A DNA stretch of 64,000 nucleotides from Candidatus Pacearchaeota archaeon. Lineage in GTDB: Archaea > Nanobdellota > Nanobdellia > Pacearchaeales > GW2011-AR1. Within the stretch, counting starts at the first letter, position 1, and every line of letters starts with the position of its first letter. The position numbers were made by a program, and so were the translations under genes. The stretch is from positions 2,975-66,974 of the forward strand of contig JAGVXD010000019.1 in NCBI GenBank assembly GCA_018303945.1, given 5' to 3'. Shown here one piece after another: positions 1 through 64,000 of this stretch. The notes beneath the pieces were generated by a model that worked only from the letters and a program-made list of their open reading frames with translations, searched no databases and was not told the origin of the DNA.

Positions 1-1
1 G

Positions 2-196
2 CCTCGTGATGAGATACCTAAAGATTGGAGATATAAAGGAGAATTCCATAACTGGTATAAAAGTTATAATGTCAGAGAAATTAATATTGAAAATACAGCG
101 CACCCGGTTAATTTAATGGTTCCGTTCAATGAAGACATTCAATTATTCTGGAATAAAGCAAAAGAATTAAACTGGAAAGTGGAGAAATTAAAATGA
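2..196 (+). CDS. hypothetical protein, C-terminal fragment (5' end outside window)
   Basis: Open frame from the window edge to TGA at 194-196. Its stop overlaps the ATG of the next gene (ATGA). Confidence 0.4.
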   Translation, partial: PRDEIPKDWRYKGEFHNWYKSYNVREINIENTAHPVNLMVPFNEDIQLFWNKAKELNWKVEKLK

Positions 197-519
197 AGAT
201 AAAAAAAGACAAATACTTAAGAGAAAGAGGAGGCACGACTAAAATAATAAAAGTCTCTTGTATGAAATGCAATTCCCCAATATTTATTTATCAAAAAGAC
301 GGGCCTGGATGGCTGAAAAGATGTTACCTAAATAGAATTATAGAATCGGAAAATTATCCGCATCTTATCAATAATATAAAAGACATCTCAAACCTTCATA
401 ATCTGAAATGTAAATGTGGAAATATTATAGGATATCCAATAAGGCATAAAGATGGAAGGCTGGCATTTTCATTAATCAGAGGAAAATTTAAACGCTCTCC
501 TTATAAGGTGAAAAAATGA
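193..519 (+). CDS. small zinc-ribbon-like protein, function unknown
   Basis: 108-aa ORF with the Cys pairs CMKC and CKC. It is translationally coupled to both neighbours. Confidence 0.55.
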   Translation: MKIKKDKYLRERGGTTKIIKVSCMKCNSPIFIYQKDGPGWLKRCYLNRIIESENYPHLINNIKDISNLHNLKCKCGNIIGYPIRHKDGRLAFSLIRGKFKRSPYKVKK

Positions 520-968
520 ACTTTAGATTTATAACATCTTCGGAAAAGAAGCAGATTATTGAAAAGCTCAATGAGCAGTTTGGAATAGAAGAACTGCCAT
601 ACTTGCTTGGAGAGACGGGCAAGGAGAAAATACGCGCATTTTCAGGTTCATTCTCAAAAGATGAGATACTTCAGTTAGCCCAGATAGCAAATATTGAGAT
701 TATAGGGATGTATATTATAAAGCGTGAACACGGCCTGCGTTTAAGCTTTGACGCTACACAGATTTTGAGCAAAGAAATTAAAGATAATATAGTGGATATA
801 ACTCCTGACCAAAGAGAAGCCTGGCTTAGAGGAGAAGACCTTGATATTTCTGCCCAACATGGAACTGTTCTTATACGTCAGAATAACGACTTCTTGGGAT
901 GTGGGAAATCCACAGGAGTAAAAATAATAAATCATGTGCCGAAAGAAAGAAGAAGAAGACATAGATAA
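516..968 (+). CDS. NIP7-like / PUA-domain RNA-binding protein (tentative)
   Basis: 150 aa. The C-terminal GTVLIRQNNDFLGCGKSTG...INHVPKERR resembles the end of a PUA domain in NIP7-type proteins. Confidence 0.45.
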   Translation: MNFRFITSSEKKQIIEKLNEQFGIEELPYLLGETGKEKIRAFSGSFSKDEILQLAQIANIEIIGMYIIKREHGLRLSFDATQILSKEIKDNIVDITPDQREAWLRGEDLDISAQHGTVLIRQNNDFLGCGKSTGVKIINHVPKERRRRHR

Positions 969-1003
969 CTGCATTTATTATATCTCGCAGAATGGCAGTT
1001 ATC
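964..1003. repeat. hairpin repeat, family R1 copy 1 (GATAACTGC...GCAGTTATC)
   Basis: Inverted repeat that starts in the stop codon of the upstream gene. The same stem sequence occurs at 7990 and 60284. Confidence 0.7.
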
Positions 1004-1008
1004 TCTAG

Positions 1009-2964
1009 CTACCAGTAAGTTCCCTGCTTCTTCTTATACCATAATGTGGTAATTATGCCAATTAATGCGATAAAGAATATTAAAGCAGCAAGTATCTTTT
1101 TTGGATAAGTGCTTCCAATAATTGCTCCAGTAATTGGTAAATTTGTATTATTAGTTGAATTTAATAGCTCATTATTAGGAATTGAATTAAATCCTGCTAA
1201 TGTGAGATTTTGAAAACTTGTATTGCTGCCCACATTAGAAATGTTTGTACCAACTATGCTTGCCGGAGTCTGTGAAGATGAGCCTCCCTGATTTGAAGAA
1301 CTAGAACTGCTTGTAGAGGGCGGTTGTGTCGGAGCTTGAGGAGATAAAAGCAAAACAAAAGAAAGTTTGTATATTCCTGTGCCTGGAACACTAAACTTTA
1401 CAATACTGCCGTTTAATTCTGTGCTGTTAAGGCAAACTGAAGAAAGACACTCTTCGCCATCTTTCAAAAGTGTATGGTTGCTTGCATTTAAAGGCAAATC
1501 AGTAAAGGTGACGTTTGCTGAAACATTCATTCCTGATGATGTAGACTTAAGTTCTATAGTTGCATTGTCGAGAAATATATCTAAAGATAGATTGCTTCCG
1601 GAGCCGTCTAGAGAAGATAAAAATACTATCTCTCCAATGCCCGTACGCCCTAGACTAAGCATGCTTTCAATAAAAGTATATCTTCCGAGCAAAACATCCC
1701 ATAAAATTATACCTTTCACACCTGCACTAGCAGTCCTTATGTCGTCAAATCCATTTGCTGTATTTGAGACTTGCATGCCGTAAATTGAGATATTTTCACT
1801 CCCCAAATTTAATAAGACTGCTTCTTTTTGGGAAGAATTGATAAAGCTTCTGTTCAATAAAATGTTTGTGCTTCTTTCTGTATATATTCCGTTTCTGCCG
1901 TCATATATATCATTATTCTCTAAAATTATAAAAGAAGAATTGTGAACTATATGAAAACCAGAGCCATTGTTCGACATTATCTTGCTGTTGAATATGGAGT
2001 TTCTCGGACTCTTCTCAAAATAAACCCCGTGTCCATTATTATTTATAGAAGAAATGTTTGATATTGAGTTGTTTGAGCTTGTCAATAAAACAATTCCTAT
2101 TCCATGATTATTGCTGATTTGAATGTTTCTGGCAACTAAATCATCTGATAATTCTACCCTTATTCCCTGAGCCATGTTGTCTCTGCTGACTATATCTTCA
2201 AGCACACTTCGGTTGCTTCCCAACAATAAAATTCCTTGTCTGGAGTTGTTCTCTGTAATTATATCTCTTAAAATAGCTTTATTACTGTACTCTGCCCTGA
2301 TTCCGTAATTTTTATTATTACTGGCACTGCTATTGTAAATTGTTGTTCTATGTGAGCCTAAATGAACATATATTCCATTATTTTCATTGTTGCGGCTTTC
2401 TATTCCTCCAATTCTAATGTTCTCGCTTGTTTTAAGGCGCACACCGTATTCAAACCCATTCTCTATTAAGCTATTGCCTATAAAGCCCTCATCTATTGTA
2501 TAGAAAAATATCCCGCTATTATTATTTCCTGATGCGTTTGCATGCAAGACCGACAAGTTTTGCGAGAAATCTCCTTGTATGCCACTGTCAGTATTATTTA
2601 TTACCTGAACGCTGTCAACTATTACGCTTTTAGAATTCTTTACATATATCCCTCTTGAAAAACTATCTGCTGTTATATTGACAACTTTTACATAATTTGA
2701 ACCGCTTACATAAACCCCATAGCCGCCCCCCGTACCAGTTATAGAGAAATTCTTCCCGTCAAGAACTATGTCCTCCCCATCTATAATGAGACATGTCCCG
2801 TTTGTAGAAATGCTATTGTTTAATGAGTAATTGCCTGCACTGCTTATTTTCTGGCATTCGTTTATTAAAACTTCGGCTTCTGCCCCGCTTATCATTACTG
2901 CTAGAAATAAAAACGGAAGAAGATATTTCACTTTAGAAAAAGTGTTCATGTTAAAAATAACCAA
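1009..2964 (-). CDS. secreted right-handed beta-helix (PbH1/NosD-like) surface protein with Ser/Thr/Pro-rich stalk and C-terminal TM anchor
   Basis: N-terminal signal-like segment, many repeated NxxGI / N-rich beta-helix turns, an STP-rich linker, and a terminal hydrophobic helix followed by KKKQ. Confidence 0.75.
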   Translation of the reverse strand: MVIFNMNTFSKVKYLLPFLFLAVMISGAEAEVLINECQKISSAGNYSLNNSISTNGTCLIIDGEDIVLDGKNFSITGTGGGYGVYVSGSNYVKVVNITADSFSRGIYVKNSKSVIVDSVQVINNTDSGIQGDFSQNLSVLHANASGNNNSGIFFYTIDEGFIGNSLIENGFEYGVRLKTSENIRIGGIESRNNENNGIYVHLGSHRTTIYNSSASNNKNYGIRAEYSNKAILRDIITENNSRQGILLLGSNRSVLEDIVSRDNMAQGIRVELSDDLVARNIQISNNHGIGIVLLTSSNNSISNISSINNNGHGVYFEKSPRNSIFNSKIMSNNGSGFHIVHNSSFIILENNDIYDGRNGIYTERSTNILLNRSFINSSQKEAVLLNLGSENISIYGMQVSNTANGFDDIRTASAGVKGIILWDVLLGRYTFIESMLSLGRTGIGEIVFLSSLDGSGSNLSLDIFLDNATIELKSTSSGMNVSANVTFTDLPLNASNHTLLKDGEECLSSVCLNSTELNGSIVKFSVPGTGIYKLSFVLLLSPQAPTQPPSTSSSSSSNQGGSSSQTPASIVGTNISNVGSNTSFQNLTLAGFNSIPNNELLNSTNNTNLPITGAIIGSTYPKKILAALIFFIALIGIITTLWYKKKQGTYW

Positions 2965-3052
2965 CTGTAAAATATAAAGCGACGTTGTATCTTATAAGAC
3001 TACTATAGCCCTACTGCACAAAGCTATTTAAATATCTACCCTCTAAAAAATT

Positions 3053-3973
3053 ATGGACAACAAAGAAATTCTAAATCTGGAAAAAGCAGGAAAGATAGCT
3101 AGCCAAACAGTCAAGTATGCCAGAAATTTTATAAAAAGAGACATGTTCTTGCTTAATATAGCGGAAGAGATAGAAGATAAAATAATTCAACTTGGAGGAT
3201 CTCCAGCTTTTCCCATAAATCTCTCTATAAATGAAGTGGCGGCTCATTCTACGCCTGCATATAATGATAGTGCAAAGGCGCATGGACTCTTGAAAATAGA
3301 TATTGGGGTGCACATTAACGGCTATATTGCTGACACGGCTTTCTCACTTGACCTGGACAATTTAGAAGAGAATAAGAAACTTATTAACGCTGCAGAAGCG
3401 GCGCTTTTATCTGCAGTAGAATTGGTAAAAGAAAAGAAGATAGTGAAAGTAAGAGAGATTGGAGCAGTAATATCTAAGACTATAGAAAAGTACGGATTGC
3501 AGGCAGTGCGCAACCTTTCGGGACACTCAATAGAAAAGAACGAGATACATGCAGGCATAACCATTCCAAATTATGATAATGCACAGGAAAAAATTCTTGA
3601 AAAAGGCATCTATGCCATAGAGCCATTTGTAACAAATGGTGTAGGTACTGTTCGTGATGGCAAGCCATCTGGAATTTATGCCTTGACAAAAGAAGGAAAT
3701 GTAAGAGATCAGTTTGCGCGAGAAGTCCTTACATACATTAAAGAAAACTATCTTACCAGACCATTCTGCTCCCGCTGGCTCTATAAAAAATTCGGCTCTC
3801 GTGCTCTTATAGCATTAAAGCGGATTGAAGAATCCGGGCTTTTGCATAATTACCCTCAATTAATAGAATCTTCCGGCAAACCGGTCGCCCAAGCCGAGCA
3901 CACTATAGCCATAACATCAAAAGATGTAATTATTTTAACAGATATAATAGATAGTCTAAATATTTATAAATAG
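3053..3973 (+). CDS. map: methionine aminopeptidase, type 2 (archaeal)
   Basis: 306 aa with metal-ligand context: DIGVHINGYIADTA, SGHSIE, EPF and AEHT. Confidence 0.9.
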   Translation: MDNKEILNLEKAGKIASQTVKYARNFIKRDMFLLNIAEEIEDKIIQLGGSPAFPINLSINEVAAHSTPAYNDSAKAHGLLKIDIGVHINGYIADTAFSLDLDNLEENKKLINAAEAALLSAVELVKEKKIVKVREIGAVISKTIEKYGLQAVRNLSGHSIEKNEIHAGITIPNYDNAQEKILEKGIYAIEPFVTNGVGTVRDGKPSGIYALTKEGNVRDQFAREVLTYIKENYLTRPFCSRWLYKKFGSRALIALKRIEESGLLHNYPQLIESSGKPVAQAEHTIAITSKDVIILTDIIDSLNIYK

Positions 3974-3991
3974 ATTGTTATCTAAAAAATA

Positions 3992-4399
3992 ATGTCAATA
4001 GCATATAAATTATTTGGAGTCCCTAAAACACTTGATGAATTTTTAGATAAAGTCAAAAGAAAAGGATATAATAAAGTAAATATAAATTTATGGAGTTATG
4101 ATAACGATGACGGTTTTGGACCATTTAATTATCATACTGTCGTTGATATTCGGGCTGGAAAAATAAAATTGAAACTTAATGAATATACTTATGTGAGAAC
4201 TTGGAATTTAAATGACACAATAATAGGCAAAGCTAAAATTGAGCTGGCTGCTCTAAATGAAGCAGCAGAAACTGCAGACAAATTAAAAATTCATGGTTTG
4301 GAATCAACTATTAACAATAAATCAACAGACGAATTAAAGAAAGAAATTAGTAAATATGCTGGAGAAATACTAGAAAAAGAGCGGGAATTTAATAAGTAA
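3992..4399 (+). CDS. hypothetical protein
   Basis: 135-aa ORF in an intergenic-free context. No recognisable motif. Confidence 0.55.
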   Translation: MSIAYKLFGVPKTLDEFLDKVKRKGYNKVNINLWSYDNDDGFGPFNYHTVVDIRAGKIKLKLNEYTYVRTWNLNDTIIGKAKIELAALNEAAETADKLKIHGLESTINNKSTDELKKEISKYAGEILEKEREFNK

Positions 4400-4508
4400 G
4401 TCGCTCTCTAGATTATATAATTCTGCCTTGGATTGAGTGGGGGGAATATGCTTTTTAATTACTTATGTCTTGCTTTGTAAATGCGAAGTGAGTGATAGAA
4501 TTTTTTAT

Positions 4509-6800
4509 TTACCCTGTATAAATAGGTCCAACTTCAAGCGTTCCTGCCTTTGCATTCTTTATATAATACTCTTCCATCTTCTTATATCGCTTTGCAGTCT
4601 CTGGAGATACAGAAGGTTTAACTCTATTAAACGCTTCTTCAAAATCCTTGCGTGAAACGTTTTTGCTTGTTATATCGCGTCGGAGTGCACTCATTGCTGC
4701 TTCTCTTACAAGTCCCTCTATGTCAGCACCAACAAATCCTTCAGTCTGTTTTACCAATTCATCTATGCGTACATCTTCAGCAAGAGGAGTGTTCTTTGTA
4801 TGTACCTCAAATATCTTCTTCCTGCTTTGCGCATCAGGAACATCTACAAGTATTACTCTGTCAAATCTTCCCGGACGCAAAAGGGCTGGGTCCAGCATAT
4901 CAGGTCTGTTAGTAGCTCCCACGACTGTTACATCTTTAAGTCCTTCAAGACCATCCATCTCTGCAAGAAGTTGATTTAAAACTCTTTCTGTGACTTTTGT
5001 CCCGCTTTCAAAACCCCTCCTTCCTGCAAGTGAGTCAATCTCATCAAAGAAAATAACGCAGGGAGATACCTGCCTTGCTCTTTCAAACACTTTCCTGACT
5101 CCCTCTTCACTCTTTCCCACCCACATGCTCAACAAGGAAGGTCCTTTGACTGAAATAAAGTTTGCCTCACTTTCCTTAGCTACTGCTTTTGCCAATAATG
5201 TCTTTCCTGTTCCCGGAGGACCATATAACAAAATGCCTCTTGGAGCTCTCACCCCTAGACGCTTGAAGCTTTCAGGACTTTTCAATGGCCACTCAATCGC
5301 CTCACGCAAGTCTCTCTTAGTATTATCTAAACCTCCAATATCTTCCCAGCTTACATTCGGAGTCTCAACAAGAACTTCACGCATTGCGCTTGGTCTGACA
5401 ACCTTCAGCGATTCCTCAAAATCATCTCCGCTAATGACTATCTTATCAAGAACTTCTTGCGGAATTGCTTCATCATCTTCTAATTTTAATTCTGGAAGTA
5501 ATTTTCTTAGTAAATTCATTGCCGCTTCTTTCGTTAATGCTGATAAATCTGCTCCTACAAATCCGTGAGTCTTTGCAGCAAGGGCTTCAAGATTTACACT
5601 TTTGTGCAAAGGCATATTTCTAGTATGAATTTTTAAGATATTAAGGCGTGCTTGCTTGTCCGGAACAGAAATTTCAACTTCCCTGTCAAATCTTCCAGGA
5701 CGTCTTAAAGCAGGGTCAATAGAATTGACTCTGTTAGTTGCACCTATAACTATTATTCTTCCTCTTGACTTCAAACCATCCATCATAGTCAGGAGCTGTG
5801 AAACAACTCTTCTCTCAACTTCTCCCTGAACTTCCTCACGTTTTGGAGCAATAGCGTCAACTTCGTCTATGAATATAATTGAAGGCGCATTCTTCTCCGC
5901 ATCTTCAAATATATCTCTTATTTTCTTTTCAGACTCTCCGTAAAACTTGCTCATTATTTCTGGACCATTAAGCAAAATAAAATGTGCTTCTGATTCGTTA
6001 GCTACTGCTTTTGCCAATAATGTCTTTCCTGTTCCAGGAGGACCATGGAGCAAAACTCCTTTAGGGGGCTCTATACCCAGTTTATCAAATATCTCTGGAT
6101 GCTTGAGGGGCAACTCAACCATTTCTCTTATCTTCTTGACTTCATCTGTTAATCCGCCAATATCTTCATAAGTAACATCAGGCACTGCTTCTTCTGAAAC
6201 ATCAACTGATTTTGCATTTACAAAGAGCTCTGTATCCTCTGTAATAATGCATGGTTGGTTTGGAGTAGTAGAAACAACGACAAACTTTAACTGCTGAAAT
6301 CCGGAGAACCCCAACTGTCCACCAAACAATTCATTGAAATCGCTTATAATATCTGGAAAATTATCGTGCATCATGTCTCTTCTCCTCTGCACCCCTCCTA
6401 AAGAGATAATATCTCCCTTGGCAACTGCTCGTCCTAAAAGTCCGTTCTTGAAAACTTCTGGATCTCCATGTATCATGACTCCTTGTTGAGCCGGGGCTAT
6501 TGAGACTTTAGTTGCCGCTTTTGCATTTACCTTGCTTACTATTACCTGCTCGCCTACTCCAGTTCTGGCGTTTCTTCTTATTAATCCATCAATTCTGATT
6601 ATATGCTCGCCTACATCTGCAGGATAAGCTCTATCAACAATAGCTACAGTTTCACGTGCCCCTTTGATAGAAATAATCTCCCCTCTGCTTAAACCAAGTG
6701 ATTTCATTAATTGAGGATCAATTCTAGCTATGCCCTTATATGCATCATCTTGCAATGCTTCTACAACCTTAAGTCTAATTTCTTGCTGTTTCATTTCCAA
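4509..6800 (-). CDS. cdc48: Cdc48/VCP-type AAA+ ATPase (two ATPase domains)
   Basis: 763 aa with two GPPGTGKT Walker A motifs, two DE Walker B motifs, and an N-terminal double-psi barrel-like region. Confidence 0.95.
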
Positions 6801-7140
6801 ACCTCACACTCAAAGTATCAAAGTCCTCGAAACATAATCTCACCATTTCATCCATTTGTCTACGCGCTTGTCTGTGCTTTTCATTAACAAAATCAAGTAT
6901 TTCCTTGGGAATGCTTATTGCATGGCTATTCCCAACCATGCGTAGCTTTACAGTAAATGTCTTGCTTCGTAATGTATTAAAGGATTCCAAAGCATTTAAA
7001 TCTGCTGGGTGTACAATATTATCGTGGCATGAGGGACATTCTACCGCTCTAAGCTCAAATCCTTCTTTTTTAACGCTTGTCGGTACCATCTCACGCTGAC
7101 AATTTTTGCACAATATCGTCGCATCAAATATATCTATCAT
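6775..7140 (-). CDS. zinc-ribbon plus AbrB/SpoVT-like domain protein
   Basis: CKNC...CPSC ribbon followed by VKLRMVGNSHAISIPKEI (SpoVT-AbrB-like). It overlaps the cdc48 start by 26 nt. Confidence 0.6.
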   Translation of the reverse strand: MIDIFDATILCKNCQREMVPTSVKKEGFELRAVECPSCHDNIVHPADLNALESFNTLRSKTFTVKLRMVGNSHAISIPKEILDFVNEKHRQARRQMDEMVRLCFEDFDTLSVRFGNETARN

Positions 7141-7188
7141 GGAATTACCTTATGTATACATATCTCTGTATACACTAGTATTTAAATC

Positions 7189-7452
7189 TTGCGTTTTTTT
7201 AAGAAATATATGAATGAAAGACTTGAAAAAAACAAGGAATCTATGGCTATTCTTACAAATGACCCTACATACAAAAGAATACAAGAAATAGGCAATCAAA
7301 TAGTACACAATCCCTATCATCCACGTGAACTTGTTTATCTCGAAGACAAAAAAGCTAACAAATATAGTGATTCTCTGGACATGCTAGCTAACCTTACTCA
7401 TGGCATAAATTCATGTGTTCTTACAGGGAAATTGGCTATACTACAACTTTAG
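7189..7452 (+). CDS. hypothetical protein (TTG start; may be the 5' part of a frameshifted gene with 7413..7994)
   Basis: 87-aa ORF that overlaps the next same-strand ORF by 40 nt. Confidence 0.3.
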   Translation: MRFFKKYMNERLEKNKESMAILTNDPTYKRIQEIGNQIVHNPYHPRELVYLEDKKANKYSDSLDMLANLTHGINSCVLTGKLAILQL

Positions 7453-7994
7453 GTTTTTTCTATAGAGAGCACTCAGCACTTCATCTGGGAATAAATTCGG
7501 CTTTCCTCCCGCAACTTCTTGCCAGATTAAGCGAGTATAATATTTATCTTTATTCCCGCCTCTCAATGATGCGTGAATTTGATACAAAAAAACGCGACAA
7601 TTACGAACCAGTCAATGAAACGGAGATAATAAAACTTTCAAGAGGAGAAAGATTGGAAAAAAGAATACTGGGATTTATTGATAAAACAAAAAACCTTCGC
7701 TTAATTCAGGTTAAAAGATATGGCTGGATTGAGCCGCACGAAAATCTAAACAGCTATGTTGATTTATATATTCATCATTATAAAAACGGCCAGCTTTATT
7801 CAAACGATGATAAGCCAAGAGAAATAAATGGATATTTTTCAGGAGCAGTCTATAAAACAAAATCTGGGATTTCTCTACCTATTGTAAATTTGAGATATCT
7901 CTACGAAATAAAAAAAGAGAGATTTGAAAAAAAGATGGGAGAAACTGATGCTTTTGATTTGGCAATGATAACTATATACTTGAAATATGGATAA
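7413..7994 (+). CDS. hypothetical protein
   Basis: 193-aa ORF. Its stop lies inside an R1 hairpin repeat. Confidence 0.5.
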   Translation: MCSYREIGYTTTLGFFYREHSALHLGINSAFLPQLLARLSEYNIYLYSRLSMMREFDTKKRDNYEPVNETEIIKLSRGERLEKRILGFIDKTKNLRLIQVKRYGWIEPHENLNSYVDLYIHHYKNGQLYSNDDKPREINGYFSGAVYKTKSGISLPIVNLRYLYEIKKERFEKKMGETDAFDLAMITIYLKYG

Positions 7995-8082
7995 CTGCAT
8001 TGCTTAGATGACAACGAGTGGCAGTTATTCAGACAGAGAACTGCGTACAAATATGTAATCTAACCTGCGCAGTTCTCTATAT
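7990..8082. repeat. hairpin repeat, family R1 copy 2 (two consecutive hairpins)
   Basis: GATAACTGC..GCAGTTAT followed by CAGAGAACTGCG..CGCAGTTCTCT. Homologous to 60284-60375. Confidence 0.7.
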
Positions 8083-8131
8083 CAAAACTCAAAAAACTAA
8101 CGTTTATTAATCCTGTGTTCATATCCCTAAT

Positions 8132-9478
8132 ATGCAAAAAGAGGAAGGGGCAAATGATAGAAAGAAACAGAAAGCCCTCTCGGTAAGCATAAAGGAAGGA
8201 TGTGCTGCAGGCGTTTCATCAAGCATAGGAGAGACATATATAACTCCTATGGCTCTAGCAGTCAATACACAGCCACTACAGATAGGATTTCTTAATTCAA
8301 TTCCCGGAATAGCCGGACCGCTTGCTCAATTGTTTGGAAGTAAATTAATGGAAAGTCTTTCCAGAAAGAAAATTGTCATGCTTTTTGTTTTAATGCAGGC
8401 ACTTCTCTGGATTCCAATTGGCTTATTGGCTGTTCTAGTGCACTTTAATATTCTGACTTCTAACGCCCCAATATACCTTATTATTGCATATACAATCGTT
8501 GTAATTGCAGGAAGCGTCGCACATCCGGCATGGTTTTCCTGGATGGGAGACCTTGTTCCAGCATCAGATAGAGGCAAATACTTCAGTCTGCGTAATAGAG
8601 CAATAGGGACGACAGGTCTTGTGACTGTCCTGGCAGGTGCATTTATGTTAGATTTATTTAAGACTCAAGGATATATTCTCCTGGGATTTGCATTGTTATT
8701 TGCAATAGCGTCAACTTCGCGTATGATTTCCTACATTCTCTTAAGAAAACAATACTCTCCTAAATTTCGCGTATTGAAAAGAGATTATTTTTCTTTCTGG
8801 CAGTTCATGAAAAAGATGGACAATTATGGAAAGTTCTCTATTTATCTGGCTTTTTTTAATGGTGCAATAATGATTGCTAGCCCTTTCTTTGCAGTATATA
8901 TGCTTCAATATTTGAAATTCAGCTACGTTACATTTATGATAATAAGCATCAGCTCAACAGTTGTTTATTTATTATCTATTCCAATTGCAGGAAAATTTTC
9001 AGACAGATATGGAAATGTAAAATTAATGCATGTGGCGAATGTTCTATTCATATTGACTCCCATCCTGTGGATATTTATCAAGAACCCATTCTGGCTTATT
9101 GGAATACCTCAAGTAATATCTGGACTGGCAAATGCTGCATTCATAATAGCCGCTACAAACTTTAACTATGATGCTGTTTCTCCGGAAAAAAGAGGTCTTT
9201 GCGTTTCATATAATAATATATTGGTGGGGGCAGGCATGTTTATAGGCCCCATTATCGGTGGATTAATAGTTAATTACTACCATCCATCCGCCTTAAATCC
9301 ATACCTCTTTCTGTTTGGAGTTGCTGCATTTTTCAGACTTGTTGTAGGATTGATATTCTTGCCCGGGATAAAAGAAGTTAAGAAAATAAAATATATTCCT
9401 AATTTTTCAATGGAAGTGACTCATCCATGGAAAGCAATTCATAATGATGTATCCTGGCTGAAACATATTGTTAAATAA
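8132..9478 (+). CDS. MFS-type transporter
   Basis: 448 aa with about 12 hydrophobic helices and the MFS-like motif DRGKYFSLRNR between TM2 and TM3. Confidence 0.75.
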   Translation: MQKEEGANDRKKQKALSVSIKEGCAAGVSSSIGETYITPMALAVNTQPLQIGFLNSIPGIAGPLAQLFGSKLMESLSRKKIVMLFVLMQALLWIPIGLLAVLVHFNILTSNAPIYLIIAYTIVVIAGSVAHPAWFSWMGDLVPASDRGKYFSLRNRAIGTTGLVTVLAGAFMLDLFKTQGYILLGFALLFAIASTSRMISYILLRKQYSPKFRVLKRDYFSFWQFMKKMDNYGKFSIYLAFFNGAIMIASPFFAVYMLQYLKFSYVTFMIISISSTVVYLLSIPIAGKFSDRYGNVKLMHVANVLFILTPILWIFIKNPFWLIGIPQVISGLANAAFIIAATNFNYDAVSPEKRGLCVSYNNILVGAGMFIGPIIGGLIVNYYHPSALNPYLFLFGVAAFFRLVVGLIFLPGIKEVKKIKYIPNFSMEVTHPWKAIHNDVSWLKHIVK

Positions 9479-9531
9479 TGTAGCCTTAAAAAATACATAA
9501 AGTTTAAAAATTTAAAAAGCTTCCAGAAAAC

Positions 9532-10179
9532 ATGTTTTTTAAGAAAAAATCGAGAAAAAATGAAGAAATGTGCCCTGAATGCAAGTCAGTCATAAGCAAT
9601 AAATTTAGCTTTTGCCCATATTGTGGAGAAGGCTTGATTGATGAAGAGCAATATGCGCAGGATTTTGGCATATTGGGCAAGAACGATTTAGAAGACGAAG
9701 AAATAATAGAGAACGCTTTTGTAAACAGCATGGGAATTACAGATAAAATAATTGGCACTTTAATGAACTCTCTCATGAAAAATCTTGAAATGCAGTTTAA
9801 AGAGGCAAATAATGCTGAAATGAAAAACACTCCTAACGGAATAAGAATAAGAATTGGTCCTTCACAGCCAAATGCAGATCATGGCAATATGCAAATGAAT
9901 CGCCCTTTAACTGATAAACAGCTCGAAAAGATGTCTAATTTGCCAAGAGTAGAAGCTAAAAGTCAGGTTCGTAGATTAAGTGACAAAGTAGTCTATGAAC
10001 TAAATACTCTTGGAGTAGAATCTTTAAACGATGTGTTTGTCTCTAAATTAGAAACTGGATATGAGATAAAAGCGATAGGCAAAAACAAGGTATATGTGAA
10101 TAACTTTCCGGCTAATCTCCCGCTGAAGAAATTCGCCCTTCGAGATAAGGGTCTTACAGTAGAATTCGGTCTTGCTTAA
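9532..10179 (+). CDS. zinc-ribbon protein with possible HSP20/CS-like C-terminal domain
   Basis: N-terminal CPEC...CPYC. The C-terminal beta-rich region is only weakly reminiscent of HSP20. Confidence 0.5.
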   Translation: MFFKKKSRKNEEMCPECKSVISNKFSFCPYCGEGLIDEEQYAQDFGILGKNDLEDEEIIENAFVNSMGITDKIIGTLMNSLMKNLEMQFKEANNAEMKNTPNGIRIRIGPSQPNADHGNMQMNRPLTDKQLEKMSNLPRVEAKSQVRRLSDKVVYELNTLGVESLNDVFVSKLETGYEIKAIGKNKVYVNNFPANLPLKKFALRDKGLTVEFGLA

Positions 10180-10228
10180 ATATACCAAACGGGAATATTT
10201 TTAAATAGTTAAATCGAATTAAATGTAA

Positions 10229-10381
10229 GATCCCGTAGCTCAGTTGGTTAGAGCGCTGCTCTGATATCAAAAAGTCCTTGCGTTTACCGCACCCTAAAGG
10301 GCGCGGTTTATTTGGGACTTTTGGCAGAAAAAATCAATGTCGGAAAGGCAGAGGTCCCAAGTTCAATTCTTGGCGGGATCA
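10229..10381 (+). tRNA. tRNA-Ile(GAU) with a 79-nt intron (10267..10345) at the canonical 37/38 position
   Basis: Hand-folded. Acceptor GATCCCG/CGGGATC, D arm GCTC/GAGC, anticodon stem CTGCT/GGCAG, loop CTGATA|A, T arm CCAAG-TTCAATT-CTTGG. Confidence 0.8.
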
Positions 10382-10450
10382 TAATTGCCATTTATCACCT
10401 AACTAGAGAAAACCTTAAGATTATTAAACACGCCTATTCTAAAAAATATT

Positions 10451-10864
10451 ATGAAACCCTTTCAAATTTATCTTGCAGCGCTTATTGCAATAAACTTGAT
10501 ATTGTCTCTTTATTTGGTATATTCAGATAGCAGTTCAAACGCTTTCTGCATTATAGGCAAGAACTGCGATAGCGTGCAAAACTCCGCATATGGAAATTTA
10601 TTCGGTGTTAAACTTAGCTGGATTGGCGTTGTGGCATTTACTTTCTTATTGATATTATATTACCTAAGCCATAGATCATATACTCGTTACAAATTATTCG
10701 CCGCTTCTGCGCTTCTGGGAGCTATTCTAGCTGCCTACTTTATCATAATACAAGCATTTGTTCTTAAGCAAGTTTGTTCAAGCTGCATAGTCATAGACGC
10801 AGTAATGCTAATAATAACAGGTATGAGCGTTTACGAGTACTGCCTGCTAAGAAAGTATTATTAA
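10451..10864 (+). CDS. vitamin K epoxide reductase (VKOR) family membrane protein
   Basis: 137 aa, 4 TM helices, loop cysteines (FCIIGKNCDSV) and a CSSC redox motif in the last TM region. Confidence 0.7.
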   Translation: MKPFQIYLAALIAINLILSLYLVYSDSSSNAFCIIGKNCDSVQNSAYGNLFGVKLSWIGVVAFTFLLILYYLSHRSYTRYKLFAASALLGAILAAYFIIIQAFVLKQVCSSCIVIDAVMLIITGMSVYEYCLLRKYY

Positions 10865-10887
10865 CTCTTCATTCATACCGCAGATAT

Positions 10888-10959
10888 GCGGCTTTAGTAT
10901 ATCGGTTAGTATGTGACCTTCCCAAGGTCGAGAGCGGGGTTCGATTCCCCGAAGCCGCA
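10888..10959 (+). tRNA. tRNA-Gly(CCC)
   Basis: Acceptor GCGGCTT/AAGCCGC, anticodon loop TTCCCAA, T arm CGGGG-TTCGATT-CCCCG. Confidence 0.9.
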
Positions 10960-10960
10960 T

Positions 10961-11034
10961 GGGGTTGTGGGGTAGCTTAGTCAGCCTTCGAGCCTCGGGT
11001 GCTCGCGACCCCGATGCGAATCCGGGCAATCCCA
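10961..11034 (+). tRNA. tRNA-Pro(CGG)
   Basis: Acceptor GGGGTTG/CAATCCC, anticodon stem CGAGC/GCTCG, loop CTCGGGT. As folded by hand the T arm has an A:C mismatch at 53:61. The gene starts 1 nt after tRNA-Gly. Confidence 0.75.
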
Positions 11035-11103
11035 CTTCTTGATTTCAAGGAACTTAACACTAAGCATCCAACAATTTAAAAATACCCTTAGCTATTTGTA
11101 TGT

Positions 11104-11673
11104 ATGAAAATTTTAGAAGGGGTTAAAAAAGTCTGGTTATACCTCAAACAAGATACATGGCATTCCTGGCTGGTTTCAATAATCCTTATAATACTATTGA
11201 TAAAATTTATATTGTTCCCTGTTCTCTCTTTTATTACAGGCACACCATTACCATTGGTTGTGGTGGAATCGTGCTCAATGTATCACAACTCAGGTTTTAA
11301 TAATTGGTGGATTTCCAATAGTGCATGGTATGAAAATAGAAATATTGAAGAATCTGATTTCCTATTATTTCCTCTAAAAAATGGTCTAAACAAAGGAGAT
11401 ATAGTTTTAGTCTGGGGAAGAACAGACTATAATCTTGGAGATATCGTAATTTTCTCGGCATCTACCCGATATCCAATAATTCATAGAATAGTAGGAAATG
11501 ACCCTATTTCAACAAAAGGAGACAACAATTCTGACCAGTTAGATATAGAAAGAGTTATAGAAAAAGAGACGATAATGGGCAAAGCAGTAGGAAAAGTGCC
11601 TCTCCTCGGCTGGATAAAACTCTTGTTTTTCGAATCTTTCAAGAGTCCTGAAGAAAGAGGTTTCTGCAAATAA
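11104..11673 (+). CDS. signal peptidase I (archaeal/eukaryal S26B type)
   Basis: N-terminal TM helix, a catalytic-Ser box ESCSMYH, GDIVLV and IHRIV boxes. Confidence 0.8.
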   Translation: MKILEGVKKVWLYLKQDTWHSWLVSIILIILLIKFILFPVLSFITGTPLPLVVVESCSMYHNSGFNNWWISNSAWYENRNIEESDFLLFPLKNGLNKGDIVLVWGRTDYNLGDIVIFSASTRYPIIHRIVGNDPISTKGDNNSDQLDIERVIEKETIMGKAVGKVPLLGWIKLLFFESFKSPEERGFCK

Positions 11674-11712
11674 CGAAACCGCAATATTAAAAAACTCTTG
11701 GTACTTGAAAAT

Positions 11713-12024
11713 ATGATGGAATTTTGTCAAAAATGTGGGGGGATAATTGTAGTCAAAGAACAAAAAGCAGTCTGCGCTGCCTGCGGAACAAAGTATGCTA
11801 AAAAACCAAAATTAGAAGCATCTGAAAAGATTGGGAAGAGAGATATGGTAGCAGTGATAGATGAGGATATGGATAATACGTATCCTATCGTAGATATGAC
11901 CTGTCCAAAATGCAAAAATAAAAAATCGTATTTTTGGACGACTCAAACTCGCGCTTCGGACGAATCAGAGACCAAATTTTATAAATGCACTAAGTGCAAG
12001 CATACCTGGCGAAAGTACAGATAG
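11713..12024 (+). CDS. tfs: transcription factor S (TFS / RpoM-like)
   Basis: N-terminal ribbon CQKCGG..CAAC. The C-terminal TFIIS ribbon is CPKC...TRASDESETKFYKCTKC. The ATG at 11713 is preferred over the TTG at 11698. Confidence 0.9.
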   Translation: MMEFCQKCGGIIVVKEQKAVCAACGTKYAKKPKLEASEKIGKRDMVAVIDEDMDNTYPIVDMTCPKCKNKKSYFWTTQTRASDESETKFYKCTKCKHTWRKYR

Positions 12025-12086
12025 TGTAATTATCCTAAAGTAATAACAGTAGAAAGGTTTAAAAACACCTTTTTTCAACAAACCTT

Positions 12087-12479
12087 ATGAGCTTAAACAC
12101 AATATTGCATGCGGAAGATGATGATTTAATAACTAGATTAATGGAAATGATGATAAATAAATATTTCCCTAGGTTTAAATATAAATCAGTTAAAACTGCT
12201 GAAGAGTTCTTGGAAATTTATAGAAAAGCCCATCAAGAAGGAAAGCCTCCATATATAACAATGACAGACTATAATCTGGATGGGAGGATGAAAGGTGCAG
12301 ATGCGTTGGCTACATTAGCACGGGAAGGTACGTTAAAAGCAGATAGGACTTTACTCTGTTCTGGAGACCCTGGACAAGAAGTTCTAGACCAAATAGAAAA
12401 ATTGGGTATATCATTCATCCCAAAACCTATTCCAATAAATGAAATAAGACTATTTATAGAAAGAGCACAAAAAAAATAG
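12087..12479 (+). CDS. single-domain response regulator receiver (CheY-like)
   Basis: EDDD acidic pocket, phospho-acceptor context TMTDYNLDG, and a conserved PKP near the C-terminus. Confidence 0.7.
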   Translation: MSLNTILHAEDDDLITRLMEMMINKYFPRFKYKSVKTAEEFLEIYRKAHQEGKPPYITMTDYNLDGRMKGADALATLAREGTLKADRTLLCSGDPGQEVLDQIEKLGISFIPKPIPINEIRLFIERAQKK

Positions 12480-12521
12480 GGGGAGATATATTTTTAAACG
12501 CGTTGGATTTTGCTCTATCAA

Positions 12522-12647
12522 GGCTCCGTAGCTCAGCCCGGTTAGAGTACTGGACTCTTACATTTAAAGGCGTAAGTCTTAAATGGCTCATGATTGATAT
12601 ACAATCGAGAAATCCAGGTGTCGCGGGTTCAAATCCCGTCGGGGCCA
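12522..12647 (+). tRNA. tRNA-Lys(CUU) with a 51-nt intron (12561..12611)
   Basis: Acceptor GGCTCCG/CGGGGCC, anticodon stem CTGGA/TCCAG, loop CTCTTA|A, T arm GCGGG-TTCAAAT-CCCGT. Confidence 0.8.
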
Positions 12648-12732
12648 TAATACTTTTTATCCCAAAAAGAGGAGCAGACCACCTATAGGGACTATACAGA
12701 CGCTATATAACAAAGTATAGCTTAAGACGAAT

Positions 12733-13911
12733 ATGAGAATATATCCCTACAATAATAAAGATAGATATCTCTCCTGGAAAGAAGGATTAACAGGCTTCAT
12801 AGAAGGTATAAGTAAAGAAAACTCGGATATTCTACTAAGGTATCTTAATGATATGGAAATAGGTATAAACGTTGCCAGAGGGGTTAAAAAAGGCTCCAGA
12901 AGCTATGTGCACCTTAATTCATCAAGAGACAGACTTATTTCCATGATGAAAAAAATGAGTAGCTCGTATGGAGTTGATGACATAACTACTGTGACTGATG
13001 AGCAACTTCATGTTTTCTTTAATGATATGAGAAACGGCAAGATTACTAAACCTAATGGTCAAAAGTACATATGTGTTAGAGACTTTGTTAAAATGTTCAA
13101 AGCCTTTTGGCACTGGCATCAAAGAGTGAATGCCAAAAAAGGAATCCAAATTCAAGATATTACTGTAGACTTGGATACAAGAGAGGAAAAACCTGACTGG
13201 GTCTATCTTACAGAAGAACAAATAAGGAAATTGGCCGATAATGCTAAATATGAATGGAGAGTATTGATTTGGTTCTTGTACGATACAGGAATTAGAGCAC
13301 CTACTGAACTAATGAATGTTAAGGTTTCAGACCTACATAATGATTTCAAAGAGCTTAATATTAGAGAGGAAATAGTTAAAATTGGTTCATTTGGAAGAAG
13401 AATTAAGCTTATGCTCTACAGTTCATTGTTAAAAGAGTATGTAAAACTGAACAATCTAAAAAGCAGCGATTCTCTCTTTAATATAAACTATAATTCTATC
13501 AATAAGTACCTTAAGAATTTAGCTAAGAAATTGTTTGGAGAAGAAAAAACGCTTGCAGGACAAAGATATTGCGACCTAACACTTTATGACTTTAGACATA
13601 ATTCATGCTGTTATTGGCTGCCAAGATATAAGAGTGAGAGCGCATTAAAGTACAGATTTGGGTGGAAAGAGAGCGATAAGATTCATTATTACTCAGAGCT
13701 CTTGGGCATGAAAGATACTATTTCAGAACAAGATATGTTTGTTGATCTTACAAGAACAGAGATAGAAAAGAGACTGGAAAAATCTGAAAAAGAACGAGAA
13801 ATATTAAATGATAAATTCAGGTTGCTTGAAGAAGAGCAGAACGTCTTAAAGCAAACTGTTGCAGAACTCATCCACAATTTTAATGGAAAAAATATATCAA
13901 CTCCTATTTAG
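12733..13911 (+). CDS. int: tyrosine recombinase / phage-type integrase
   Basis: 392 aa with DTGIRAPTEL (box I Arg), LYDFRHNSCCYW (HxxR-like box II) and HYY near the C-terminus. It lies directly after a tRNA. Confidence 0.8.
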   Translation: MRIYPYNNKDRYLSWKEGLTGFIEGISKENSDILLRYLNDMEIGINVARGVKKGSRSYVHLNSSRDRLISMMKKMSSSYGVDDITTVTDEQLHVFFNDMRNGKITKPNGQKYICVRDFVKMFKAFWHWHQRVNAKKGIQIQDITVDLDTREEKPDWVYLTEEQIRKLADNAKYEWRVLIWFLYDTGIRAPTELMNVKVSDLHNDFKELNIREEIVKIGSFGRRIKLMLYSSLLKEYVKLNNLKSSDSLFNINYNSINKYLKNLAKKLFGEEKTLAGQRYCDLTLYDFRHNSCCYWLPRYKSESALKYRFGWKESDKIHYYSELLGMKDTISEQDMFVDLTRTEIEKRLEKSEKEREILNDKFRLLEEEQNVLKQTVAELIHNFNGKNISTPI

Positions 13912-14088
13912 ATAATAAAGATGAGAGAAAAGAGCTAAGCAATTTCTTGAGTGTTTAGGCAATGGAAAATCAATTTATGAGTGTGAAGCAGAAAATGACT
14001 TGCTTGATGAATATCAAGAAGAAATGGAGAATTCAGAAGAATATGAGAAAAGATAAATACTCAATTAAATACCAAACAGGAGGTCAAC

Positions 14089-14259
14089 ATGGTTACAAAA
14101 TTGCCAGAATTCAAAGGCTATACAGTAGATATGAGACTTAAGCAATTCAGAAAAGCTGATAGAAATAAGCCAAGTATCGAATTTATAGACTTTGATTCTG
14201 AAGAAGGTCAAGAGCTTCTAGCAGAATACGAAGAAAGCTTGGAAGAACAAGAAGAATAA
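14089..14259 (+). CDS. small acidic-tailed hypothetical protein (56 aa)
   Basis: Strong AGGAGGT 6 nt upstream of the ATG. The ORF ends just before a perfect palindrome. Confidence 0.4.
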   Translation: MVTKLPEFKGYTVDMRLKQFRKADRNKPSIEFIDFDSEEGQELLAEYEESLEEQEE

Positions 14260-14267
14260 TAGATAAA

Positions 14268-14285
14268 TGATGTGGGCCCACATCA
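14268..14285. terminator. perfect 18-bp palindrome TGATGTGGGCCCACATCA between convergent genes
   Basis: Read directly from the sequence. It sits between the + strand small ORF and the 3' end of the - strand operon. Confidence 0.5.
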
Positions 14286-14326
14286 CACTTGATTATAAAG
14301 TTCGCTTTTCATTTTATCTCCTAAAC

Positions 14327-14758
14327 TCACGGCTTTTGCGCGGCGGCTACGCCGCTAATGCAAACTACCCGACCATACTCGCCCGAGTCAGCCAAATCAT
14401 CGTCGTTCGAGTTGATATTGAGGTTCCAGTTGAGGAACAACCTCGAAAGTCCTGAATTTCTAGTCCATAATTGTCTGTTCTTACCAGGAACATCAGTATC
14501 ATACACTTTTGTTGGCAAACCTGTTTTAGCATCCATTTCAGAGGAATTAATGTAAGATCCATGTTTGCTGTTAAGAATGGGTGCTTCAAAATAAAGAGGA
14601 GTATCAAGAAGTTCTTTCTTTAAATTAAATGCTAGTTTATTAGGCGCCTTATTTTCTTTCCTCAATGAAAGTCCATATAAAGGTAGCACATAAGCAGTAT
14701 TTTCAAGGCTTGCCAGCGCCTCTAAATTGATCATAGAAATCCAAAGCGAGCCAACCAT
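14327..14758 (-). CDS. unknown protein B1 (paralog of 17156..17557)
   Basis: Shares LENTAYVLPLYGLSLRKENKAPNKLAFNLKKELL and NRQLWTRNSGLSRL...GRVVCISG.AAAQKP with B2. The ATG at 14758 is preferred. Confidence 0.55.
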   Translation of the reverse strand: MVGSLWISMINLEALASLENTAYVLPLYGLSLRKENKAPNKLAFNLKKELLDTPLYFEAPILNSKHGSYINSSEMDAKTGLPTKVYDTDVPGKNRQLWTRNSGLSRLFLNWNLNINSNDDDLADSGEYGRVVCISGVAAAQKP

Positions 14759-15230
14759 TAGGATTTCCTTTCGATCTCCATACAAGTGAAGAATCTTCAT
14801 ATTGATTTTGCAAAGGCAATTTATTTCCTTTTAAGATAGCTTCTAACTCTGCTTGTGTTGCTGTTCTAATATTCTTAGGTTGCAATATTTGATTTGCAAC
14901 TATAACTGCGTATGGGTTAGAGCCCTCTACAACTTTCTTTGTAGAATTCCACTTAAGTATCTTAAGAGCGCTTGCGTCATTATAATCTACTTTTACTACC
15001 CGCTCATATTCTTTCAAGAAATCTTTTCCAAAATCTCCTGATAGAAAGAAAGCTGAGGCGAACGGAATCTGGGGAATTGGAGTATTTGAAGCAGGGGATA
15101 CATCAGGATTTGTTCCAGCATTCTTATCAGGTTCTGGTTCTTTATTTCCTTTACCTTTATCTGGCTTCTCTTGACTTACTCTTTGAGCATAGCGTTCTGC
15201 CCATTGTTTATACAGATCAAAGTTGCTCAT
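14703..15230 (-). CDS. unknown protein A1 (paralog of 17529..18017)
   Basis: Shares MSNFDLYKQWAERYAQRVSQ, a P/K/G-rich linker and a conserved C-terminal domain with A2. Confidence 0.65.
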   Translation of the reverse strand: MSNFDLYKQWAERYAQRVSQEKPDKGKGNKEPEPDKNAGTNPDVSPASNTPIPQIPFASAFFLSGDFGKDFLKEYERVVKVDYNDASALKILKWNSTKKVVEGSNPYAVIVANQILQPKNIRTATQAELEAILKGNKLPLQNQYEDSSLVWRSKGNPNGWLALDFYDQFRGAGKP

Positions 15231-15360
15231 TTTCTGCCTCCAATGATGCTAACAATATATCGAGACCTTGCTCTAAAGCATGCGATTTATTTCTGAATGC
15301 TCCTTTGCGTACATACTCTTCAACTTTCTGTATCTTTTCTTCTTCTACAGTTATACTCAT
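15217..15360 (-). CDS. ribbon-helix-helix (CopG/Arc-like) small protein, 47 aa
   Basis: Not in the ORF track. Sequence MSITVEEEKIQKVEEYVRKGAFRNKSHALEQGLDILL fits the RHH strand-helix-helix pattern. It starts 8 nt after the vWA gene stop and overlaps the A1 start. Confidence 0.5.
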   Translation of the reverse strand: MSITVEEEKIQKVEEYVRKGAFRNKSHALEQGLDILLASLEAENEQL

Positions 15361-15368
15361 TTTCTGCT

Positions 15369-17159
15369 TCATGCTGTAGCTCCTGCAATTTTAGGGCTTT
15401 GCTTATAATAACTTGAAACAAAGGAAACCATGCTTCGTGAAAGATCCTCATCGCCTTTTACGTTAATAACTGGAACTCCCAGATCCTTTAGATACGTTGA
15501 AAACGCTGTGTCGCCACCAATTTGAATATGTGCATAATCAGCAGTTCGTATCTTTTGTTCAAAACTAGTTTTTTGAGAGCCATTCATGCTAAATTCTCCA
15601 TCTGAAATAGACAAGACTAAAGCACTATCTTCGATTTCTTTCTCCAAGCCCTCGCTATCAAAGGTAGTAGTTCCTGAGGGTTTTGTTAGCAAGGATTTGG
15701 CGACTAATTCTGATTTTCCACGCACTGCTGATTCTCCTGAGAATCCCAGAACGCTACTTTCAATGTAAGGAGCTACGCCTTGGCGTTCAAAGAAGTTATC
15801 AATGCCAAAATATCCTTTTAATGCGAAATGATATTTACTATTATCTCCCCATGGGATATATGAAGTATTTCCTACTTCTTTTCCATTATCTGAATTAAGA
15901 GCCATACTTCCTGATCTATCCATAAGTGCAAGCTTGAAGTTAGGAAACTGGTGAGGATGTTTCTTGTAAGCAACAGGGTGTTCAACATGATGTTTAGTTG
16001 TCTTTAAACCCATCTCTCCATCAGATTTGAATCCTACTCCTCTGAACTTAAACTTACGTTCATCTTCCTTAACAAATCGTCTCCCATAGCGTACAAGAGG
16101 CATTGCTTGACTTGCTGAGTAATGAGTAGTTTCTACAGGAATTTCCTTAGAAATTTTCTTATAGAGGTCATATAGTTGCTCTTGTAAATCTCTATGTGCA
16201 AGCGGTGCTTCCCCTCCCTGATATCTGCCAAAGGCAATTTCCTGCCTATTAGAAGGCATTTTCATTTCTCGATCAAAAGGATTCTGCTCCTCTGAATTCT
16301 CATCGCCCTCACTTGATCCAAACATTCTTTGTTGCGGTGGCTGATCTTCCAGCAATTTACCTAGATGAACAGCAAAAGAATATCCGAGATTGCTCCATGT
16401 TTTCGCTCTTTGGCGTATATCTGTAGGATCAAACAGCTTTTGGAATCCAGATTTTTCATGTAACTTAAATATCTTCTCTTCTTGGGTAACTGTTCTCATT
16501 TCTCCGAGAAATTGTCCGACTGCTTCTTTTACTTCTGGTTTATCACCAAAGAATCTCTTAAGAAGACTATAGTCTGCTGCTCTTCCTGCAAGCATAAGGT
16601 TAACTTTGACAAAAGCCTCGTAAAAAAGATTATATTTTCCATCCTGCCCATTCACAAGCCCGTGGTTATTCCAAAAAAGAGTTTGGCCTGCAAAATCGGT
16701 ATGTCTCCTGCAATTAATATTATCAAGTACATCTTCAAAAGCATTAGTAACATACTGCTCAAGACCGTTTTTGCCTATCTCTTGCAGTCCTCGTGTTACT
16801 TTGTCCTTGATTCTCTCGTGAGTTTCTAAATCATAGGGGCAACCATATCGTTCTCCTACCTTATTTTCTCTGTGTCCTGCTTCATGGTCGAGTACATCCT
16901 GTCCCGTTTTAAGCAAGGGATCTTTAATCCCTCTAAGAGATGCAAAACGCTTGCTTTCCTCATCAGGCACTAAATCCAAATCTCTTCCATAAGAAAGACT
17001 AATTTCTTTCCAATCTGTTGTAATATGGCCTGCAAAAGTATTTCCAGCAACTTCATCAACATTTAATCTAATTCCAATTAATCCGATCTTGTTTTTTTGC
17101 TGTTCAAGTGCTTGTTTGATGTTTTGAAGTTCGCTTTTCATTTTATCTCCTAAACTCAC
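15369..17159 (-). CDS. vWA-domain protein with N-terminal HExxH metallopeptidase-like motif (MoxR partner; CobT-like architecture)
   Basis: 596 aa with HEAGH at about residue 84 and the MIDAS motif DRSGS (ALMDRSGSM) in the C-terminal third. GTG start. Confidence 0.8.
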   Translation of the reverse strand: MSLGDKMKSELQNIKQALEQQKNKIGLIGIRLNVDEVAGNTFAGHITTDWKEISLSYGRDLDLVPDEESKRFASLRGIKDPLLKTGQDVLDHEAGHRENKVGERYGCPYDLETHERIKDKVTRGLQEIGKNGLEQYVTNAFEDVLDNINCRRHTDFAGQTLFWNNHGLVNGQDGKYNLFYEAFVKVNLMLAGRAADYSLLKRFFGDKPEVKEAVGQFLGEMRTVTQEEKIFKLHEKSGFQKLFDPTDIRQRAKTWSNLGYSFAVHLGKLLEDQPPQQRMFGSSEGDENSEEQNPFDREMKMPSNRQEIAFGRYQGGEAPLAHRDLQEQLYDLYKKISKEIPVETTHYSASQAMPLVRYGRRFVKEDERKFKFRGVGFKSDGEMGLKTTKHHVEHPVAYKKHPHQFPNFKLALMDRSGSMALNSDNGKEVGNTSYIPWGDNSKYHFALKGYFGIDNFFERQGVAPYIESSVLGFSGESAVRGKSELVAKSLLTKPSGTTTFDSEGLEKEIEDSALVLSISDGEFSMNGSQKTSFEQKIRTADYAHIQIGGDTAFSTYLKDLGVPVINVKGDEDLSRSMVSFVSSYYKQSPKIAGATA

Positions 17160-17557
17160 GGCTTTTGCGCGGCGGCTGCGCCGCTAATGCAAACTACCCG
17201 ACCAGCCTCATACGAGCCGGCGAGAACCCCGCCCCTAGCGAAGAGATCCAAGTCCCTGATGAGGTACAACCTCGAAAGTCCTGAATTTCTAGTCCATAAT
17301 TGTCTGTTCCCTGGAACAGCATTCTCATAGACTTTCTTCGGTAGTCCAGTATTGGTATCAACTTCTCCAGCTTTAACATATAATCCGTCTTTACTCATAA
17401 GTATATGAGCTTCAAAATAAAGAGGAGTATAAAGAAGTTCTTTCTTTAAATTAAATGCTAGTTTATTAGGCGCCTTATTTTCTTTCCTCAATGAAAGTCC
17501 ATATAAAGGTAGCACATAAGCAGTATTTTCAAGCGAGCCAACTATTAGGATCTGCAT
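17156..17557 (-). CDS. unknown protein B2
   Basis: Paralog of B1. It overlaps the A2 3' end by 29 nt and the vWA gene start by 4 nt. Confidence 0.55.
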   Translation of the reverse strand: MQILIVGSLENTAYVLPLYGLSLRKENKAPNKLAFNLKKELLYTPLYFEAHILMSKDGLYVKAGEVDTNTGLPKKVYENAVPGNRQLWTRNSGLSRLYLIRDLDLFARGGVLAGSYEAGRVVCISGAAAAQKP

Positions 17558-18017
17558 TAGATCTCCACACGAGAGAAGATTCTACATAATGATTTCCTTT
17601 GATAGGTAATGTATTTGCCTGTGCAATTTTCTCTAACTCTGCTTGTGTAGCAGTTCTGATTCCACTTTTCTCAAGAATCATGTTAGAAAGAACAACTGCA
17701 AAAGGATTTGAGCCCGTTACTTTTTGATTGGCATCATCCCAATTAAGAACTTGCAAAGCTGAGGCATTATTATAATCTTTCTTAACTCTTGCGTTATATT
17801 CCTTTAGAAAGTCTTTTCCAAATTGTCCTTTCAAAAATGAAGCACTCCCAAAAGTATGGGGAACAACAAGAGGAGTGGTTGCATTTGAATCAGGTTGACT
17901 TCCAGCATCTGGCTTAGAATCTGCTTTTTTTCCTTTTCCACCTTTGTCTGGTTGTCCTTGACTTACTCTTTGAGCATAGCGTTCTGCCCATTGCTTGTAA
18001 AGGTCGAAATTACTCAT
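17529..18017 (-). CDS. unknown protein A2
   Basis: Paralog of A1. It starts 2 nt after the MoxR stop. Confidence 0.65.
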   Translation of the reverse strand: MSNFDLYKQWAERYAQRVSQGQPDKGGKGKKADSKPDAGSQPDSNATTPLVVPHTFGSASFLKGQFGKDFLKEYNARVKKDYNNASALQVLNWDDANQKVTGSNPFAVVLSNMILEKSGIRTATQAELEKIAQANTLPIKGNHYVESSLVWRSNADPNSWLA

Positions 18018-18019
18018 GG

Positions 18020-19336
18020 TTATTTCCTCCCTTGTTCTCTTGCTCTTTCAATAATCTCTCGTAATTTGGCCTTTTCTGGATTTTTATCATTCTTCATGAT
18101 TGATGCATAATCTTGAATTGCTTCTTTTACTGGTGTCCAACGACCCTTAACTGATGCAACATCGTTGAGCAAATCTGCATCAGTTATACCTGCTTCTGCT
18201 AAAGCTACAGCTTCCTCAAGCTTAGAAACTCTCTCGAGTATTTCTCTTCGATTGCCTGAATTTTGGCCGAAAAGAGTATCAAAAGCTGAATAAACATCCC
18301 CATTATGTTCTTGGTCTATGTACATTGGAGCAATAACTCCTGAATAAGGAACAGTCAATCGTAAGGCGTCAAGAAATAAATTAGAAGTGGTTGGCTGTTT
18401 TCCTTTTGCTTCTGCAATCATTTGCAAAGCCCCAGTTAACCCGATAGCAGAAAGTACTCCTCTTGGAGAAAATGGAAATACTTTGTTTTCATCAATATCT
18501 GTTCTAATACCTTCCAAATTTGGCCAGCGAGCATCGCATTTAGCTTTGCTATTGCCTTTTACATTTTCCAAATAATCTAAACCTTCCGTAAAATAAAGTC
18601 CTAAAATAGGAAGAAGAGGATACGTTTCTCGTTCTCCAAATTCCTTATGTAATGCAAGAATATCTTCTTTTGAAACTTGTGCCTCATTAGGCATGTCAGA
18701 TCTAGGATTTTTCTTTCCTTTGAACACACTTAAAAGATTTTGAGGTGTCGGCCTATAATCAGGATGATCCAACTTAACAATCATATGCATTCTATCTTTT
18801 AATGCTCTATCTGAATCTGAAACACCTACATATTCTCCATTTCCAAGATTTCCAGTTGCAAAACCAATGCTATAGCCATCAGTTCCTAAATTGAGAATTT
18901 TTCCATCATGAACTAATTTTCCATCAAAGAAGTCAAAGAAATAGTTCTGGACAATAGGTGGAGCCCTATTTAATTCGTCAATAAAGAAAAGATTTTTTCG
19001 CACGTTTTCAGTTAACTCTACAAGCTCTCGATCGGTTTTTGCATCCTTAAGACTCCCTAACCTCACTTGTTTTAAAAGTTCAGAAGGTTCAAAATCTGGG
19101 CGACCCATTGCATAACAGGCAGAATCATTAAAATAGCTCAAAAGATCATGTCCAAGTTGAGTCTTACCTCTTCCTGTTCCTCCCACATAATAGACATTTA
19201 ATCTTGCAATCAAAGGAGCTTTTACCAAAACATCTCGTGCACTATAGGCAACACCACCAAGAGAGATCTCTCTATCGTTGGAGTATCTTCCTGCCTCTAA
19301 TCGTTCAATTGCCTGCTTTGATTTATCTGATACCAT
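18020..19336 (-). CDS. MoxR-family AAA+ ATPase (CobS-like)
   Basis: 438 aa with Walker A GGTGRGKT and the MoxR-typical Walker B FFIDELNRAPP. Confidence 0.85.
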   Translation of the reverse strand: MVSDKSKQAIERLEAGRYSNDREISLGGVAYSARDVLVKAPLIARLNVYYVGGTGRGKTQLGHDLLSYFNDSACYAMGRPDFEPSELLKQVRLGSLKDAKTDRELVELTENVRKNLFFIDELNRAPPIVQNYFFDFFDGKLVHDGKILNLGTDGYSIGFATGNLGNGEYVGVSDSDRALKDRMHMIVKLDHPDYRPTPQNLLSVFKGKKNPRSDMPNEAQVSKEDILALHKEFGERETYPLLPILGLYFTEGLDYLENVKGNSKAKCDARWPNLEGIRTDIDENKVFPFSPRGVLSAIGLTGALQMIAEAKGKQPTTSNLFLDALRLTVPYSGVIAPMYIDQEHNGDVYSAFDTLFGQNSGNRREILERVSKLEEAVALAEAGITDADLLNDVASVKGRWTPVKEAIQDYASIMKNDKNPEKAKLREIIERAREQGRK

Positions 19337-19428
19337 GTTTTAACTTAAAAATAGTACTTTATACTACTATTTAAACTTTTTTGTTGTTACCATTTTAAAG
19401 TAAAATAAATAAAGAGTGGTTTTATCTT

Positions 19429-19671
19429 TTGAATATTTATTATAAATATACGATAGTGATCCTAATAGCAGTAATTGGAATTAGTTTCATTATTACTCCT
19501 CACGTTATAGCTGAAAAATACATAACTGAAAATCTAGAGATAGGTTTAACTCTCTTGGGTGGAGGAACAGTAATATTTGCTCACTGGAAGAACAGAGTCT
19601 ATTGTATAGCTTGTCAAAAGAAGCCGCTTTCTTGCTTTAATAATTGTAATGAATGTAAAATGAGAGTATAA
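19429..19671 (+). CDS. small membrane protein with C-terminal Cys cluster (TTG start)
   Basis: 80 aa with two hydrophobic helices and CIAC...CNEC. Confidence 0.35.
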   Translation: MNIYYKYTIVILIAVIGISFIITPHVIAEKYITENLEIGLTLLGGGTVIFAHWKNRVYCIACQKKPLSCFNNCNECKMRV

Positions 19672-20135
19672 ATTGCTGTACCTTGTAAGTTGTTGCTGAT
19701 GTTTTTAAAGCTGAGAGCTAGATTCCTTGGTTTTATGAATAAGAAAGAAAAGCAAATTATAAAGAAGATTTACAATGACTGCTTAGAACTTGAGAAAAAG
19801 AAAGATATAACTGAATATGGCAAAGGTCAGAGAGATTTATGCAAACTATTATTAAAAACTGGATGAAAATGAGACAACACTTGTACAATGAATTAATAAT
19901 CTTTAATATCTTAGAAGTTAGAATGTTAAAAGCGCCTACTGTCGAGTTGAAGCTGAAATATATAAAGACAAACCAACATACTTACGTGTATAAAACTTGT
20001 ACTGTGTCTGCTCCTCAAAACAGACAAAAAGTGCTAGAGGGCGCCGGGGCCATCTTATCTTTCAGAGAAACTCTGTAATTATAGTCTAGAACATAATAAA
20101 TTAAACAGTTTTTCCAGACATACTCAAAAGAGAGA

Positions 20136-20417
20136 TTAACTTAATAATCTTCGTATATTCTCTATATTCTCTGCAATTTCTTGCCCTTTCTTTGTCAGCT
20201 TGATAAGCTTAGTGCGTCCTTTCTTCTCAAAAACAACTAAACCTAATTGCTCCAAGCTCTGCAGTATTTTAACTGCATGACTATAAGTGCAATCCACTTC
20301 CTTCGCAAGAATGCTTCCATATCTGGCCCTTGTCATTCTCTTTAGTGCTACAAGCATTAATGCTGGTTTTCTTCTAAAGAAGATATCAAGTGTCTCATGA
20401 TCTGTTTTAGATATCAT
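20136..20417 (-). CDS. winged-helix transcriptional regulator (ArsR/MarR-like)
   Basis: 93 aa. YGSILAKEVDCTYSHAVKILQSLEQLGLV is a typical HTH recognition segment. Confidence 0.7.
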   Translation of the reverse strand: MISKTDHETLDIFFRRKPALMLVALKRMTRARYGSILAKEVDCTYSHAVKILQSLEQLGLVVFEKKGRTKLIKLTKKGQEIAENIENIRRLLS

Positions 20418-20645
20418 TAAATGTTATGTATATGATACAATCTATATATTAAACTCGTATATAGCTTTTAAATTTTTCCGTATGTTTGTTATAGCCAGCA
20501 GTAGCAAAAAAACCCAAGTTATTGACTTTAAAGTGAAGGCAGTATATATAGAAATATATCTCTTGGTCGGCAGTTCAGATTTATCAGAGATAAGAAGCGA
20601 CCCTCCATTGCAAAAACTTAAAAGAGCTCGTCTCTTTTATATAAC

Positions 20646-21257
20646 ATGAGAAAATTAAAGATTTTAGCGGCTTCTGACATAGAAGGAGATTCAAAACTAG
20701 CAAGAAAACTTGCCGAGAAAGCAGAAAGGGAGAAAGTGGATCTTGTAGTATTGTGCGGAGACCTTACAGGCTATGTGGAGACTAAAAACCTCATTAAGCC
20801 CTTTAAGGATAAAAAGAAAAAGGTGCTGATAATACCTGGAAATCACGATTCTTTCGCTACTGTGGACTTCCTTGCTGCAATGTATGGGGTAAGCAACATA
20901 CATGGTTATTCCGTCCAATACGAGCATGTTGGATTTTTTGGAGCTGGAGGGGCAGCAAACACCCCCTTTTTCCCAGGAGCTGTGACAGAAGAAGAAATAT
21001 TCGAGACTTTAAAAAAGGCGCATGCTGGCCTTAAAGGCATAGAAAAAAAGATAATGGTAACTCACATGCATCCTGCAGGCAGTCTCTCGGAATTTTCAGG
21101 AGTTGAGGGAAGCAAGGCTATATCTAAAGCCATAAAGCAATTCAAACCCGATATCCTTTTACATGGTCACATTCACGAAGCTTCTGGCTTTGAGCAGAAA
21201 ATAGGAACAACTAGAGTGATAAATGTAGGCAGAGAAGGTCAGATTATTGAACTCTAA
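20646..21257 (+). CDS. metallophosphoesterase (calcineurin-like)
   Basis: Motifs SDIEGD, GDLTG, GNHD and GHIHE. Confidence 0.8.
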   Translation: MRKLKILAASDIEGDSKLARKLAEKAEREKVDLVVLCGDLTGYVETKNLIKPFKDKKKKVLIIPGNHDSFATVDFLAAMYGVSNIHGYSVQYEHVGFFGAGGAANTPFFPGAVTEEEIFETLKKAHAGLKGIEKKIMVTHMHPAGSLSEFSGVEGSKAISKAIKQFKPDILLHGHIHEASGFEQKIGTTRVINVGREGQIIEL

Positions 21258-21380
21258 ATATAATAAGATTACTCAAATATTGCGTTCTTCCGCTACATAC
21301 GATATTTACAGAAGCCGCTCACCAAACTGAAATTAAAAAATAAGTGGCGATTTGGGCTAATTTCTGTCTTTTATGAGAAA

Positions 21381-21526
21381 AGTTGCCGAAGGCAAAAGAA
21401 ATTACCTCTTAATCTGCTGTTGCTTGACCTGAAGCGAAGCGGAAGGCACGAGTGGAGCAAGAAGCGACCTCGTGAGTGAAAGTTTTGTTCTCAGCCGATT
21501 TCGTAGCGTAGTTGCTGAAGAGAAAC
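21381..21526. repeat. structured element, upstream arm U1 (divergent type)
   Basis: Contains CCTCTTAATCTGCTGTT, GCGAAGC, the hairpin CACGAG..CTCGTG, and GTTCTCAGCCGATTTCG.AGCGTAGTTGCTGAAGAGAAA. Confidence 0.75.
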
Positions 21527-21540
21527 ATATTTAATATTAG
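21527..21540 (+). promoter_or_regulatory. TATA-like box about 20-30 nt upstream of the cassette ORF1 ATG
   Basis: ATATTTAATATTAG. The same spacing is seen for ORF2 and ORF3 and for the peptide gene on the - strand. Confidence 0.35.
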
Positions 21541-21556
21541 GCAAATTATCAATATT

Positions 21557-21922
21557 ATGAAATCCAAGATAAAATCTTTAAGCAGGAATGAGCAACGGAC
21601 AATTATTGTTTTTGAAATGAACAATCAAATTATAAAAATTATTGAAAAAACATTTAAGAAATTAAAGTCCGATTTTGAATTGTCAGATTATAAGAAAAAA
21701 TATGGAGATAAAATTATTGACAATTCTTGGGAGTTAAATAAGAAAGATGAGGACTTTAATTTTAGTCTAGTTGCGAAAAAAGATTTTGTGAAATTGAAAC
21801 TAAAAGCAAGCTTGGATTTCGTAAACAAGTTTTTGAAAATTCTGGAAAATGATACAGAATTTTCCGAATTATTGCCTAAGATTAAAGCAAAATTAGAAAG
21901 GCGAAAATTCAAATTTCTCTAA
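21557..21922 (+). CDS. cassette ORF1, Lys-rich hypothetical protein (121 aa from ATG 21557)
   Basis: ORF enclosed by the U1 and D1 arms. Its last codons and stop pair with U1. Confidence 0.5.
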   Translation: MKSKIKSLSRNEQRTIIVFEMNNQIIKIIEKTFKKLKSDFELSDYKKKYGDKIIDNSWELNKKDEDFNFSLVAKKDFVKLKLKASLDFVNKFLKILENDTEFSELLPKIKAKLERRKFKFL

Positions 21923-22260
21923 AGCAATTTCGTTAAAGCTTTGTTAGACAAAGTTGCATAGCAATTTTGTGAGTTTTCTCTGTGTGGCTTTAACGAAGCG
22001 AGAAATAACAAGGCTGAGAATTGCTCACAGCCAAAAGGACAGGAAGAGGGGAAACTAAAACTCTATGTCGGAAATTGGGGGGAAGGTGAGCAACCGCAGG
22101 CAAAACTTTCATTTTGGGCAACGTCGCGATTAAGGAAAGTTTTTTCTTCCTCGAGGAGCGAAGCGACGAAGAAGTTTTCAAAAATCCGTCATCAAGGGCG
22201 AAGCTCCATAAATTCAAATGTTTTAGAGAGGGAACTTTTATTTTCATTTATTAACTTTAA
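21918..22260. repeat. structured element, downstream arm D1
   Basis: AGCAATTTCGTTAAAGC...GCTTTAACGAAGCGAGAAATAACAAGGCTGAGAATTGC followed by a GCGAAGC-containing tail. Confidence 0.75.
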
Positions 22261-22311
22261 AGTAGTAGATCAATCAAAAGCTTTATAAATAAGTTATGGG
22301 TAACTATTTGC

Positions 22312-22965
22312 ATGAGATTATATCAAAGAATTATTGCGGGTGGATTAGTAGTTGCAGGTTTAGCTGGACTGCTTGGTTGCGATAATGATAGACCGAGAAC
22401 AGAAGAGCCAAAACCCAAATCTGTTGCTGCTGTAGAACTTTATCCGCATGGAAATGCAGGTGTAGCAATTGGAGATATAACAGGCGATAAATTGCCTGAT
22501 CTTGTTATTGCTGCTGAAAAGATTATAGAAAGAGAAGCAGTAGTTTATGTTTCTGACAATAGAGGAAATTATCAATTTGGAAATCCAACATTAATTGCTT
22601 CTGTTCCCCTTTATGGAGGTGGAAGAGAACTAATTTTTGGTGGAGGTTCTCCTGGTCTTGATGTTGCTTTAGGAGACTTTGATAATGACGGAGACTTAGA
22701 TATTTTAGTTGCAGCTGAGAAGCTTGATAAAAAAGAAGCGGCAATATTCAGAATAGAAAATCTAGGAAATAATACTTATTCAAATCCAAAACACGTTGGA
22801 GATGTTCCATTGGCTACTGCCGGAGGATTGAGTATAGCGACACAAGATATTAACCAAGATGGAAGAACAGACATATTAGTTTCTGCCGAGCATCCAAGCA
22901 AAAGAGAAGCAAATATGTATTTTTTTGAAAATGAAGGCAATAATTCTTTTGAAGCTGTAAAGTAA
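22312..22965 (+). CDS. FG-GAP/VCBS-repeat lipoprotein
   Basis: Lipobox-like LLGC, and three repeats of the form GD(I/F)xxDGxxDI(L)V.AE(K/H). Confidence 0.75.
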   Translation: MRLYQRIIAGGLVVAGLAGLLGCDNDRPRTEEPKPKSVAAVELYPHGNAGVAIGDITGDKLPDLVIAAEKIIEREAVVYVSDNRGNYQFGNPTLIASVPLYGGGRELIFGGGSPGLDVALGDFDNDGDLDILVAAEKLDKKEAAIFRIENLGNNTYSNPKHVGDVPLATAGGLSIATQDINQDGRTDILVSAEHPSKREANMYFFENEGNNSFEAVK

Positions 22966-22995
22966 ATTTCTTTTTCGCAGAAAAAGACTATCTGT
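22963..22995. repeat. 33-bp direct repeat DR-left (TAAATTTCTTTTTCGCAGAAAAAGACTATCTGT)
   Basis: Matches 25150-25182 at 32 of 33 positions. It contains the hairpin TCTTTTTC/GAAAAAGA. Confidence 0.85.
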
Positions 22996-23335
22996 CTGCA
23001 GGACTAAAAGTTCCCCCCCTTTCTATTTTTTAGGATTTTTGAAAATTGAAACTAACATCGGCATTAAGAGAAGTTTTCCGAAGGAAAATTTGGGCAAAAT
23101 CCTGCAAGGATTTTCCTCTTAATCGCTGTTATGTCTGGGTGAGCGAAGCGAAAGGGTGCAACCCTTCCCCGAGGATTTTTTCAGCAGAAAAAACCGCAGA
23201 GTTGTGAGATGGCACTTGTATTAATTTTAAAGATGGCACTTCAGGACGGCGGGACGCTGTCCAAATAAATAAGAGCTGTGCGCGTCTTTTTTGCTTCTTT
23301 TTTTCTAAAAAAGAAGATGGGCACTTTTCCGTTTG
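22996..23335. repeat. structured element X (U1-related) with AGATGGCACTT direct repeats
   Basis: Shares AAGTT..CCGAAGG, CCTCTTAATCGCTGTT and GAGCGAAGCGAAAGG with U1. AGATGGCACTT occurs at 23207 and 23231. Confidence 0.65.
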
Positions 23336-23338
23336 TTT

Positions 23339-24349
23339 TTAAAAATCCCTCCATTCAATCCCTAAATCCATAAAGTCTATTTCTGCAAATCTATTAAGAT
23401 TTATTCTGCCTTTTCTTGTAAGATATTTAAAAATTTCCATTGTTTGAATGTTTGCTACTGCTCCCGCAATTGGTCCAAGGTTTCCTGTTTGTCTAATGTC
23501 TCTTATTTTTTCTAAATCTTTTAAGGGGTCCATTCTTTTCTGATATTCTATGAAATCATCAAAAGTTTTAGTAACTCCTGGAATGATGATTGGACCAACC
23601 ATCCCTAAGTGTAGATTATATCCTCCTGCAACACAATAAGCAACTCCATGCTGATTAGCATATCCATCAATTATTTTTGTTGTTTCTACAACTGAAGGAG
23701 AATCAGCGCAATTTACTAAAAAATTACAACCAGAAACAATCTCTTCGAGATTTTGATTTGCATCTACTCTTTTTGTGAATGTCTTAATATTTGCATCTTT
23801 TAATTTTTCTTTTACAACATCAACTTTATACTTGCCAACATCACCAGAATCAAAAAATAATTGCCTGTTAAAATTACTATCATCTACAACGTCAGGGTCA
23901 GTAATTCTTATTTCTCCCGCCCCAATTTGGTATAGCCCATTTACAATCCAAGTTCCAATTCCACCTACTCCAAAGACAGCAACTTTAGAGTTCTCTATTC
24001 TTTTTTGTAGCTCTAAGGTTTCTTCCCTTGAATCTGTAAGTTCGTCCAAAAATAACAATTGCTTGTAATGTCTTCCTTTTTCTAAATCAGATTCATATCT
24101 TCTAATTATCCCTTCTTTTTCTAAAGCATTTAAACAAGCATTTATGTCTTGAGAACTATATTTAGAAGATAATCTTTCAGTTAAATCTTGTTCTGTTTGC
24201 TCAGAATCAAGAGAAGCAATCACATCCTTAACTAAAGAATCTACTTGAAATTTTTTTATTCTTCGTGTTGCAGTTGAAATAAAAATATAATTATCTTCGG
24301 TGTCTCTCAAGATATACGATGAATCTTTGAGTTTTAATCTACTCTTCAT
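23339..24349 (-). CDS. E1-like adenylyltransferase (ThiF/MoeB/MccB family) with N-terminal PqqD/RRE-like peptide-binding domain
   Basis: Nucleotide-binding loop FGVGGIGTWIVNGL plus DPDVVDDSNFNRQ. The roughly 95-aa N-terminal segment fits the wHTH/RRE pattern. No CxxC zinc site is seen. Confidence 0.8.
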   Translation of the reverse strand: MKSRLKLKDSSYILRDTEDNYIFISTATRRIKKFQVDSLVKDVIASLDSEQTEQDLTERLSSKYSSQDINACLNALEKEGIIRRYESDLEKGRHYKQLLFLDELTDSREETLELQKRIENSKVAVFGVGGIGTWIVNGLYQIGAGEIRITDPDVVDDSNFNRQLFFDSGDVGKYKVDVVKEKLKDANIKTFTKRVDANQNLEEIVSGCNFLVNCADSPSVVETTKIIDGYANQHGVAYCVAGGYNLHLGMVGPIIIPGVTKTFDDFIEYQKRMDPLKDLEKIRDIRQTGNLGPIAGAVANIQTMEIFKYLTRKGRINLNRFAEIDFMDLGIEWRDF

Positions 24350-24917
24350 TTGAAATTATCTCGCCATATTTAATCTCGCTGTTGTTTGGTTCAAACAAAA
24401 CTCCTCCATTTTCATCCAATGGAGCGATAATCTTATAGTTTTTTAATTTTTTTCTTAATAAAGAATTTTCTCTCAAATGCCAGCAACCAAGAATAATGAC
24501 TAGGGGTCTTTTTGTTTTTGATTTATATTCTAAAATCTTTGAAAGATGAAGTTTCTCTCTTTCTTCAACTATTTTATTTAATCTTTCTTCATCTTCTTTT
24601 ATAAGTTCTTTTTGATTCTTTATTTTTCTTTGCAGATTTTCGTCAAATCCAAAATTATGAAAATCAATTCCAATTAGTTTAATCTTTTTTTCAAAACACA
24701 ATTTTATCAATTTTTCAACTTCATCAAAAGAAGTCATATCAGAAATAAACTTTTTCTCCAGAATTTCTTTAACCTTATCTTCCGTATCTAATTTTAAATT
24801 TTCTAATTCTTCACTTAATACAAATTCTGGTTTTACTGATTTTATTATTTCCTCTTGTTTTAAAAAATCATCTACAAAAGAATGAGTACTACCTATAAGA
24901 ATAAAAGAAAAATTCAT
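24339..24917 (-). CDS. TraB/PrgY/GumN/Tiki-superfamily protein (putative peptide-processing enzyme)
   Basis: N-terminal ILIGSTHS, then EFVLSEE, then C-terminal ILGCWHL, which match the GxxH..E..GxxH signature. The ATG at 24917 with a GGAG upstream is preferred over 24947. Confidence 0.55.
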   Translation of the reverse strand: MNFSFILIGSTHSFVDDFLKQEEIIKSVKPEFVLSEELENLKLDTEDKVKEILEKKFISDMTSFDEVEKLIKLCFEKKIKLIGIDFHNFGFDENLQRKIKNQKELIKEDEERLNKIVEEREKLHLSKILEYKSKTKRPLVIILGCWHLRENSLLRKKLKNYKIIAPLDENGGVLFEPNNSEIKYGEIISNEE

Positions 24918-24937
24918 TTTTCTACTCCAAAGACAGA

Positions 24938-25087
24938 TTACATCCAATATTTAATACTTGTTCCGCCGGCATAAACCTTGTCTTCTACTTTTCGAAGTCC
25001 TTCATAAAGTGGTTTCTCCGCAAGCAAAGGTCTTGCTTCTTCTGTCCTTATTTCAACTTTTTCCAAAGTTCTTTCAAGGGTTTCCAT
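24938..25087 (-). CDS. 49-aa peptide, candidate precursor/substrate (METLERTLEKVEIRTEEARPLLAEKPLYEGLRKVEDKVYAGGTSIKYWM)
   Basis: Not in the ORF track. It is the first gene of the three-gene unit, has a TATA-like box 23-31 nt upstream, and carries an internal Gly-Gly 7 residues from the C-terminus. Confidence 0.45.
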   Translation of the reverse strand: METLERTLEKVEIRTEEARPLLAEKPLYEGLRKVEDKVYAGGTSIKYWM

Positions 25088-25109
25088 ACAATTGGGATAA
25101 TGATACTCC

Positions 25110-25118
25110 TTTATATAG
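25110..25118 (-). promoter_or_regulatory. TATA-like box (CTATATAAA on - strand) for the peptide/TraB/E1 unit
   Basis: Spacing to the ATG at 25087 is consistent with a leaderless archaeal transcript. Confidence 0.35.
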
Positions 25119-25149
25119 TTTATTGTTCTGAATGCGAAAAGTGCCCAAA

Positions 25150-25182
25150 TAAATTTCTTTTTCGAAGAAAAAGACTATCTGT
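25150..25182. repeat. 33-bp direct repeat DR-right
   Basis: TAAATTTCTTTTTCGAAGAAAAAGACTATCTGT, with one mismatch to 22963-22995. Confidence 0.85.
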
Positions 25183-25206
25183 TTTTCTGAAAGAAAAACC
25201 AAGCAC

Positions 25207-25242
25207 ACATCTCCAATTTAGGGGACATCTCCAATTTAGGGG
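25207..25242. repeat. perfect tandem repeat 2 x 18 nt (ACATCTCCAATTTAGGGG)
   Basis: Read directly. It lies between DR-right and the recombinase gene. Confidence 0.8.
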
Positions 25243-25326
25243 AGGGTGGTCGGGGGTATTGAAATGCCATCTTTAACTATCTTTTAATTCTAAAGTTTAG
25301 TGCCTTCGAACAATTAGACATAACAT

Positions 25327-25358
25327 TATGGTATCATGAATTAACTCATGATACCATA
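25327..25358. promoter_or_regulatory. 13-bp-arm palindrome TATGGTATCATGA-n6-TCATGATACCATA upstream of the recombinase gene (operator-like)
   Basis: Perfect inverted repeat about 55 nt upstream of the ATG at 25411. Confidence 0.45.
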
Positions 25359-25410
25359 CTCCTAGGGAGTATTGGCATAATTATTTAAATTAGTTATCTG
25401 TAATACCTTC

Positions 25411-26220
25411 ATGGATAAAGAAGAGGCATTAAGGAAGCTTGGGCAAGAGATTGAAATACGCAATTTTTCACGGAAAACTCTAAAGGGCTATGTTCATTCA
25501 GTAAGTAAGTTTTGCGATTATCTAAAAGACAAACCTTTTAGTCAGGAAGAGGTTAAGAATTATGTCCAAATGCAGATAAAAAAGCATAATCCCTCTTCTG
25601 TAGCTCACGAGATCTTTGCTATTCAATTTTTCTTTGATAAAGTCCTAGGCAGAAAAATTTATGTTCCAAGGCCAAAAAGAAACAAAACACTCCCAGATAT
25701 ATTAACAAGAGATGAAGCATTGGCATTGGTAAACGCGCCTGTGAACATAAAGCACAGATTGATACTAAAGCTACTCTATGGGTGTGGGCTAAGAGTCTCA
25801 GAGGTAATAAGCCTAAATAAAGACGATTTGAACTTCAATGAAAAGCTAATGCATGTCAGATTAGCAAAGGGTAAAAAAGATAGATTTGTCAGGATTCCAG
25901 ATTCAGTTACAAAAGAATTGGAAAATTACTGCAATTTATTAAATGAAGATGTCCTCTTCCCTTCAAACAGGGGCGGAAGACTGACAACTGCAACAATTCA
26001 GGCAATTGTTGAACAATCTGCTAAAAAGGCAGGTATCACAAAAGAGGTTTATCCTCATCTTTTAAGACATTCGTTTGCAACTCACTTACTAGAATCCGGC
26101 ACCGATTTACGAATAATCCAAAAATTGCTGGGACACTCAGATATAAAAACAACCCAGATTTACACTCGAATATCTCAAGCATCAATCAAAAATATAAAAA
26201 GTCCGCTTGATTCATCATAA
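25411..26220 (+). CDS. tyrosine recombinase, XerA/XerCD-like
   Basis: 269 aa with an N-terminal SAM-like domain, GCGLRVSEV, HLLRHSFATHLL, LGHSDIKTTQIYT, and the catalytic R, HxxR, H and Y. No IntI-type insertion is evident. Confidence 0.9.
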   Translation: MDKEEALRKLGQEIEIRNFSRKTLKGYVHSVSKFCDYLKDKPFSQEEVKNYVQMQIKKHNPSSVAHEIFAIQFFFDKVLGRKIYVPRPKRNKTLPDILTRDEALALVNAPVNIKHRLILKLLYGCGLRVSEVISLNKDDLNFNEKLMHVRLAKGKKDRFVRIPDSVTKELENYCNLLNEDVLFPSNRGGRLTTATIQAIVEQSAKKAGITKEVYPHLLRHSFATHLLESGTDLRIIQKLLGHSDIKTTQIYTRISQASIKNIKSPLDSS

Positions 26221-26221
26221 A

Positions 26222-28477
26222 ATGGCAACCGTAAAGGATTATATCCCTCTGGGAGATGTAAAAATAACGACTGAAAAGGAAGTTAGGCCAAAGCCGACCG
26301 TAGCAGAGCTCACCACAATAGAGTCTCCTGGAAAGCCGGTTCCTGCCTCTAATTTAGTGAAAAAAAGAACACTGGGTAAAAAAGCACCTGAAAAAGAAAA
26401 CAAGATAATTAAAGATTCTATATTGATAATTACAGAAAAACCACAGGCGGCGCAAAAAATAGCGCAGGCACTTGGCACCCCAATTAAACGCTTAGAAAAT
26501 GGAGTTCCTTATTACGAGCTTACAAGAAATGGAAAAATAATAACTGTAGCTTCCGCAGTAGGCCATTTATTCAATCTTACTTACAGCGCTGGACAGAAAG
26601 GCTGGCCAATTTTCAATCTAGAATGGCAACCGTCATATTCAAGAAAAACTGCGGCTTTCACAAAAAAATATTACGAAGTGCTTAAAAGACTCGTGCGTTC
26701 GGCTGAAACATTCATAGTTGCAACAGACTTTGATGTTGAAGGTGAAGTTATAGGATGGAACGTTGTGAGATTTATTGGTAAAAGAACTAATGCCCTGCGC
26801 ATGAAGTTTTCAACTCTCACAAATGATGAATTGGAAAATTCTTATGAAAATCCCATGTCGGAGCTTAATTGGGGCAACGCATATGCAGGAGAGACGCGTC
26901 ATTTTCTTGACTGGCTTTATGGTATCAATCTTTCCCGCGCTCTTATGTCAGCAATAAAGCAGACTGGCTCTTTTAAGGTTCTTTCAATAGGCAGAGTGCA
27001 GGGTCCGGCATTGAAAATAATAGCTGACAGAGAAAAAGAAATATCTGCGTTTAAGCCTGAGCCTTATTGGCAAATATTTGCGCTTGCAGAAAGCATTGAG
27101 TTCAAGCATCCAAAGGATATATTTGACAAATCGCTTCTTGAGCAGTTTAAAGACATAAAGGAAGCAAATGCCGAAACTGAAAAAAACAATGAGAATATCT
27201 CCCCGCCCGTTCCTTTTGACTTGACAACCTTGCAAAGAGAGGCTTATCGCCTTTTCAAGATGAATCCTTCTGAAACTTTAGCCACTACCCAAAAACTATA
27301 TCTTGAGGGAATTATATCCTATCCGCGAACTTCTTCTCAGAAGATTCCTGAAGCAATTCAGCCTAAAAAAATCTTGAAAGCTCTGGCAAAACACTTTCCA
27401 CAGGTAAAAGAAGCCACTAGAGAAAAACCTGTAGAAGGCAAAAAATCAGATCCTGCACATCCATCAATATATCCTACTGGAGAATATAGAAAATTAGTCG
27501 AAAAAGAAGAAAAAATATACAACCTTATAGTCCAGAGATTTATAGCTGCATTTTGTAAAGATGCTGTGGCGGCCAGAAAACACATCATCCTTACAGCGAA
27601 GAACGGCATTACTTTCACAGCAAACGCAACAACTCTGTCAGAAAAAGGATGGATGAAAGTTTATCCTTCATTTATTGAGGAAAGCTCTCTTCCTGACCTT
27701 AATGGTCTGGTTAAAATAGATGAAATTAAAAGTATTGAGAAAGAAACTCAGCCGCCTAATAGATACACTCCCGCCTCGCTCGTAGCAATTTTGGAAAAGA
27801 AAAACCTGGGAACAAAAGCAACACGTTCATCTATTATAGATACATTATTTAATCGTGGCTACTTAGACGGTACAAGCATCAAGGCAACACCTCTCGGAAT
27901 GCAGCTTATTTCTGCTCTTGAAAAATATTCTCCTATTATTATAGATGAAAACCTCACGAGAGAACTGGAAGAAGAATTGGAAAAAATTCAGGAGTCTAAA
28001 AAAGAATTCATGGAACAAGAGCAGAAAGTAATAAAGCATGCGCGGGAAATTATTACTAAAATTTCTGAAGAATTCAAGCAGAAAGAGAAAGAAATAGGAG
28101 AAGAGCTTCTGCAAGGACTTCAGACTCTCAGGCAGGAACAGAATGAATCAAATACTCTCCTTTCTTGTCCAACATGCAAAAAAGGCAACCTTAGGATACT
28201 CTATTCGAAGAAAACAAAGCGATATTTTGTAGCATGTTCTGCTTATCCAGATTGCAAGCAAACATATTCACTTCCCCCAAATGCTTTAATAAAAAAATCG
28301 GATAAACTATGCGAAGCAGACCAGTTCCCTAAACTTCTCGCAATTAGAAAAGGCAAGCGACCCTGGGAGTTCTGCTTCAATCCTAACTGCCCAATAGAAA
28401 AGAAAAAAAGAGAAGAATGGCAGGCACGCAAGGCATCTAATGAAAACCCTAACTCAAATCTGCTGGAAGAAGATTAA
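26222..28477 (+). CDS. topA: type IA DNA topoisomerase (archaeal Topo I/III-like) with C-terminal zinc ribbons
   Basis: Toprim motifs (ITEKPQAA, DFDVEGE), the active-site SYPRTSSQ, and C-terminal CPTC..CSAYPDC. Confidence 0.9.
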   Translation: MATVKDYIPLGDVKITTEKEVRPKPTVAELTTIESPGKPVPASNLVKKRTLGKKAPEKENKIIKDSILIITEKPQAAQKIAQALGTPIKRLENGVPYYELTRNGKIITVASAVGHLFNLTYSAGQKGWPIFNLEWQPSYSRKTAAFTKKYYEVLKRLVRSAETFIVATDFDVEGEVIGWNVVRFIGKRTNALRMKFSTLTNDELENSYENPMSELNWGNAYAGETRHFLDWLYGINLSRALMSAIKQTGSFKVLSIGRVQGPALKIIADREKEISAFKPEPYWQIFALAESIEFKHPKDIFDKSLLEQFKDIKEANAETEKNNENISPPVPFDLTTLQREAYRLFKMNPSETLATTQKLYLEGIISYPRTSSQKIPEAIQPKKILKALAKHFPQVKEATREKPVEGKKSDPAHPSIYPTGEYRKLVEKEEKIYNLIVQRFIAAFCKDAVAARKHIILTAKNGITFTANATTLSEKGWMKVYPSFIEESSLPDLNGLVKIDEIKSIEKETQPPNRYTPASLVAILEKKNLGTKATRSSIIDTLFNRGYLDGTSIKATPLGMQLISALEKYSPIIIDENLTRELEEELEKIQESKKEFMEQEQKVIKHAREIITKISEEFKQKEKEIGEELLQGLQTLRQEQNESNTLLSCPTCKKGNLRILYSKKTKRYFVACSAYPDCKQTYSLPPNALIKKSDKLCEADQFPKLLAIRKGKRPWEFCFNPNCPIEKKKREEWQARKASNENPNSNLLEED

Positions 28478-29727
28478 TTAGATTTTACCAGACGTGTAAT
28501 TAATTCGCTGCTTCTCTTCATCCCTTCAGATATTTTATCTCTAAAAAATTCCTTTGTCTCATAAAATTGCCTTGTATAACTATCACTATCCATTTTCTTG
28601 ACTATTGATGCCCACTGTTTAACGGCATCGTGAAACTCTAAATCATCAGCTCTTATAGACCTATCAAATAGAGCAGCATTTATGGATTCTTCAAGAAGTC
28701 CATTATCTCTAAATAAATATTCAGCAATTCCTAATCTTAATTTAAATAATGGCGTCTGGCATATCAAATTATTATATGGATTGACTCTTAATTTATGCCA
28801 TGCATCCACCATAGTTAGCAAGCTTAAATGAGAGTTCTGTTTTCTCTCATTTCTTGCTCCTAGATTGAAATCCCCCATTATTTTATCTTCTAACATTATG
28901 GGAGAATTTTTATTTCCAAATATCAAATCAGAAGCCTCTTTCAGTCTGCTTCTAAGTGCCTTCTCATCTTCCTTAATCATTAATCTGAATATATCTGCTT
29001 CTGATTTTGCATATTGCCCTATCTGATTTATAGCAAAAGGATTAAGCATTGCAAGTCCAGAATAAACATGAGATTTCCCCCCAAATATTCTTAAAGTCAT
29101 TAATATTTTTACATTATCTATACCTCCGATATATGCCGGATTTTCCCAGGGATAAAACCCTGCATTCATCCAGGCACTGCCCATGCTCTCAAATCCAATA
29201 TGCGTCACTGCTTGAGTATCTGCAGTGATTCTATCATGCACTTTATAATCAGAAATTTCAATTATTCTGGAGCCCAACGTTTCAAAAGTTTCTCGCGCCA
29301 AATTGTAAGCCTCTCTCGAGCTTCTGTGATTAATTAAAACTAGATTTTGTCCGACTGGGCTGACTGAACCACCATGTAAAGAATGGCATGTGACTATATG
29401 CGTCTCTCTTGGAAGATATTTCTCAAATGCTTCTATTTCGGGAGTCTTTACAGATGTTTGGCCTGCAACAATAGCCCCTCTTCTTGTCAATGGACCATAT
29501 TGTCTTACTGTTTCATGAATATTATGTGCTTGAACAGAATAAATTATTAGCTCGCTTTCTCTACATATATCTTCTGCGTTTACAATATTTATTCTTGTTC
29601 CAAATTCCTCTTTTATCCTATCTATATTTTCTGGCAAATCACATCCAGATACTTCATGGCCTATGCTGGAAAACTCTCGGGCATACAACTTTCCCATGTC
29701 TCCTAAACCTACAATGCCTATATTCAT
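28474..29727 (-). CDS. prephenate dehydrogenase, long TYR1-like (NADP-type) form
   Basis: IGIVGLGDMGKLYA, GQTSVKTPEIEAFEKYLP, HSLHG, LVLINHRS and HDRITADTQAVTH match my recollection of the fungal TYR1 sequence over most of the length. Confidence 0.7.
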   Translation of the reverse strand: MNIGIVGLGDMGKLYAREFSSIGHEVSGCDLPENIDRIKEEFGTRINIVNAEDICRESELIIYSVQAHNIHETVRQYGPLTRRGAIVAGQTSVKTPEIEAFEKYLPRETHIVTCHSLHGGSVSPVGQNLVLINHRSSREAYNLARETFETLGSRIIEISDYKVHDRITADTQAVTHIGFESMGSAWMNAGFYPWENPAYIGGIDNVKILMTLRIFGGKSHVYSGLAMLNPFAINQIGQYAKSEADIFRLMIKEDEKALRSRLKEASDLIFGNKNSPIMLEDKIMGDFNLGARNERKQNSHLSLLTMVDAWHKLRVNPYNNLICQTPLFKLRLGIAEYLFRDNGLLEESINAALFDRSIRADDLEFHDAVKQWASIVKKMDSDSYTRQFYETKEFFRDKISEGMKRSSELITRLVKSN

Positions 29728-29867
29728 AAATATCGGATAAAATTACGGTTTATAAAGTATCGCAAATAAACGTTAGACTAGAAATGTTTATGCCTATAAT
29801 GCTTAAAAATACCTCAGTCTTTCACCAGACAACGCATGTATAAATATAAGATTTTCATAAATTAATT

Positions 29868-30020
29868 ATGAAAAACAGACAAAAAACAAACAGGGGAAGA
29901 GGCTCAAACCTCACCCATCACGACCGAGTGATTGGAGGACAAAATTCGGCCGCTGAACAGGAACGTGACGAACGTGGCCGCTTTGCCGGCAAAAACAGGT
30001 CCATGTGGAGTACTTCTTAA
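29868..30020 (+). CDS. small basic/Gly-rich protein (50 aa), KGG/stress-protein-like (tentative)
   Basis: Not in the ORF track. A TATA-like TATAAATATAA lies about 20 nt upstream. The GGQNSAAEQERDERGRFAG segment is the basis for the tentative family. Confidence 0.3.
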   Translation: MKNRQKTNRGRGSNLTHHDRVIGGQNSAAEQERDERGRFAGKNRSMWSTS

Positions 30021-30022
30021 AT

Positions 30023-30595
30023 TTACTTGCCCATTCTGCTCCAGGAACGTAAACTAGGTCTTACCTTTTGATTTGGACTTTTGCTTCTTAATCCACGGGA
30101 CTTTTTGCCGGCGCTCGTCAATCCTCTATGAGCGCGATTCTTATTTGTTGACGAAGAAATCCACGCTAAATTTGGGTCATTTAGTATCTCTGGTTTAGTT
30201 GGATCTATCATGATAATCTCATAAAAATAATACTTCCCATCTTTTGCAAGCAAATAAGAGTTTAATACTTCCAAATTATTGTAAGAGTTTGCCGCCCTTA
30301 ATTCTGCTACCCATCTGTAATTCATTTTCAATATTTTTCTGATATGCTGCTTTCTTGATTTCCTTCCGTGTTTATGCCTTGTACGCTTTCTTCCTCCCCT
30401 CTTGATTCTCACACGCAAGACTATAATCCCTGTTTTTGCTTTGTACCCTAATGAACGGGCCCTGTCAAGTCTTAATGGTTTATCCACTCTTACAACTGAA
30501 TTGCCCTCTCTCCATGCTATAAGTCTCTCCTGAAGCATTTCCCGAGTTGGCTTCTTCCAGGACTGCCGAATGTAATGATACGCTCCTAATGCCAT
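30023..30595 (-). CDS. rpl15e: 50S ribosomal protein L15e
   Basis: MALGAYHYIRQSWKKP start and a highly basic body typical of L15e. Confidence 0.95.
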   Translation of the reverse strand: MALGAYHYIRQSWKKPTREMLQERLIAWREGNSVVRVDKPLRLDRARSLGYKAKTGIIVLRVRIKRGGRKRTRHKHGRKSRKQHIRKILKMNYRWVAELRAANSYNNLEVLNSYLLAKDGKYYFYEIIMIDPTKPEILNDPNLAWISSSTNKNRAHRGLTSAGKKSRGLRSKSPNQKVRPSLRSWSRMGK

Positions 30596-30626
30596 TTCTC
30601 TTGATACAAAAACTGCTTTTTAAACC

Positions 30627-31334
30627 TTATTGCCTGGCAAACTTCCACAAAAGCTCGAAATACTTTCTGTACCCTTCGCTTATTTCCTTGTTTTTTATAA
30701 CAATTGCTAATGGATTTTCCTTGCTCCAAAGTACAAGAGCAACTTTATCCCCATATATATTAACTGCAAGCGGGGAATGGTATTTTTCAGGAAGGAATCG
30801 CACTTCAGAATAAGGAATATTTGGGAGAGTGCGCTGCTTATTAAAAATGATGCGCGCCCTTATCTTACTTTTCGCTCTTCTCTTGTCAAAACACTTGAAG
30901 TAAAATCTTAAGATATCATAAGCAAGAGGGGAAGCTCCTAAAACAAGAATCTCCTTTTTAGTAGAAATCTGGTCCTCAAATACGGTTTTCAATCCATTTC
31001 TGCCTTTATAAAAATTAGTTTCCTCTTTCTCCTTAGTCTTTGTAAAAAGCTCCATCATTCTTGGCAGAGCTTCAGAAACATACTTCTCCTTCTCTCTCAA
31101 CAATTCAACAACTCTCTCCGGACTTACTGCCTGGAAAAGCTTGACATTATTCTCCAGAATATAACCTATTAGCCCTTTTTGTATGAGCATCTCTACAGTA
31201 TCATATACGACTCTTCTGTGTAGCCCTGATTTTCTGGATATTATGCCTGCATGGCTCGGTCCCATTTCAAGCAAGGTCGTATAAACCTTAGCTTCATTTT
31301 CAGTCAAACCCGCTTCTTTTAGCTGTTCCTTCAT
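30627..31334 (-). CDS. TrmB-family transcriptional regulator
   Basis: N-terminal LTENEAKVYTTLLEMGPSHAGIISRKSGLHRRVVYDTVEMLIQKGL. Confidence 0.8.
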   Translation of the reverse strand: MKEQLKEAGLTENEAKVYTTLLEMGPSHAGIISRKSGLHRRVVYDTVEMLIQKGLIGYILENNVKLFQAVSPERVVELLREKEKYVSEALPRMMELFTKTKEKEETNFYKGRNGLKTVFEDQISTKKEILVLGASPLAYDILRFYFKCFDKRRAKSKIRARIIFNKQRTLPNIPYSEVRFLPEKYHSPLAVNIYGDKVALVLWSKENPLAIVIKNKEISEGYRKYFELLWKFARQ

Positions 31335-31447
31335 AATTAAATCAACCTTAGTTTGCTTATATATATTGTGGTGAGTGAAATCACCTCAAAATTTCAAATA
31401 CTGTTATATCATTATTATATTAAGAAATGTAAGGAGGAAAAAACAAA

Positions 31448-31927
31448 ATGGAAAGCGAAATAATACAGCTTATTGCAAGAGACAGGTTAGAAATACCATT
31501 GTCCAGTATGTACCAGAAGGTAAAAAGAGTAAAAAAGAAAGATGCTGGCAATCTGGCAGAAAAGCTTGGCAGTGCACAGTTTGCAGGAGAAAGAACATAT
31601 GCTTTCGTAGAAAGCGAAGACAAAGAACGAGCGCGTGGTATGAAAGAAGCTATTGCAGAGTTTGCACAGGAATTTCCAAAATATGGCCAAATACTGATTG
31701 GCAAAATAGCCGAAAGGAGAGTTATTGCAGAAGAGCACCTGTACTTCGGGGTAAACCCAGGATGCAGACTGACAACTGATGACTATATAACTGCATTGCA
31801 AAGCACAGGCTTATCAGAGAAAGTGTCAAGAGAACTTTATCCTGATTTGATTAAAGTAAGCAGGAAACTTGCAAAGGCTAGCGAAGAGAAAAGAAGCGTA
31901 ATAGTAGGCAAATATGCCCAGGATTAA
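31448..31927 (+). CDS. hypothetical protein
   Basis: 159-aa ORF, preferred over the overlapping Arg/Lys-biased alternative frames. Confidence 0.5.
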   Translation: MESEIIQLIARDRLEIPLSSMYQKVKRVKKKDAGNLAEKLGSAQFAGERTYAFVESEDKERARGMKEAIAEFAQEFPKYGQILIGKIAERRVIAEEHLYFGVNPGCRLTTDDYITALQSTGLSEKVSRELYPDLIKVSRKLAKASEEKRSVIVGKYAQD

Positions 31928-32111
31928 CGCTAAGAATTTTTATTTTTTATTTTTTTAAATTATAAGGATAAGGAAAGGAGATAATTATCTTACGTAGATA
32001 CGAGGGTTAAACTAGATAAGTTATAGTATACATATTAGAAATTATATGCTCTATGCTGACAACTATAGATTATCTTAAATGCAAAGGGCACTAATAGTTT
32101 TATCTAGGATG

Positions 32112-32546
32112 CTATGGGGGAGAACTCCAAACTAAGTCTGAAAGGGGGACTAGGTTGCTAAGAAAATCGCCACCATACTGGCTTACAAGGCATTGTTCAA
32201 CAGATGGCTTAGCACGTTCATTTATACGATAAATATCGGTATTCAGCATATTTCCTTCTTGATAAATCAATCTAACACCTTGGGCAAGTTGTATTGCATT
32301 ATCAAATCCGCTTGTTCTTTCAAGAAGAGAAGTTCCATCGCCCGCAGAATAGCCTTTAAACATTCTTTCCAAATTATGCCTATCGGCAACTCTTTTCAGT
32401 CTTTCTTTGAAATCATTTGATTTAAAAGATGGTCTTCCAGGCTTAAGTATAATGAGGCCGAGAACAAGAGAGCTACAAGATATTTCCTCATTTGGCCTCT
32501 GCATAGTCGCTGTTTCATCAATTTGAGCCATAGTGGTAAATAACAT
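32112..32546 (-). CDS. hypothetical protein
   Basis: 144-aa ORF with no motif recognised. Confidence 0.45.
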   Translation of the reverse strand: MLFTTMAQIDETATMQRPNEEISCSSLVLGLIILKPGRPSFKSNDFKERLKRVADRHNLERMFKGYSAGDGTSLLERTSGFDNAIQLAQGVRLIYQEGNMLNTDIYRINERAKPSVEQCLVSQYGGDFLSNLVPLSDLVWSSPP

Positions 32547-32733
32547 AATTAGTTTATAACTATTTGTATGATTTATAAAAATAAAGAATTGTTAGCTTGG
32601 ATATGATGGCCATTTTCAAGGCTTATAAAAGTATAAAGGATTTATTTCCGACTGGTTGGTTGAGAAGTACGGCTGATATCTGCTTACATCAGCAGATTTT
32701 TATACCTGTTTTATATTGATGGAATGAGGCAAC

Positions 32734-34584
32734 ATGGTAAAAATAAACAAAAGAAAATTTTATGTAACAACACCGATATATTATCCTAATGATATTCCAC
32801 ATATAGGGCACGCATATACAACTATAGCGGCAGATATACTGGCAAGATGGTATAAATTAAAAGAATATGACTTATTTTTTCTTACTGGAACAGATGAACA
32901 CGGTAAAAAAATGGAGCAAACAGCAGAAAAAGCAAAACGTAAGCCAAAAACATTTGTTGATGGACTCATACCAGAATTTAAGAATGCCTGGCAAAAGCTT
33001 AATGTAAAATATGACCGATTTATAAGAACAACAGATTCAGACCACGAGCAAGTTGTGCAGGTAATTCTGTCAGAAGTCCATAAAAATGGAGATATATATG
33101 AAGGATACTACGAAGGATATTATTGCACCGCTTGTGAAGCATACTATACAGAAAAAGATCTGATAAAAGATTGCTGCCCTATTCATAAAACTAAAATAGA
33201 AAAGCTAAAAGAAGAATCATATTTCTTTAAGCTAAGTAAATATCAAAAGATTTTGCTCGATTTATATGAGAAAAACCCTGACTTTATCTCTCCAAGATAC
33301 AGAAGTAATGAAATAATCAACAGAGTAAAAGAAGGCCTGCAGGATCTTTCAATTTCAAGAACATCTTTTTCATGGGGCATCCCCCTCCCATTTGACAAGA
33401 AGCACGTCTGTTACGTCTGGTTTGATGCTCTGATTAATTACCTGAGTGGTATAGGTTATCTTGAAAAAAGCAAACAATTTAAGAAATACTGGCCTGCTGA
33501 TGTACACCTTGTTGGAAAAGACATTCTCTGGTTTCACGCAGTTATATGGCCTGCAATACTCCTTTCTCTAAAATTACCTCTCCCAAGAAAAATATTTGCC
33601 CATGGATGGTGGACAATTAATGGCGAAAAAATGAGCAAGACATCAGGAAATGTTATAAACATAGAAAAGCTCATAAGCTTTGCAGGAGTAGATTCAGCAC
33701 GCTATTTCCTATTTAGAGAGACGCCATTCGGAAACGATGGTGACTTTTCGGAGTCTGCTTTAATAAAGAGGCACAATACTGAACTCGCAGACAAATTAGG
33801 GAATCTTGTTACGCGTGTCTCTACTTTGGCAGAAAAGTACGGATTAGAGAAAATAAAATCTTCAAAATCATTAGACTCATCAAAAACTATAAATAAAACT
33901 GTGAAATACATTGAAAACTATGAATTTGACAAAGCACTCAATGAAATCTTCGCATTTATAGATAAATGCAATGAATATATCCAAGATAAAAAACCATGGG
34001 AAAGTCACGATAAAAAAGTTATTTATGAATTGTCAAATGGAATAAAAAGCATATCTATATTGCTCTCCCCCTTTATGCCAGAAACTGCAGATAAAATTGC
34101 AAAGAATTTCAATTTTGAAATCTCTTTAAAATCCTTGGGAACTTCCCTGCAAGTGGTAAAGATTAAAAAGTCAGATATACTATTTAAAAAGATGGAAGAA
34201 ACAACGACAGTAAATAAAAAGCAATCTTCACCTCATGCTCAAGCTAAGCAAGAAAATAAAATCCCCTATGAAGACTTTGTAAAATTAGATTTAAGAGTGG
34301 GAAAGATTATAAAAGTTGAAGACCATCCTCAGGCTGACAAACTCTATGTCCTGACTGTTGATTTGGGAGAAGAAAAACCAAGGACTATTATTGCTGGTTT
34401 AAGATTAAAATATAAAAAAGAGGACTTGAATGGAAAATTAGGTATATTTGTGGCAAACCTAGAGCCGGCAAAGCTTAGAGGAATTGAAAGCGATGGCATG
34501 ATTCTGGCCGCGGGTGACAACTATGACTCCATTGTAATCCTTAAACCTGAAAAAGAAGTGAAGCCTGGAAGCAAGATTAGATGA
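32734..34584 (+). CDS. metG: methionyl-tRNA synthetase with C-terminal EMAP/Trbp111-like tRNA-binding domain
   Basis: HIGH (PHIGHAYT), KMSKTSGN, a zinc knuckle CTAC..CCPIH, and a C-terminal OB domain. Confidence 0.95.
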   Translation: MVKINKRKFYVTTPIYYPNDIPHIGHAYTTIAADILARWYKLKEYDLFFLTGTDEHGKKMEQTAEKAKRKPKTFVDGLIPEFKNAWQKLNVKYDRFIRTTDSDHEQVVQVILSEVHKNGDIYEGYYEGYYCTACEAYYTEKDLIKDCCPIHKTKIEKLKEESYFFKLSKYQKILLDLYEKNPDFISPRYRSNEIINRVKEGLQDLSISRTSFSWGIPLPFDKKHVCYVWFDALINYLSGIGYLEKSKQFKKYWPADVHLVGKDILWFHAVIWPAILLSLKLPLPRKIFAHGWWTINGEKMSKTSGNVINIEKLISFAGVDSARYFLFRETPFGNDGDFSESALIKRHNTELADKLGNLVTRVSTLAEKYGLEKIKSSKSLDSSKTINKTVKYIENYEFDKALNEIFAFIDKCNEYIQDKKPWESHDKKVIYELSNGIKSISILLSPFMPETADKIAKNFNFEISLKSLGTSLQVVKIKKSDILFKKMEETTTVNKKQSSPHAQAKQENKIPYEDFVKLDLRVGKIIKVEDHPQADKLYVLTVDLGEEKPRTIIAGLRLKYKKEDLNGKLGIFVANLEPAKLRGIESDGMILAAGDNYDSIVILKPEKEVKPGSKIR

Positions 34585-34588
34585 AAAC

Positions 34589-34969
34589 TTAATTGTGATT
34601 TGCTCTATCAAGAGAAGCTCTACCCAGTTGAAGTCGGCGTTCGGAAAGGCGAGTGTTGAATTCATGTAGTGCTTGAGCAAATTCTTGATCCTCTGCTTTA
34701 TTAATTAGTTCATCAAGCCTGCTCTCTGGATGATTTAATGGGTTGACCAAAAAGCGACAATATTTTTTTATGGTAGAAACTGATTTACTAATCATGGGCT
34801 TGATTGCAGCATATACTGCAAATTCTCTAAACTGGTAAAGTCCAATCTTTGCGGAGCTGTTAGCAAAATAGAAGCCGACCAAATTTGCAAGAGGCTCTTC
34901 AGATAATCCATATTCATTGTACAATTTTCTGCAGAGAAAATCCTGCATAACACTTGACCAGTCGTTCAA
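34589..34969 (-). CDS. hypothetical protein
   Basis: 126-aa ORF. Confidence 0.45.
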   Translation of the reverse strand: MNDWSSVMQDFLCRKLYNEYGLSEEPLANLVGFYFANSSAKIGLYQFREFAVYAAIKPMISKSVSTIKKYCRFLVNPLNHPESRLDELINKAEDQEFAQALHEFNTRLSERRLQLGRASLDRANHN

Positions 34970-35127
34970 TAAACTTCTCTCCTTTGCCGATACTTTTATT
35001 TTTGCTTCCTTTCGAGAGCACTTATACCTGATTGTGCTCTCGGTTAATCAAGCTACACATTGTAAATATAAATACTTATCCATGTCCAAGCTAGAATTGA
35101 GGACTGGCATCTTTCCAGATTAGAAAA

Positions 35128-35773
35128 TTACCTCCCTAGTAGTCTTTCCCACAAAGAAACATTCTCGCGATAATTTCCATTGCCTATTATTCTGGCCGCT
35201 ATAAGACGGTATGCCTTTGCTGCCTTGCTCTTTGGATGAGTATGAATAAGTGCATCTTTCATAACCAAAGCAGACTGCACAGCTGAATCTTCAGGAATAA
35301 CACCCAGAATGGGAAGCTCAAGCATATCACGTACATTAGCGATGGGCATTTCAGTTCTTGTACCTCTTACGCGAGTAACAATTACTCCCCTGACTTCTTT
35401 TCCCATTTCCTCAATTACCTTGCTAGTTTTCAACGCGTCAGTAACTGCGGGAATCTCTGGATTAGTAACTATAATAAGCTCATCGCCAGCCTCAATTGCA
35501 GCTATAGCTTCCTCTCCAAGTCCGGCAGCAGAATCATAAATAATATAGTCTGCCATTTTTCTTAACTTCTTTCCAACTTCTTTGAGCTTTGAATGATTGA
35601 GGCGCTTCAGCTCTTTAACAGACAATGAACTGGGAATAATCTTAGTCCCGGACTCATGTTCATATATGGCATCTGCAATACGCGCTTTTCCCAACAAGAC
35701 ATGATTTAAGCTTACTGGAACAATAGGTGCCAACACCCCCTTTACCAGATGTTATTGTAATAAGTTTAGCCAT
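35128..35773 (-). pseudogene. MinD/ParA-family ATPase, disrupted (frameshift plus loss of the Walker A Lys-Thr and about 35-40 aa)
   Basis: The ATG at 35773 encodes MAKLITITSGKGGVG and then leaves the frame. The 202-aa ORF resumes at a region equivalent to ...LNHVLLGKARIADAIYE of archaeal MinD. Confidence 0.55.
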
Positions 35774-35810
35774 GATTTTTAGTGCGATACCAACGACACA
35801 ATACAAAACT

Positions 35811-36257
35811 TTATTTAAGACTGCTTATAAACCTTTCTAGAAGAGAAGAATACTCCTTTAATTTATCCAAGTTGATATTGATAATCTCGCCATGATATGT
35901 GACTTTTAAATTTACTCCTTTCCTAAATTCATTCTCACGAACCTTTGGAAGAGTTTCTATATCTCTAAAAAGCTCATAAAGTCTTAGAGTCTCGCTTATT
36001 AAAGGGTCATCAGAGTAGACTTGCTTCAGCTGCACCAGCTTAGCGCGGGGTGCATCGGGTACAGCTTTCCATTTCTTCTTCTTCTTCGCCCTAGTTATCA
36101 AATGTTCCATGCCTAAATCTATCATGGTCCTCCACCTTAAAAGAAGGTTAATAATTACATCGCATGTCTTAGTATACTTAAGACTTACATAAAGAAGATG
36201 GTCAGCGCTAATCTTTTCTTTGATAATTTGCTCCATACCTAAACCACTCTTTGACAA
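35811..36257 (-). CDS. hypothetical protein
   Basis: 148-aa ORF. Confidence 0.5.
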   Translation of the reverse strand: MSKSGLGMEQIIKEKISADHLLYVSLKYTKTCDVIINLLLRWRTMIDLGMEHLITRAKKKKKWKAVPDAPRAKLVQLKQVYSDDPLISETLRLYELFRDIETLPKVRENEFRKGVNLKVTYHGEIININLDKLKEYSSLLERFISSLK

Positions 36258-36427
36258 TGAATATAGCTAAATCTTACCAGTATAAATAGTTTTCTAAGAG
36301 GCAGTATCTATTCCCAACGAGTAGTATCTGCTCTCTCTATAAGACTTTCAATCGTTCAGACTAAACGAACTTTCAGCACAATATATTTATTAAGATGGAA
36401 AGCCAGAAATAATTAAAGGAGAAATTA

Positions 36428-36715
36428 ATGAGCAATATATTTGAGATTGTAGATAAAACAGGAAGGAAAATTAGATTGACAAAGAAGCAATTTGAGCACG
36501 TCATCTGCCATAAAGGAATGGAAAATTATATAGAAGAAATTAAAGATACTCTGAAGAATCCTTTAGAGATTATCTCTCACGAGACAGGAGATTTATACGA
36601 CTATTACAACTACTAAAAAAATAGGAAGCAAAAATCAAAATATCTTCAAGTCGTAGTTAAATATTTAAACGGGCATGGCTTTGTACTCACAGCCTACTTT
36701 GTGAGGCATATGTGA
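36428..36715 (+). pseudogene. DUF4258-like toxin gene interrupted by in-frame TAA (36614-36616)
   Basis: After the stop the same frame continues as KNRKQKSKYLQVVVKYLNGHGFVLTAYFVRHM. This is the expected family C-terminus, and it ends next to the partner gene. Confidence 0.5.
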
Positions 36716-36719
36716 TAAT

Positions 36720-36953
36720 ATGACAAAAAATATGGAAATGCACTACGACGAAGAAGCAGACTATCTGGAGATTTTTGTAGGCGAACCTCGTGAGGATTAT
36801 GGAGAACATATCTCAAAAGATATTGTTATCTTTAAGTATGAAGACAACGGTCAATTATATGGGGTGGGTATCTTTAATTTCAAGAAAAGGGCATCTGATT
36901 TGAAAGACGTGCTCAGCAAACTTCCTGTTTCTATAAAGATAGAACCAAATTAA
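36720..36953 (+). CDS. DUF2283-family protein (antitoxin-like partner)
   Basis: HYDEEADYLEIFVGEP... is a signature N-terminus for this family. Confidence 0.6.
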   Translation: MTKNMEMHYDEEADYLEIFVGEPREDYGEHISKDIVIFKYEDNGQLYGVGIFNFKKRASDLKDVLSKLPVSIKIEPN

Positions 36954-37010
36954 TTTCTTCTGTTTGTCAGTATAGAATGAAAATTACAGCGTCTATCGGT
37001 TCAAATTAAG

Positions 37011-37146
37011 AGAACATTTTAGGATAAAATGAATAAGCTGCCGTTTAGCAGTGATTAAGTGACCCTTTAGGGCAAGAGTGGGCTTCGAAAGACCCTCTTG
37101 TGTTTAGATTCGTTCTCAGCCGATTTCTCGCGTAATTGCTAAAACT
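37011..37146. repeat. structured element, upstream arm U2
   Basis: GCCGTTTAGCAGTGATTAAG, CCCTTTAGGG, CAAGAGTGGGCTTCGAAAGACCCTCTTG and GTTCTCAGCCGATTTCTCGCGTAATTGCT. Confidence 0.8.
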
Positions 37147-37170
37147 ATTAAGAGGTAACAAATAGAAAGA

Positions 37171-37178
37171 TTTATAAA
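37171..37178 (+). promoter_or_regulatory. TATA-like box (TTTATAAA) 22 nt upstream of the ORF2 ATG
   Basis: Position and composition only. Confidence 0.35.
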
Positions 37179-37199
37179 GAACGAATTTTGTAGATTTTT

Positions 37200-37484
37200 A
37201 TGCAAACAAACAGAGTATACGTGATTCCAGAAGCAAAAGTCGGCGACGAAAGAAAAACTGTCGTGATGAGAAGCCAATTTGGGGCAAGCCTTGCTTTAGG
37301 AATTTCAAAAGATGTAACTGCTGCTTATGAAGTGGAAGCTAGAAATTGTTCTCATCAAGAATTGTATACTGCAGTTACTAAGGTTGTAAAAAGAAGCAAG
37401 ATTACAGAGTTAGAGGCTTCTCTTCAAGAATTTTGCAATGTTTTTAGTATGTCGGTAACAAAATTAGTCCCAACACAAGCATAA
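37200..37484 (+). CDS. cassette ORF2, hypothetical protein (94 aa)
   Basis: ORF enclosed by U2 and D2. No similarity to ORF1 or ORF3 by eye. Confidence 0.55.
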   Translation: MQTNRVYVIPEAKVGDERKTVVMRSQFGASLALGISKDVTAAYEVEARNCSHQELYTAVTKVVKRSKITELEASLQEFCNVFSMSVTKLVPTQA

Positions 37485-37500
37485 TCTTTCTATTATTTTA

Positions 37501-37728
37501 TTCATCAGCAATTTCGTTTAAGCAAGCGATTGTGCGTTAACGAAGTTCGCACCCAGCGGTTAAGCGGAGCAAGAAATAACAAGGCTGAGAATTGCAAGCC
37601 GAAAGGGGCAAGAGTTTACAGGCAATAATTAATTTGTTACTATGAAAACTCTGAAGGGAAAGGGGCTTGTTTGTCTAGGGGATTTGCAACCCGAGTGCAA
37701 CGAGGGCAAAGCAAAAGTTTGGTTAATC
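37501..37728. repeat. structured element, downstream arm D2
   Basis: About 93 nt are identical to D3 (CAGCAATTTCGTTTAAGC...GGCTGAGAATTGCAA). The distal part is conserved and ends in GGTTAATC. Confidence 0.85.
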
Positions 37729-37809
37729 TATCAGGCTAAAAGAACTTTCAAAGGCAATTATTATCTAAAAATTTTTTGAAAGTTACAAAAAATTATGCTT
37801 CTTACAAAA

Positions 37810-37945
37810 AGAACATTATTGGAAATAATGAATAATTTTCCTTTTAGCAGTGATTAGGCGAGTTGCTTGCAACCTCGAGCTAGCCACAAAGGCTCTCGAG
37901 TTACAAAATCTGTGCGAAATCTTTTCCTGAGTGTAATTTCTAAGC
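37810..37945. repeat. orphan upstream-arm variant U2-prime
   Basis: Same 5' motif (AGAACATT..TTTAGCAGTGATTAGG). The central hairpin is replaced by CTCGAG-CTAGCCACAAAGGCT-CTCGAG. Confidence 0.65.
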
Positions 37946-38028
37946 TATCTTTATTTAGTAAGAAGTTATTGGGTGGGAAATATTCACAGGGCGCGAGGTT
38001 TTTTCGTAAGGGGGCTGACTGTTTTCAG

Positions 38029-38280
38029 TTATTTCTCATAAATATTCTTTCTATGCCCTGCTTTTAAAATATGCAAAATTAGATTAGTTCTGTCAACGTC
38101 AATAATCAGCCTATAGTCTCCAACCCTTAGCTTAAATCCTTCAATATCTTCAAGATGCTCAAGGAAATGAAAAGGATTTAATTTGCATTGTTGTAGTTTG
38201 TCCCAAATTCTCTCTTTATCGTCTTTTTCTAGCTTATTGAGGAAATCAGTAGCTTTCTTATCAAATTTAAGTTGGTACAT
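38029..38280 (-). CDS. RelE/ParE-family toxin
   Basis: 83 aa. KLRVGDYRLIIDVDRTNLILHILKAGHRKNIY is the typical RelE C-terminus. Confidence 0.8.
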   Translation of the reverse strand: MYQLKFDKKATDFLNKLEKDDKERIWDKLQQCKLNPFHFLEHLEDIEGFKLRVGDYRLIIDVDRTNLILHILKAGHRKNIYEK

Positions 38281-38283
38281 CTT

Positions 38284-38520
38284 TTACAAGCCAAGAATCT
38301 TCTTAGCTTCATCTTCTGTATAGAACTCACCTTTCTTAATTCTTTCTCTTGCTTCTTTTATTTCAAGAATAGTTTTTTGGCTAAGCTTAGGCTCTTTTTC
38401 AGTCAATTTAGCCAAATAGATAAGTTTTCTAACCAATTCATCATAGCTTTCGCTTTTGTATTGCTTAAAATTATCAAGTTCCTGCTTTGTCGTTTGATTA
38501 AGTCTTATTGTTGTTTCCAT
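38284..38520 (-). CDS. antitoxin partner of the RelE-like toxin
   Basis: 78-aa ORF ending 3 nt upstream of the toxin start. Confidence 0.6.
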   Translation of the reverse strand: METTIRLNQTTKQELDNFKQYKSESYDELVRKLIYLAKLTEKEPKLSQKTILEIKEARERIKKGEFYTEDEAKKILGL

Positions 38521-38625
38521 ATACTATTGTATACATATGTAGATTTTATAAACCTTTTGATTAATCTTTTATTAGGGAGATTGTTTGGGGGGGCGGGTTT
38601 GCGAAATATTTATATATTCTTTTAA

Positions 38626-39012
38626 ACAACAAACTATAGGGTAAATAAGATACTTGGAGTTATTCTTTTAATCATAGGTTTTATAGGATTATTTTTCATA
38701 TATCAAGGCAATTCTTACATATTTATTGGAGTTATTCTTTTAATCATAGGTTTTATAGGATTATTTTTATTAGTTCGGGGTTCTGGTAGTAAGATTAAAG
38801 GTATTACTCTTTTAATTATTGGATTATTAGGAATGGGCTGGATAGGTCTAGGTTTGTTAATGGCGCAGGCTTTCGCGCAGGCTTTCTCTCCAATGTCTAC
38901 TCAAGAATATTTAGTTCCGGGACTATGGTTTTTATTGCCTTTAGCTATATTTATTTATGGTATAAAGTTATTATTATCTAAGCAAGACAGTATTCAAAAA
39001 CCCTCTCCCTAA
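38626..39012 (+). pseudogene. membrane-protein reading frame without canonical start, containing an in-frame 72-nt-period duplication
   Basis: Open frame with 4-5 hydrophobic helices. There is no ATG, GTG or TTG in frame until late. A 43-nt repeat occurs at 38654-38696 and 38726-38768. Confidence 0.3.
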
Positions 39013-39202
39013 AATCTAACGCTTAAAGAGAAATCTGACATTCACATTAAACTTTCAAGCCAACAAAAAAACTCCTCAAGAGATGAGCCAAGTCTATTGG
39101 ATTGAGTTTGAGTTCCTATAGTCTTGGACTTAAATAACTGAACACATTATGCTTAAAGGACTGTTTCTTCCAATAATTCTGTAAGCTCTCTGACAACTCC
39201 TT

Positions 39203-39361
39203 TTACGAATTATGTGATATGTGGGTTACATTATCTCTCGTCTGTCTCCAGCATTCTTCAACAGGATTAAGGTCTGATGCTCCTGTAGGGAAGAACATAT
39301 AATCGATTTTGTTTTCTTTAAGCCAACTCATCACAAAATTATTTTTAATTTCATCTTCATA
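39203..39361 (-). mobile_element. IS630/Tc1-mariner-family transposase C-terminal remnant
   Basis: Translates to ...SWLKENKIDYMFFPTGASDLNPVEECWRQTRDNV, which matches the third catalytic-acid region (SPxLNPxExxW). No N-terminal part is present. Confidence 0.55.
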
Positions 39362-39402
39362 ACTATCTCCCCTATACCCTGCATTAAGATATGCAAGAAG
39401 GA

Positions 39403-39840
39403 TTAAGAAACAAACTTATCTAAGCTAGTTGTTTTTATAACCCTAACAAAACTCTGCTTTTCAAAATGTTTGTCTTCGCTCCAAATCACTCCATCGCTGC
39501 CCAAACTCAAAGCTGCCGCAACAAAAGGGTAATCTTCTTCATCAATCGTTCTCATTAACTCCTTGGCTTTTATCTTTTGTTCAAGCATTTCTTTCCTAGA
39601 GATAAGTTTGATATGAGAGAACAATTTTGCCAATAACAAGATAAAATCTTCTTCGGTAATTTGTGCCTTTTCAATCATATAATCTTTGTATTTTATGATT
39701 TTATGAAAGGCAATTTCTGGAAAATAGAAATCCAGGCCAGAATTTTTTATAATGCTCCTAGTTTTAGAATTCTTCAATAGGGCAGATATTAAGATATTAA
39801 CATCTATAACTATCTTCACTTTAACCCAAGTCCTGAGCAA
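39403..39840 (-). CDS. PIN-domain nuclease (VapC-like toxin)
   Basis: VIDVNILISALL N-terminus and acidic residues spaced as in PIN domains. Confidence 0.7.
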   Translation of the reverse strand: MLRTWVKVKIVIDVNILISALLKNSKTRSIIKNSGLDFYFPEIAFHKIIKYKDYMIEKAQITEEDFILLLAKLFSHIKLISRKEMLEQKIKAKELMRTIDEEDYPFVAAALSLGSDGVIWSEDKHFEKQSFVRVIKTTSLDKFVS

Positions 39841-40039
39841 CTTCTCTTTTTATTTTACTGCTTATCTCCTCAATATCTTTTGCAGTTATTTTGCTTTTCT
39901 TTAACAGACTTTCCTCAATATCATTCTCTCTTATCTTGTTTTCAAATGCCTGCCTTGCTATCTCGCTCCAACGCATTTCTTTCATTGCCTTCATCCTCTC
40001 AAAGAGAGGTTCTGGTATGGATAAGGTCATGTTTGTCAT
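39821..40039 (-). CDS. RHH/VapB-like antitoxin
   Basis: The MTLSIPEPLFERMKAM pattern. It overlaps the PIN gene start by 20 nt. Confidence 0.6.
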   Translation of the reverse strand: MTNMTLSIPEPLFERMKAMKEMRWSEIARQAFENKIRENDIEESLLKKSKITAKDIEEISSKIKREVAQDLG

Positions 40040-40180
40040 ACTTAATTATGTGTAAACACATATTTAAACATTTCTACTTTTGATTCTGTTAACTTAAGGC
40101 CCCTCATAGGATCTATCTCTTTTATGCAACTCCAGAGGAATCGAGATACCTCAAGAATTTGCAATTCTTGATGACACCCA

Positions 40181-40309
40181 AGAACACAGGGTTCTTGGTG
40201 TTTGCCGTTTACTTGTGATTAAGCGTCCCTTTGGGGCAAGAGCGGGCTTCGAAAGACCCTCTTGTGCTTAGATTCGTTCTCAGCCGATTTCGAGCGTAAT
40301 TGCTGAAAC
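40181..40309. repeat. structured element, upstream arm U3
   Basis: GCCGTTTACTTGTGATTAAG, CCCTTTGGGG, CAAGAGCGGGCTTCGAAAGACCCTCTTG and GTTCTCAGCCGATTTCGAGCGTAATTGCTGAAAC. Confidence 0.85.
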
Positions 40310-40333
40310 TATGGAGAAGTAACAAGAGAAATG

Positions 40334-40341
40334 TTTAAATA
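40334..40341 (+). promoter_or_regulatory. TATA-like box (TTTAAATA) 22 nt upstream of the ORF3 ATG
   Basis: Position and composition only. Confidence 0.35.
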
Positions 40342-40362
40342 TTCCATAAATTATAAGACTAT

Positions 40363-40632
40363 ATGGCTGATAGATTAAAGGTATATGCAATTTATGGGAA
40401 AGGACAAACTAATGAGGCCTCAAAGTCACTTTGTGATTATAGTGTAGGGCATACTGAAGAAGAGGCAGTTGAAAATGCTATAAACTTAAATCCTCGTTTG
40501 AGATTATTACACGATCTAAATGCTACTCAGATTGCCGTTAGAGGATTTAGAATTTCAGCCGAATCATTAGAGCAAGAAGCCAGAAATAATTTTCATGCGG
40601 CAGTTCATCGTGGTCGTGGCACTTGGTACTAA
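40363..40632 (+). CDS. cassette ORF3, hypothetical protein (89 aa)
   Basis: ORF enclosed by U3 and D3. Confidence 0.55.
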   Translation: MADRLKVYAIYGKGQTNEASKSLCDYSVGHTEEEAVENAINLNPRLRLLHDLNATQIAVRGFRISAESLEQEARNNFHAAVHRGRGTWY

Positions 40633-40640
40633 TTTTATTT

Positions 40641-40879
40641 GTTTCAGCAATTTCGTTTAAGCAAGCGATTGTGCGTTAACGAAGTTCGCACCCAGCGGTT
40701 AAGCGGAGCAAGAAATAACAAGGCTGAGAATTGCAACCGAAAGGGAAAGATTTTACGGGCAATAGTTTATTTATTATTATGTAAAATCAGGAGGGAGTGG
40801 GGAAACTCAAAGCATATTAGGGGATAGCAACCCGAATAAAACGAAGTGGAACGAGGGCAAAGAAGAAGTTTGGTTAATC
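40641..40879. repeat. structured element, downstream arm D3
   Basis: It starts with GTTTCAGCAATT, the perfect complement of 40298-40309, contains GGCTGAGAA, the complement of 40277-40285, and ends in GGTTAATC. Confidence 0.85.
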
Positions 40880-40937
40880 CTACGTTTTAACCGAACATTG
40901 TTTGAGCCATACTTTAATCTTAAGGTAAGATGGAATA

Positions 40938-41270
40938 TCAGTCGGAAAGCTTGAGAATAGATTCCGCTATATCTCCATCAGTTTCTTCCAAGGCCTTTTT
41001 AGCCGCTTCCTTGCTCTTTCCTGTTTTTTCAGAAACCATGACTATATCCTCTTCGGATATGCCTGTTTCCGCTGTTTCCTCTCTTGTTGTTCCTGTCACC
41101 TGCCAGCTGTCCTGCCCTTGCATAGTTATCTTCTGGACATTTGCTGGCTCAATTACTATTCTCTTCTCTCTGCCTTCAATTATGACTCTCTCCACTTCAA
41201 CCTCTTCCTGCTTGATTCCCATCTGCTTCATCATAGCCTTCATTTGCCCAGGATTAATGCCTCCAAACAT
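40938..41270 (-). CDS. nac: nascent polypeptide-associated complex protein (archaeal NAC, NAC plus UBA domains)
   Basis: MFGGINPGQMKAMMKQMGI start and a C-terminal UBA-like KSKEAAKKALEETDGDIAESILKL. The ATG at 41270 is preferred. Confidence 0.85.
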   Translation of the reverse strand: MFGGINPGQMKAMMKQMGIKQEEVEVERVIIEGREKRIVIEPANVQKITMQGQDSWQVTGTTREETAETGISEEDIVMVSEKTGKSKEAAKKALEETDGDIAESILKLSD

Positions 41271-41314
41271 ACCGAAGAAAAAGAAGGAGGGTTTAAAGAA
41301 GTTTCTATATTTTA

Positions 41315-41482
41315 TCAAGCAGTAGGCCAGAATATTCTAAGAGCAAAAACAAAAAGAGCCACTAAGACAAGAAAAATTATAACCTGCACCGGAGAAATCA
41401 TGAACCTGCTTTTGTACTCATCATCATATCTGACTAACCCTCCAAAAACTCCCGGCATCTGTATTTTGTTGTCGCTTGCCAT
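41315..41482 (-). CDS. preprotein translocase subunit Sec61-beta (SecG, archaeal), 55 aa
   Basis: Not in the ORF track. Sequence MASDNKIQMPGVFGGLVRYDDEYKSRFMISPVQVIIFLVLVALFVFALRIFWPTA has the GLxRY motif and a single C-terminal TM helix. Confidence 0.65.
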   Translation of the reverse strand: MASDNKIQMPGVFGGLVRYDDEYKSRFMISPVQVIIFLVLVALFVFALRIFWPTA

Positions 41483-41561
41483 AGTTCATAAAGAGAGTGG
41501 AGATATAAAAATCTATCGTACCTCTATTAAATAACCTGTATTATGCATAAGAATTTAAAAG

Positions 41562-43124
41562 GTGCAAAATACGTCGATTTGTATGGAAGAGGTTGGAGAA
41601 GAATGTGGTATCTGTGCAGTATATTTGAAAAACCCTCACGAAAGTTCTTCTCTCGTCCCAGACATACTTGTAAAATCATTATCAATTCTCCAGCCTCGCG
41701 GTCAGAAAAGCGCCGGAATTGCTGTATACAACCCTCGCTTACCCTTGGAAGATAAAAGAAAAACTATTAACAGATATATTGGGTTGGGAAGAGTAAACGA
41801 AGTATTTAGAGTGAGGGACGAAAGAGAATATTGTAAATTGTGCGAAGACTTAAAAGGAATAGCCGGGATAGCCCATAATCGCTACGCCACTTCGGGAAAA
41901 AGAAACACTGACTTGATTAATCTTGCAGAAACTCAACCATTTATTAAAGAGCACCCTCGCTCTTGGAAAAGGTTTGCGATGGCTTTTAACGGAAACTTAG
42001 CCAATTACGATTCTCTTTGTGAAGTAATGGAATATTCAGGATACGATTTAGAGACTAATGTAGATACAGAAATATTAGTTAACCTCTGGGCCTTGGCTCT
42101 AAGAGAAAACTCCTTGCACAAAGATGATAAATTGCCTCAAAAGCCCTCACTATTTGATGTAAGCAAAAAAATCATGGATAAAGCTGATGGAGCCTATAAT
42201 ATTCTTACCCTATCAGGCGATGGCTCGCTTGTAATAATGAGAGACAAGCACGGCATTAGACCTCTTGTTTATGGAGAAAATGAAGAATATTATATTGCTG
42301 CTTCAGAAAGTATAGTTCTTGAGAAAATGGGTATAAAAGAATACCGCGATGTTCTGCCAGGCGAAGTTATAATATGTACTTCAAAAGGAGCAGAAAATAG
42401 AAGAATAATTGAAGAACAAAAAAGATTTTGCCATTTTGAGCTTGTATATTTCGCAAGACAATATTCTACCATGGAGGGTGTAAAAGTAAAGGAATGTAGG
42501 GAGAATTTAGGAAGAGAATTGGCTATGATAGAGCCCCTCAAGGATAAACTGGATTCAGACTTCGTTGTCGTGCCTGCTCCAAAAACAGCAATTACTGCAG
42601 CTAAATCATATGCTCATGAACTAAATCTTCCTATAAAAGACGCTCTTGAGAAGGGTGATGAGAGAGGATTCATAAATGGACTATCTGAAAGAACAAGGAT
42701 AATGGGCGAATATTTAGTCTATGAGTCAGATGTAAGAAATAAGAAAATAATTCTTGTAGATGACAGCATAGTAAGAGGAGAAACTTCAAAGGTATTGATT
42801 AAAATACTTAGGAATAATGGTGCTTTAGAAATTCATCTGCGTTCGACAGAACCGGCAATCTTAAATCCTTGTTTTTATGGAATAGATTTCCCTGATAAAA
42901 AAGAATTAATAGCGGCACGATTAAAAAATAAATTTCCGGATTCGCAATTAGAGGAAATTCTCGCCAAAGAGATTGGAGCAGACTCTATAGTCTTTCAGAC
43001 TCTAAATGGATTAATAAGAGCAACCAAAATGCCTGAAAAAGAACTCTGTCTTGCCTGTCTTAATGGAGATTATCCTACCCAAGCAGGAAAATTGCTCTAT
43101 GAGAAGCAGATAAATTGTGCCTAA
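41562..43124 (+). CDS. purF: amidophosphoribosyltransferase-like (class II glutamine amidotransferase plus PRTase)
   Basis: CGICAV nucleophile context and the PRPP loop IILVDDSIVRGETS. The true start may be the ATG at 41583. Confidence 0.8.
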   Translation: MQNTSICMEEVGEECGICAVYLKNPHESSSLVPDILVKSLSILQPRGQKSAGIAVYNPRLPLEDKRKTINRYIGLGRVNEVFRVRDEREYCKLCEDLKGIAGIAHNRYATSGKRNTDLINLAETQPFIKEHPRSWKRFAMAFNGNLANYDSLCEVMEYSGYDLETNVDTEILVNLWALALRENSLHKDDKLPQKPSLFDVSKKIMDKADGAYNILTLSGDGSLVIMRDKHGIRPLVYGENEEYYIAASESIVLEKMGIKEYRDVLPGEVIICTSKGAENRRIIEEQKRFCHFELVYFARQYSTMEGVKVKECRENLGRELAMIEPLKDKLDSDFVVVPAPKTAITAAKSYAHELNLPIKDALEKGDERGFINGLSERTRIMGEYLVYESDVRNKKIILVDDSIVRGETSKVLIKILRNNGALEIHLRSTEPAILNPCFYGIDFPDKKELIAARLKNKFPDSQLEEILAKEIGADSIVFQTLNGLIRATKMPEKELCLACLNGDYPTQAGKLLYEKQINCA

Positions 43125-43126
43125 AT

Positions 43127-43738
43127 CTATCGTATTTCACTGATGCTTTCTAAAATTGAGCTCTTCTGCTTTCTGCTGATATATGTCTTCCCAAACCTGA
43201 CTAAATAAGGATTGATTATGTTCCAATATTTTCTAGGAAACAATTTTCTTAATTCCATTTCAATTTTATATGGATTATTGCTCTTAACCCACCTAAGTTT
43301 TTGAGAAATATAAGAAACATGCGTATCTACTCCTATCGCATCATGCTCGTGTTCTGCCAAAAAAACATTGGCTGTTTTTCTTCCTACTCCTGGCAATGAG
43401 ATAAGCAAATCAATATCGTGAGGCACTATCCCATTAAAACTATCTCTAAGGTTTTTTGAGCAATTAATTATGTTTTTAGACTTATTCCTGTAAAAATTAA
43501 CAGGTCTTATAATTTGAGAAACCTCTTCCAATTTAGCGCCTGCAAGCTCATTAAGCGCCTTATATCTGCTAAAGAGCTTCTTGCATACCTCTATTGTAAC
43601 CTCATCCCTGGTCCTGGCAGACAAAATGATAGCTGTGAGTGTTTGCCATTGGCTATCCCAACCTTCAGCCGCCAAACGCATATTTCGCCCGTATTTTCCA
43701 ATTTCTATTAATTGTCTTATTGCTATTTTCTTATCCAT
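43127..43738 (-). CDS. nth: endonuclease III-like HhH-GPD DNA glycosylase, apparently lacking the C-terminal 4Fe-4S cysteines
   Basis: HhH LPGVGRKTANVFL and catalytic VDTHV. There is no Cx6Cx2Cx5C at the C-terminus. Confidence 0.75.
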   Translation of the reverse strand: MDKKIAIRQLIEIGKYGRNMRLAAEGWDSQWQTLTAIILSARTRDEVTIEVCKKLFSRYKALNELAGAKLEEVSQIIRPVNFYRNKSKNIINCSKNLRDSFNGIVPHDIDLLISLPGVGRKTANVFLAEHEHDAIGVDTHVSYISQKLRWVKSNNPYKIEMELRKLFPRKYWNIINPYLVRFGKTYISRKQKSSILESISEIR

Positions 43739-43853
43739 TATAAATAGGGCATCATCTCCGCAAAAACCCTTGAAGACATATACTTCAAAATCTTAACTTT
43801 CATATAATTCCTATAACCGCCAGCTTTTTAACCTCTTTGTTCCTAGCAAAATC

Positions 43854-46241
43854 ATGGCAATTAAATATCCTAAAATAAAAGAAATAAAAAACTGGTCTCC
43901 GGAAATAGAAAATAGCATAACTTCGCAATGGAAGAAAAATGAAGAATGGAATTTTAACCTGAAAACACGCAAGCCAATATATTCTATTGACACTCCTCCC
44001 CCATATATCAATTCTCCAATTCACATGGGTCATGCTGTGACATACTGTTTTATGGATATGTTTGCCCGTTATCAGCGCATGAAGGGTGCAGAAGTCATCT
44101 TTCCGCTTGGATTGGATAGAAATGGTCTTCCAATTGAAATGAGTGTAGAAAAAAGATATAATATCTCTGCCTTTTCAGTAGGAAGAGAAAAATTTATAGA
44201 ATATTGTGAGAAATTGCTTGCTGAAACTTCCCTGGAATCTACTAATTCATTCTCAAAGCTGGGCATCTCGTTCACTTCTTATAAACCTGGAGATCACATC
44301 GGGGCACTTTACATGACTGATGCTCCGGAATATCGCTCTCTTACTCAATCAACTTTTATAGAATTATATAAGAAAGGCATGATATATGAAGACAAAAGGA
44401 TAAATAACTGGGACACAAAACTTCAGACAACGGTCGCGGATGCAGAAATTGACTATAAAGATATGCCTTCTGTATTCAACTATATAAAATGGAAAGTTAA
44501 AGAGACGGGAGAAGAGATAATAATTGCAACAACGCGGCCAGAATTAATATGTACGTGTGGGATGATAATATATAATCCGGAAGACGGGCGCTACAAGCAT
44601 CTTGAAGGAAAGACAGCAATATCTCCCGTGTTTGGGAAAGAAATACCTATTTCAGAACATCCCTTAGCAAAAATAGAAAAGGGAACTGGTTTGGTCATGA
44701 TGTGTTCAGCAGGAGACCTGTCAGATATTCAATTTTTCAGAGAAATGAATCTCGTCCCCACAATAGCAATAAACAAAGAAGGACGCATGAACGAGCACGC
44801 CGGTTTGCTTAACAATCTTAAAATAAAAGAAGCTAGGCAAAAGATAATGGAAGAGCTGAAAAAAGAAGGTCTTCTTGCAAAGCAGGAAAACATAATCCAC
44901 AGCACTCCGGTTTCAGAGCGTTCAGGAGCAGAGATAGAATTTATTGAAATGCCTGAATATTACTTAAAACAGTTAGATTTTATTGACTCAATAAAAGATA
45001 TAGCTAATGAAATTAAATTTTATCCTCCTGAATCACGTAAGATTTTAGATTCTTGGATTGATAATATATCAATAGACTGGCCAATTTCACGCCGTAGATT
45101 TTACGCAACTGCGGTTCCTCTTTGGTACAATGAAGAAGGATATGTTGCAGTCCCTCTTCCAGGAGAATATTATCAGCCCTGGAAGGAAAAAGTACCTGAA
45201 AACGCAGAAATATTCAGGAATGGAAAATTAGTCGGCACTTTAAAGCAGAAAGAATTCAAAGCCAAAAAATGGGTTGGAGATGAACGTGTGCTTGATACAT
45301 GGTTCGATTCATCAATATCAGAGCTTTTTATATTGAAATATAAAAAAGATGGCTTGTTTTTCAAAAAAGCATATCCTGCAACTCTTCGTCCGCAAGGCAA
45401 AGAAATTGTGCGTACATGGCTGTACTATACAATTCTAAGAGGATATCTCGAAACAAATAAAGCGTGCTTTAAGGATGTCTGGATTCATCAGCATATTCTT
45501 GACGAAAAAGGCAGAAAGATGTCAAAATCTCTAGGCAATATTATAGACCCGCAGCAAATCCTTGAAGAATATGGTGCAGAAGCAATGCGCATCTGGGCGG
45601 CAACTGAAGGAGATTTATCAAGACAGGATTTCGCATGTTCAAAAGATAAGATTCGCGCGGAGCTGAAAACAATTAACAAACTTGTAAACATGACTAGATT
45701 CATAACACAGTTCAGGAAACCCAGAAAGAAGCCAAAGCTAACTCATATGGATTCAATTTTCATTGAGTTGGTAGAGAAAATTACTTCAGAAACCGATAAG
45801 TCTTATTCTGTATATGACTTCAATCATCCTTCGCAGGAACTTCGCGCTTTCCTGTGGGAGACCTTTGCTTCTCACTATATTGAAATTGTAAAAAGCAGAG
45901 TATATAATGCAGAAAGTAGATTCACTCCTGAAGAAAGCGAATCAGGAAAATACACCCTTTACTATCTTTTAGAGAGATTAATTCAATTACTCTACCCTAT
46001 AATCCCTCAAATAACTTCATCAATTGCGTCAGAATTGAAAATAAATATAGAAAAATTTCCTAAAGCTGGAAAATTTTCAGATAGCAATTTAGTTGATAAG
46101 ATTATGGAGCTTAACAGCAGAGTATGGAAAAGTAAGAAAGAACTGGGAATATCTCTGAGAGAGCCTATTTCCGGAATAGAAATTCCTCCTGAATTGCAAA
46201 AATTTGAGAAAGATATTCGAGCTTGCCATAATCTGCAGTAA
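43854..46241 (+). CDS. valS: valyl-tRNA synthetase (class Ia, short form)
   Basis: PPPYINSPIHMGH and KMSKSLGN, with an editing-domain region. 795 aa. Confidence 0.8.
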   Translation: MAIKYPKIKEIKNWSPEIENSITSQWKKNEEWNFNLKTRKPIYSIDTPPPYINSPIHMGHAVTYCFMDMFARYQRMKGAEVIFPLGLDRNGLPIEMSVEKRYNISAFSVGREKFIEYCEKLLAETSLESTNSFSKLGISFTSYKPGDHIGALYMTDAPEYRSLTQSTFIELYKKGMIYEDKRINNWDTKLQTTVADAEIDYKDMPSVFNYIKWKVKETGEEIIIATTRPELICTCGMIIYNPEDGRYKHLEGKTAISPVFGKEIPISEHPLAKIEKGTGLVMMCSAGDLSDIQFFREMNLVPTIAINKEGRMNEHAGLLNNLKIKEARQKIMEELKKEGLLAKQENIIHSTPVSERSGAEIEFIEMPEYYLKQLDFIDSIKDIANEIKFYPPESRKILDSWIDNISIDWPISRRRFYATAVPLWYNEEGYVAVPLPGEYYQPWKEKVPENAEIFRNGKLVGTLKQKEFKAKKWVGDERVLDTWFDSSISELFILKYKKDGLFFKKAYPATLRPQGKEIVRTWLYYTILRGYLETNKACFKDVWIHQHILDEKGRKMSKSLGNIIDPQQILEEYGAEAMRIWAATEGDLSRQDFACSKDKIRAELKTINKLVNMTRFITQFRKPRKKPKLTHMDSIFIELVEKITSETDKSYSVYDFNHPSQELRAFLWETFASHYIEIVKSRVYNAESRFTPEESESGKYTLYYLLERLIQLLYPIIPQITSSIASELKINIEKFPKAGKFSDSNLVDKIMELNSRVWKSKKELGISLREPISGIEIPPELQKFEKDIRACHNLQ

Positions 46242-46312
46242 TCATTCTAACAAAGCACTAAGACCCTCATCTTTGCTTAAACCATAAACGAAAGAGAAAG
46301 AAATTGAAACTT

Positions 46313-46360
46313 CTTGTCAAGAACCAACCACTAAAGTAGGTGGCGTGTTTGGTTCTTGAT
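46313..46360. repeat. hairpin repeat, family R2 copy 1 (TCAAGAACCAA...TTGGTTCTTGA)
   Basis: Lies 70 nt after the valS stop. A near-identical copy is at 49511-49557. Confidence 0.75.
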
Positions 46361-46522
46361 GTATCAAAAAATTTCAATAAATTAACACGGAAATTTTTGG
46401 ATGCTCATAAATCAATTAGAATAAAGAGATTTCTAACATAACAAAGGTTAAGGAGTTCGTTTCACTCAACACCAATTTTTCCGTTATTTATATTAAAAAG
46501 AGAGATGAAAAATTATCCCAAA

Positions 46523-46750
46523 CTATCTTTTTTTGTATATTATATCTTGATGGTCAAAATCATCAAAGTTTATTGTATCTGTTGTTTTATCATATTGAAA
46601 AACAAGAACAAAATGCCCCCTAACGAAAAAACGGCGCGTGCCCCAAAACTCTAATTTTACTCTGCTTAGCAGTTTTTGATATTTTTTAACTCTCAGAAAA
46701 ATCTTCGGCATTTTTGCTTCGCAAAACCGATTGCATCTATGTCTCGTCAT
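46523..46750 (-). CDS. RelE/ParE-like toxin remnant (solitary, tentative)
   Basis: The C-terminus FVRGHFVLVFQYDKTTDTINFDDFDHQDIIYKK has the RelE-like pattern. No partner gene was seen. Confidence 0.3.
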   Translation of the reverse strand: MTRHRCNRFCEAKMPKIFLRVKKYQKLLSRVKLEFWGTRRFFVRGHFVLVFQYDKTTDTINFDDFDHQDIIYKKR

Positions 46751-46931
46751 TCCAAGTATTCACGAGAGTTGAACAGGCATTAACAGGCTCACTGCGTTGC
46801 ACTTTTTCGACCCAAATCTCTCACTTACTTTATAATTTAAATTTTGGTGAGCGACTTCTATAAATGTATCATGTTATACACAATTTGAGAGCGCTCGCAA
46901 GAACGGAGTGCCTGCACGATATAAGAAGATT

Positions 46932-47285
46932 TTATCTAAACTCCCAACCAATTATATCATTAAGAACATCTCTAACTTTTCTTTTCTCACCTAATGTTAG
47001 ATTATATGGTTTTAACCTTTCTTTTAAACCCTTCCCTGTTTTAAAGGTTACTCCAAAGGGTTTCGATGCTCGGATAACTATAAGGTCATCAATTTCATGT
47101 TGCTCATATGTTTCAATCTCTCCATCTGGAGAATAAAAGGCACACATCCTTACTATTCTTTCCTGCTGATGCCATTCACCTTCATTACTGAATGCTACTT
47201 CTTCATAACCTTCTTGAATTTTTCTTTGGAAAATTTCTCTTGCAGCATATAATGAATAAGGTCTAATTTCTTTTTGTTTTCCCAT
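46932..47285 (-). CDS. hypothetical protein
   Basis: 117-aa ORF. Confidence 0.5.
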   Translation of the reverse strand: MGKQKEIRPYSLYAAREIFQRKIQEGYEEVAFSNEGEWHQQERIVRMCAFYSPDGEIETYEQHEIDDLIVIRASKPFGVTFKTGKGLKERLKPYNLTLGEKRKVRDVLNDIIGWEFR

Positions 47286-47531
47286 AATGTAAATGCATAA
47301 TTAGCAGTTTATAAATATTTATATAATGACAAATAAAATAACGAGCTTTATAGTAGGACATGTCTATGTTCCAAATCCTAGACCAGACCATCCAACATCC
47401 TATAAACACACTGTTGGTGAATTAGCAAAGATGTATATTAAGCTTGATGGGGTTTCCCCCTCCCAGTCGCATATATAGCTTATTGAGAAATATTTTAAAT
47501 GTTAAGGCATAGATATTAATTTATAATCTTT

Positions 47532-48299
47532 TTAGATATAATTTAATTTTATGAATTTGTCTATTTCCTTCCAAAACGCATTTATTAAATGTTCATTTAG
47601 CCCGTGTCCTAAATAATGCTCTATATAAGTGGCTTTGTTAAGATTCGTCAGCATCTCTTTAGTATGTCTAAAAGCAACAACTTTATCATTTGGATCATGT
47701 AAAACTAAAACTGGAAAGTCAATAAGTCCATGTATATAATTTACAGGATTTATGTCTTTAAATTTCATAGCGCGATTTCTAAGATTGTCAAAAGAGAGTC
47801 TGTAACAATTTTTATAGGCTCTTTTAACAAAAGAAGTGAGATGTTCTAAATCCTGTTCATCTCCGTTTTCATTATGTTTTGCAAAATCCCATACTGGAGA
47901 TGCGAGAATTAAGTGGCTAAAACCAGGTTCTTTTGCGACCAGTCCTGAAGCTACAGCTCCTCCAAAACTGCTTGCAACTAAGATAATCTTATTTATCTTG
48001 AAATTATGCTTTTTCATATCCCATAAGCTTTTGGCACTCCCTTTCCGCAGGTTTCTTGTAAACATTGTTAAATCATCTACCGGACTTTTTGATAGAAATG
48101 TACCTGAACTCTGATAGCTCCCCCTATATCTAGGCACAAATACATGATATCCTCTTTCAAAAAAGACTTCTATAATTTCATTGTAATCATTCCTTCCGGG
48201 AAAACCTGGCAGTATAATAACGACATCAGCATTCCTATCCTGTAATACGAACTCAAAAAATATACCACCATAATATGCCTTTAGCACTGGCTTTTTCAT
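47532..48299 (-). CDS. alpha/beta-fold hydrolase
   Basis: Nucleophile elbow VASSFGG and later D and H residues (HDPNDKVV, LGHG). Confidence 0.75.
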   Translation of the reverse strand: MKKPVLKAYYGGIFFEFVLQDRNADVVIILPGFPGRNDYNEIIEVFFERGYHVFVPRYRGSYQSSGTFLSKSPVDDLTMFTRNLRKGSAKSLWDMKKHNFKINKIILVASSFGGAVASGLVAKEPGFSHLILASPVWDFAKHNENGDEQDLEHLTSFVKRAYKNCYRLSFDNLRNRAMKFKDINPVNYIHGLIDFPVLVLHDPNDKVVAFRHTKEMLTNLNKATYIEHYLGHGLNEHLINAFWKEIDKFIKLNYI

Positions 48300-48376
48300 C
48301 CTTAAAACAAGAGTCTCCTGTATAAAAATCTTTCAACCACCCTCACCTTTATTAACTATCATTTTATTATTTTTGT

Positions 48377-49501
48377 ATGGCTTCAGAAACATACATTCCG
48401 ATAACATTGAACGACAAGCAAAAACAACAGCTTCAAGAGCTAGTCAACTTACTTGGGAGTATAAAGGGAAGCCATACTGAACTAGTCACTGTACTTATTC
48501 CTTCTGGCACTAATATACATCAAGTTTCAAGTCAGCTTGCTGCAGAAGCAGGAACTGCAGAGAATATAAAATCAAAGCAGACAAGAACAGCAGTTGTAAC
48601 GGCATTAGAGACAATTATCAGGAAGATAAAAGAATATAAACAGACTCCTCTGAACGGTCTTGCTATTTATTGTGGAAATGTTTCGGAGCGTGAAGGAGGT
48701 CAGGATATTAAATTATGGGCATATGAGCCTCCAAAACCCCTGCGTGTAAGAATGTATCGCTGTGACAAAACATTCGTCATTGAACCGCTTAAAGAAATGC
48801 TGGAAGTCACAGAAATATATGGTTTGCTGGTTATGGACCGCCGTGAAGCAACAATTGGAGTTCTTGAAGGAAAGCAAATCAAAGTAATTCGTGTGCTCAC
48901 ATCCGGAGTTCCAGGAAAAATAAAGGCTGGAGGACAATCAGCAGCGCGATTTGAACGCCTCACTGAAAGTCTTGCTAAAGAGTTTTTCAAGCGGGTGGCT
49001 ATTGCAATGAAAGAAATATTCTTTGACATGCCTAAATTAAAAGGGATAATTGTAGGCGGTCCAATACCTACAAAAGAAGAGTTCTTAGAATACGGCGAAT
49101 TAGTTACAAAACTAAAAGAGAAAGTGATTGCGGTGAAAGATATCGGCTACACTGATGAACACGGTTTAAAACTTCTTGTAGAATCTTCAGAAGAGGAAAT
49201 ATCACAGCAGGAGTTCATTAAAGAAAAAGAAATAATACAGAAATTTTTCGAGACCGTGGGAAAACACAGGGAGAAAGCAGTGTATGGAATAGAAAAAACT
49301 CGTCTGGCCCTTGAGCGTGGAGCAGTTGAAACTCTGCTTATTTCTAAAGACTTTCCCAGAGAGCAAGCTGAAGAATTAGAATCTGAAGCAGAGCGTATCG
49401 GCTCTGAAGTCTTTATAATATCAAACGAGAATCAGGAAGGAGAGCAATTCTTCAACATGACGAAGGGAGTTGGAGCCATTCTTAGATTTCAAATTGAGTG
49501 A
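48377..49501 (+). CDS. prf1: peptide chain release factor aRF1
   Basis: NIKS motif (TAENIKSKQTR) and GGQ (AGGQSAARF). Confidence 0.9.
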   Translation: MASETYIPITLNDKQKQQLQELVNLLGSIKGSHTELVTVLIPSGTNIHQVSSQLAAEAGTAENIKSKQTRTAVVTALETIIRKIKEYKQTPLNGLAIYCGNVSEREGGQDIKLWAYEPPKPLRVRMYRCDKTFVIEPLKEMLEVTEIYGLLVMDRREATIGVLEGKQIKVIRVLTSGVPGKIKAGGQSAARFERLTESLAKEFFKRVAIAMKEIFFDMPKLKGIIVGGPIPTKEEFLEYGELVTKLKEKVIAVKDIGYTDEHGLKLLVESSEEEISQQEFIKEKEIIQKFFETVGKHREKAVYGIEKTRLALERGAVETLLISKDFPREQAEELESEAERIGSEVFIISNENQEGEQFFNMTKGVGAILRFQIE

Positions 49502-49510
49502 AATAAATGA

Positions 49511-49557
49511 CTTGTCAAGAACCACCCACTAAAATAGGTAGCGTGTTTGGTTCTTGA
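49511..49557. repeat. hairpin repeat, family R2 copy 2
   Basis: Lies 10 nt after the prf1 stop. A second hairpin, GACTTCAAAAATGC..GCATTTTTGAAGTC, follows at about 49558-49593. Confidence 0.75.
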
Positions 49558-49629
49558 CTGACTTCAAAAATGCGAAGATGAGCATTTTTGAAGTCTTCGT
49601 TTCCCGATATAAAAGAATTGCGAATTACC

Positions 49630-49857
49630 TTAGTCACCAATAAGAACTAACCGACCAGACTCGTCGGCGTAAGTCAGATCATAACCGCCGGCACAGATGT
49701 CTAGGACCCCGTTGAGACAAAGTCCCGAGATGTCTACATTATAATTCAAAATCGTTCTTTCTCCGATTGGATTAAGTATTGGTCCTCCAACAGCAGGCTC
49801 AATTCCTGAAAGAAGAACTACAATAGGACATTGCAATTTGGTAAGTTCTGGATTCAT
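49630..49857 (-). CDS. hypothetical protein (frame stays open upstream without a canonical start, so possibly truncated)
   Basis: 75-aa ORF. The in-frame extension to about 49935 lacks ATG, GTG and TTG. Confidence 0.3.
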   Translation of the reverse strand: MNPELTKLQCPIVVLLSGIEPAVGGPILNPIGERTILNYNVDISGLCLNGVLDICAGGYDLTYADESGRLVLIGD

Positions 49858-49997
49858 CCTCTTTATTTGCTCAAGAATATAACTTGTCCGTTCTGTTTCA
49901 TAACGAATTACAATGCCTAAATCTACATAACAATCTTAGCCAAAACATTCTTATAGCGTGGCATAAACCATATAAAGCTTAAAAGCCCCATTTACAC

Positions 49998-52016
49998 ATG
50001 GATAAAAAGAAGAAGCATGAGGATTTAGTCATTGAAGCACAGAAGTTTTTCAATGCTCATAAAAAAGAACTTGGAGTGTCTTTAAGAAGCAGCGAAAGAG
50101 TCATTCATCTTAATTTCATGAGTCTGCAAGAGTTCTCTACACCCTTAGCTGACCATTTAAAAGAAGCCCCTGAAGAAACTATTGGAATACTTGAAGAAGC
50201 TATTGGAGAAAGCGGAATAGGCAAAGACCCAAGAGTCAGATTGACTGAAATACCTAAGGAATCTTTTTTTGTCAAAATAAGGGAAATTAGGGCTAGACAT
50301 CTCGACCAGTTTCTTTGGATAGAAGGAATTGTCCGCCAGGCTTCAGAAGTCCGTCCGCAAGTTGTAAACGCAAAATTTGAATGCCCGAGCTGTGGAGCAA
50401 TACTGTCAGTCCTGCAAATAGACAGGAAATTCCGTGAACCGAGCAGATGCACATGTTCATGGAAGGGAAACTTTAAACTTCTTTCAAAAGAAATGGTTGA
50501 CACGCAGCGCCTAATAATAGAAGAATCTCCTGACAGTTTAGATGGAGGAGAACAACCAAGACGCATAAATGTATTCTTAAAAGAAGACCTTGTTGAGCCG
50601 AAGATGGAAGAACGTACTACTCCCGGAAGCAAAATAAAGATTTATGGAGTGCTTAAAGAAGTCCCTGTACCATTGCCAACGGGTTCCATATCCACTCGTT
50701 TCGATATTGCTGTAGAAGCAAACAATATAGTCCCTCTTGAAGAATCCTTTGAAAGTCTTAATATTTCTGAAGAGGAAATTAAAGATATACTTGAAATTGC
50801 TGCAGATCCAAATGTCTTAAAGAGGCTTTCCGAGAGTATTGCTCCAAGCATATATGGTTTCGATAAAATAAAGGAAGCCGTACTTTTGCAGATTTTTGGA
50901 GGGGTGAAAAAAACTAAATCTGACGGAGGAAGCACCCGTGGAGACATACATATTCTGCTGGTAGGAGATCCAGGAGTAGCTAAATCTGTATTGCTTAAAT
51001 TTACTTCATCCATAGCTCCTAAAGGCCGTTATGTATCGGGAAAAGCAGCTACCTCTGCAGGATTAACTGCGGCTGTAGTGAAAGACGAATTCTTGAAAGG
51101 ATGGTCCCTTGAAGCGGGTGCCATGGTACTTTCAAATAAAGGCATGGTATGTATAGATGAAATTGAAAAAATGAATGAACAAGATAGAAGCGCAATGCAT
51201 GAATCCATGGAACAGCAAACTGTGACTATATCAAAAGCAAATATCCAAGCTACTCTTCGTTCTGAAACAACAGTATTGGCTGCTGGAAACCCTAAATTAG
51301 GGCGATTTGACCCTTATACGCCGATACCACAGCAAATAGACATATCTCCCGCTTTATTAAGCAGATTTGATATAATATTCATTATTCGAGACTTGCCAAA
51401 TAAGATTCAAGATGAAGCAATAGCATCTCATGTCTTGCAGGAACACAAGCAAAATGTTGTCCGGGACATCATAGAACAGCGTCTCCTGCGCAAATACGTT
51501 TCCTATGCTAAACAAAAATGCCGCCCAAAACTTACTGATGAAGCTATAGATGAAATAAAGGATTTTTATGTAAAACTAAGGAACCAATCTACTAAGAGTG
51601 ATAATGAAATAAAGCCAATCCCTATAACTGCCAGACAGCTTGAAGGAGTAATTAGGCTTTCTGAAGCACTTGCTAAAATGCGTCTTGCCCAGGAAGTTAA
51701 AAGAGAAGATGCAAAAAACGCAATTGAACTCTTAAAAACCTCTTTGAAACAAGTAGGTTATGATGAAGAAGCAAAAACTTTTGATATAGATAAGATTACC
51801 ACAGGCATAACTTCTTCAAAAAGAAGTAAAATTGTCGCAGTAAGAGAAGCAATATCCCAGCTTGAATCAAGAATGGGAAAATTAATCCCTCTTGAAGAAT
51901 TAGAAAAGATATTAGAAGGTAAAATTGCTCCTCTTGAACTAGAAGATGCCATAGGCCAGCTTACAAAGTCAGGCGATCTCTTCAGACCTAAGAAAGGATT
52001 TATACAAAGACTCTAA
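49998..52016 (+). CDS. mcm: MCM replicative helicase
   Basis: Zinc motif CPSCGA..CTC, Walker A GDPGVAKS, Walker B CIDEIEKM, arginine finger SRFD, and a C-terminal wH domain. Confidence 0.95.
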   Translation: MDKKKKHEDLVIEAQKFFNAHKKELGVSLRSSERVIHLNFMSLQEFSTPLADHLKEAPEETIGILEEAIGESGIGKDPRVRLTEIPKESFFVKIREIRARHLDQFLWIEGIVRQASEVRPQVVNAKFECPSCGAILSVLQIDRKFREPSRCTCSWKGNFKLLSKEMVDTQRLIIEESPDSLDGGEQPRRINVFLKEDLVEPKMEERTTPGSKIKIYGVLKEVPVPLPTGSISTRFDIAVEANNIVPLEESFESLNISEEEIKDILEIAADPNVLKRLSESIAPSIYGFDKIKEAVLLQIFGGVKKTKSDGGSTRGDIHILLVGDPGVAKSVLLKFTSSIAPKGRYVSGKAATSAGLTAAVVKDEFLKGWSLEAGAMVLSNKGMVCIDEIEKMNEQDRSAMHESMEQQTVTISKANIQATLRSETTVLAAGNPKLGRFDPYTPIPQQIDISPALLSRFDIIFIIRDLPNKIQDEAIASHVLQEHKQNVVRDIIEQRLLRKYVSYAKQKCRPKLTDEAIDEIKDFYVKLRNQSTKSDNEIKPIPITARQLEGVIRLSEALAKMRLAQEVKREDAKNAIELLKTSLKQVGYDEEAKTFDIDKITTGITSSKRSKIVAVREAISQLESRMGKLIPLEELEKILEGKIAPLELEDAIGQLTKSGDLFRPKKGFIQRL

Positions 52017-52072
52017 AAAAGATGTTGGCGCACCAACCAAAAACTTAAAAATACTTAAAACTCCAATTTGAC

Positions 52073-52684
52073 ATGGTTGAGCAATATAAAAGAAATATAG
52101 CCTATAAAATGCGCATTGGTGGCTTGCTTGCCGGCAAACCGTTATTGGAAGGTGATCGCCTTAAGTCTCTTGATGTTGGAGACAAGCAGGTAGTTCGTGT
52201 AAATCTTATCGCGAACATTATAGATAAATATATTCAGGAAGGAGAAAAGAAATTTGGCTCAATTACATTAGATGACGGAACAGGACAGATAAAGGCTAAG
52301 ACATTTGGAGATGATGTGGAAAAATTCACTCAGTTTAATCAAGGCGACACAGTAGTCCTTATAGGTCTGGTTCGTTCCTGGAACAACGAGGTATATCTGA
52401 CTCCTGAAATAATTAAGAAAAAAGACCCAGCTTACCTGCTTTTAAGAAAACTAGAGATAGAATCCAATATGCCCAAAACTCTCCCAACTGAACAGCGCAC
52501 AGCTTTAAAAGACAAAATATTGATAATGGTGAAGGAAGCAGAAAAAGACGGCGGCGTTGATATAGACAAGTTAATTCTTGAATTAAAAGAACATCCTGAA
52601 GTGATTAATCAGGAAATAAAAAAGCTTTTGGAAGATGGAACAGCTTATGAGCCTCGCCCGGGAAAGCTAAGATATCTCGGATAA
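52073..52684 (+). CDS. OB-fold plus winged-helix protein (RPA32/Stn1-like ssDNA-binding candidate)
   Basis: OB-like core VVRVNLIANIID...ITLDDGTGQIKAKTF...GDTVVLIG and a C-terminal wH-like segment. It lies adjacent to mcm. Confidence 0.5.
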   Translation: MVEQYKRNIAYKMRIGGLLAGKPLLEGDRLKSLDVGDKQVVRVNLIANIIDKYIQEGEKKFGSITLDDGTGQIKAKTFGDDVEKFTQFNQGDTVVLIGLVRSWNNEVYLTPEIIKKKDPAYLLLRKLEIESNMPKTLPTEQRTALKDKILIMVKEAEKDGGVDIDKLILELKEHPEVINQEIKKLLEDGTAYEPRPGKLRYLG

Positions 52685-52757
52685 TTTAATTATTGTTCAA
52701 TTAAAATTTCTTAGAGCAAAAATAATTTAAAAATACTTTATCCTGCACAGGAACACG

Positions 52758-53285
52758 CTAATGTTTCTCTACAAAGAAAGCATTCTCTAAAATTAACCTT
52801 ATCTCCTTATCAGTATATAGCGAAAACCACCTGTTTCCTCCCTTTTGAAAATTAAAAAATCCTTCCCCATTTCCTTCTTTTATAGATATTCCAAAATGTC
52901 CTCCATTTGTTAAAATATTATGGATAAGAGAGATAACTCTTGGAACTCTTTCTTTAGGTATATGTAATAAAGAAGTATAAGCCCAGACCATGTTAAAACT
53001 TTCTGGTGAAAATGACATGTTCTCAAAATCCATCTTTACAGTCTTTAAGCCTTTTTCTCTGCATTTCTTAAGTATTGCCTCTGAAAAATCTAGACAGTAA
53101 ACATCAAAACCACAATCCTTAAAATAATGTGCATGATTGCCTGGACCACTTCTCAAATCAAGAATACGCGCCCCTTTAGAAAGTGAATGAGATACATAAT
53201 CTAATTCTTTTCTGATGACGTTATTAGAGTAAGTTCCAAACTTAATATCGAAATAATCAGGATAAGCATCATAAACCTTTTGCAA
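52758..53285 (-). CDS. class I SAM-dependent methyltransferase
   Basis: Motif I ILDLRSGPGNHA plus a downstream acidic motif. Confidence 0.75.
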   Translation of the reverse strand: MQKVYDAYPDYFDIKFGTYSNNVIRKELDYVSHSLSKGARILDLRSGPGNHAHYFKDCGFDVYCLDFSEAILKKCREKGLKTVKMDFENMSFSPESFNMVWAYTSLLHIPKERVPRVISLIHNILTNGGHFGISIKEGNGEGFFNFQKGGNRWFSLYTDKEIRLILENAFFVEKH

Positions 53286-53310
53286 GTCTCTTTATTGTAA
53301 TCCATAATAA

Positions 53311-53955
53311 TTACTTCTTCCAAAACTGCCAGCTCTTCTTCTTTTGAGAATTCAATCTCAATGCAATCCATATCAATAAAACTAGTGATAAAAGCAATAG
53401 CAAAAATCTCCAGATATCACTAAGGTTCTCCCAATTTCTCACAGAACCGTAAAATATAGCGCCTACTCCCGAAGCCATTAAAGCGCTTCCGACAGGTTCC
53501 ATAGACAAAACAAGAAATCCAAGCAAGAGAGTTATGATTCCGGCAATTAACGCAATGATGAAAACTACTTTGGCATGAGCTTGCCTGGCATCATTATATT
53601 CCTTATTGCACAAATCACATTCTCTTACTGCAAGAGCGCACCCCCTCTCATTATATTCGTATATTGGCTGCCCTTCTTGGGCATAACATTGCTGTTCCTG
53701 CTCTCTTAATTTAGATGAGAAAGTGCAATTGGGGTCTCCCGAAACTGGATAAGGTTTGACAGGAGAGCGTTCAAACTCGCTTCCCGGAGTGCAAAAATCA
53801 TTGTATTGTGGAGAAGGATAAAATGCCTCAATGCCATAATTTAACATAAGCAGATAGACTACAAATATACCTATTCCAAGGACTAAATTCTTAACATTCA
53901 TAAAAATAATAAGTGAAAAGAGTTTATAAAGTTTCTTTAAGCAATTTCCAGACAT
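53311..53955 (-). CDS. Cys-rich membrane protein
   Basis: 214 aa with an N-terminal TM helix, an extracytoplasmic Cys-rich region and 3 C-terminal TM helices. Confidence 0.5.
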   Translation of the reverse strand: MSGNCLKKLYKLFSLIIFMNVKNLVLGIGIFVVYLLMLNYGIEAFYPSPQYNDFCTPGSEFERSPVKPYPVSGDPNCTFSSKLREQEQQCYAQEGQPIYEYNERGCALAVRECDLCNKEYNDARQAHAKVVFIIALIAGIITLLLGFLVLSMEPVGSALMASGVGAIFYGSVRNWENLSDIWRFLLLLLSLVLLIWIALRLNSQKKKSWQFWKK

Positions 53956-53997
53956 TCCGACAATAACCTTTAAAACCCCTCATCCTATCTGACTTAT

Positions 53998-54408
53998 ATG
54001 GAATCATATGAAAAACTGCTTGAAGAAGCTTACTCTAAAGTAAACGTAGTCAAAAAAGATAGCGGAAGATTTGAAGTGCCTCTGGTAAAAGGACAGGTAC
54101 AGGGAAAAAACACTATAATAACTAATATTAAAGAAATTGCAGATTACTTAAGGCGCCCTATAGAGCAACTGGCAAAGTTTCTGCAGAGAGAACTGGCAAC
54201 TCCGGGAAAAATAGACAACGAACGTCTTATCTTAAATTCAAAGCTAAATTCATCAAAAGTAAATGAGAAAGTTAATTCATATACGCGAGAATTTGTTATA
54301 TGTAACGAATGCAAAAAGCCGGACACAGAACTGATTATTGAAAAAGGAATTAAATTCAAGCATTGTCTGGCCTGCGGTGCCAAATCCCCCGTAAGAGCAT
54401 CAATATAA
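53998..54408 (+). CDS. eif2b: translation initiation factor aIF2 subunit beta
   Basis: C-terminal ribbon CNECKKPDT...CLACGA, and the size is typical. Confidence 0.9.
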   Translation: MESYEKLLEEAYSKVNVVKKDSGRFEVPLVKGQVQGKNTIITNIKEIADYLRRPIEQLAKFLQRELATPGKIDNERLILNSKLNSSKVNEKVNSYTREFVICNECKKPDTELIIEKGIKFKHCLACGAKSPVRASI

Positions 54409-54409
54409 A

Positions 54410-54703
54410 ATGTTTGTAAAGATTCACAAGTCTTATCGTACAGTAGTCGCAGTATGCGATGATGAAATAATAGGTAAAATATTTGAAGAAGGAATAAAAC
54501 AGCTAGATTGCAGGGAAAATTTCTACAAAGACAGAATTCTTAATCGTGAAGAATTAATAAAATTGCTCAAGATGCAGGCTCTTGAAGATGCGACATTTAA
54601 TATTGTTGGCAAAAATTCAGTGGATGCAGCGATTGAAGCAGAAATAGTAAGAGAAGGGAATATATCAAAAGTTCAGGATATTCCATTTGTGCTTATATTT
54701 TAG
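54410..54703 (+). CDS. DUF424-family protein
   Basis: MFVKIHKSYRTVVAVCDDEIIGK pattern. The position after aIF2-beta is conserved. Confidence 0.65.
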   Translation: MFVKIHKSYRTVVAVCDDEIIGKIFEEGIKQLDCRENFYKDRILNREELIKLLKMQALEDATFNIVGKNSVDAAIEAEIVREGNISKVQDIPFVLIF

Positions 54704-54896
54704 TCATCTGTTGCCTGTGCCGTCTGCCTGCCTTTCTACATAGTCGCATTTTTCACAAAAATCTATTTTACCCATAAATTTAATTTAAAAAGAGTCAATT
54801 ATCTAACATCCGCCTAGAAGGATAGGAAAATTCTATATCGTTGGCAATATCGCTTACAACCGACATATTAAAAAACACTTCTATACATGTAATTGC

Positions 54897-55418
54897 ATGG
54901 AAACAATTTATTTTCAAAATGCCTCTGAAATTAAAAGAGAAAAAGCTAATCTAGAAAAGAAACTTAAAGTCAGTATAAAAATAAATGGCAGGAAAGCAGA
55001 AATTGAAGGCGCCCCAATAGATGAATACGAAGCGACACGCATATTAGAAGCCATGCAATTTGGTTTTTCAGCTGCAAAAGCTTTATTAATGCTGGAAGAA
55101 GACACGATTTTTGTAAAATTGCACATCCGCAGCTATACAAGAAGAAAAAATCTTAAAGACGTACGTTCCAGAATTATTGGAAGAGAAGGAAAAACAAGAA
55201 GGACTGTAGAGGAGATATCTGGATGTCACATACTTGTGAAAGAAAGTGACGTTGGAGTCATAGGTTCCTCGGAAAAGATAGAAGATGCAACAACAGCTAT
55301 AATAAATATAATAAAAGGTACAAAACAAGCCAATGCGTATAGATACTTAGAAAGAAAAAATGTGGAGCGTCACTCCACAGATCTCGGTCTTAAACCTTGG
55401 AAAAACAAAGAAGAATAA
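54897..55418 (+). CDS. KH-domain RNA-binding protein (aDim2p/Pno1-like)
   Basis: GxxG loop IIGREGKTRRTVEEISGC and a two-KH arrangement. Confidence 0.7.
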   Translation: METIYFQNASEIKREKANLEKKLKVSIKINGRKAEIEGAPIDEYEATRILEAMQFGFSAAKALLMLEEDTIFVKLHIRSYTRRKNLKDVRSRIIGREGKTRRTVEEISGCHILVKESDVGVIGSSEKIEDATTAIINIIKGTKQANAYRYLERKNVERHSTDLGLKPWKNKEE

Positions 55419-55672
55419 AAAACAAAACAAAAATTAAAGATAGTATTAACGGCGTTTCTTGCGTTTTACCTTACGAGTCGCCTTTTTTGCTTTTCGTTTT
55501 TTTGCCACTTTACTACCTCTTTATATTTAGAAACATCGCGAGTATATAAAAGTATCCGAAAGAATATCTTTTTCAAGATTTGATAAAAATAATTAAATTT
55601 CCTTGCCGTCGATAAGATTATAGCAGAAAATAAAATGCAAAAATCTATATATTCTCTGAAACTAAATATAAC

Positions 55673-55954
55673 ATGGTTAAATACACTGAACGCCAAGAAG
55701 CAATTTTCAAAATAATTGTTTTAATTGTCTCTGGAGTCATTCTGTACGTCTGGATGTATCTTGCTGCAATCATTGCGCTTATCAACTGGATTTATACATT
55801 GATAAACAACAAGCGCAGTAAAGATTTGGCAGAGTTTGGAGAATTCTGGAATACAGAAACATATCGCTACGTACGTTACATATCTGGTGTTTCAAACGTC
55901 AGGCCATTCCCATTCTCTCCTCTTCAGCGCATAAGTAATTTTGTGAATAGCTAA
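55673..55954 (+). CDS. small membrane protein (DUF4389-like, tentative)
   Basis: Two TM helices followed by YRYVRYISGVSNVRPFPF. Confidence 0.45.
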   Translation: MVKYTERQEAIFKIIVLIVSGVILYVWMYLAAIIALINWIYTLINNKRSKDLAEFGEFWNTETYRYVRYISGVSNVRPFPFSPLQRISNFVNS

Positions 55955-56001
55955 GCTGCCACAGCAACGTTTAAATAAGAACTTTCTATTCGTTTTTATA
56001 A

Positions 56002-56075
56002 GTCCTCGTAGCTCAGCCGGTAGTAGCACCTGACTGTTAATCAGGGGGTCGGAGGTTCGAGTCCTCCCGAGGACG
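56002..56075 (+). tRNA. tRNA-Asn(GUU)
   Basis: Acceptor GTCCTCG/CGAGGAC, anticodon stem CCTGA/TCAGG, loop CTGTTAA, T arm GGAGG-TTCGAGT-CCTCC. Confidence 0.9.
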
Positions 56076-56133
56076 TTTTAAATATTGACTGCCGTATAAT
56101 AAAAAAGTCACAACATCACTTACGGGTTGGTTT

Positions 56134-56370
56134 TTATAAATTTCTTGACACAAAATAAGACACTATTGCCAAAATAATTAATATTACTGTTATTGCAATA
56201 AATATCCTGTGTCTCTTTTCTTTCCCTTTCCGCTCCTCAGCTCTTTCGTAAGCTTCATTTATCTCGCGCTTTTTTTCATCACTTAAACGCAGCTGCTCTC
56301 CCTTGGGATAACGAAAGCTTTTCAGCCCACCAGTTATTACTTCCTCGCTCATGAAGAAGAATACAGTCAA
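56134..56370 (-). CDS. small single-TM protein
   Basis: 78 aa with a charged N-terminal half and a C-terminal TM helix. Confidence 0.4.
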   Translation of the reverse strand: MTVFFFMSEEVITGGLKSFRYPKGEQLRLSDEKKREINEAYERAEERKGKEKRHRIFIAITVILIILAIVSYFVSRNL

Positions 56371-56403
56371 AAGTATTAAAAGATTGTGTTTCGCTCTTTA
56401 TTT

Positions 56404-57516
56404 ATGGATAAAATGTGCGAAAAGAAAAAAACGGTGCTTCTAGGCATGTCTGGAGGAGTAGATTCAAGTGTCGCTGCTCTTCTCTTAAAGAAAAAAGGAT
56501 ATAATGTTATAGGAGCATTCCTGAAGATTTATTCTGATACAAAAAACAAATTAACCGGTCAATGTGCCTATCTTGATGAGTTAAAAATGGCTAGAAAAAT
56601 ATCATCTATTCTTAATATTCCACTCATAGTTCTTGATTATGAAAAAGATTACAAAAAGCACGTTCTTAACCCTATGTTTAAATCATATGCTTCAAGCAAA
56701 ACGCCTAATCCCGACATTTCATGCAATGCGATTATAAAGTTCCCATTCCTCTGGAAAGCTGCAAAGAAATACAAAGCAGACTTAATTGCAACTGGACATT
56801 ATGCAAAAATAAAGAAATACAAAAAAATCTGTACATTATTAATGGGAAAAGACAATACTAAAGACCAATCATATTTTCTTGCAGAGCTTGCTCAAAAAGA
56901 CTTGTCACATACCATCTTTCCCATAGGAAATTATACAAAGAAGCAAATAAGAGATATTGCAAGAAGAAATAACTTCCCAAATTGGAATAAGCATGGAACT
57001 GTTGGAATATGCTTCGTAGGACAGCAGAATATGCAGAATTTCTTGAAGCAGAAAATAAAAGAAAAGCCCGGAAAAGTAATAACTCCGACGGGAGATATTA
57101 TAGGCACTCATAAGGGCATTTCTTTTTACACAATAGGCCAAAAAACAGGTGAACACATAGGAATTAATGTGAAAAAGCCAAGAGAATTTGCACAAAAAAG
57201 ATTCTATGTGGGAGAAAAAAGAAGAAATAACCTTCTGGTTGTTGCTCCCGAAGGGCATCCGGCGTTAAAAAGAAGAAAAGTTTTAATTAAAAATCTGCAT
57301 TTAATAAATGCCAAATCCAAAATTCCAGCTCAACTAAAAGCAAGAATCAGACATCTGGGATTTTTCCATCTGGGCAAATTAAAGAAAACTACTAATGGCT
57401 GGTCGTTCACTTTCAATAAACCATTGGAAGCTCTCGCAGAAGGCCAATACATTGTCTTCTACAAAGGAAGGGAAGTCATGGGCTGTGGAGAGATGTCTTT
57501 GACCTATAGGAAATGA
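56404..57516 (+). CDS. mnmA: tRNA-specific 2-thiouridylase MnmA (bacterial/organellar type)
   Basis: PP-loop LGMSGGVDSSVAA and conserved Cys contexts (PNPDISCN, GICF). The stop codon lies inside the left MITE copy. Confidence 0.85.
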   Translation: MDKMCEKKKTVLLGMSGGVDSSVAALLLKKKGYNVIGAFLKIYSDTKNKLTGQCAYLDELKMARKISSILNIPLIVLDYEKDYKKHVLNPMFKSYASSKTPNPDISCNAIIKFPFLWKAAKKYKADLIATGHYAKIKKYKKICTLLMGKDNTKDQSYFLAELAQKDLSHTIFPIGNYTKKQIRDIARRNNFPNWNKHGTVGICFVGQQNMQNFLKQKIKEKPGKVITPTGDIIGTHKGISFYTIGQKTGEHIGINVKKPREFAQKRFYVGEKRRNNLLVVAPEGHPALKRRKVLIKNLHLINAKSKIPAQLKARIRHLGFFHLGKLKKTTNGWSFTFNKPLEALAEGQYIVFYKGREVMGCGEMSLTYRK

Positions 57517-57568
57517 CTTTAATATAGATAATTCTCCATAATCATACTCTCTTCCGTGATTTCCTATA
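57505..57568. mobile_element. 64-bp foldback MITE, left copy (10-bp TIR TATAGGAAAT/ATTTCCTATA)
   Basis: Exact reverse complement of 58947-59010. The terminal TA dinucleotides are consistent with a TA target. Confidence 0.7.
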
Positions 57569-57598
57569 AATGGCAAACAACACCTTTTTATATCTCCA

Positions 57599-58177
57599 AT
57601 GCTTATGGAAAATATGGAATTTGACAAGGTTGTCGAAAAGAGGCGCTCAATAAGGTCTTTTAAAAAAAAGGCGGCAAATTGGCGAGTGGCGATAGAAGCA
57701 ATAGACTCCATAAGAAACAATCCTTTCGCAGGAAACAAGAATAATCTGCATTTTATTATAGTGGAAGACTCTAAAAAAATAGACAATATATCTAAATGCT
57801 GTGAACAAGATTGGATTCTAGATTCAAATCTCCTTGTCTTAGTATGTTCAGATGAAAGTTTAATAGAAGAAATGTATGGTGAGCGCGGCCGTATTTATTC
57901 AAGACAGCAAGCAGGAGCAGCAATAATGACTCTTCTTCTAAAACTAACAGATGCTGGAGCCGCCGCCTGTTGGGTGGGTGCGTATAATGATAAAGAAATA
58001 AGAGATATTTTGAAGATACCTGAGAAAATAAACATAGAGGCAGTAATACCTATAGGTTATGCTTCTGGAAAAAATGAAAAGCCCAGAAAGAATGAGCCTA
58101 AAATGTATTGGGAATCATGGGGTGAGAGAAAAAGGCCTACAATTTTCACAGAACCGGGAATACACGACAACATATAA
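57599..58177 (+). CDS. nitroreductase-family protein
   Basis: FDKVVEKRRSIRSFKKK N-terminus. Size and pattern are typical. Confidence 0.8.
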   Translation: MLMENMEFDKVVEKRRSIRSFKKKAANWRVAIEAIDSIRNNPFAGNKNNLHFIIVEDSKKIDNISKCCEQDWILDSNLLVLVCSDESLIEEMYGERGRIYSRQQAGAAIMTLLLKLTDAGAAACWVGAYNDKEIRDILKIPEKINIEAVIPIGYASGKNEKPRKNEPKMYWESWGERKRPTIFTEPGIHDNI

Positions 58178-58179
58178 TC

Positions 58180-58533
58180 ATGAATGAATATCATGGAATA
58201 ATTATTGATATAAGTCTCCGCAATCCATTATTTATTGAAAAATTTAACATAATTGGCTCTAAAAAAGGTATGGATTATCAAGCTTACAAAGTTCTTGTTG
58301 AGCGTGAAGATATTAACTCGGTTATGCTCGAAATGCAAAAAAACTTAGTTGAAGGATTTTACTGTCACTTTTATGACAATTCCTCTTTGTTTGTTGTTTT
58401 TTCTGATAAAATATTCAAAGCCATTCCTAACCCTAAAAGCTGGAGCAAGATAATAAAGCATGGTCGGCTTAGGGGAATACCCGAAGAACAGCTTGATTTC
58501 TCTCCATCTAAATTCGAAGAAGAAGAATGGTAA
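58180..58533 (+). CDS. hypothetical protein
   Basis: 117-aa ORF that starts 2 nt after the nitroreductase stop. Confidence 0.5.
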   Translation: MNEYHGIIIDISLRNPLFIEKFNIIGSKKGMDYQAYKVLVEREDINSVMLEMQKNLVEGFYCHFYDNSSLFVVFSDKIFKAIPNPKSWSKIIKHGRLRGIPEEQLDFSPSKFEEEEW

Positions 58534-58612
58534 TTAATGTTTCTGAAATAGAATTAATTTCTAAGTAGTAACTAGATAGAAAGAATTAATAGTATGTATT
58601 TTAACAAGAAAT

Positions 58613-58936
58613 ATGGGAAAGTTAATTGCGATTGTACCGAAAAACCCCGTACCAAATGCTGTTTCAGTTAAAGAAGGATATTTTCCCCTTCCATTGCAGA
58701 GAGTTGGACCAGGTACATGGCATAATATAATGAGAGCAGATTATGGAGTTAATCTTATTGATGGAACTAGACTCGTAAAGCCAACGAATGCCAAAAGTGG
58801 AGAAATTGTTACAAGAGTTCTCGCGTTGTGCGACAGCGGCTTTCACGGCCGGTTTGGTATCATTAATGGCAAAAGGTTTAGTAATTGCTCTTTTGGGTTA
58901 TCTGAAAGTGGCTTAGCCACTCGCGCAAAAAATTAA
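58613..58936 (+). CDS. hypothetical protein (3' end homologous to that of 60580..61041)
   Basis: 107 aa. The last codons and the following 14 nt match 61027-61048 (CGCAAAAAA.TAAGTAGATTTT). Confidence 0.5.
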   Translation: MGKLIAIVPKNPVPNAVSVKEGYFPLPLQRVGPGTWHNIMRADYGVNLIDGTRLVKPTNAKSGEIVTRVLALCDSGFHGRFGIINGKRFSNCSFGLSESGLATRAKN

Positions 58937-58946
58937 GTAGATTTTT

Positions 58947-59010
58947 TATAGGAAATCACGGAAGAGAGTATGATTATGGAGAATTATCTATATTAAAGTC
59001 ATTTCCTATA
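58947..59010. mobile_element. 64-bp foldback MITE, right copy (inverted orientation)
   Basis: Perfect reverse complement of 57505-57568. Identity extends 2 nt further on the inner side. Confidence 0.7.
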
Positions 59011-59060
59011 AAAAAAATAAAAAAGGAAGAGAAAAAAATAAAATAAAATATCTCGTCCTT

Positions 59061-60140
59061 CTATCTAAAGACTTCTATGCCAAGATCAGACATCTCCGAC
59101 TTGATGTGCTGCTCTTCGCGTTGGGATCTTCTTCCTACGATATAAGCCGATTTGACACCAGTCATAATAGTTATAACTCGGACACGATTAGCGAATTCTT
59201 TGTTAATTCTAGCTCCAATAATAACTTGGGCATCTTGGCTGATGTTCTCTGTTACAAGTTCACCTACGCCTGAAAATTCTTCAAGTTTGAAATCAGGACC
59301 ACAAGTAATGTGGATTAACGCTCCGGTTGCTCCCTTGTAATCGACATCCAATAAAGGATGTGTTAAAGCCTGTCTTACTGCCTCATTAACTCTATCAGTT
59401 GTGTCAGACTCTCCAACACCGATAACTGCAACATCTCCGTTCTTCATAATAGCTGAAACGTCAGCATAGTCTAAGTTAATCAATGATGGCAAGGTAATAG
59501 TTTCCACTATGCCTTTAATCATTGTACTTACCAGCTCGTTCGCTACTGCAAAGGCTTGTTCCATTGGCAAATTGCCGGCTATATCTACTAGGCGATTGTT
59601 ATCAATAATTATAACTGTATCTGCAACTTCTGTCAATTCCTGTAATCCGAATTCTGCCTTATCATGTCGTGCCTTTTCACATTCAAAGGGCATTGTAACG
59701 ACTGCAATAACGACTGCGCCTGACTCTTTAGCCAATTGCGCAACCACCGGTGCAGCTCCTGTTCCAGTGCCTCCGCCTAATCCAGTCAATACAAACACCA
59801 TATCTGCCCCGCCAACAGATTTTTTAAGTTCTGATAGCGATTCTTTAGCCGCTTCTCTACCCTTTGTAGGATATCCTCCGCAGCCAAGACCTCGAGTAAG
59901 CTCCTTTCCGATAAGAATTTTCTCATCGCCTTTGGTAATGCTCAAGTGCAAAGCGTCAGTATTTACTCCATAGATTGTAGCACCATTAATGCCTTTGTTG
60001 AAAAGCCACGTAGTCATATTACATCCTGCTCCTCCGCACCCAACAACCTTGATATTTGCCTTTCCGGCTCGTAATTCGTCAAAGTTAATGCTATGTGTAG
60101 AAGCGTTCTGTATGGCCTCTTTTGCAAAATCTAGTACCAT
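59061..60140 (-). CDS. ftsZ: cell division protein FtsZ
   Basis: GGGTGTGAAPVVA tubulin signature and the N-terminal GCGGAGCN. Confidence 0.95.
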   Translation of the reverse strand: MVLDFAKEAIQNASTHSINFDELRAGKANIKVVGCGGAGCNMTTWLFNKGINGATIYGVNTDALHLSITKGDEKILIGKELTRGLGCGGYPTKGREAAKESLSELKKSVGGADMVFVLTGLGGGTGTGAAPVVAQLAKESGAVVIAVVTMPFECEKARHDKAEFGLQELTEVADTVIIIDNNRLVDIAGNLPMEQAFAVANELVSTMIKGIVETITLPSLINLDYADVSAIMKNGDVAVIGVGESDTTDRVNEAVRQALTHPLLDVDYKGATGALIHITCGPDFKLEEFSGVGELVTENISQDAQVIIGARINKEFANRVRVITIMTGVKSAYIVGRRSQREEQHIKSEMSDLGIEVFR

Positions 60141-60283
60141 TTATCTTTACCTCCTTTCAATTATGTACTAAACAACAAAAAACTAGTATTTATATTTGAC
60201 TGTGGTAAAAAATATGGGTTATTCACATAAGAGTTAAGAAAAGGAAGATACATATGAAATTATGAGAAGTTTGCAATATTATG

Positions 60284-60375
60284 GATAACTAAATTGTTTA
60301 TACCTCGCAGAAGAGCAGTTATCCAGACAGAGAACTGTGTAGGTTATAGCTCACATTGTGTGCAGTTCTCTGTAT
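60284..60375. repeat. hairpin repeat, family R1 copy 3 (two hairpins)
   Basis: GATAACT..AGTTATC followed by CAGAGAACTGTG..TGCAGTTCTCTG. Confidence 0.7.
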
Positions 60376-60579
60376 CTTTGAGCAAAGGAATGATGCGAAC
60401 AAGATAGAAAAAATGCAAATTTAGGTGAAGAAGGCATGAGCTTAAACCTCAAGGTTTACTCATGAGTTAAAAATCTGTCAGATGTTAATTTTAAACTATT
60501 ATCAACTGCTGAATCTCTTGCAGTTGCAAGTTATAATTTTCCGAATCTTGCTAAACCTAAGATATTCAATCCAAATTAT

Positions 60580-61041
60580 TTGCAAGCAGGAAGAATTGTA
60601 ATAACTAATGAAGGAGTTTGGATAAATCCTTTAACAGATGATAAAGGAAATATAATGATAGATGATAAAAAACTTGAAAATAGTCTTAATGGAGTAAGAA
60701 AAGTAAATGGAATATACTTGCTTGATGGAGATACTTCTTTTGTTCCATATGGTTCTTTTGAGCGAGGCGTACAAGAACACGGAAAGTTTTTATTATCTCC
60801 TATTGCAAATGATACTGAATATCCTAAAGGTGTTAATGTTTGGGGATTTGATTCAGTTAAAAAGCCTGTTGTGAGGGTTGTTGGCTTGTACTCCTTCAGG
60901 GTTGTTGGCTTGTACTCCTTCAGGGTCCTTGGCGATGGCAGGTTGGATGTCAGCGGCAACGGCTGGCTCGACGACCTCTACGGCTGTGCTTTTGGGAATT
61001 TGGTTTCCCCTGTTTCCGCGCGAGCGAACGCAAAAAAATAA
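60580..61041 (+). CDS. hypothetical protein with internal 24-nt tandem duplication (TTG start; frame open from 60466)
   Basis: Chosen over the antisense 127-aa ORF because its 3' end is homologous to that of 58613..58936. The tandem repeat spans 60875-60922 (VVGLYSFR x2). Confidence 0.4.
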   Translation: MQAGRIVITNEGVWINPLTDDKGNIMIDDKKLENSLNGVRKVNGIYLLDGDTSFVPYGSFERGVQEHGKFLLSPIANDTEYPKGVNVWGFDSVKKPVVRVVGLYSFRVVGLYSFRVLGDGRLDVSGNGWLDDLYGCAFGNLVSPVSARANAKK

Positions 61042-61077
61042 GTAGATTTTATGTCTCTCACTATAAATTCAATAAAG

Positions 61078-61749
61078 CTAGATTTTTTCTAAAACCTTAG
61101 CCGCAATGTTCCTTGATTCACATAAAGACACAAAATGATTTGCATCTTCAACATTTCCAGCTACTCCTGCCCCATAATGCATGGGTATTGCGATGTAAGG
61201 ATTAAGCATGCCTGCTGCATCTGCAGCTTCCTCGGCGTTCATGACATAAGTGCCTGACACGGGAAGAAGAGCTACGAATATATTATCATGTTTTCCATAA
61301 CCGCTAAGTTTTTGCATTTCTGGTATCTTGTCGGTATCGCCTGCATGATAAACTATTACTTTATCCATCTTTATAATATAACCTATACCACCTTCAGATT
61401 TTGGATGAAAATCCTTGCCGATATTATAGGCAGGTACCGCCTCTATCTTTATGTTGCCTAGAGTAATCTCATCTCCTGATTCAATAATTTGCATCTCAAC
61501 ACCTTCAATGTGTGTAATTTTACTCTGCGCATCTGGCGTAGTTAAAATAATTGTGCCGGATTTTGAGATATTTCCTATATCCTTGATGCTGCAATGATCA
61601 GAATGACTGTGAGTAATTAGGATAAAATCTGCAGGTTCAACAACTGGTGAAACATTATATGGGTCTATGATTATTCTCTTTCCTCCGGGAGTAATTATGA
61701 GAAATCCATCATGACCTAAAAATTGTATATCTGCCTCGCCTATATTCAT
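61078..61749 (-). CDS. MBL-fold metallo-hydrolase
   Basis: The HSHSDH motif plus downstream His and Asp ligands. Confidence 0.8.
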   Translation of the reverse strand: MNIGEADIQFLGHDGFLIITPGGKRIIIDPYNVSPVVEPADFILITHSHSDHCSIKDIGNISKSGTIILTTPDAQSKITHIEGVEMQIIESGDEITLGNIKIEAVPAYNIGKDFHPKSEGGIGYIIKMDKVIVYHAGDTDKIPEMQKLSGYGKHDNIFVALLPVSGTYVMNAEEAADAAGMLNPYIAIPMHYGAGVAGNVEDANHFVSLCESRNIAAKVLEKI

Positions 61750-61779
61750 TTTAGAAAAAGTCTCTGGACGCTTATAAGT

Positions 61780-63081
61780 TTAATGGTTAATCAGTTCCGT
61801 CATTTTTGCTATACTAAGCATCCTGGCATCTTTTCCTTTGGCGCACATAATTTGCATCCCGATAGGAACTCCGTCTATTTTCCCAGCCGGAATTGAAATT
61901 GCACATATTCCTCCAAGATTTGCCGGAATTGTCAATGCATCATAAGCATAAATCTCTTCTATCTTCATTTTCATGCCTTCCCCTAATTTCCACGGAAGTC
62001 CTGGACAGGTAGGAAGCATGATGCAATCAACTTCCTTAAATGCCTGCTCAAATTCTTCCGCAATAATCTTCTTTACAGCAAGAGCTTTTTCATAATACGC
62101 TCCTTCAAATTCTGCCTTTGTTATCTCACTTCCTCCTAAAATTCTTCTTAAAACTTCTTCTCCGCACGCCTTCTCTATCTTCTTTCCATATCTTCTGCCG
62201 TCAAATCTTCTAGTTGCAGAGAAAAATTCTGAATAGACAAGAGGATAATATGTCTGAACAGCCAAATCAATGTGATTGATATTAATTTCTTTTTTCTTCC
62301 ACCCGTTATTTTTGCATATCTCGTTAATTCTCATGTCAATTAAATTTTGTATCCTGTCTTCAACACCTTTTATTTTTAAAACTCCCACCTTAATATCTCT
62401 TACTTTCTCAAGACTTATTTTGCCATAATCTTTTGTCATATTATCCCTCTCGTCTTTACCCCTGATAACATCCAGAACTAGAAATGCATCAGAAATATTA
62501 TTTGCCAATGGTCCAATCTGGTCAAGACTCATAGACAAATCAATTAATCCATACCTGCTAACAAGTCCATAGCTTGGTTTCACTCCAACAATTCCGCAAT
62601 GGCTTGCCGGCGTTCTAATGCTTCCTCCAGTATCGCTCCCAAGGGCAACATCGCAAAATCCTGCTGCAACTGCTGCTGCACTGCCTGAACTGCTTCCGCC
62701 TGCAACTCTATCTGGGGCGCGAGGATTATGCGTTGCTCCAAAAGAGCTATTCTCTCCAGACCCCCCAGCAGCAAACTCATCGCAGTTAGTCATTCCTATA
62801 ATAAGCCCGTCCTCTTTCTTTATTTTCTCAATTGCTCTTGCATCATAGCCGGCTCGGTAATTCTCAAGAACTTTTGAAGCGCAATTGCATATCATTCCCT
62901 TAACATTTATGTTGCTCTTAATAGCGAAGATGTAGCCATATAATCTGCCCTTGGATGATTTTTTATCAATTTCCTCCGCTTCCTTTACAATATTATCATT
63001 AATATACAGAAAAGCATTAATTTCCTTGTCCCGCTTCTTTATTTCTGCCAGATATGCCTTGGCTTTTTCAGCAAATTCCAT
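61780..63081 (-). CDS. gatA: Asp/Glu-tRNA amidotransferase subunit A (amidase signature)
   Basis: GGSSSGSAAAVAAG and the Ser-cisSer-Lys context. Confidence 0.9.
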   Translation of the reverse strand: MEFAEKAKAYLAEIKKRDKEINAFLYINDNIVKEAEEIDKKSSKGRLYGYIFAIKSNINVKGMICNCASKVLENYRAGYDARAIEKIKKEDGLIIGMTNCDEFAAGGSGENSSFGATHNPRAPDRVAGGSSSGSAAAVAAGFCDVALGSDTGGSIRTPASHCGIVGVKPSYGLVSRYGLIDLSMSLDQIGPLANNISDAFLVLDVIRGKDERDNMTKDYGKISLEKVRDIKVGVLKIKGVEDRIQNLIDMRINEICKNNGWKKKEININHIDLAVQTYYPLVYSEFFSATRRFDGRRYGKKIEKACGEEVLRRILGGSEITKAEFEGAYYEKALAVKKIIAEEFEQAFKEVDCIMLPTCPGLPWKLGEGMKMKIEEIYAYDALTIPANLGGICAISIPAGKIDGVPIGMQIMCAKGKDARMLSIAKMTELINH

Positions 63082-63130
63082 AAAAAGTACTTATTTTCTA
63101 TATATATGAACTTTTCTTTTTTATATGCCC

Positions 63131-63622
63131 TTACCATGAAATTTTGGAGAATGGCTTCTTAATGTACATAATCTCCTGCAATTCATAAAATTCTATGGTT
63201 GTAGCAACCTGATCGTCAAAATATCTCAATTGATAATCTTTTTCATTCTTTGAATTAAATATTTCTATAGCCATTTCTTTTGTGCTTTCATGATTAATAA
63301 GAACATAATGTGCATCAATATCATATATTACGCCATCAATATCAATTTTATCTCCTCTTTTAAGCTGTGAAATGGGCTTAGAAGCACTCATCGTATAAGT
63401 TCCTTGTTGTACTGACTCATATTTTTCTTCAATGCCGTCAAGTTCTCCATCAAGCTCGTCTTCGCTCAAACCTTTCTTTTTTTTCAGCTTTGATTGTGCA
63501 TAATTTACATCCTCATCATCAGCAAATGCATCGTCTAAAGAAACTCCCCCATCTTTTACATTTTTCTTTGCCAACTTTATTTTCTTCTTAACTACCATTG
63601 TTTCTTCTCCGCAATAATGCAC
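63131..63622 (-). CDS. hypothetical protein located between gatC-like and gatA
   Basis: 163 aa with a charged low-complexity N-terminal half and a beta-rich C-terminal half. Confidence 0.45.
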   Translation of the reverse strand: MHYCGEETMVVKKKIKLAKKNVKDGGVSLDDAFADDEDVNYAQSKLKKKKGLSEDELDGELDGIEEKYESVQQGTYTMSASKPISQLKRGDKIDIDGVIYDIDAHYVLINHESTKEMAIEIFNSKNEKDYQLRYFDDQVATTIEFYELQEIMYIKKPFSKISW

Positions 63623-63852
63623 TCGTCATCGTGTTGAGGTGCATTTTTAAACATGCTCTCCCTAAAATCATCATCTTTAACTATCACTCCGTTTTCTTCA
63701 CGAAATCCCTTGCTTTTAGACATAAATGGCTTACTTTTCTCTATTTTAATATTCACCAATGCCTTGCTAAAATTTTTAAGAATGTCCTGGGCTTCTTTTT
63801 TAATTGATGTCCTCTTCTCTTCTGAAATCATGTTTTTTTGAAATAAAACCAC
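63592..63852 (-). CDS. gatC: GatC-like amidotransferase subunit C (tentative)
   Basis: Small size, ...FREENG....DDDFRESMFKNAP resembling the GatC C-terminal R.D...NAP pattern, and synteny with gatA. Confidence 0.5.
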   Translation of the reverse strand: MVLFQKNMISEEKRTSIKKEAQDILKNFSKALVNIKIEKSKPFMSKSKGFREENGVIVKDDDFRESMFKNAPQHDDECIIAEKKQW

Positions 63853-63876
63853 TTTATAAAGATATTGTGCTCCAAT

Positions 63877-64000
63877 TTATCTGAAAAGAATTAGTTTATA
63901 TCCGCAAGAGCCAAGATTATAGATTTTTGTTCTTCCTGATTTTACTGCGCCCTTGCCTTCATGAATATGCCCGCAAATTACATATTCTGGCTGATATTTA
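63877..64000 (-). CDS. metallophosphoesterase, C-terminal fragment (5' end outside window)
   Basis: Translates to ...PEYVICGHIHEGKGAVKSGRTKIYNLGSCG. Confidence 0.5.
   Translation of the reverse strand, partial: KYQPEYVICGHIHEGKGAVKSGRTKIYNLGSCGYKLILFR

Follow-up and report, generated by a model that had tools for sequence, protein, structure and literature searches.

Two nearly identical 33-nt repeats bracket a small group of genes beside a tyrosine recombinase gene in the genome of a Candidatus Pacearchaeota archaeon (assembly GCA_018303945.1, contig JAGVXD010000019.1), which raises the question of what the repeats are. A preliminary description of the 64,000-nt stretch analysed here (the window) read them as attL and attR left by one insertion or, alternatively, as a shared terminator hairpin. 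We suggest instead, as the probable though by no means certain reading, that they are the head boxes of two consecutive cassette-end elements, P-A and P-B, in an integron-like array driven by an Xer-type recombinase. In the following, G000 is the genome of the window, and other G numbers are other genomes compared.

The 33-nt repeat

The 33-mer TAAATTTCTTTTTCG(C/A)AGAAAAAGACTATCTGT is found on the plus strand at 22963-22995 (DR-left) and 25150-25182 (DR-right). As first described, the copies agree at 32 of 33 positions; their spacing is 2187 nt, and a leftward extension by AA(G/A) brings the match to 34 of 36. The chance expectation of such a pair was 0.00 in 100 shuffles. In brief, each copy, termed the hp1 box, consists of TAA, ATTTC, a hairpin, TCTTTTTC-G(C/A)A-GAAAAAGA, and CTATCTGT. 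The copies differ only at the centre of the triloop, which reads GCA in DR-left and GAA in DR-right. One strain variant has two more changes in DR-right, at 25176 and 25179. The left copy had been placed after the stop codon of the upstream FG-GAP gene; this was incorrect, as its first three bases, TAA at 22963-22965, are the stop codon.

The hairpin has an 8-bp stem, a 3-nt loop and an ordinary predicted stability (-4.8 kcal/mol, z -1.2 to -1.7). The C-GNA-G triloop is a classic stable DNA mini-hairpin motif and is not a common RNA loop. We considered the repeat as a dif-like core and rejected this, its geometry being wrong.

With T5 runs on both strands and a position directly after a stop codon, the hairpin could be a generic intrinsic terminator that two places share by chance. 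A terminator of that kind was expected in the preliminary description to follow many unrelated genes genome-wide. The whole assembly (803,700 bases) holds only two copies at up to 3 mismatches, two among about 800 kb of genes, and the repeat is therefore not a generic terminator. Moreover, DR-right ends no gene on either strand, a terminator scan missed the hairpin, and conservation across genera is near letter-for-letter with 60-150 nt of downstream sequence included. We find this explanation scarcely credible.

Allowing up to 2 mismatches, the box occurs in 1-2 copies each in at least six other genera (G022, G062, G084, G100, G105 and G141), one of which belongs to another family. A third, stem-swapped copy (CAAAACT-GAA-AGTTTTG, the whole hp1 stem being exchanged) lies in the interior of the G022 array, and the genomes with the box carry 1-3 copies each. 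An exact 24-mer of the box is present in 29 unrelated metagenome contigs, with matches 24-33 nt long; these contigs were drawn by exact match, so the invariance of the box is overstated in that sample. Their right flank is conserved and their left flank unrelated, the hp1 loop base is A, C or T, and a second hairpin covaries (GTCC-GAA-GGAC or GTGC-GTA-GCAC). Several upstream ORFs there also take their stop codon from the TAA of the box. In the comparison of hp1 helices, 99.3% of cells were paired, and 6 of 8 pairs showed changes on both sides.

Other organisms have contigs in which the DR-left 33-mer is matched at 33 of 33 positions between unrelated flanks, and DR-left thus resembles foreign copies at least as closely as it does DR-right. 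Judged from these comparisons, the near-identity of the two copies would seem to reflect functional constraint and not recent duplication. The preliminary description was right to see in the repeat a specific, low-copy site linked to a recombinase-associated variable region.

P elements and their borders

Each hp1 box heads a conserved P element of 94-175 nt. After hairpin 1 come ACTATCTGT, a second hairpin (hp2), a run of C or of G and, finally, a box whose last letters are AAC. P-A (94 nt, 22963-23056, plus strand) is made up of hp1, ACTATCTGT, the mini-hairpin GTCTGCAGGAC, TAAAAGTTCCCCCCC and the box GAAAATTGAAACTAAC, with AAC ending at 23056. It is 91.4% identical between G000 and G100, in which the adjoining Rec and Topo genes are 64-66% identical, the upstream genes are unrelated and the downstream cargo is different. 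The P-A architecture was also found in metagenome contigs.

P-B (175 nt, 25150-25324, plus strand) is made up of hp1, the hairpin TTTTTCT-GAA-AGAAAAA, CCAAGCACACATCTCCAATTTAGGGG, GGGTGGTCGGGGG, AAATGCCATCTTT and the box GAACAATTAGACATAAC, with AAC ending at 25324. Its length is 157 nt in all other strains, and the 18-mer CCAAGCACACATCTCCAATTTAGGGG is doubled (25207-25242) in this assembly only. P-B is 94.3% identical to the second copy in G022 and 85% identical to that in G062. The recombinases adjoining P-B in G000 and G022 have only 36% protein identity and 55% DNA identity. This level of conservation of the P elements could equally reflect an RNA function.

The sequence 3' of the P-B AAC differs in each of five lineages (G000, G022, L071, G062 and G105). 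Four marine contigs agree at 99.9-100% for 3.7 kb or more, as far as ...ATATAAC, and are unrelated from there on, so content beyond the fixed AAC junction also varies among close strains; within the window's own species, divergence at an AAC junction was not observed. Related sequences part either at TAA, the 5' end of the box, or behind the AAC that lies 94-175 nt downstream, and not inside the 33-mer. The box and the P elements are thus conserved well beyond the neighbouring genes and low in copy number, have sharp TAA and AAC borders, and adjoin unrelated cargo from strain to strain and from genus to genus. We infer that recombination takes place at the AAC junction.

Cargo genes and structured arms

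The gene that ends in DR-left encodes an FG-GAP repeat protein of 217 aa (22312-22965, plus strand; Pfam FG-GAP_3, 1.5e-19). In G100, an unrelated 324-aa gene lies between the same two arms, and the FG-GAP gene accordingly occupies a cassette slot. Every same-species contig carrying the FG-GAP gene, by exact protein look-up, has the same layout.

Between P-A and P-B lies an operon of three genes on the minus strand. In brief, the first is a 49-aa ORF (24938-25087), the second encodes a 192/202-aa protein with no assigned family (24339-24947; the TraB/PrgY/GumN match is weak and sub-threshold), and the last encodes a ThiF/E1-like adenylyltransferase of 336 aa (23339-24349; Pfam ThiF, 1.3e-38). 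Only 2 of 60 relatives have homologues of the latter, and there the surroundings are different. A TATA-like ACTATATAAA on the minus strand at 25110-25119 is the putative operon promoter. PADLOC returned nothing beyond generic E1-domain similarity for the three cargo proteins.

P-A is followed by element X (23057-23335, plus strand), a structured arm. Its imperfect palindrome, at 23053-23131, begins in the TAAC of P-A (TAAC-ATCGGCATTAAGAG...CCTCTTAATCGC-TGTTA) and contains two inner GNA-triloop hairpins. After it come GCGAAGC, two copies of AGATGGCACTT (23207 and 23231), a T-rich hairpin (23296-23316) and GGGCACTTTTC (23319-23329). The DNA fold of 23041-23140 has a predicted energy of -15.5 kcal/mol (z -2.96), and the homologues of X in G100 and G022 show compensatory changes (ATTAAGAG/CTCTTAAT vs ATTTAGAG/CTCTAAAT). 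The palindrome ends, AACTAAC...GTTATGT, each match 6 of 7 positions of the attC consensus RYYYAAC...GTTRRRY; the sites here are much longer and composite.

An 11-nt inverted copy of 23319-23329, GAAAAGTGCCC, lies at 25136-25146, and the pair closes the slot holding the operon. The preliminary description had reported the pair and its position around the three genes, placing the right copy two bases off, at 25134-25144. Likewise, the second copy of CCAAATAAAT that it noted exists, at 23261-23270 and not at 23256-23265, the other being at 25145-25154. In contig L071, the left extension of P-B is similar to the GAAAAGTGCCC region. Complementary arm stretches across a gene are found twice, 22225-22240 with 23005-23020 and 23319-23329 with 25136-25146.

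These arms also bear on an alternative, in which P and X are transcribed as structured UTRs or small RNAs (terminator-insulators, mRNA end-pairing or processing signals) and the genes between them are swapped by homologous recombination via the conserved arms. Covariation of the hairpins in hp1, hp2 and X fits such a role, as do the T-runs on both strands of hp1, the stop codon within the box and the complementary arms flanking a gene; a 157-nt non-coding block at 94% conservation is typical for functional RNAs. However, independent lineages break at one nucleotide, after AAC, and not at points spread through the arms, the elements are recurrently linked with Xer-like genes and a dif-like palindrome, and each genome has only 1-3 copies. 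The triloop is of the DNA mini-hairpin type, uncommon as an RNA loop, and X, P and the repeats at the locus gave no Rfam match at gathering or permissive thresholds. We consider this alternative unlikely, while taking it seriously.

Recombinase and dif-like palindrome

The recombinase gene (25411-26220, plus strand; 269 aa, assigned by Pfam) encodes a paralogue of the XerA family and overlaps a topoisomerase IA gene (26207-28477). It starts 228 nt after DR-right, in agreement with the 230 bp given at first. The protein passed the cut-off of the NCBIfam XerA model NF040815 (239.3 bits, cut-off 220). Against the integron-integrase model TIGR02249 it scored 198 bits (cut-off 265), in two stretches that skip approximately positions 185-236 of the model; by this profile search, the IntI-specific additional domain around patch III is absent. 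Orthologues are patchy, being found in 10 of 61 genomes, and another XerA-like gene is near-universal. In 8 of 9 orthologues, a contig end lies within 600 nt on the upstream side. For the recombinases beside P in G022 and L080, pairwise identities of 36-42% are uninformative as to which of the two G000 paralogue types they belong to.

The perfect palindrome TATGGTATCATGA-ATTAAC-TCATGATACCATA at 25327-25358 (13-6-13, dif-like) is present in a single copy in the genome. Its 28-bp core, TGGTATCATGA-ATTAAC-TCATGATACCA, consists of two perfect 11-nt inverted repeats and a 6-nt spacer and occurs once in the assembly; the 11-6-11 geometry is that described for dif (PMC8371274). We regard the palindrome as a candidate attI-like core site of the adjoining recombinase; it may instead be the dif of the chromosome. 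Relatives have a palindrome at the corresponding place, its sequence differing from genome to genome. TAAC stands directly before it in 6 of the 7 genomes read, G100 having CATAAA instead. Another perfect 11-6-11 palindrome, at 37923 of contig C16, was set aside, as it looks like an ordinary intergenic hairpin. A tRNA search found no tRNA target at the locus.

Layout in relatives and strain variants

In G020, a metallophosphoesterase gene is followed by 690 nt and then by Rec-Topo, and the box AAAATTGAAACTAAC directly abuts the palindrome with no cassette; the P-A box GAAAATTGAAACTAAC is the same as this G020 box. We suggest that the locus may be viewed as a cross-genus analogue of an empty platform. 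G022 has the order P, X, approximately 9.6 kb of minus-strand genes, P, palindrome and Xer-like gene. Two tandem copies of AAAATTGAAAC in G020 were considered as CRISPR-repeat ends and set aside, there being no array and no cas context. For CTCCAATTTAGGGG, considered as an origin-recognition box, no Orc1/Cdc6 gene was found nearby.

Three strain-level variants of the left junction were found, with breaks that are not at AAC or hp1. The break lies at 23219/20 in L051, and at 23338/9 and approximately 24100 in L050, which has kept DR-right and is missing DR-left and X. Look-ups with the FG-GAP protein, Rec, the 192-aa protein and the strain variants as queries gave same-species contigs, 22 of which were read per look-up. 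These contained neither an empty site nor any other recombination product; only left-flank variants were seen, and their contigs end there.

These layouts bear on whether X and the three genes entered together, as one integrative element of 2.2 kb, through the action of the adjoining recombinase and with duplication of the 33-mer as att core, as the preliminary description proposed. Near-perfect repeats 2187 nt apart, unique in the genome and with a tyrosine recombinase 228 nt away, are what such an insertion would leave. Yet the identical 33-mer sits in unrelated loci of other organisms and genera, and homology breaks at TAA and AAC, outside the supposed crossover core. Behind P-A, G100 retains X and has another gene where the ThiF operon would lie, so X and the operon are not one indivisible unit; L050 has DR-right without DR-left or X. 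The recombinase also lies outside the bracket, and the empty site that was to be sought in related genomes did not appear in any of the same-species contigs read, G020 being a cross-genus analogue only. The single-element model is largely refuted, and we give it very little credence.

A proposed cassette model and its significance

The cassette reading can be outlined as follows. The array would span from the core metallophosphoesterase gene to the XerA-family recombinase paralogue, each P element opening with TAA-ATTTC and the C-GNA-G triloop hairpin and closing with the ...AAC box. One cassette would run from AAC to AAC, 23057-25324, and comprise arm X, the ThiF/E1-like three-gene operon and P-B. 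The FG-GAP gene would be another, as probably would the 121-aa gene preceding it, and the palindrome at 25327-25358 would be the terminal, recombinase-proximal site. We suggest that the Xer-like recombinase swaps cassettes at the AAC junction, the substrate probably being folded DNA, as it is for integron integrases at attC. The hp1 hairpin may be an accessory site element, e.g. a protein-binding hairpin, and may, besides providing the stop codon, insulate the cassette as a T-run terminator working in both directions.

It should be noted that several observations speak against this model: the same-species contigs with the FG-GAP gene all share one layout and show no recombination product, the breaks of L050 and L051 lie elsewhere, the recombinase lacks the IntI insert, and the stability of hp1 is ordinary. 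The cargo also has a putative promoter of its own and either orientation, which sets it apart from classical cassettes.

Based on the occurrence of the box outside the window, we think there is a reasonable case that many DPANN archaea keep it as a mark of the ends of swappable cassettes beside an Xer-type recombinase. We found no description of such an integron-like DPANN system in the literature searched. More tentatively, and at somewhat less than even chances, the locus may represent a self-standing DPANN gene-capture platform, parallel to integrons and built on an Xer paralogue, with cassettes of approximately 1-10 kb bounded by P as a universal adaptor and by folded arms. It is highly improbable that transcription of the recombinase-proximal P element yields an RNA cofactor by which the enzyme is programmed.

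If the platform reading is true, adaptors that are 85-94% identical across genera beside recombinases that are only 36% identical would mean that adaptors and cargo move horizontally between lineages. If the cassette model holds, host-dependent, genome-reduced archaea would own dedicated accessory-gene shuffling, with an Xer-type enzyme in place of an integron integrase, and the genes shuffled here would be that for a surface FG-GAP protein and those of a peptide-modifying, E1-like operon. This would bear on the origin of integrons from Xer-like ancestors and on the upkeep of hypervariable regions in DPANN populations, where assemblies also break. Searchable markers are provided by the 33-nt box and by the AAC junction, both of which also offer precise oligonucleotide substrates for biochemistry.

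Comparison with known systems

An integron consists of IntI, attI and cassettes that each have a folded attC site at the end, and the VCR repeats of Vibrio superintegrons are highly uniform. The locus resembles integrons in that conserved, structure-bearing repeats separate unrelated genes and are more alike than the surrounding genes, in the tyrosine recombinase at one end of the array, divergent from the proximal cassette, in the junction motif ...AAC / GTT..., and in the replacement of the sequence past the junction at population level. Integrons have been reported from archaea (Ghaly et al. 2022, PMC9668308). Unlike in integrons, the recombinase belongs to the XerA family, has 269 aa and lacks the IntI additional domain, and at the proximal site there is a perfect palindrome of dif-like type. 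The boundary, a P element of 94-175 nt and an arm of 280-340 nt, is far longer than attC, and the cargo, which may face either way, can consist of an operon that has a promoter to itself.

The locus shares with Xer/dif and IMEX/pdif systems a XerA-family enzyme and an adjoining palindrome of the 11-6-11 type (PMC8371274), and with IMEX/pdif also the mobile DNA without an internal integrase. It differs from IMEX/pdif in that the unit is flanked by hp1 boxes and not by dif-like sites, the palindrome being single-copy, and from Xer/dif in that the recombinase, a second paralogue, has a patchy distribution (10 of 61 genomes), the other XerA-like gene being near-universal. As in lambda-type and pNOB8-type elements, direct repeats of att length flank accessory genes near a tyrosine recombinase. 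In contrast to these elements, the recombinase lies outside, with no tRNA target and no empty site in the contigs read, and the repeat is a family-wide conserved box and not a target duplication.

The 33-nt repeat

The two 33-nt copies, DR-left (22963-22995) and DR-right (25150-25182), are identical at 32 of 33 positions, as the preliminary description held, and have a spacing of 2187 nt; no such pair is expected by chance. The sole mismatch is the central triloop base of the hairpin TCTTTTTC-G(C/A)A-GAAAAAGA, here termed hp1. DR-left had been placed past the stop of the FG-GAP gene, but its opening TAA is that stop codon. The correct position of the right 11-nt inverted repeat is 25136-25146 (not 25134-25144), and CCAAATAAAT lies at 23261-23270 and 25145-25154 (not 23256-23265). 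The suggestion that the 33-mer is a generic terminator is refuted, as it occurs only twice in the 803,700-base, 22-contig assembly, both times in the window, even with up to three mismatches allowed.

An exact scan of metagenome contigs gave 29 contigs with AAATTTCTTTTTCGNAGAAAAAGAC, one copy each, of 26-36% G+C and from marine and other environmental assemblies. The left flank of hp1 is unrelated between these contigs, and in several the TAA of TAAATTTC is the stop of an upstream ORF. To the right, ACTATCTGT, a second mini-hairpin, a C-run and, further on, the box AAAAATTGAAWMTAAC are conserved. hp1 varies at its loop base (A, C or T), and the second mini-hairpin covaries (GTCC-GAA-GGAC, GTGC-GTA-GCAC, GTCT-GCA-GGAC). 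Among 151 related genomes, hp1 copies with at most two mismatches were found in six other genera, one or two per genome; a reversed-pattern control gave five matches, at the three-mismatch level.

The DR-left 33-mer is found unchanged in several foreign contigs, and that of DR-right in another species (contig L071), thus the two copies are no more alike than copies from different organisms. DR-right is present in all strain variants, and in one strain it carries two extra changes, so that there is no concerted evolution of the two copies. What repeats here is a conserved box rather than the product of a local duplication.

Variants of hp1 preserve the hairpin, by double changes (CTTTTAC-GAA-GTAAAAG) or a whole-stem swap (CAAAACT-GAA-AGTTTTG). 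In a 19-sequence alignment the helix is 99.3% paired, with changes on both sides in six of eight pairs. As DNA, the hairpin is predicted to be of ordinary stability (-4.8 kcal/mol, z about -1.2 to -1.7), and the constraint therefore looks sequence-specific. Candidate roles for the box are an accessory binding site, a folded-DNA signal and a terminator-insulator; alternatively, it may belong to an RNA.

Extent and borders of the P elements

We define a P element as the block running from hp1 to an AAC box. P-A (22963-23056) is 91.4% identical to its copy in G100, a genome of a different genus, against 66% and 64% DNA identity for the adjacent recombinase and topoisomerase genes. Upstream of P-A in G100 an unrelated 324-aa gene replaces the FG-GAP gene, and homology begins at the TAA. 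P-B (25150-25324) is 94.3% identical (148/157) to a copy in the relative G022 and 85% to one in G062; the adjoining recombinases of the window's genome and G022 are 36% identical.

The sequence past the AAC of P-B differs by lineage: the window has its own palindrome and recombinase, G022 another palindrome and a Xer-like gene, L071 and G062 X-type palindromes, and G105 a palindrome remnant. Four marine contigs share 99.9-100% identity through the gene, hp1 and P, a stretch of at least 3.7 kb that closes with ...ATATAAC, and are unrelated from one base past it. P-B of this assembly alone has a perfect 2 x 18-nt tandem repeat of ACATCTCCAATTTAGGGG (25207-25242); the unit is single-copy in all five other same-species contigs compared and in P-B of other genera.

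Gene setting and recombinase

The genome has tRNAs with introns, an archaeal mark, and its size and its relatives match DPANN/Pacearchaeota-like lineages. By profile match, an FG-GAP protein gene (plus strand) lies left of the non-coding arm X (23057-23335) and a ThiF/E1-like gene (minus strand) right of it. There follow, on the minus strand, a gene for a 192/202-aa protein with a weak TraB/PrgY/GumN match and a 49-aa ORF. Right of DR-right are a perfect 13-6-13 palindrome and, on the plus strand, a gene for a 269-aa tyrosine recombinase, Rec (25411-26220), which overlaps a topoisomerase IA gene (26207-28477, plus strand). These two genes overlap or abut in at least five genomes, including relatives G020, G019, G032 and G100, which suggests a functional pair.

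Rec scores above the cut-off of the NCBIfam XerA model (239 versus 220 bits). It fails the integron-integrase model, matching in two pieces with the IntI-specific insert skipped. The genome encodes a second XerA-like protein, 38% identical to Rec and of the type found in most relatives, and a third, distant integrase. Orthologues of Rec occur in 9 of 60 relatives (57-65% identity). In eight of the nine a contig ends less than 600 nt upstream, which points to a region that assemblers cannot resolve.

Wherever the upstream sequence of an orthologue suffices, it shows a palindrome whose place and geometry are constant and whose sequence differs. TAAC stands before this palindrome in six of the seven genomes read, and CATAAA in G100. 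The box AAAATTGAAACTAAC of G020 directly abuts the palindrome, and the metallophosphoesterase-to-Rec interval there is 690 nt versus 4154 nt in the window. About 70-150 nt upstream of the G020 recombinase (contig L037), AAAGTTTTGCATCAG(G/C)AAAATTGAAACTAA occurs twice in tandem, about 74 nt apart. The ...ATTGAAAC end of these copies resembles CRISPR repeat ends; our reading is rather that of a mini-unit devoid of genes, with an AAC box on either side. Apart from the palindrome beside Rec, the assembly has just one perfect 11-6-11 palindrome, AAATAGAAAGG-AATAAC-CCTTTCTATTT (C16:37923-37950, outside the window); it is intergenic, has a spacer also ending in TAAC, and looks like an ordinary hairpin.

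Element X

X contains an imperfect palindrome, TAAC-ATCGGCATTAAGAG...CCTCTTAATCGC-TGTTA, with a fold z of -2.96 and compensatory changes in G022; it is a structured arm. In G100, X occupies the same place, but one gene, of 239 aa, stands in for the ThiF operon; hence X and the operon are not one indivisible insert.

The motif (A)GATGG(G)CA(C/T)TT, possibly protein-binding, has three direct copies where X ends and two inverted ones right of the operon (23207-23241, 23315-23329, 25136-25146, 25262-25274). In contigs L059 and L064, GGGCACTTCC comes after hairpin 2 as well. The T-rich hairpin near the right end of X (CTTTTTTGCTTCTTTTTTTCTAAAAAAGAAG, 23286-23316) has a 93.5% copy outside the window, near a contig start (C10:109-139), and a 24-nt stretch (22001-22024) recurs at 37572 and 40711; these recurrences point to further arm copies.

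A possible cassette array

We consider it moderately likely that the 33-mers are conserved boxes marking cassette ends in an integron-like array driven by a Xer-type enzyme. Counted outward from Rec, the array would start with the palindrome. A unit of arm X, the ThiF operon (with its own putative TATA-like promoter) and P-B (23057-25324) would follow, then a unit with the FG-GAP gene ended by P-A, then probably one with a 121-aa gene. The core metallophosphoesterase gene would be outermost. In such a layout the 2187-nt period would equal the length of one cassette, the 33-mer being the box best conserved at each of two successive ends. The entire arrangement recurs in G022, where the cargo measures about 9.6 kb and the P repeats about 110 nt. 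Of the preliminary attL/attR reading, the recombination-linked site is supported, whereas the proposed origin, crossover point and unit do not.

In G013 (L042 317-327), upstream of the recombinase, two conserved arm pieces lie 9 nt apart as an "empty bracket"; in the window a 121/136-aa ORF (21514-21925) replaces these 9 nt. The insert ends in AATTTCTCTAAAGC, with AATTTCGTTAAAGC directly after.

No excision or circle was seen among the contigs read. All same-species contigs with the FG-GAP gene show the window's layout. Same-species variants differ to the left only, and do not break at AAC or hp1: the L051 break is at 23219/20, L050 breaks where ThiF stops and switches again, in a homologous-recombination-like manner, near 24100, and the L108 contig ends at 23078. 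The main rival, that the arms are structured RNA or regulatory and that genes are swapped by homologous recombination, is in our view rather unlikely. L050 (ERZ27254763) is a mosaic strain, with the 3' 750 nt of ThiF about 10% diverged (23339-24100) and identity from about 24100. Its NTP_transf_2 (nucleotidyltransferase) gene overlaps the ThiF stop, and it lacks X, P-A and the FG-GAP gene.

Comparison with known systems

Full-text literature searches found no description of Xer-linked cassettes of this kind in DPANN archaea. The locus is not an IMEX or a pdif module, because the bracket is not dif-flanked. The closest known system is the integron. Published archaeal integrons retain the IntI additional domain and canonical attC sites (PMC9668308), whereas the locus in the window has neither in canonical form. 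The ends of the X palindrome resemble the RYYYAAC and GTTRRRY boxes of integron attC, and the palindrome beside Rec agrees with the description of archaeal dif (PMC8371274).

Follow-up and report, generated by a model that had tools for sequence, protein, structure and literature searches.

Here we describe three open reading frames on the minus strand of a 64,000-nt stretch of a Candidatus Pacearchaeota archaeon contig (the window, meaning the whole stretch of DNA analysed). The ORF listing and the sequence place all three where the original prediction had put them (Table 1). The first encodes a 49-aa peptide (25087-24938) that ends KVYAGGTSIKYWM, the second a 192-aa protein, and the third a 336-aa protein whose gene start overlaps the 3' end of the 192-aa gene by 11 nt. 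Homologues back the ATG at 24917 as the start of the 192-aa gene, whose longest ORF reaches a TTG at 24947. The peptide gene had been thought unannotated; GenBank carries it as 'hypothetical protein J4461_04015' (MBS3090010.1). The TATA-like box proposed for it is matched in most of 40 related loci, where TTTAAATA or TATATAAA stands at an equal distance from the gene; a few of these loci have GGAGG instead before the peptide ATG.

Table 1. Features of the three-gene locus, in window positions
Feature	Position	Strand	Basis
TATA box TATATAAA of the peptide gene	25110..25117	-	Sequence; 30 nt upstream of ATG
Putative precursor-peptide gene, 49 aa, METLERTLEKVEIRTEEARPLLAEKPLYEGLRKVEDKVYAGGTSIKYWM then stop	24938..25087	-	ORF listing; GenBank hypothetical protein
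Codons of the leader motif Y-x-G-L-x-x-[VI]-E-[DE]-x-x-Y (residues -22 to -11)	24971..25006	-	Conservation
Codons of the C-terminal heptapeptide T-S-I-K-Y-W-M (putative core)	24941..24961	-	Conservation; Met precedes stop
Minimal Tiki/TraB/ChaN-superfamily hydrolase, 192 aa (putative leader peptidase)	24339..24917	-	AF2, Foldseek, invariant residues
RRE-ThiF-like adenylyltransferase gene, 336 aa, whole	23339..24349	-	Homologues, AF2
RRE/peptide-clamp-like winged-helix domain, N-terminal ~100 residues of the 336-aa protein	24050..24349	-	AF2, Foldseek
E1/ThiF-type adenylation domain, residues 113-329 of the 336-aa protein	23363..24013	-	Pfam ThiF

We show that these genes are real and coupled, and that their association is much stronger than chance would produce. 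Across Woese- and Pacearchaeota, about 46 species carry the trio as a unit, in otherwise unrelated neighbourhoods. Peptide gene, ~190-aa gene and ThiF gene occur together in all informative loci (46 species representatives), in at least four gene orders and between flanks that are unrelated from locus to locus, and an all-versus-all comparison of the neighbouring ORFs found that the trio families alone recur. The peptide gene is present at every related locus with enough upstream sequence, except the degraded L034; its conservation beside both enzymes was the point set beforehand on which the original prediction could have fallen. No conserved transporter or immunity gene accompanies the trio among the neighbouring ORFs of the related loci. 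The proposal that the trio sits in a mobile cassette draws weak support from flanks that differ in every relative and from the low GC content of the 192-aa gene (~25%, against ~37% for the flanks), but a tyrosine recombinase gene, which overlaps the start of a topoisomerase IA gene, adjoins the trio in this window only, and no direct repeats were found around the window module. In three relatives (L012, L043 and L046) a 311-aa polyprenyl-synthase-like gene, absent from the window, overlaps the 3' end of the peptide gene; its Pfam match is weak (E=2e-4, below cut-off).

The 49-aa ORF is a true gene. Searching with the peptide profile matched 249 database clusters, and 40 distinct versions of the peptide adjoin ThiF homologues. 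Position counts rest on 141 distinct peptides, all ending YWM; one further tail variant, TSIRFWM, occurs on 10 contigs. Conservation is strongest in the block from T-7 to M-1, where among these YWM-ending peptides T-7, Y-3, W-2 and M-1 are each found in 141/141, S-6 in 136 and I-5 in 134 (V in the others), while position -4 is Lys in 127/141 and otherwise R, M or Q. The terminal Met always stands directly before the stop codon. A second conserved segment, the leader motif of Table 1, lies further upstream (Y-22 in 141/141, G-20 in 140/141, L-19 in 128, E-15 in 124, [DE]-14 in 132 and Y-11 in 121), and the last 22 residues contain no insertion or deletion in any of the 141 peptides. Total length ranges from 44 to 58 aa, with a variable middle and a conserved N-terminal M-E-x-L-E motif. 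The invariant residues of the window peptide are Y28, T43, W48 and M49; G30 and Y47 are invariant in 33 aligned peptides and nearly so in the 141. Because invariant residues vary in their synonymous codons (all four Gly codons at G-20, all four Thr codons at T-7), selection acts on the peptide as a protein. The leader motif, held at a fixed distance from the C-terminus, may be an RRE-recognition sequence. The 7-residue core originally guessed coincides exactly with the T-7 to M-1 block, which makes a leader/core boundary near T-7 plausible; the double-glycine cleavage invoked to release that core found no support, as discussed below.

In the 336-aa protein the Pfam ThiF match has E=1.3e-38. 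The protein has 480 homologues. Identity is 61-99% for the best 120, which are about 336 aa long and, where named, all from DPANN archaea. Its AF2 model (pLDDT 90.4) aligns along its full length in Foldseek with PaaA (5ff5; E 4e-22, TM 0.74/0.77, 346 columns) and MccB (TM about 0.72). ThiF, MoeB and UBA5 rank below these and match the C-domain only: the alignments span about 345 columns to PaaA/MccB and about 250 to ThiF/MoeB, which lack the N-domain. MccB (5e-27) and PaaA (5e-24) were also the best matches in a PDB profile search. The modelled N-domain comprises four beta-strands, three helices and a further strand (E4-7, E11-15, E20-25, E31-35, H38-46, H53-60, H66-78, E82-85), the last three of the four strands matching a PqqD-like RRE; sequence profiles give this domain weak winged-helix matches, and the RRE is seen by structure only. 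Conserved motifs of the adenylation domain include FGVGGIGTW and D151/D153/N159/R162/Q163, and the GxGGxG motif, R162, K175 and D216 do not vary among 34 homologues and line up with their counterparts in MccB. Alignment to MccB further shows RYSxQ, D-x-D and NLNRQ, as well as GxGGxG and K175, to be common to both, with the Mg-binding Asp kept (ADSP versus ADHP); within the same alignment the 336-aa family has no CxxC zinc motifs, and QTGNLGP, with no Cys, occupies the region of ThiF Cys184. Taken together, these models and alignments support the proposed identity of the protein: an E1-like enzyme of the MccB/PaaA type that joins an RRE-like N-domain to an intact adenylation core of the E1/ThiF kind. 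Three features of RiPP pathways with RRE-fused ThiF-like adenylyltransferases (TLATs) are present, namely intact ThiF ATP/Mg residues, an RRE at the level of the fold and an adjoining short precursor gene; the free, conserved C-terminal Met is the one observation that speaks for a fourth, ATP-dependent adenylation of a precursor carboxylate with nucleophilic capture.

The AF2 model of the 192-aa protein (pLDDT 91.7) is matched in Foldseek, with moderate TM scores, by ChaN (2g5g; E 6.5e-3, probability 0.99, TM 0.54) and HopBA1 (5t09; probability 0.99, TM 0.56), other top matches being RRSP (6a7h, probability 0.75), PMT, BcR135/136 and EreC. Across 30 homologues T11, H12, E36, R120, H124, G144, W146 and R149 never vary, and position 147 is His in 28 and Tyr in the other two; the conserved family motifs are G9-S-T-H12, E36 and G144-C-W-H147. 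The motifs first picked out by eye, GxxH..E..GxxH here and GxGxxG and D..D..N..RQ in the ThiF family, are therefore real and conserved. The catalytic set of the Tiki superfamily is 2His/2Glu plus Arg (PMC6254334), and its first Glu (E-x-H) is Ser10 in the 192-aa subfamily and Glu in a ~220-aa subfamily (ETHG). The Pfam TraB_PrgY_gumN model scores the window protein below its cut-off (E=0.019; 15.3 bits against 26.8), and closer relatives exceed it: P0400, encoded next to a family ThiF in L055, reaches 31.9 bits and P0392 28.5 bits, while the remote matches P0470 and P0490 also pass. Model, matches and invariant residues support placing the protein in the TraB/Tiki superfamily, as had been proposed, as a minimal Tiki/TraB/ChaN-superfamily hydrolase that keeps the His-Glu pair H12/E36. 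RRSP is a proven Tiki-fold endopeptidase (PMC6254334), and a leader-peptidase role has been suggested for the Tiki/TraB peptidases of graspetide loci (PMC8939145), but peptidase activity is not assured here because some Tiki-fold proteins, ChaN and PMT among them, are not hydrolases (PMC6254334).

Based on these observations, we suggest that the trio is, somewhat more probably than otherwise, a self-contained RiPP-type pathway built around an RRE-ThiF-like adenylyltransferase. The original prediction already included a RiPP-like pathway with C-terminal adenylation of a peptide by an E1-like enzyme, and this general idea is the best-supported reading because the linkage of the small ORF, the Tiki fold and the MccB/PaaA-type enzyme were all borne out. 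We infer that the peptide is the enzyme's substrate and is adenylated at its C-terminus, with nucleophile, cleavage site and order of steps proposed as follows. The ~49-aa peptide would be made from its own promoter, and its Y-x-G-L...E-[DE]..Y segment would dock on the RRE domain of the 336-aa enzyme, probably across the dimer as in MccB/IndF. The fixed 22-residue spacing would bring the invariant ...Y-W-M tail into the adenylation site, where ATP/Mg2+ would turn the terminal Met carboxylate into an acyl-adenylate. The acyl-AMP would then be captured by a nucleophile, for which the likeliest source is the conserved heptapeptide itself: the hydroxyl of the invariant Thr-7, giving a 7-residue macrolactone; the indole nitrogen of the invariant Trp-2, giving an IndF-type N-acylindole; or a backbone amide, as in EnfB. 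An external amine is an alternative. Several nucleophiles remain candidates because Lys-4 and Tyr-3 are not strictly invariant, and with Trp at -2, where IndA and EnfA have it at -4, closure of the IndF type would give a strained 9-membered ring. The 192-aa Tiki-family hydrolase would remove the leader, cutting within the variable positions -10 to -8 before Thr-7.

Since the core barely varies and no transporter accompanies the trio, a single conserved product (a signal or something cofactor-like) seems more likely than a diversifying antibiotic. Some observations count against the RiPP reading: the trio has no transporter or immunity gene with it, unlike most bacterial examples; enzyme identity as high as that among the best 120 of the 480 homologues is unusual for secondary metabolism; and the RRE is absent from sequence-profile matches, while the 192-aa family has Ser10 and, in place of H147, sometimes Tyr. 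A bolder version can be entertained, if doubtfully, in which the trio would be the first archaeal ThiF-type RiPP family, confined to and conserved across Woese- and Pacearchaeota, with a single nearly invariant ...TSIKYWM product, new Met-carboxylate chemistry and the first Tiki-family leader peptidase. That chemistry, of a sort not yet seen for ThiF-like enzymes, might be a macrolactone between Thr and the C-terminus, or an N-acyl link to Trp with i+1 spacing. Since the carriers are small-genome episymbionts and the trio has neither transporter nor immunity gene, the product might serve the symbiont-host relationship as a signal or in a cofactor-like role instead of being an antibiotic, and a ComQ-like prenyltransferase may modify it further in some lineages.

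Other readings must be set beside the RiPP-type pathway. An E1-like enzyme, a small protein and a hydrolase are the minimal parts list of a ubiquitin-like system, and the whole ~49-aa peptide might be a Ubl/Pup-like modifier, its terminal Met carboxylate adenylated and moved to target lysines or another amine and the Tiki-like hydrolase processing or de-conjugating it. The C-terminal tail is the most conserved part of Ubls too, the lack of a transporter together with high conservation would fit an intracellular function, and the activated C-terminus in the EnfB reaction can be amidated with external amines (PMC12250964). We nevertheless think tagging unlikely: the peptide ends in Met and not in Gly-Gly, an internal GG occurs in at most 66/141 peptides, and a length of 44-58 aa with a variable middle is too short and too variable for a beta-grasp fold. 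Neighbour comparison and PADLOC models found no E2-like or JAB-like partner with the trio, the enzyme has no Cys at the E1/ThiF catalytic-Cys position, and its nearest structures, peptide-clamp included, are the RiPP enzymes MccB/PaaA and not Ubl-activating E1s. Conservation likewise speaks against the two mechanisms that the original prediction had built on Gly-Gly, a double-glycine leader that releases TSIKYWM and a 42-aa carrier on which an exposed G-G is adenylated in a Ubl/Pup-like manner. The window peptide does have AGG directly before TSIKYWM, Gly is found at -9 in 122/141 peptides, and conservation begins exactly at T-7. Sequence variation largely refutes both mechanisms, since it is the extreme C-terminus, and not the Gly-Gly, that is conserved: position -8 is Gly in 66 of the 141 and Pro in another 66, with Lys (5), Tyr (2), Arg (1) and Ser (1) in the rest. 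No C39 double-glycine peptidase or ABC transporter recurs beside the trio among neighbouring ORFs of the related loci, and the carrier version would discard the seven most conserved residues and leave the carriers of many members ending in G-P or G-K. We hold either mechanism to be highly improbable. A sulfur carrier, with the peptide C-terminus adenylated on its way to a thiocarboxylate as in ThiS or MoaD, is suggested by the place of the enzyme in the ThiF/MoeB superfamily and is barely credible: the NCBIfam ThiF, MoeB and SAMP-E1 models fall far below their cut-offs (e.g., 89.6 bits versus 275), and the trio offers no GG terminus, no carrier of beta-grasp size, no rhodanese domain and no Cys equivalent to ThiF Cys184.

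Genomic context raises the further thought, in our view quite unlikely, of a conflict or defence module in which enzyme and hydrolase form an anti-virus or toxin-type system and the peptide is a toxin, antitoxin or decoy. Flanks in relatives include HEPN/nucleotidyltransferase pairs, a Fic gene and an IS110-like transposase, contexts vary, the 192-aa gene is lower in GC than its surroundings, and E1-like domains occur in the CBASS Cap2 and 6A-MBL defence systems. PADLOC E1-E2 models, however, recognise no more than the generic adenylation core, at E around 1e-11 where ThiF gives 1e-38, and no E2 part; the other two trio proteins match no PADLOC model, and both the architecture and the closest structures are those of RiPP enzymes. 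The two ideas are also compatible, because the modified peptide might have a role in conflict. The peptide might instead work only while being made, as a ribosome-arrest or leader peptide whose C-terminal 22 residues, in the exit tunnel, control downstream translation. Invariant residues at a fixed spacing from the stop, with no indels over the last 22, resemble TnaC-type arrest peptides, and in most loci 1-21 nt separate the stop from the start of the next gene, the closest relatives of the window having about 20 nt. This is very unlikely in light of the next gene itself, which is on the opposite strand in L050, encodes ThiF and not the hydrolase in L001, and is a different gene again in L012, L043 and L046, so that co-occurrence, and not a downstream start, is the constant. 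The dedicated peptide-binding domain predicted for the enzyme would moreover need a peptide ligand, and the conserved N-terminal M-E-x-L-E would sit outside the exit tunnel.

RRE-ThiF-like adenylyltransferase pathways have so far been characterised in bacteria only (MccB, PaaA, GrcB, EnfB and IndF), and the trio looks like the first archaeal version of this known bacterial route to modified peptides. Our literature search found no description of such a ThiF-type pathway in archaea or with a Tiki-type partner, nor any characterised Tiki-superfamily member that partners a ThiF-like enzyme. A global mining study scanned bacterial RefSeq only (PMC12150305), a survey of archaeal RiPPs mentions no archaeal ThiF-type pathway (PMC12144867), and the searched portions of two ThiF reviews make no mention of one. 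RRE-ThiF enzymes are a growing source of peptide chemistry (phosphoramidate, thiolactone, imide, indolylamide), and with three small genes and a nearly invariant heptapeptide tail the chemistry here is directly testable by co-expression and mass spectrometry. If the proposed pathway is true, a prokaryotic Tiki/TraB protein gains a defined peptide substrate in a family whose function is still largely inferred. The module is kept in small-genome DPANN archaea, whose host interactions are poorly understood, and a conserved modified peptide, secreted or intracellular, would be a concrete lead on their biology.

The 192-aa protein shares with the Tiki superfamily an alpha/beta fold with a parallel sheet, a GxxH His after strand 1 and a Glu after strand 2, together with another GxxH and a conserved Arg. 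To that superfamily belong a protease that trims Wnt, the pheromone-control proteins of enterococci and the Ras endopeptidase RRSP, and at 192 aa the present protein is about its smallest member. The 311-aa gene of L012, L043 and L046, which the window lacks and whose polyprenyl-synthase homology is weak, recalls ComQ, an enzyme related to polyprenyl synthases that attaches a prenyl group to a Trp close to the end of the Bacillus pheromone ComX.

Among ThiF-type systems, MccB/MccA (microcin C) and PaaA/PaaP (pantocin A) provide the closest solved structures, in which clamp/RRE and E1-like domain align full-length with the 336-aa protein at 18-24% sequence identity. MccB has a CxxC zinc site that the 336-aa protein lacks, PaaA acts on an internal Glu-Glu, and none of the accessory genes of their clusters is present with the trio. 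MccA is a heptapeptide obliged to end in Asn, and the trio peptide is about 49 aa long and ends in Met; a microcin C type was rejected since its precursor must end in Asn (succinimide, N-P bond) and Met is terminal in 141/141 peptides. Closer in chemistry are GrcB, EnfB and IndF, which combine an RRE with a ThiF domain and adenylate the C-terminal carboxylate of the precursor before intramolecular capture (PMC12250964, PMC12150305). EnfB/EnfA (enterofaecin) and GrcB/GrcA share this architecture with the trio, use ATP/Mg-dependent adenylation followed by ring closure, and have an ATP-site Arg, Lys and Asp whose counterparts here are R162, K175 and D216 (PMC12250964). They differ in their precursors, with a WWIVI tail in EnfA, a Glu...Cys tail in GrcA and other nucleophiles; in the radical-SAM enzymes with which GrcB works; and in loci that are quorum-sensing-linked, found in Bacillota and equipped with transporters.

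The ind cluster of Streptococcus pneumoniae consists of precursor, ThiF, peptidase and transporter (PMC12150305). It is bacterial, it has a transporter, and its peptidase is of the M16 and not the Tiki type. The IndA core, EDTTNWYFI, ends in Ile and carries its Trp at -4; in TSIKYWM the last residue is Met and the Trp is at -2. The indolylamide type itself was set aside for the trio, with Trp at -2, K, R, M or Q at -4 and no M16 gene near the trio in the related loci. What IndF/IndA/IndP and the trio share is a minimal set of precursor, RRE-fused ThiF-like enzyme and peptidase, an enzyme fold close to PaaA/MccB, and an aromatic-rich conserved tail with a Trp. The modification site of IndA is the extreme C-terminus, where IndF captures the adenylated carboxylate within the peptide, and the same is proposed for the archaeal trio.

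We show that the window carries three head-to-tail genes on the minus strand, encoding a 49-aa peptide, a 192-aa protein of the Tiki/TraB/ChaN superfamily and a 336-aa enzyme with an RRE-like N-terminus and a ThiF-type core. The original prediction of this three-gene arrangement is borne out at the boundaries tabulated below. Its description of the small reading frame as unannotated is not, as GenBank holds the exact peptide (J4461_04015, MBS3090010.1, from a Candidatus Pacearchaeota MAG), though only as a "hypothetical protein"; in the same MAG the 192-aa protein is J4461_04010 and the 336-aa protein a "ThiF family adenylyltransferase". These exact matches assign the window to a DPANN archaeon. 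An Rfam search gave no match within or around the trio.

Features of the trio, its surroundings in the window and related loci
Feature	Position	Strand	Remarks
Peptide ORF (putative precursor)	25087-24938	minus	49 aa, METLERTLEKVEIRTEEARPLLAEKPLYEGLRKVEDKVYAGGTSIKYWM
192-aa ORF	24917-24339	minus	starts 20 nt past the peptide stop
336-aa ORF	24349-23339	minus	11-nt overlap with the stop of the 192-aa ORF
TATA-type box	30 nt upstream of peptide ATG	minus	TATATAAA
Tyrosine recombinase gene	25411-26220		Phage_integrase with SAM-like N-domain
Topoisomerase IA gene	26207-28477		start overlapped 14 nt by the recombinase gene
Tandem duplication of 18-nt unit	25207-25242		ACATCTCCAATTTAGGGG x2, perfect; intergenic, between recombinase and peptide genes; nowhere else in the window, absent from 53 other loci
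32-nt palindrome	25327-25358		TATGGTATCATGAATT / AACTCATGATACCATA, 94% complementary; ~55 nt upstream of recombinase ATG; absent from the other loci compared; could be operator, terminator or recombinase site
11-nt direct repeat	23207-23241		AGATGGCACTT x2, 24 nt apart, just downstream of the ThiF gene; region about 23100-23330 somewhat GC-richer, no Rfam match there
Rfam tRNA matches	10229-10381, 12522-12647		153 and 126 nt; no ARAGORN call; probably intron-containing archaeal tRNA genes
tRNA-Gly(CCC), tRNA-Pro(CGG)	10887-11035		directly adjacent
Degraded module	L034:626-1251
311-aa gene	L012:1420-2355, L043:1435-2373, L046:1456-2391
YcaO-domain and nitroreductase-family genes	L005:10462-11011		~4 kb from the trio
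Flanking genes in relatives	L003:388-1079, L003:6008-7031, L005:1721-2659, L012:86-1078		HEPN/nucleotidyltransferase pairs, Fic-domain gene, IS110-like transposase

Database searching gives 480 relatives of the 336-aa protein; the top 120 share 61-99% identity, nearly all have a length of 336 aa, and those with a taxon name come from Pace-, Woese- or Nanoarchaeota. The trio recurs amid unrelated flanks in three relatives whose contexts were compared, and scanning a single genome for each GTDB species yielded 46 loci of the family. The ~190-aa gene adjoins the ThiF gene in 44 of 47 non-redundant loci, most exceptions being cut by contig ends, and a small ORF ending ...YWM is found in all loci with sufficient upstream sequence, bar one that is degraded (L034). 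Gene order varies among peptide-192-ThiF, peptide-ThiF-190 (as in one relative, 65% identical) and peptide-[311 aa]-~215 aa-ThiF, with the hydrolase on the opposite strand in one locus (L050) and ThiF and hydrolase divergent in another (L055). Because co-occurrence outlasts rearrangement, the trio is strongly indicated to be a functional unit, and the proposed association of a peptide with two enzymes is preserved across differing gene orders. When all ORFs of 70 aa or more from the 47 loci were compared with one another, the comparison detected no conserved transporter, immunity gene or regulator with the trio, and no further recurrent family except antisense shadow ORFs and, as the sole additional recurrent gene, a polyprenyl-synthase-like ORF of 311 aa in 3 loci.

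Several of these loci have features of their own. In L034, an ORF remnant ending ...KKYWM accompanies a Tiki-like gene split into ORFs of 60 and 132 aa; the module is a pseudogene or the assembly is in error. The 311-aa gene of L012, L043 and L046, absent from the window, sits between the peptide gene, whose 3' end it overlaps, and a divergent ~215-aa Tiki-like gene. Its product carries the motifs YDxxxDxHxxxxGxPT and (D/E)DLID and shows weak polyprenyl-synthase homology (Pfam E=2e-4; PDB FPPS/OPPS E about 0.2-0.4); the arrangement recalls ComQ, which prenylates a Trp of ComX. The YcaO-domain and nitroreductase-family genes near the trio of one Pacearchaeota relative (L005) may belong to a second, unrelated peptide-modification locus.

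To describe the peptide family, 40 distinct versions from the loci (44-58 aa, median 49) were combined with profile-search matches (249 clusters at E≤0.01, 120 of them listed), giving at least 141 distinct sequences ending YWM from the loci and the matches listed. Counted from the C-terminus, Y-22, T-7, Y-3, W-2 and M-1 are invariant among the 141, the stop codon directly follows Met in every one, and the final 22 residues contain no indels. G-20 is present in 140 of the 141 and G-9 in 122; L-19, E-15, [DE]-14, Y/F/H-11, S-6, I/V-5, K-4 and an N-terminal M-E-x-L-E motif are near-invariant, and the stretch from that motif to Y-22 varies in both sequence and length. Conserved residues are encoded by synonymous codons (TAT and TAC for Tyr, all four for G-20 and for T-7, three for I-5), so it is the peptide itself, rather than an RNA or DNA element, that is under selection. 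A TATA box lies equally far from the peptide ATG in most loci, with GGAGG instead in a few.

Pfam ThiF spans residues 113-329 of the 336-aa protein (E=1.3e-38), and the NCBIfam equivalogs (ThiF, MoeB, SAMP-E1, TcdA and others) all score far under cut-off, which sets it apart from the housekeeping E1-like enzymes. With a profile of 34 homologues, the top PDB matches were MccB (5e-27) and PaaA (5e-24), followed by ubiquitin E1, ThiF and MoeB; the MccB alignment begins at residue 63, within the N-domain. Profile searches with Pfam, NCBIfam and PDB hmmsearch gave no useful evidence of the RRE in this domain, which took structure prediction to detect. The AF2 model (pLDDT 90.4) places several beta-strands and then three helices at the N-terminus, and Foldseek aligns it at full length with PaaA (5ff5; E 4e-22, TM 0.74/0.77, 346 columns) and MccB (TM about 0.72), and over only about 250 columns with ThiF, MoeB and UBA5. 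These matches bear out the predicted MccB-like adenylase with an RRE-like N-terminus. ATP/Mg residues are invariant in the family (GxGGxG, R162, K175, D216), the last three matching the Arg, Lys and Asp essential in EnfB (PMC12250964). The family alignment lacks the CxxC zinc motif that MccB and ThiF carry, and it has no Cys at the ThiF Cys184 position.

Only 144 relatives of the 192-aa protein were found among 1.84 billion representatives in an exhaustive profile search. It scores below threshold against Pfam TraB_PrgY_gumN (E=0.019), its family profile matched nothing in the PDB, and with Pfam, NCBIfam and PDB hmmsearch uninformative its Tiki fold was identified by structure prediction and transitive homology. 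The confident AF2 model (pLDDT 91.7) has ChaN and HopBA1 as top Foldseek matches (both probability 0.99, TM 0.54-0.56), along with RRSP, PMT, BcR135/136 and EreC, all of one superfamily. In a ~220-aa subfamily, scores of 31.9 and 28.5 bits exceed the Pfam TraB_PrgY_gumN cut-off of 26.8; one member, P0400, neighbours a ThiF gene of the family in L055. Remoter relatives pass TraB or ChaN models, and the suggested TraB/Tiki-like identity is supported. Both residues of the catalytic Ere/Tiki His-Glu pair, H12 and E36, are invariant in the family, as are two Arg, and a second His (H147) occurs in 28 of 30 homologues. Of the "2His/2Glu" set defined for RRSP (PMC6254334), the first Glu is Ser in the 192-aa family, whereas the ~220-aa subfamily has the Glu (ETHG). 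The protein is a minimal Tiki-superfamily member that probably retains hydrolase activity, and it may act as a peptidase.

Taking the folds and motifs together with the gene linkage and the way the peptide is conserved, we infer, as a reasonably probable reading, that the trio constitutes an RRE-ThiF peptide-modification system. The conserved -22 to -11 motif would dock on the RRE, the fixed spacing would bring the free Met carboxylate into the adenylation site, the resulting acyl-AMP would be captured, and the Tiki-like enzyme would remove the leader. Possible nucleophiles are the invariant Thr-7, giving a macrolactone that spans exactly the conserved heptapeptide; the invariant Trp-2, in an IndF-like link that would nevertheless require a 9-membered ring; and a backbone amide or external amine. 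A Lys-4-to-C-terminus lactam is discarded as a family-wide route, since position -4, Lys in 127 of the 141 peptides, is R, M or Q in the other 14. A Tyr-3 phenol ester is weakened by an extra variant tail, TSIRFWM, on 10 contigs, and PaaA-type chemistry on the conserved E-[DE] at -15/-14 is not favoured, given several members with S, K, T, R or G there.

Other explanations fit the data less well. The original prediction had envisaged either a double-glycine leader or an exposed C-terminal Gly-Gly; its E1-like adenylase with an RRE-like N-terminus stands, but the Gly-Gly does not, position -8 being split evenly between Gly and Pro (66 each of 141 peptides), with Lys, Tyr, Arg or Ser in the remainder, and we regard both mechanisms as highly improbable. 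A Ubl/Pup-like tagging system, for which a GG terminus, beta-grasp fold, E2 and catalytic Cys are all missing, is unlikely, and a sulfur carrier the least probable of all. The fixed spacing would agree with a regulatory arrest peptide, yet loci with a rearranged gene order and an enzyme domain dedicated to peptide binding make this very unlikely.

A conflict or defence module would suit the island-like flanks of the relatives, but PADLOC matches are limited to the generic E1 core and we judge it quite unlikely. Toxin-antitoxin pairs (HEPN/nucleotidyltransferase), a gene with a Fic domain and a transposase of IS110-like type in these flanks indicate that the module tends towards variable, island-like regions, of which the trio is an accessory unit. 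A mobile cassette would accord with such flanks and with the 192-aa gene, AT-richer than its neighbours (~25% GC versus ~35-40% in surrounding genes; window 24400-25000), whose composition may reflect Lys/Glu/Ile/Asn richness or foreign origin. Against it, the tyrosine recombinase accompanies the trio in the window only and in none of the other loci, and no flanking repeats surround the module in the window; judged from sequence, the recombinase and topoisomerase IA genes look like a co-transcribed housekeeping pair, not a mobile-element integrase.

Bacterial RRE-ThiF enzymes are a recognised and growing group, in which MccB forms a phosphoramidate on a C-terminal Asn and PaaA cyclises Glu-Glu (PMC12250964, PMC12150305, PMC12596934). 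GrcB yields a thiolactone, and EnfB converts a WWIVI tail to an imide, or to an amide with external amines (PMC12250964). On the core EDTTNWYFI, IndF adenylates the terminal Ile, which is attacked by the Trp indole N; its cluster comprises precursor, ThiF, M16 peptidase and transporter, and the accompanying genome mining covered bacterial RefSeq only (PMC12150305). For graspetide loci, peptidases of the Tiki/TraB type have been put forward as the enzymes that remove the leader (PMC8939145). The main archaeal RiPP survey (PMC12144867) mentions no ThiF-type pathway, the word "archaea" is absent from the ChemBioChem review, and the open-access literature searched reports neither an archaeal or DPANN ThiF-type RiPP nor a Tiki-ThiF pairing. 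Set beside these systems, the trio would be an archaeal, DPANN-restricted RRE-ThiF module, distinguished by its near-invariant TSIKYWM tail and its Tiki-type partner.

Follow-up and report, generated by a model that had tools for sequence, protein, structure and literature searches.

In integrons, attC is a single site that lies between successive open reading frames (ORFs) and folds in single-stranded form (PMC9668308). The attC hairpin measures ~55–140 nt, carries RYYYAAC/GTTRRRY cores, and is used by the IntI integrase. Genes, often toxin-antitoxin genes, are also placed between inverted sites and shuffled in the pdif (XerC/D) modules of Acinetobacter plasmids, for which a review is available (PMC9771954); the pdif sites, 28 bp long, are recognized by recombinases as double-stranded DNA and have no secondary structure. 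Correia, ERIC, and BOX elements are multi-copy intergenic sequences that fold when transcribed, may carry promoters, and affect neighboring mRNAs; they are single compact units, mostly palindromes of 100–200 nt beside genes. The ends of hok-type mRNAs pair over a long range and can lock the translation of a small protein, the conserved unit being the toxin gene with its antisense RNA, and archaeal rRNA processing stems arise when the 5′ flank of a gene-sized loop pairs at long range with its 3′ flank. In the DPANN archaea, which have tiny genomes, the gain, regulation, and exchange of accessory genes are little understood.

We analyzed a 64,000-nt stretch of DNA (hereafter the window) from a groundwater Pacearchaeota archaeon with a tiny genome, in which individual genes are enclosed by a conserved upstream arm (U, ~160 nt) and a conserved downstream arm (D, ~230–300 nt). 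The window holds three full elements (E1 at ~21.3–22.2 kb, E2, and E3) and one orphan arm. Related elements were found on approximately five further groundwater contigs (loci L034, with two elements, L036, which is the same as L039, L040, L041, L049, and L027/L028), retrieved either with a 20-nt key from the invariant block of D (37573–37592 in E2) or via a cargo homolog. The sample is thus limited to about 10 independent elements, all from closely related organisms. Arm motif counts were above chance, none of 100 shuffles being as high as observed. Population variation in the island amounted to just 6 variable sites, too few for use.

No described counterpart was recovered. When the whole window was searched against Rfam 15, tRNAs alone passed the gathering score, and permissive Rfam scans of the three elements and seven related loci gave only scattered sub-threshold matches to unrelated families, none of which recurred. 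Three scans of viral-contig collections and a BLAST search of phage and plasmid records returned no match to the elements, and full-text literature searches yielded no account of such elements. An 18-mer from the D core gave 26 single matches in a genome collection, all in unrelated bacteria and judged to be chance; the U/D partner motifs were present in none.

The first-pass annotation had described E2 as the second copy of a bracketing element, with D2 and D3 sharing about 93 identical nucleotides and a common distal part around dissimilar proteins. All of these claims held: the longest run of identity is exactly 93 nt (37505–37597 = 40644–40736), begins with TCAGCAATTTCG, and finishes with GGCTGAGAATTGCAA; GGTTAATC terminates both D2 (37721–37728) and D3 (40872–40879); and the 94-aa and 89-aa proteins gave no BLASTP alignment at E ≤ 100. 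The arm boundary was refined, the arms starting ~20 nt earlier than first given, with U2 running from 36987 and the orphan from 37789.

All features of E2 are on the forward strand. U2 opens with a 5′ domain forming a three-way junction (36987–37040), with P1 (CAGC/GCTG), P1b (GTTC/GAAC, 36999–37002 with 37012–37015), and Hp0 (CATTTTA/TAAAATG, 37015–37031); all three covary between arms, and single-sequence folding predicts them for most arms. GATTAAG (37053–37059) is the 5′ strand of the outermost helix closing U on D, its partner TTAATC being located at 37723–37728. This pairing comes from sequence reading; in a strain variant, the helix is GATTAGCC/GGTTAATC, and the covariation there is modest. 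Hp1 (CCC-TTTA-GGG) and Hp2 (CAAGAG...CTCTTG, inner stem) occupy 37063–37100, as given by model R1 over 11 arms. The complementarity table places the 5′ strand of helix Hf (GTTTAGATTC) at 37102–37111; its partner is absent from D2, but L034 and L040 carry the perfect complement, GAATCTAAAC, in their D arms, which makes E2 a chimera. The invariant block GTTCTCAGCC-G-ATTTC (37112–37127), which provides the 5′ strands of Hc and Hb, is the same in every full element and pairs with 37573–37592. The Ha 5′ strand AATTGCT and a cargo-specific distal strand (AATAGAAAGATT, 37161–37172) span 37134–37172; Ha covaries between elements, and, over its 12 nt, the distal strand is perfectly complementary to 37483–37494. 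A TATA box (TTTATAAA, 37171–37178) starts 29 nt 5′ of the ATG and is inferred, without transcript data, to be the cargo's own promoter for a leaderless mRNA. The cargo gene (37200–37484) encodes a 94-aa ORFan whose matches, among 5.8 billion proteins, were limited to the same species.

On the other side of the gene, the 3′ strands of Ha (37483–37513) consist of the distal AATCTTTCTATT and of AGCAATT (37507–37513). They are followed by helix He (CGTTTAA/TTAAGCG) around the hairpin GTGCG...CGCAC (37515–37566), predicted by RNAalifold and covarying, with GTTAAAGC/GCTTTAAC in E1 and GTTTAACCTT/AAGGTTAAAC in L041. The second invariant block, GAAAT-AACAA-GGCTGAGAAT (37573–37592), provides the 3′ strands of Hb and Hc on either side of a 5-nt bulge. 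In the D-arm alignment, the D2 3′ domain (37593–37728) comprises a CCGAAAGG mini-hairpin, the hairpin AGAGTTT/AAACTCT (37611–37652), which is exchanged for TTTTCAC/GTGAAAA in the strain variant, a purine-rich block, and the shared terminus; the Hf 3′ strand that D2 carries according to the Hf table is CAAAGCAAAAGT (37707–37718). Beyond D2, a terminal hairpin (AACTTTCAAA/TTTGAAAGTT, 37743–37784) with a T6 run in its loop is a candidate transcript end. Equivalent, covarying hairpins come after most D arms and, in arrays, also form the spacer ahead of the next U.

The other two elements are likewise on the forward strand. E3 (40152–40879) is composed of U3 (40152–40309), a TATA box (40334–40341), the 89-aa ORF (40363–40632), and D3 (40641–40879), and its Ha is a perfect 12-bp helix (AATTGCTGAAAC/GTTTCAGCAATT). 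E1 (21333–22245) has arms of a divergent type: a candidate TATA box (21333–21344) and U1 (21358–21525) are followed by a second TATA box (21530–21537), a 121-aa ORF (21557–21922), D1 (21914 to ~22187), and a T-rich tail. In this element, Hf is matched, GAAAGTTTT (21478–21486) pairing with AAAACTTTC (22102–22110). The E1-type protein has a confident predicted fold (pLDDT 88.8) and no relative in PDB, Pfam, or NCBIfam; it was rejected as the element's own protein, and profile comparison showed no resemblance to the proteins of E2 or E3.

Downstream of E2, an additional U-type arm had been proposed, with the same 5′ motif, a different hairpin at the equivalent position, and a reversed relBE pair facing it. 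Each of these points was borne out. The U-arm profile matches 37790–37950 (E = 9e-31), and the motif is present as AGAACATT at 37810 and TTTAGCAGTGATTAGG at 37843. The orphan (37789–37945, forward strand) has P1 (AAAATTAT/ATAATTTT), P1b (TTCTT/AAGAA), and Hp0 (CATTATT/AATAATG), followed by GATTAGG, Hp1 (GTTGC/GCAAC), and Hp2 (CTCGAG/CTCGAG). This last hairpin, CTCGAG-CTAGCCACAAAGGCT-CTCGAG (37874–37900), stands where U2 and U3 have CAAGAG-(T/C)GGGCTTCGAAAGACC-CTCTTG. On the 3′ side of 37912, the Hc, Hb, and Ha strands are degenerate, GTGCGAAATCTTTTCC being present in place of the expected GTTCTCAGCCGATTTC, and the D-pairing segments are lost. The facing genes are a ParE/RelE-fold toxin gene (38029–38280, reverse strand; PF05016, E = 1.4e-7) and a DUF7557 antitoxin-like gene (38284–38520, reverse strand; Pfam); together (38029–38520) they occupy the place expected for the orphan's cargo and D arm.

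The five local helices of the U arm each show compensatory changes. For Hp2, the stem versions found over 10–11 arms (CAAGAG/CTCTTG, CTCGAG/CTCGAG, CACGAG/CTCGTG, CTCTTG/CAAGAG, and CTCGGG/CCCGAG) are all perfectly paired, as against 68% pairing for non-cognate strand combinations. A covariance model puts all of the hairpins at identical model positions in 11 arms, and, in this model-based alignment, double-sided changes occur in 10 of 13 pairs, with none of 500 shuffles matching the covariation score; positional equivalence and compensatory replacement, both inferred in the first-pass annotation, were thus supported. Hand alignment of the local helices gave 261 Watson-Crick pairs out of 265, with 5–10 stem versions per helix, and cognate strands were 98–100% paired versus 60–73% for non-cognate ones, in line with the model-based result. 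G-U pairs account for only 3/265; such a near-absence is unusual for RNA and counts against the RNA reading. It should be noted that folding energy was uninformative here: single U arms, on either strand, folded no better than shuffles (z from +0.1 to −1.2). The structural case therefore rests on covariation and on the stability of combined U and D. Whole-arm MAFFT alignment followed by RNAalifold recovered one hairpin only, because length differences misalign the stems; hand segmentation and covariance-model alignment were used instead.

The main structural feature, pairing between U and D across the gene, had gone unnoticed in the first reading. The two arms pair through up to six helices spanning the gene. 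Two of these are invariant (GTTCTCAGCC/GGCTGAGAAT and ATTTC/GAAAT) and at least three others covary. With the ORFs deleted, Hc, Hb, Ha, and He were predicted unaided by RNAalifold on the cores, and the composites of U and D were more stable than expected in five of six elements (z = −3.9 to −6.9). In the U-D core, 93.5% of the cells are paired, as compared with 30–45% when the partners are slid, and double-sided changes affect 12 pairs, a score reached by 0/500 shuffles. Hf exists in four versions, each perfectly complementary over 10–11 nt, and Ha is a continuous helix. The gene-proximal ends of U and D bind at −24.7 kcal/mol when cognate versus −17.3 kcal/mol when not. These results show both the structure and its covariation. 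They also show the strand that folds, as a tally of the pair types in the RNAalifold core gave 27 G-U cells versus 2 A-C cells and good folding is therefore limited to the sense strand. Hf is unable to form in E2, E3, and L034b; it may be dispensable, or these copies may be impaired. The pairing also reaches into cargo-specific sequence, and even into coding sequence in L039; both L039 and L034 show pairing between the start region and the last part of the ORF. The structure is thus tuned to the enclosed gene.

The enclosed genes are diverse, those of the relatives being unrelated to each other (thioesterase, polysaccharide deacetylase, membrane proteins, and ORFans), and they are always in the orientation of the arms. 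In eight of the nine listed cargo genes, a TATA box lies ~27–30 nt 5′ of a leaderless ATG; for the ninth, L034b, the listed coordinate is not its ATG, and a TATA box can be seen by eye at a similar distance. Host genes in the window have equal TATA-to-ATG geometry. In most arms, a TATA-like box of the AAAATAAG type begins ~21–25 nt 5′ of P1, and a hairpin with a T run is found 3′ of D. The orientation of the cargo, the TATA boxes, and this hairpin are signals that point to RNA. In the absence of transcript data, the identity of the folded molecule as RNA, the starts and ends of its transcripts, and the role of the structure remain inferences.

The arms and cargo, on the other hand, were shown to be exchanged as modules, as inferred from a comparison of strains and from chimeras. 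Between two near-identical strains, the E2 ORF is 95.8% identical (differences in 8 synonymous and 4 non-synonymous codons) versus 67% for U, 69% for D, and 54% for the orphan. In E2, E3, and one relative, the two halves of the arms are of different lineage, so that these elements are chimeras, with reciprocal Hf combinations. The earlier idea that arms mark cassette boundaries is supported by these two observations, one gene lying between different arms in two strains, and by the unrelated cargo elsewhere. Members of the E1 gene family may have full arms, arm stumps, or no arms, in a neighborhood that differs every time. The elements sit in an island rich in toxin-antitoxin genes and lie next to a DDE transposase fragment. 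A search for empty sites through identical neighbor proteins returned the same island and nothing else, and neither a target-site duplication at the element boundaries nor a circle junction was seen. Neither an integrase nor a recombinase turned up among the 20 ORFs of the window that were scanned, and none is listed in the gene tables for the flanking 20 kb or for the related loci.

Our preferred explanation is a two-part structure, formed on the sense strand and most likely in RNA, that defines modular gene cassettes; we consider it as likely to fail as to hold, and its function is unknown. In this reading, U and D flank one complete gene with its own promoter and leaderless start, and the arms zip together over the gene to give a long duplex with branches and interruptions, leaving the gene in the terminal loop. 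From the outside inward, the helices are GATTAAG/TTAATC, Hf, Hc, Hb, and Ha, and He branches off to the side. Transcription from the foot of U to the hairpin and T run 3′ of D would give a long RNA, and a shorter leaderless mRNA, with D as its 3′ untranslated region, would be produced from the internal promoter. Pairing of the arms, in cis or by U acting on D in trans, would then govern how the enclosed gene is processed or translated or how stable its RNA is. Any U fits any D because neither strand of the Hc/Hb core varies, and the chimeras would be explained if this core were the recombination point for arms and cargo. Given the internal promoter, the translated mRNA probably lacks U, and a role for U in cis therefore requires a second, longer transcript, the alternative being action in trans. 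Without transcript data, the choice between RNA and single-stranded DNA is undecided, and the full invariance of both Hc strands might also reflect protein recognition or a recombination site.

The rival that survives best, and that remains possible, is a single-stranded DNA recombination platform: the arms would fold in single-stranded DNA, in the manner of integron attC or the CTX phage attachment site, and a dedicated recombinase would excise, insert, or swap cassettes at the Hc/Hb duplex with its extrahelical AACAA. In its favor are the modular exchange of arms and cargo with reciprocal chimeras, the invariance of both Hc/Hb strands where all other helices covary, as for a protein recognition site, the almost exclusively Watson-Crick hairpins, and the different neighborhood of the E1 gene family in each genome. 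The toxin-antitoxin-rich island with its transposase fragment also fits, as such settings are frequent for integron arrays (PMC9668308). Against it, no integrase or recombinase appeared in the ORFs tested or the related-locus gene tables, attC-type core sites are absent, and there was no sign of empty sites, circle junctions, or duplicated targets. Moreover, at least 10 helices over ~450 nt are much more elaborate than known recombination sites, promoter-like and terminator-like signals frame the arms, and plain homologous recombination at the 16–24-nt invariant blocks could alone yield the chimeras.

A split, trans-acting non-coding RNA of ~450 nt (U plus D, possibly in two pieces), with its own function in the cell and an Ha loop that tolerates whole passenger genes as introns or variable loops tolerate ORFs, seems unlikely. 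It would account for the promoter-like box of U, separate from that of the gene, for the complex structure with invariant junction nucleotides, and for Ha, which acts like an ordinary covarying hairpin stem. In addition, both orphan U arms retain intact 5′ hairpins despite having lost D-pairing, which suggests that the 5′ domain of U works independently. However, none of ~10 elements is a gene-free copy, several divergent copies per genome would be unusual for a housekeeping RNA, and the pairing extends into cargo-specific sequence and, in L039, coding sequence. In many genomes, moreover, only stumps of the arms are left beside E1-family genes, and the arms are therefore dispensable.

Also doubtful, and bolder, is the view that the arms are the working part of a new DPANN gene-mobility or gene-processing system. 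On this view, a large folded nucleic acid, either catalytic or guiding a dedicated enzyme, would read the invariant Hc/Hb core and excise, circularize, or swap the promoter-plus-gene module.

Selfish MITE-like intergenic repeats that do nothing for the host, with the inverted blocks as transposon ends and incidental hairpins, are very unlikely. Multiple copies, patchy distribution, orphan and decayed copies, and the adjoining DDE transposase fragment would fit such repeats. However, the inverted blocks lie inside the conserved boundaries, conserved sequence continuing past them for ~125 nt in U and ~135 nt in D, so they are not terminal. In addition, no target-site duplication was recognized, the U and D sequences differ, and at least eight helices have compensatory changes, which shows selection on pairing and not on sequence. 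Finally, an archaeal splicing or processing stem, with bulge-helix-bulge sites for the tRNA splicing endonuclease, a loop excised and circularized, and U ligated to D, recalls the rRNA stems but is all but excluded, since a 3-4-3 bulge-helix-bulge scan of all U against D gave 5–17 matches versus 8–14 in shuffled sequences, without a conserved position, and Ha is continuous.

A ~450-nt structure of about ten helices that surrounds single genes and moves as a module would represent one of two things: a large structured RNA of a new class, linked to gene expression in archaea whose mRNAs are leaderless, or a new type of cassette system serving horizontal gene flow. The bolder reading, if true, would make it a functional analog of the integron, with two arms spanning the cargo. 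In either case, the invariant blocks and covarying helices provide a searchable signature and a testable substrate with which to identify whatever protein or activity reads the arms.

Several resemblances were dismissed. By eye, Hp2 differs from group II domain V in that the AGC triad is missing and the 5′ strand is the one that bulges, and a hammerhead was rejected, also by eye only, since G8 is missing from CUGAGAA. Inspection alone was likewise the basis for rejecting a K-turn at the AACAA bulge, an H/ACA-like Hp2, and a group I P/Q/R/S resemblance (AAUUGC...GAAAGGGG). An IS200/IS605 or TnpB/IscB guide RNA locus was rejected, as the cargo includes no transposase or nuclease.

The elements match no described RNA family or mobile element and look like a new packaging of swappable genes, of unknown function. 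GOLLD, ROOL, OLE, and the group I/II introns also have multi-branched conserved structures of several hundred nucleotides, and introns host an ORF in a peripheral loop. Here, however, there is no host gene or exon, the elements are intergenic, no Rfam intron match was obtained at E ≤ 10, and the genes carried are accessory and unrelated, with no homing endonuclease or reverse transcriptase among them. Long-range pairing of mRNA ends is shared with hok, but it is the flanks that are conserved here and the gene that varies, and no antisense partner is known. Correia, ERIC, and BOX are similar in their copy number, location, and folding, whereas the present elements consist of a matched pair of unlike, mutually covarying arms enclosing a gene. 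The resemblance to pdif modules lies in the shuffled genes, but the inverted blocks here sit within large, covarying, folded arms. In the processing stems of archaeal and bacterial rRNA operons, the 5′ and 3′ flanks likewise pair over tens of base pairs and loop out a gene-sized segment. Those stems flank rRNA, are present a single time in each operon, and contain bulge-helix-bulge sites in archaea or RNase III sites in bacteria, whereas the loop here contains a protein gene and an internal promoter, and the arms have extra hairpin domains and no bulge-helix-bulge.

Integron cassettes, including those of archaeal integrons (PMC9668308), are alike in that short accessory genes in one orientation are separated by structure-defined elements, with toxin-antitoxin genes nearby. 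Their core sites were sought by reading the sequence: GTTAAGC is present in the He 3′ strand, but it has no RYYYAAC partner, the He partner being CGTTTAA. Unlike integron cassettes, each gene here has its own promoter, and, in place of attC, there are two different arms (~160 nt and 230–300 nt) with at least 10 helices and pairing across the gene. The covarying Ha and Hf join the U and D of one gene over its ORF, and not a D with the next U.

The window contains members of a family of two-part elements whose structure is under selection. In Pacearchaeota-like archaea, these elements bracket single genes that have promoters of their own. Each element consists of an upstream arm (U) and a downstream arm (D) enclosing a cargo gene. 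Elements E2 (36987-37728, cargo of 94 aa) and E3 (40152-40879, cargo of 89 aa) are accompanied by a third, divergent element, E1, at about 21.33-22.25 kb. The invariant blocks GTTCTCAGCCGATTTC of U and AACAAGGCTGAGAATTGC of D are each found in exactly three copies, against means of 0.56 and 0.14, respectively, in shuffled sequence. The first-pass annotation had claimed that the D arms of E2 and E3 share a long identical stretch and a common distal end, and that the enclosed products are dissimilar. All of this held: 37505-37597 is identical to 40644-40736 over exactly 93 nt, GGTTAATC terminates both arms, and no similarity between the products was found. Neither product matched a Pfam or NCBIfam family, and among 5.8 billion proteins matches were confined to the same species. 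The proposed orphan U arm (37789-37945) was also confirmed, with a profile match over 37790-37950 (E=9e-31), as was the reversed toxin-antitoxin pair that it faces (a ParE/RelE-fold toxin gene and a DUF7557 antitoxin-like gene). Just past this pair, TTGATTAATC at 38558-38567 resembles the D-arm end (TTTGGTTAATC) and could be what remains of a D arm lost from the orphan cassette; if so, the toxin-antitoxin pair would have taken the place of the orphan's cargo.

The U arm comprises, in order, a three-way junction (helices P1, P1b, and Hp0), a conserved linker ending in GATTAAG, hairpins Hp1 and Hp2, and the D-pairing strands. In most arms, single-sequence folding recovered these hairpins in matching positions. 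In a hand alignment of the U helices, 261/265 pairs were Watson-Crick, with 5-10 different stem versions per helix, and pairing fell from 98-100% with an arm's own 3' strand to 60-73% when 3' strands were swapped between arms. A covariance model of the Hp1-Hp2 region recovered all 11 arms at the equivalent position, those of the divergent E1 type included. In this model-based alignment, 10 of the 13 pairs showed double-sided changes, and the covariation score was matched by none of 500 shuffles. The earlier claim of a positionally equivalent hairpin maintained by compensatory change is thus upheld. The folding-energy check proposed with it was uninformative on U arms alone (sense z of +0.1 to -1.2, antisense similar).

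The main new point of our analysis is that U and D pair with each other across the gene. Co-folding of the two arms of each window element gave helix Hc (GTTCTCAGCC with GGCTGAGAAT), helix Hb (ATTTC with GAAAT), and helix Ha, which joins the gene-proximal ends. RNAalifold, run on eight elements with the ORF swapped for a tetraloop, independently predicted Hc, Hb, and Ha, as well as He, a local D helix that encloses an inner hairpin, the whole giving a three-way junction. Hc and Hb are invariant; Ha, He, and the inner hairpin covary. Core pairing reached 93.5%, compared with 30-45% when partners were slid by 1-3 columns, and the core helices contain 12 pairs with double-sided changes; 0/500 shuffles reached the observed score. 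Ha extends into cargo-specific complementary sequence: AATAGAAAGATT/AATCTTTCTATT in E2, a perfect 12 bp in E3, and a pairing of the first codons with the last in L039, a relative on another contig. Binding of the gene-adjacent ends averaged -24.7 kcal/mol for cognate arms versus -17.3 for non-cognate arms. A further helix, Hf, links the 10-12 nt immediately 5' of Hc to a block just ahead of the D end and occurs in four perfectly complementary versions (GAAAGTTTT/AAAACTTTC, TTGAGATTTC/GAAATCTCAA, ACTTTTGCTTT/AAAGCAAAAGT, and GTTTAGATTC/GAATCTAAAC). The GATTAAG of U can also pair with the D-terminal TTAATC, where covariation is weak. Composites of U and D without the ORF were much more stable than shuffles in five of six elements (z = -3.9 to -6.9), the exception being E2 (z = -1.3). 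Finally, our own tally of RNAalifold pair types in the core gave 27 G-U cells versus only 2 A-C cells; therefore, the sense strand is the folding strand.

The arms lie between promoter-like and terminator-like signals. In most arms, a TATA-like box of the AAAATAAG type begins roughly 21-25 nt 5' of P1. On the 3' side of D is a covarying hairpin that mostly includes a T run; in arrays, this hairpin forms the spacer ahead of the next U. The cargo genes resemble host genes: in 8/9 of those listed, a TATA box precedes the ATG by about 27-30 nt and there is no Shine-Dalgarno sequence. It should be noted that this count leaves out the relative L034b, as the coordinate used was not its ATG. In host genes, a TATA-like box typically lies 24-32 nt upstream of the ATG and there is no Shine-Dalgarno sequence; leaderless mRNAs are therefore the norm. 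We infer, without expression data, two transcripts: a long one spanning U, gene, and D, and a leaderless mRNA carrying D. Separately, about 60-70 nt past the D arm, elements of L039 (~1055-1085) and L034 (~2480-2510) both have the GC-rich hairpin GGCGCGTTCGGCGCTTCGCGCC with a T run behind it; this might represent an additional conserved part or an insertion site common to the two.

Among genomes sampled at one per species, an 18-mer scan returned chance matches only, and nothing similar was found in the viral contigs, phage records, and plasmid records searched. Scanning metagenome contigs with a 20-mer yielded nine loci, five of which are real members in which the other arm motifs are also present (L034, with two elements, L036=L039, L040, and L041). 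Their cargo varies: an FcoT-like thioesterase, a polysaccharide deacetylase, small membrane proteins, and an unknown 105-aa protein. The E1 cargo (121 aa, 21557-21922) is unrelated to the others. Its family comprises at least 35 Pacearchaeota/Nanoarchaeota proteins; the protein's alpha/beta fold is confidently predicted, but no solved or known relative of it was found. One homologue (L049/L050, 84% identical) has full E1-type arms. No arms were detectable by profile in eight other neighbourhoods of the gene, several of which retain recognisable Ha and He stumps directly at the gene ends. Because the neighbourhood differs in every genome examined (L042-L056) and arm stumps are often kept, the E1-family gene itself seems to be mobile.

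Arms and cargo are exchanged as modules. In a strain variant (L027/L028), the E2 gene has 95.8% nucleotide identity to that of the window, with differences in 8 synonymous and 4 non-synonymous codons, and is therefore real and recently shared. The corresponding U, D, and orphan arms are only 67%, 69%, and 54% identical, with every hairpin re-paired using new sequence. This far exceeds the synonymous divergence and shows that the arms were replaced, not mutated in situ. E2 and E3 combine a U-side Hf strand from one lineage with a D-side strand from another, and L034b has the reciprocal combination; exchange points must fall between the two Hf strands, i.e., in the invariant core or the cargo. 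The two orphans (window and L040) each lie directly 3' of a complete element and have perfect local hairpins but degenerate Hc, Hb, and Ha strands. Within U2, the U arm of E2, two otherwise near-identical population contigs (L031 and L060) show three clustered single-base differences (37031, 37034, and 37037) that resemble a micro gene-conversion tract; in the island holding E2, variable sites number only 6 over 4.1 kb.

The surrounding sequence is low in G+C, and its genes recur on numerous contigs recovered from groundwater, both at the Rifle aquifer and at other sites. Intron-containing tRNA genes at 10229-10381 and 12522-12647, one with an 80-nt insertion, were detected by Rfam and missed by ARAGORN. 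A separate 62-nt repeat family (960-1021, 7986-8047, and 60280-60341; copies 61-76% identical) has an internal inverted repeat, GGATAACTGC...GCAGTTATCC, and is possibly another structured intergenic element. Two 47-nt hairpin repeats, TCAAGAACCA...TGGTTCTTGA, 94% identical and 3.2 kb apart (46313-46359 and 49511-49557), bracket the 46.3-49.5 kb segment. Paralogous stretches of ~0.9 kb at 14293-15230 and 17122-18017 (74-84% identity, ~2.8 kb apart) appear to have arisen when reverse-strand genes were duplicated in tandem. Among small membrane ORFs lies a perfect 43-nt direct repeat, its copies 72 nt apart (38654-38768), and a 43-aa DDE_3 transposase fragment (39203-39334) is located between the island's two toxin-antitoxin pairs.

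In the absence of expression data, the folded molecule is most likely RNA, because the orientation is locked to the gene, the signals described frame the arms, the G-U pairs are specific to the sense strand, and the architecture is branched and elaborate to a degree well beyond that of any recombination site. We propose that the structure influences how the enclosed gene is expressed, at the level of processing, stability, or translation, although this role is not established. Under this proposal, invariance of Hc and Hb would keep each U compatible with each D and would supply the homology for recombination between modules. The leading alternative is a single-stranded DNA recombination platform, which accounts equally well for the invariant core and the chimeras; however, it lacks an identified recombinase. 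The RNA reading is preferred, and a double-stranded or antisense explanation is ruled out by the sense-specific G-U pairs.

No description of such elements was found in the literature searched by full text, and no Rfam family matched, even at permissive thresholds. No transposase, reverse transcriptase, or nuclease was found among the cargo genes. An inverted-repeat transposon was rejected because the inverted blocks sit well inside the conserved boundaries, and bulge-helix-bulge geometry was no more frequent than chance. An attC site was also rejected: there is no RYYYAAC/GTTRRRY pair, no integrase was seen in the window ORFs scanned or the flanking gene tables, and, by the definition used for comparison (PMC9668308), attC is one hairpin, whereas the elements described here have two arms.
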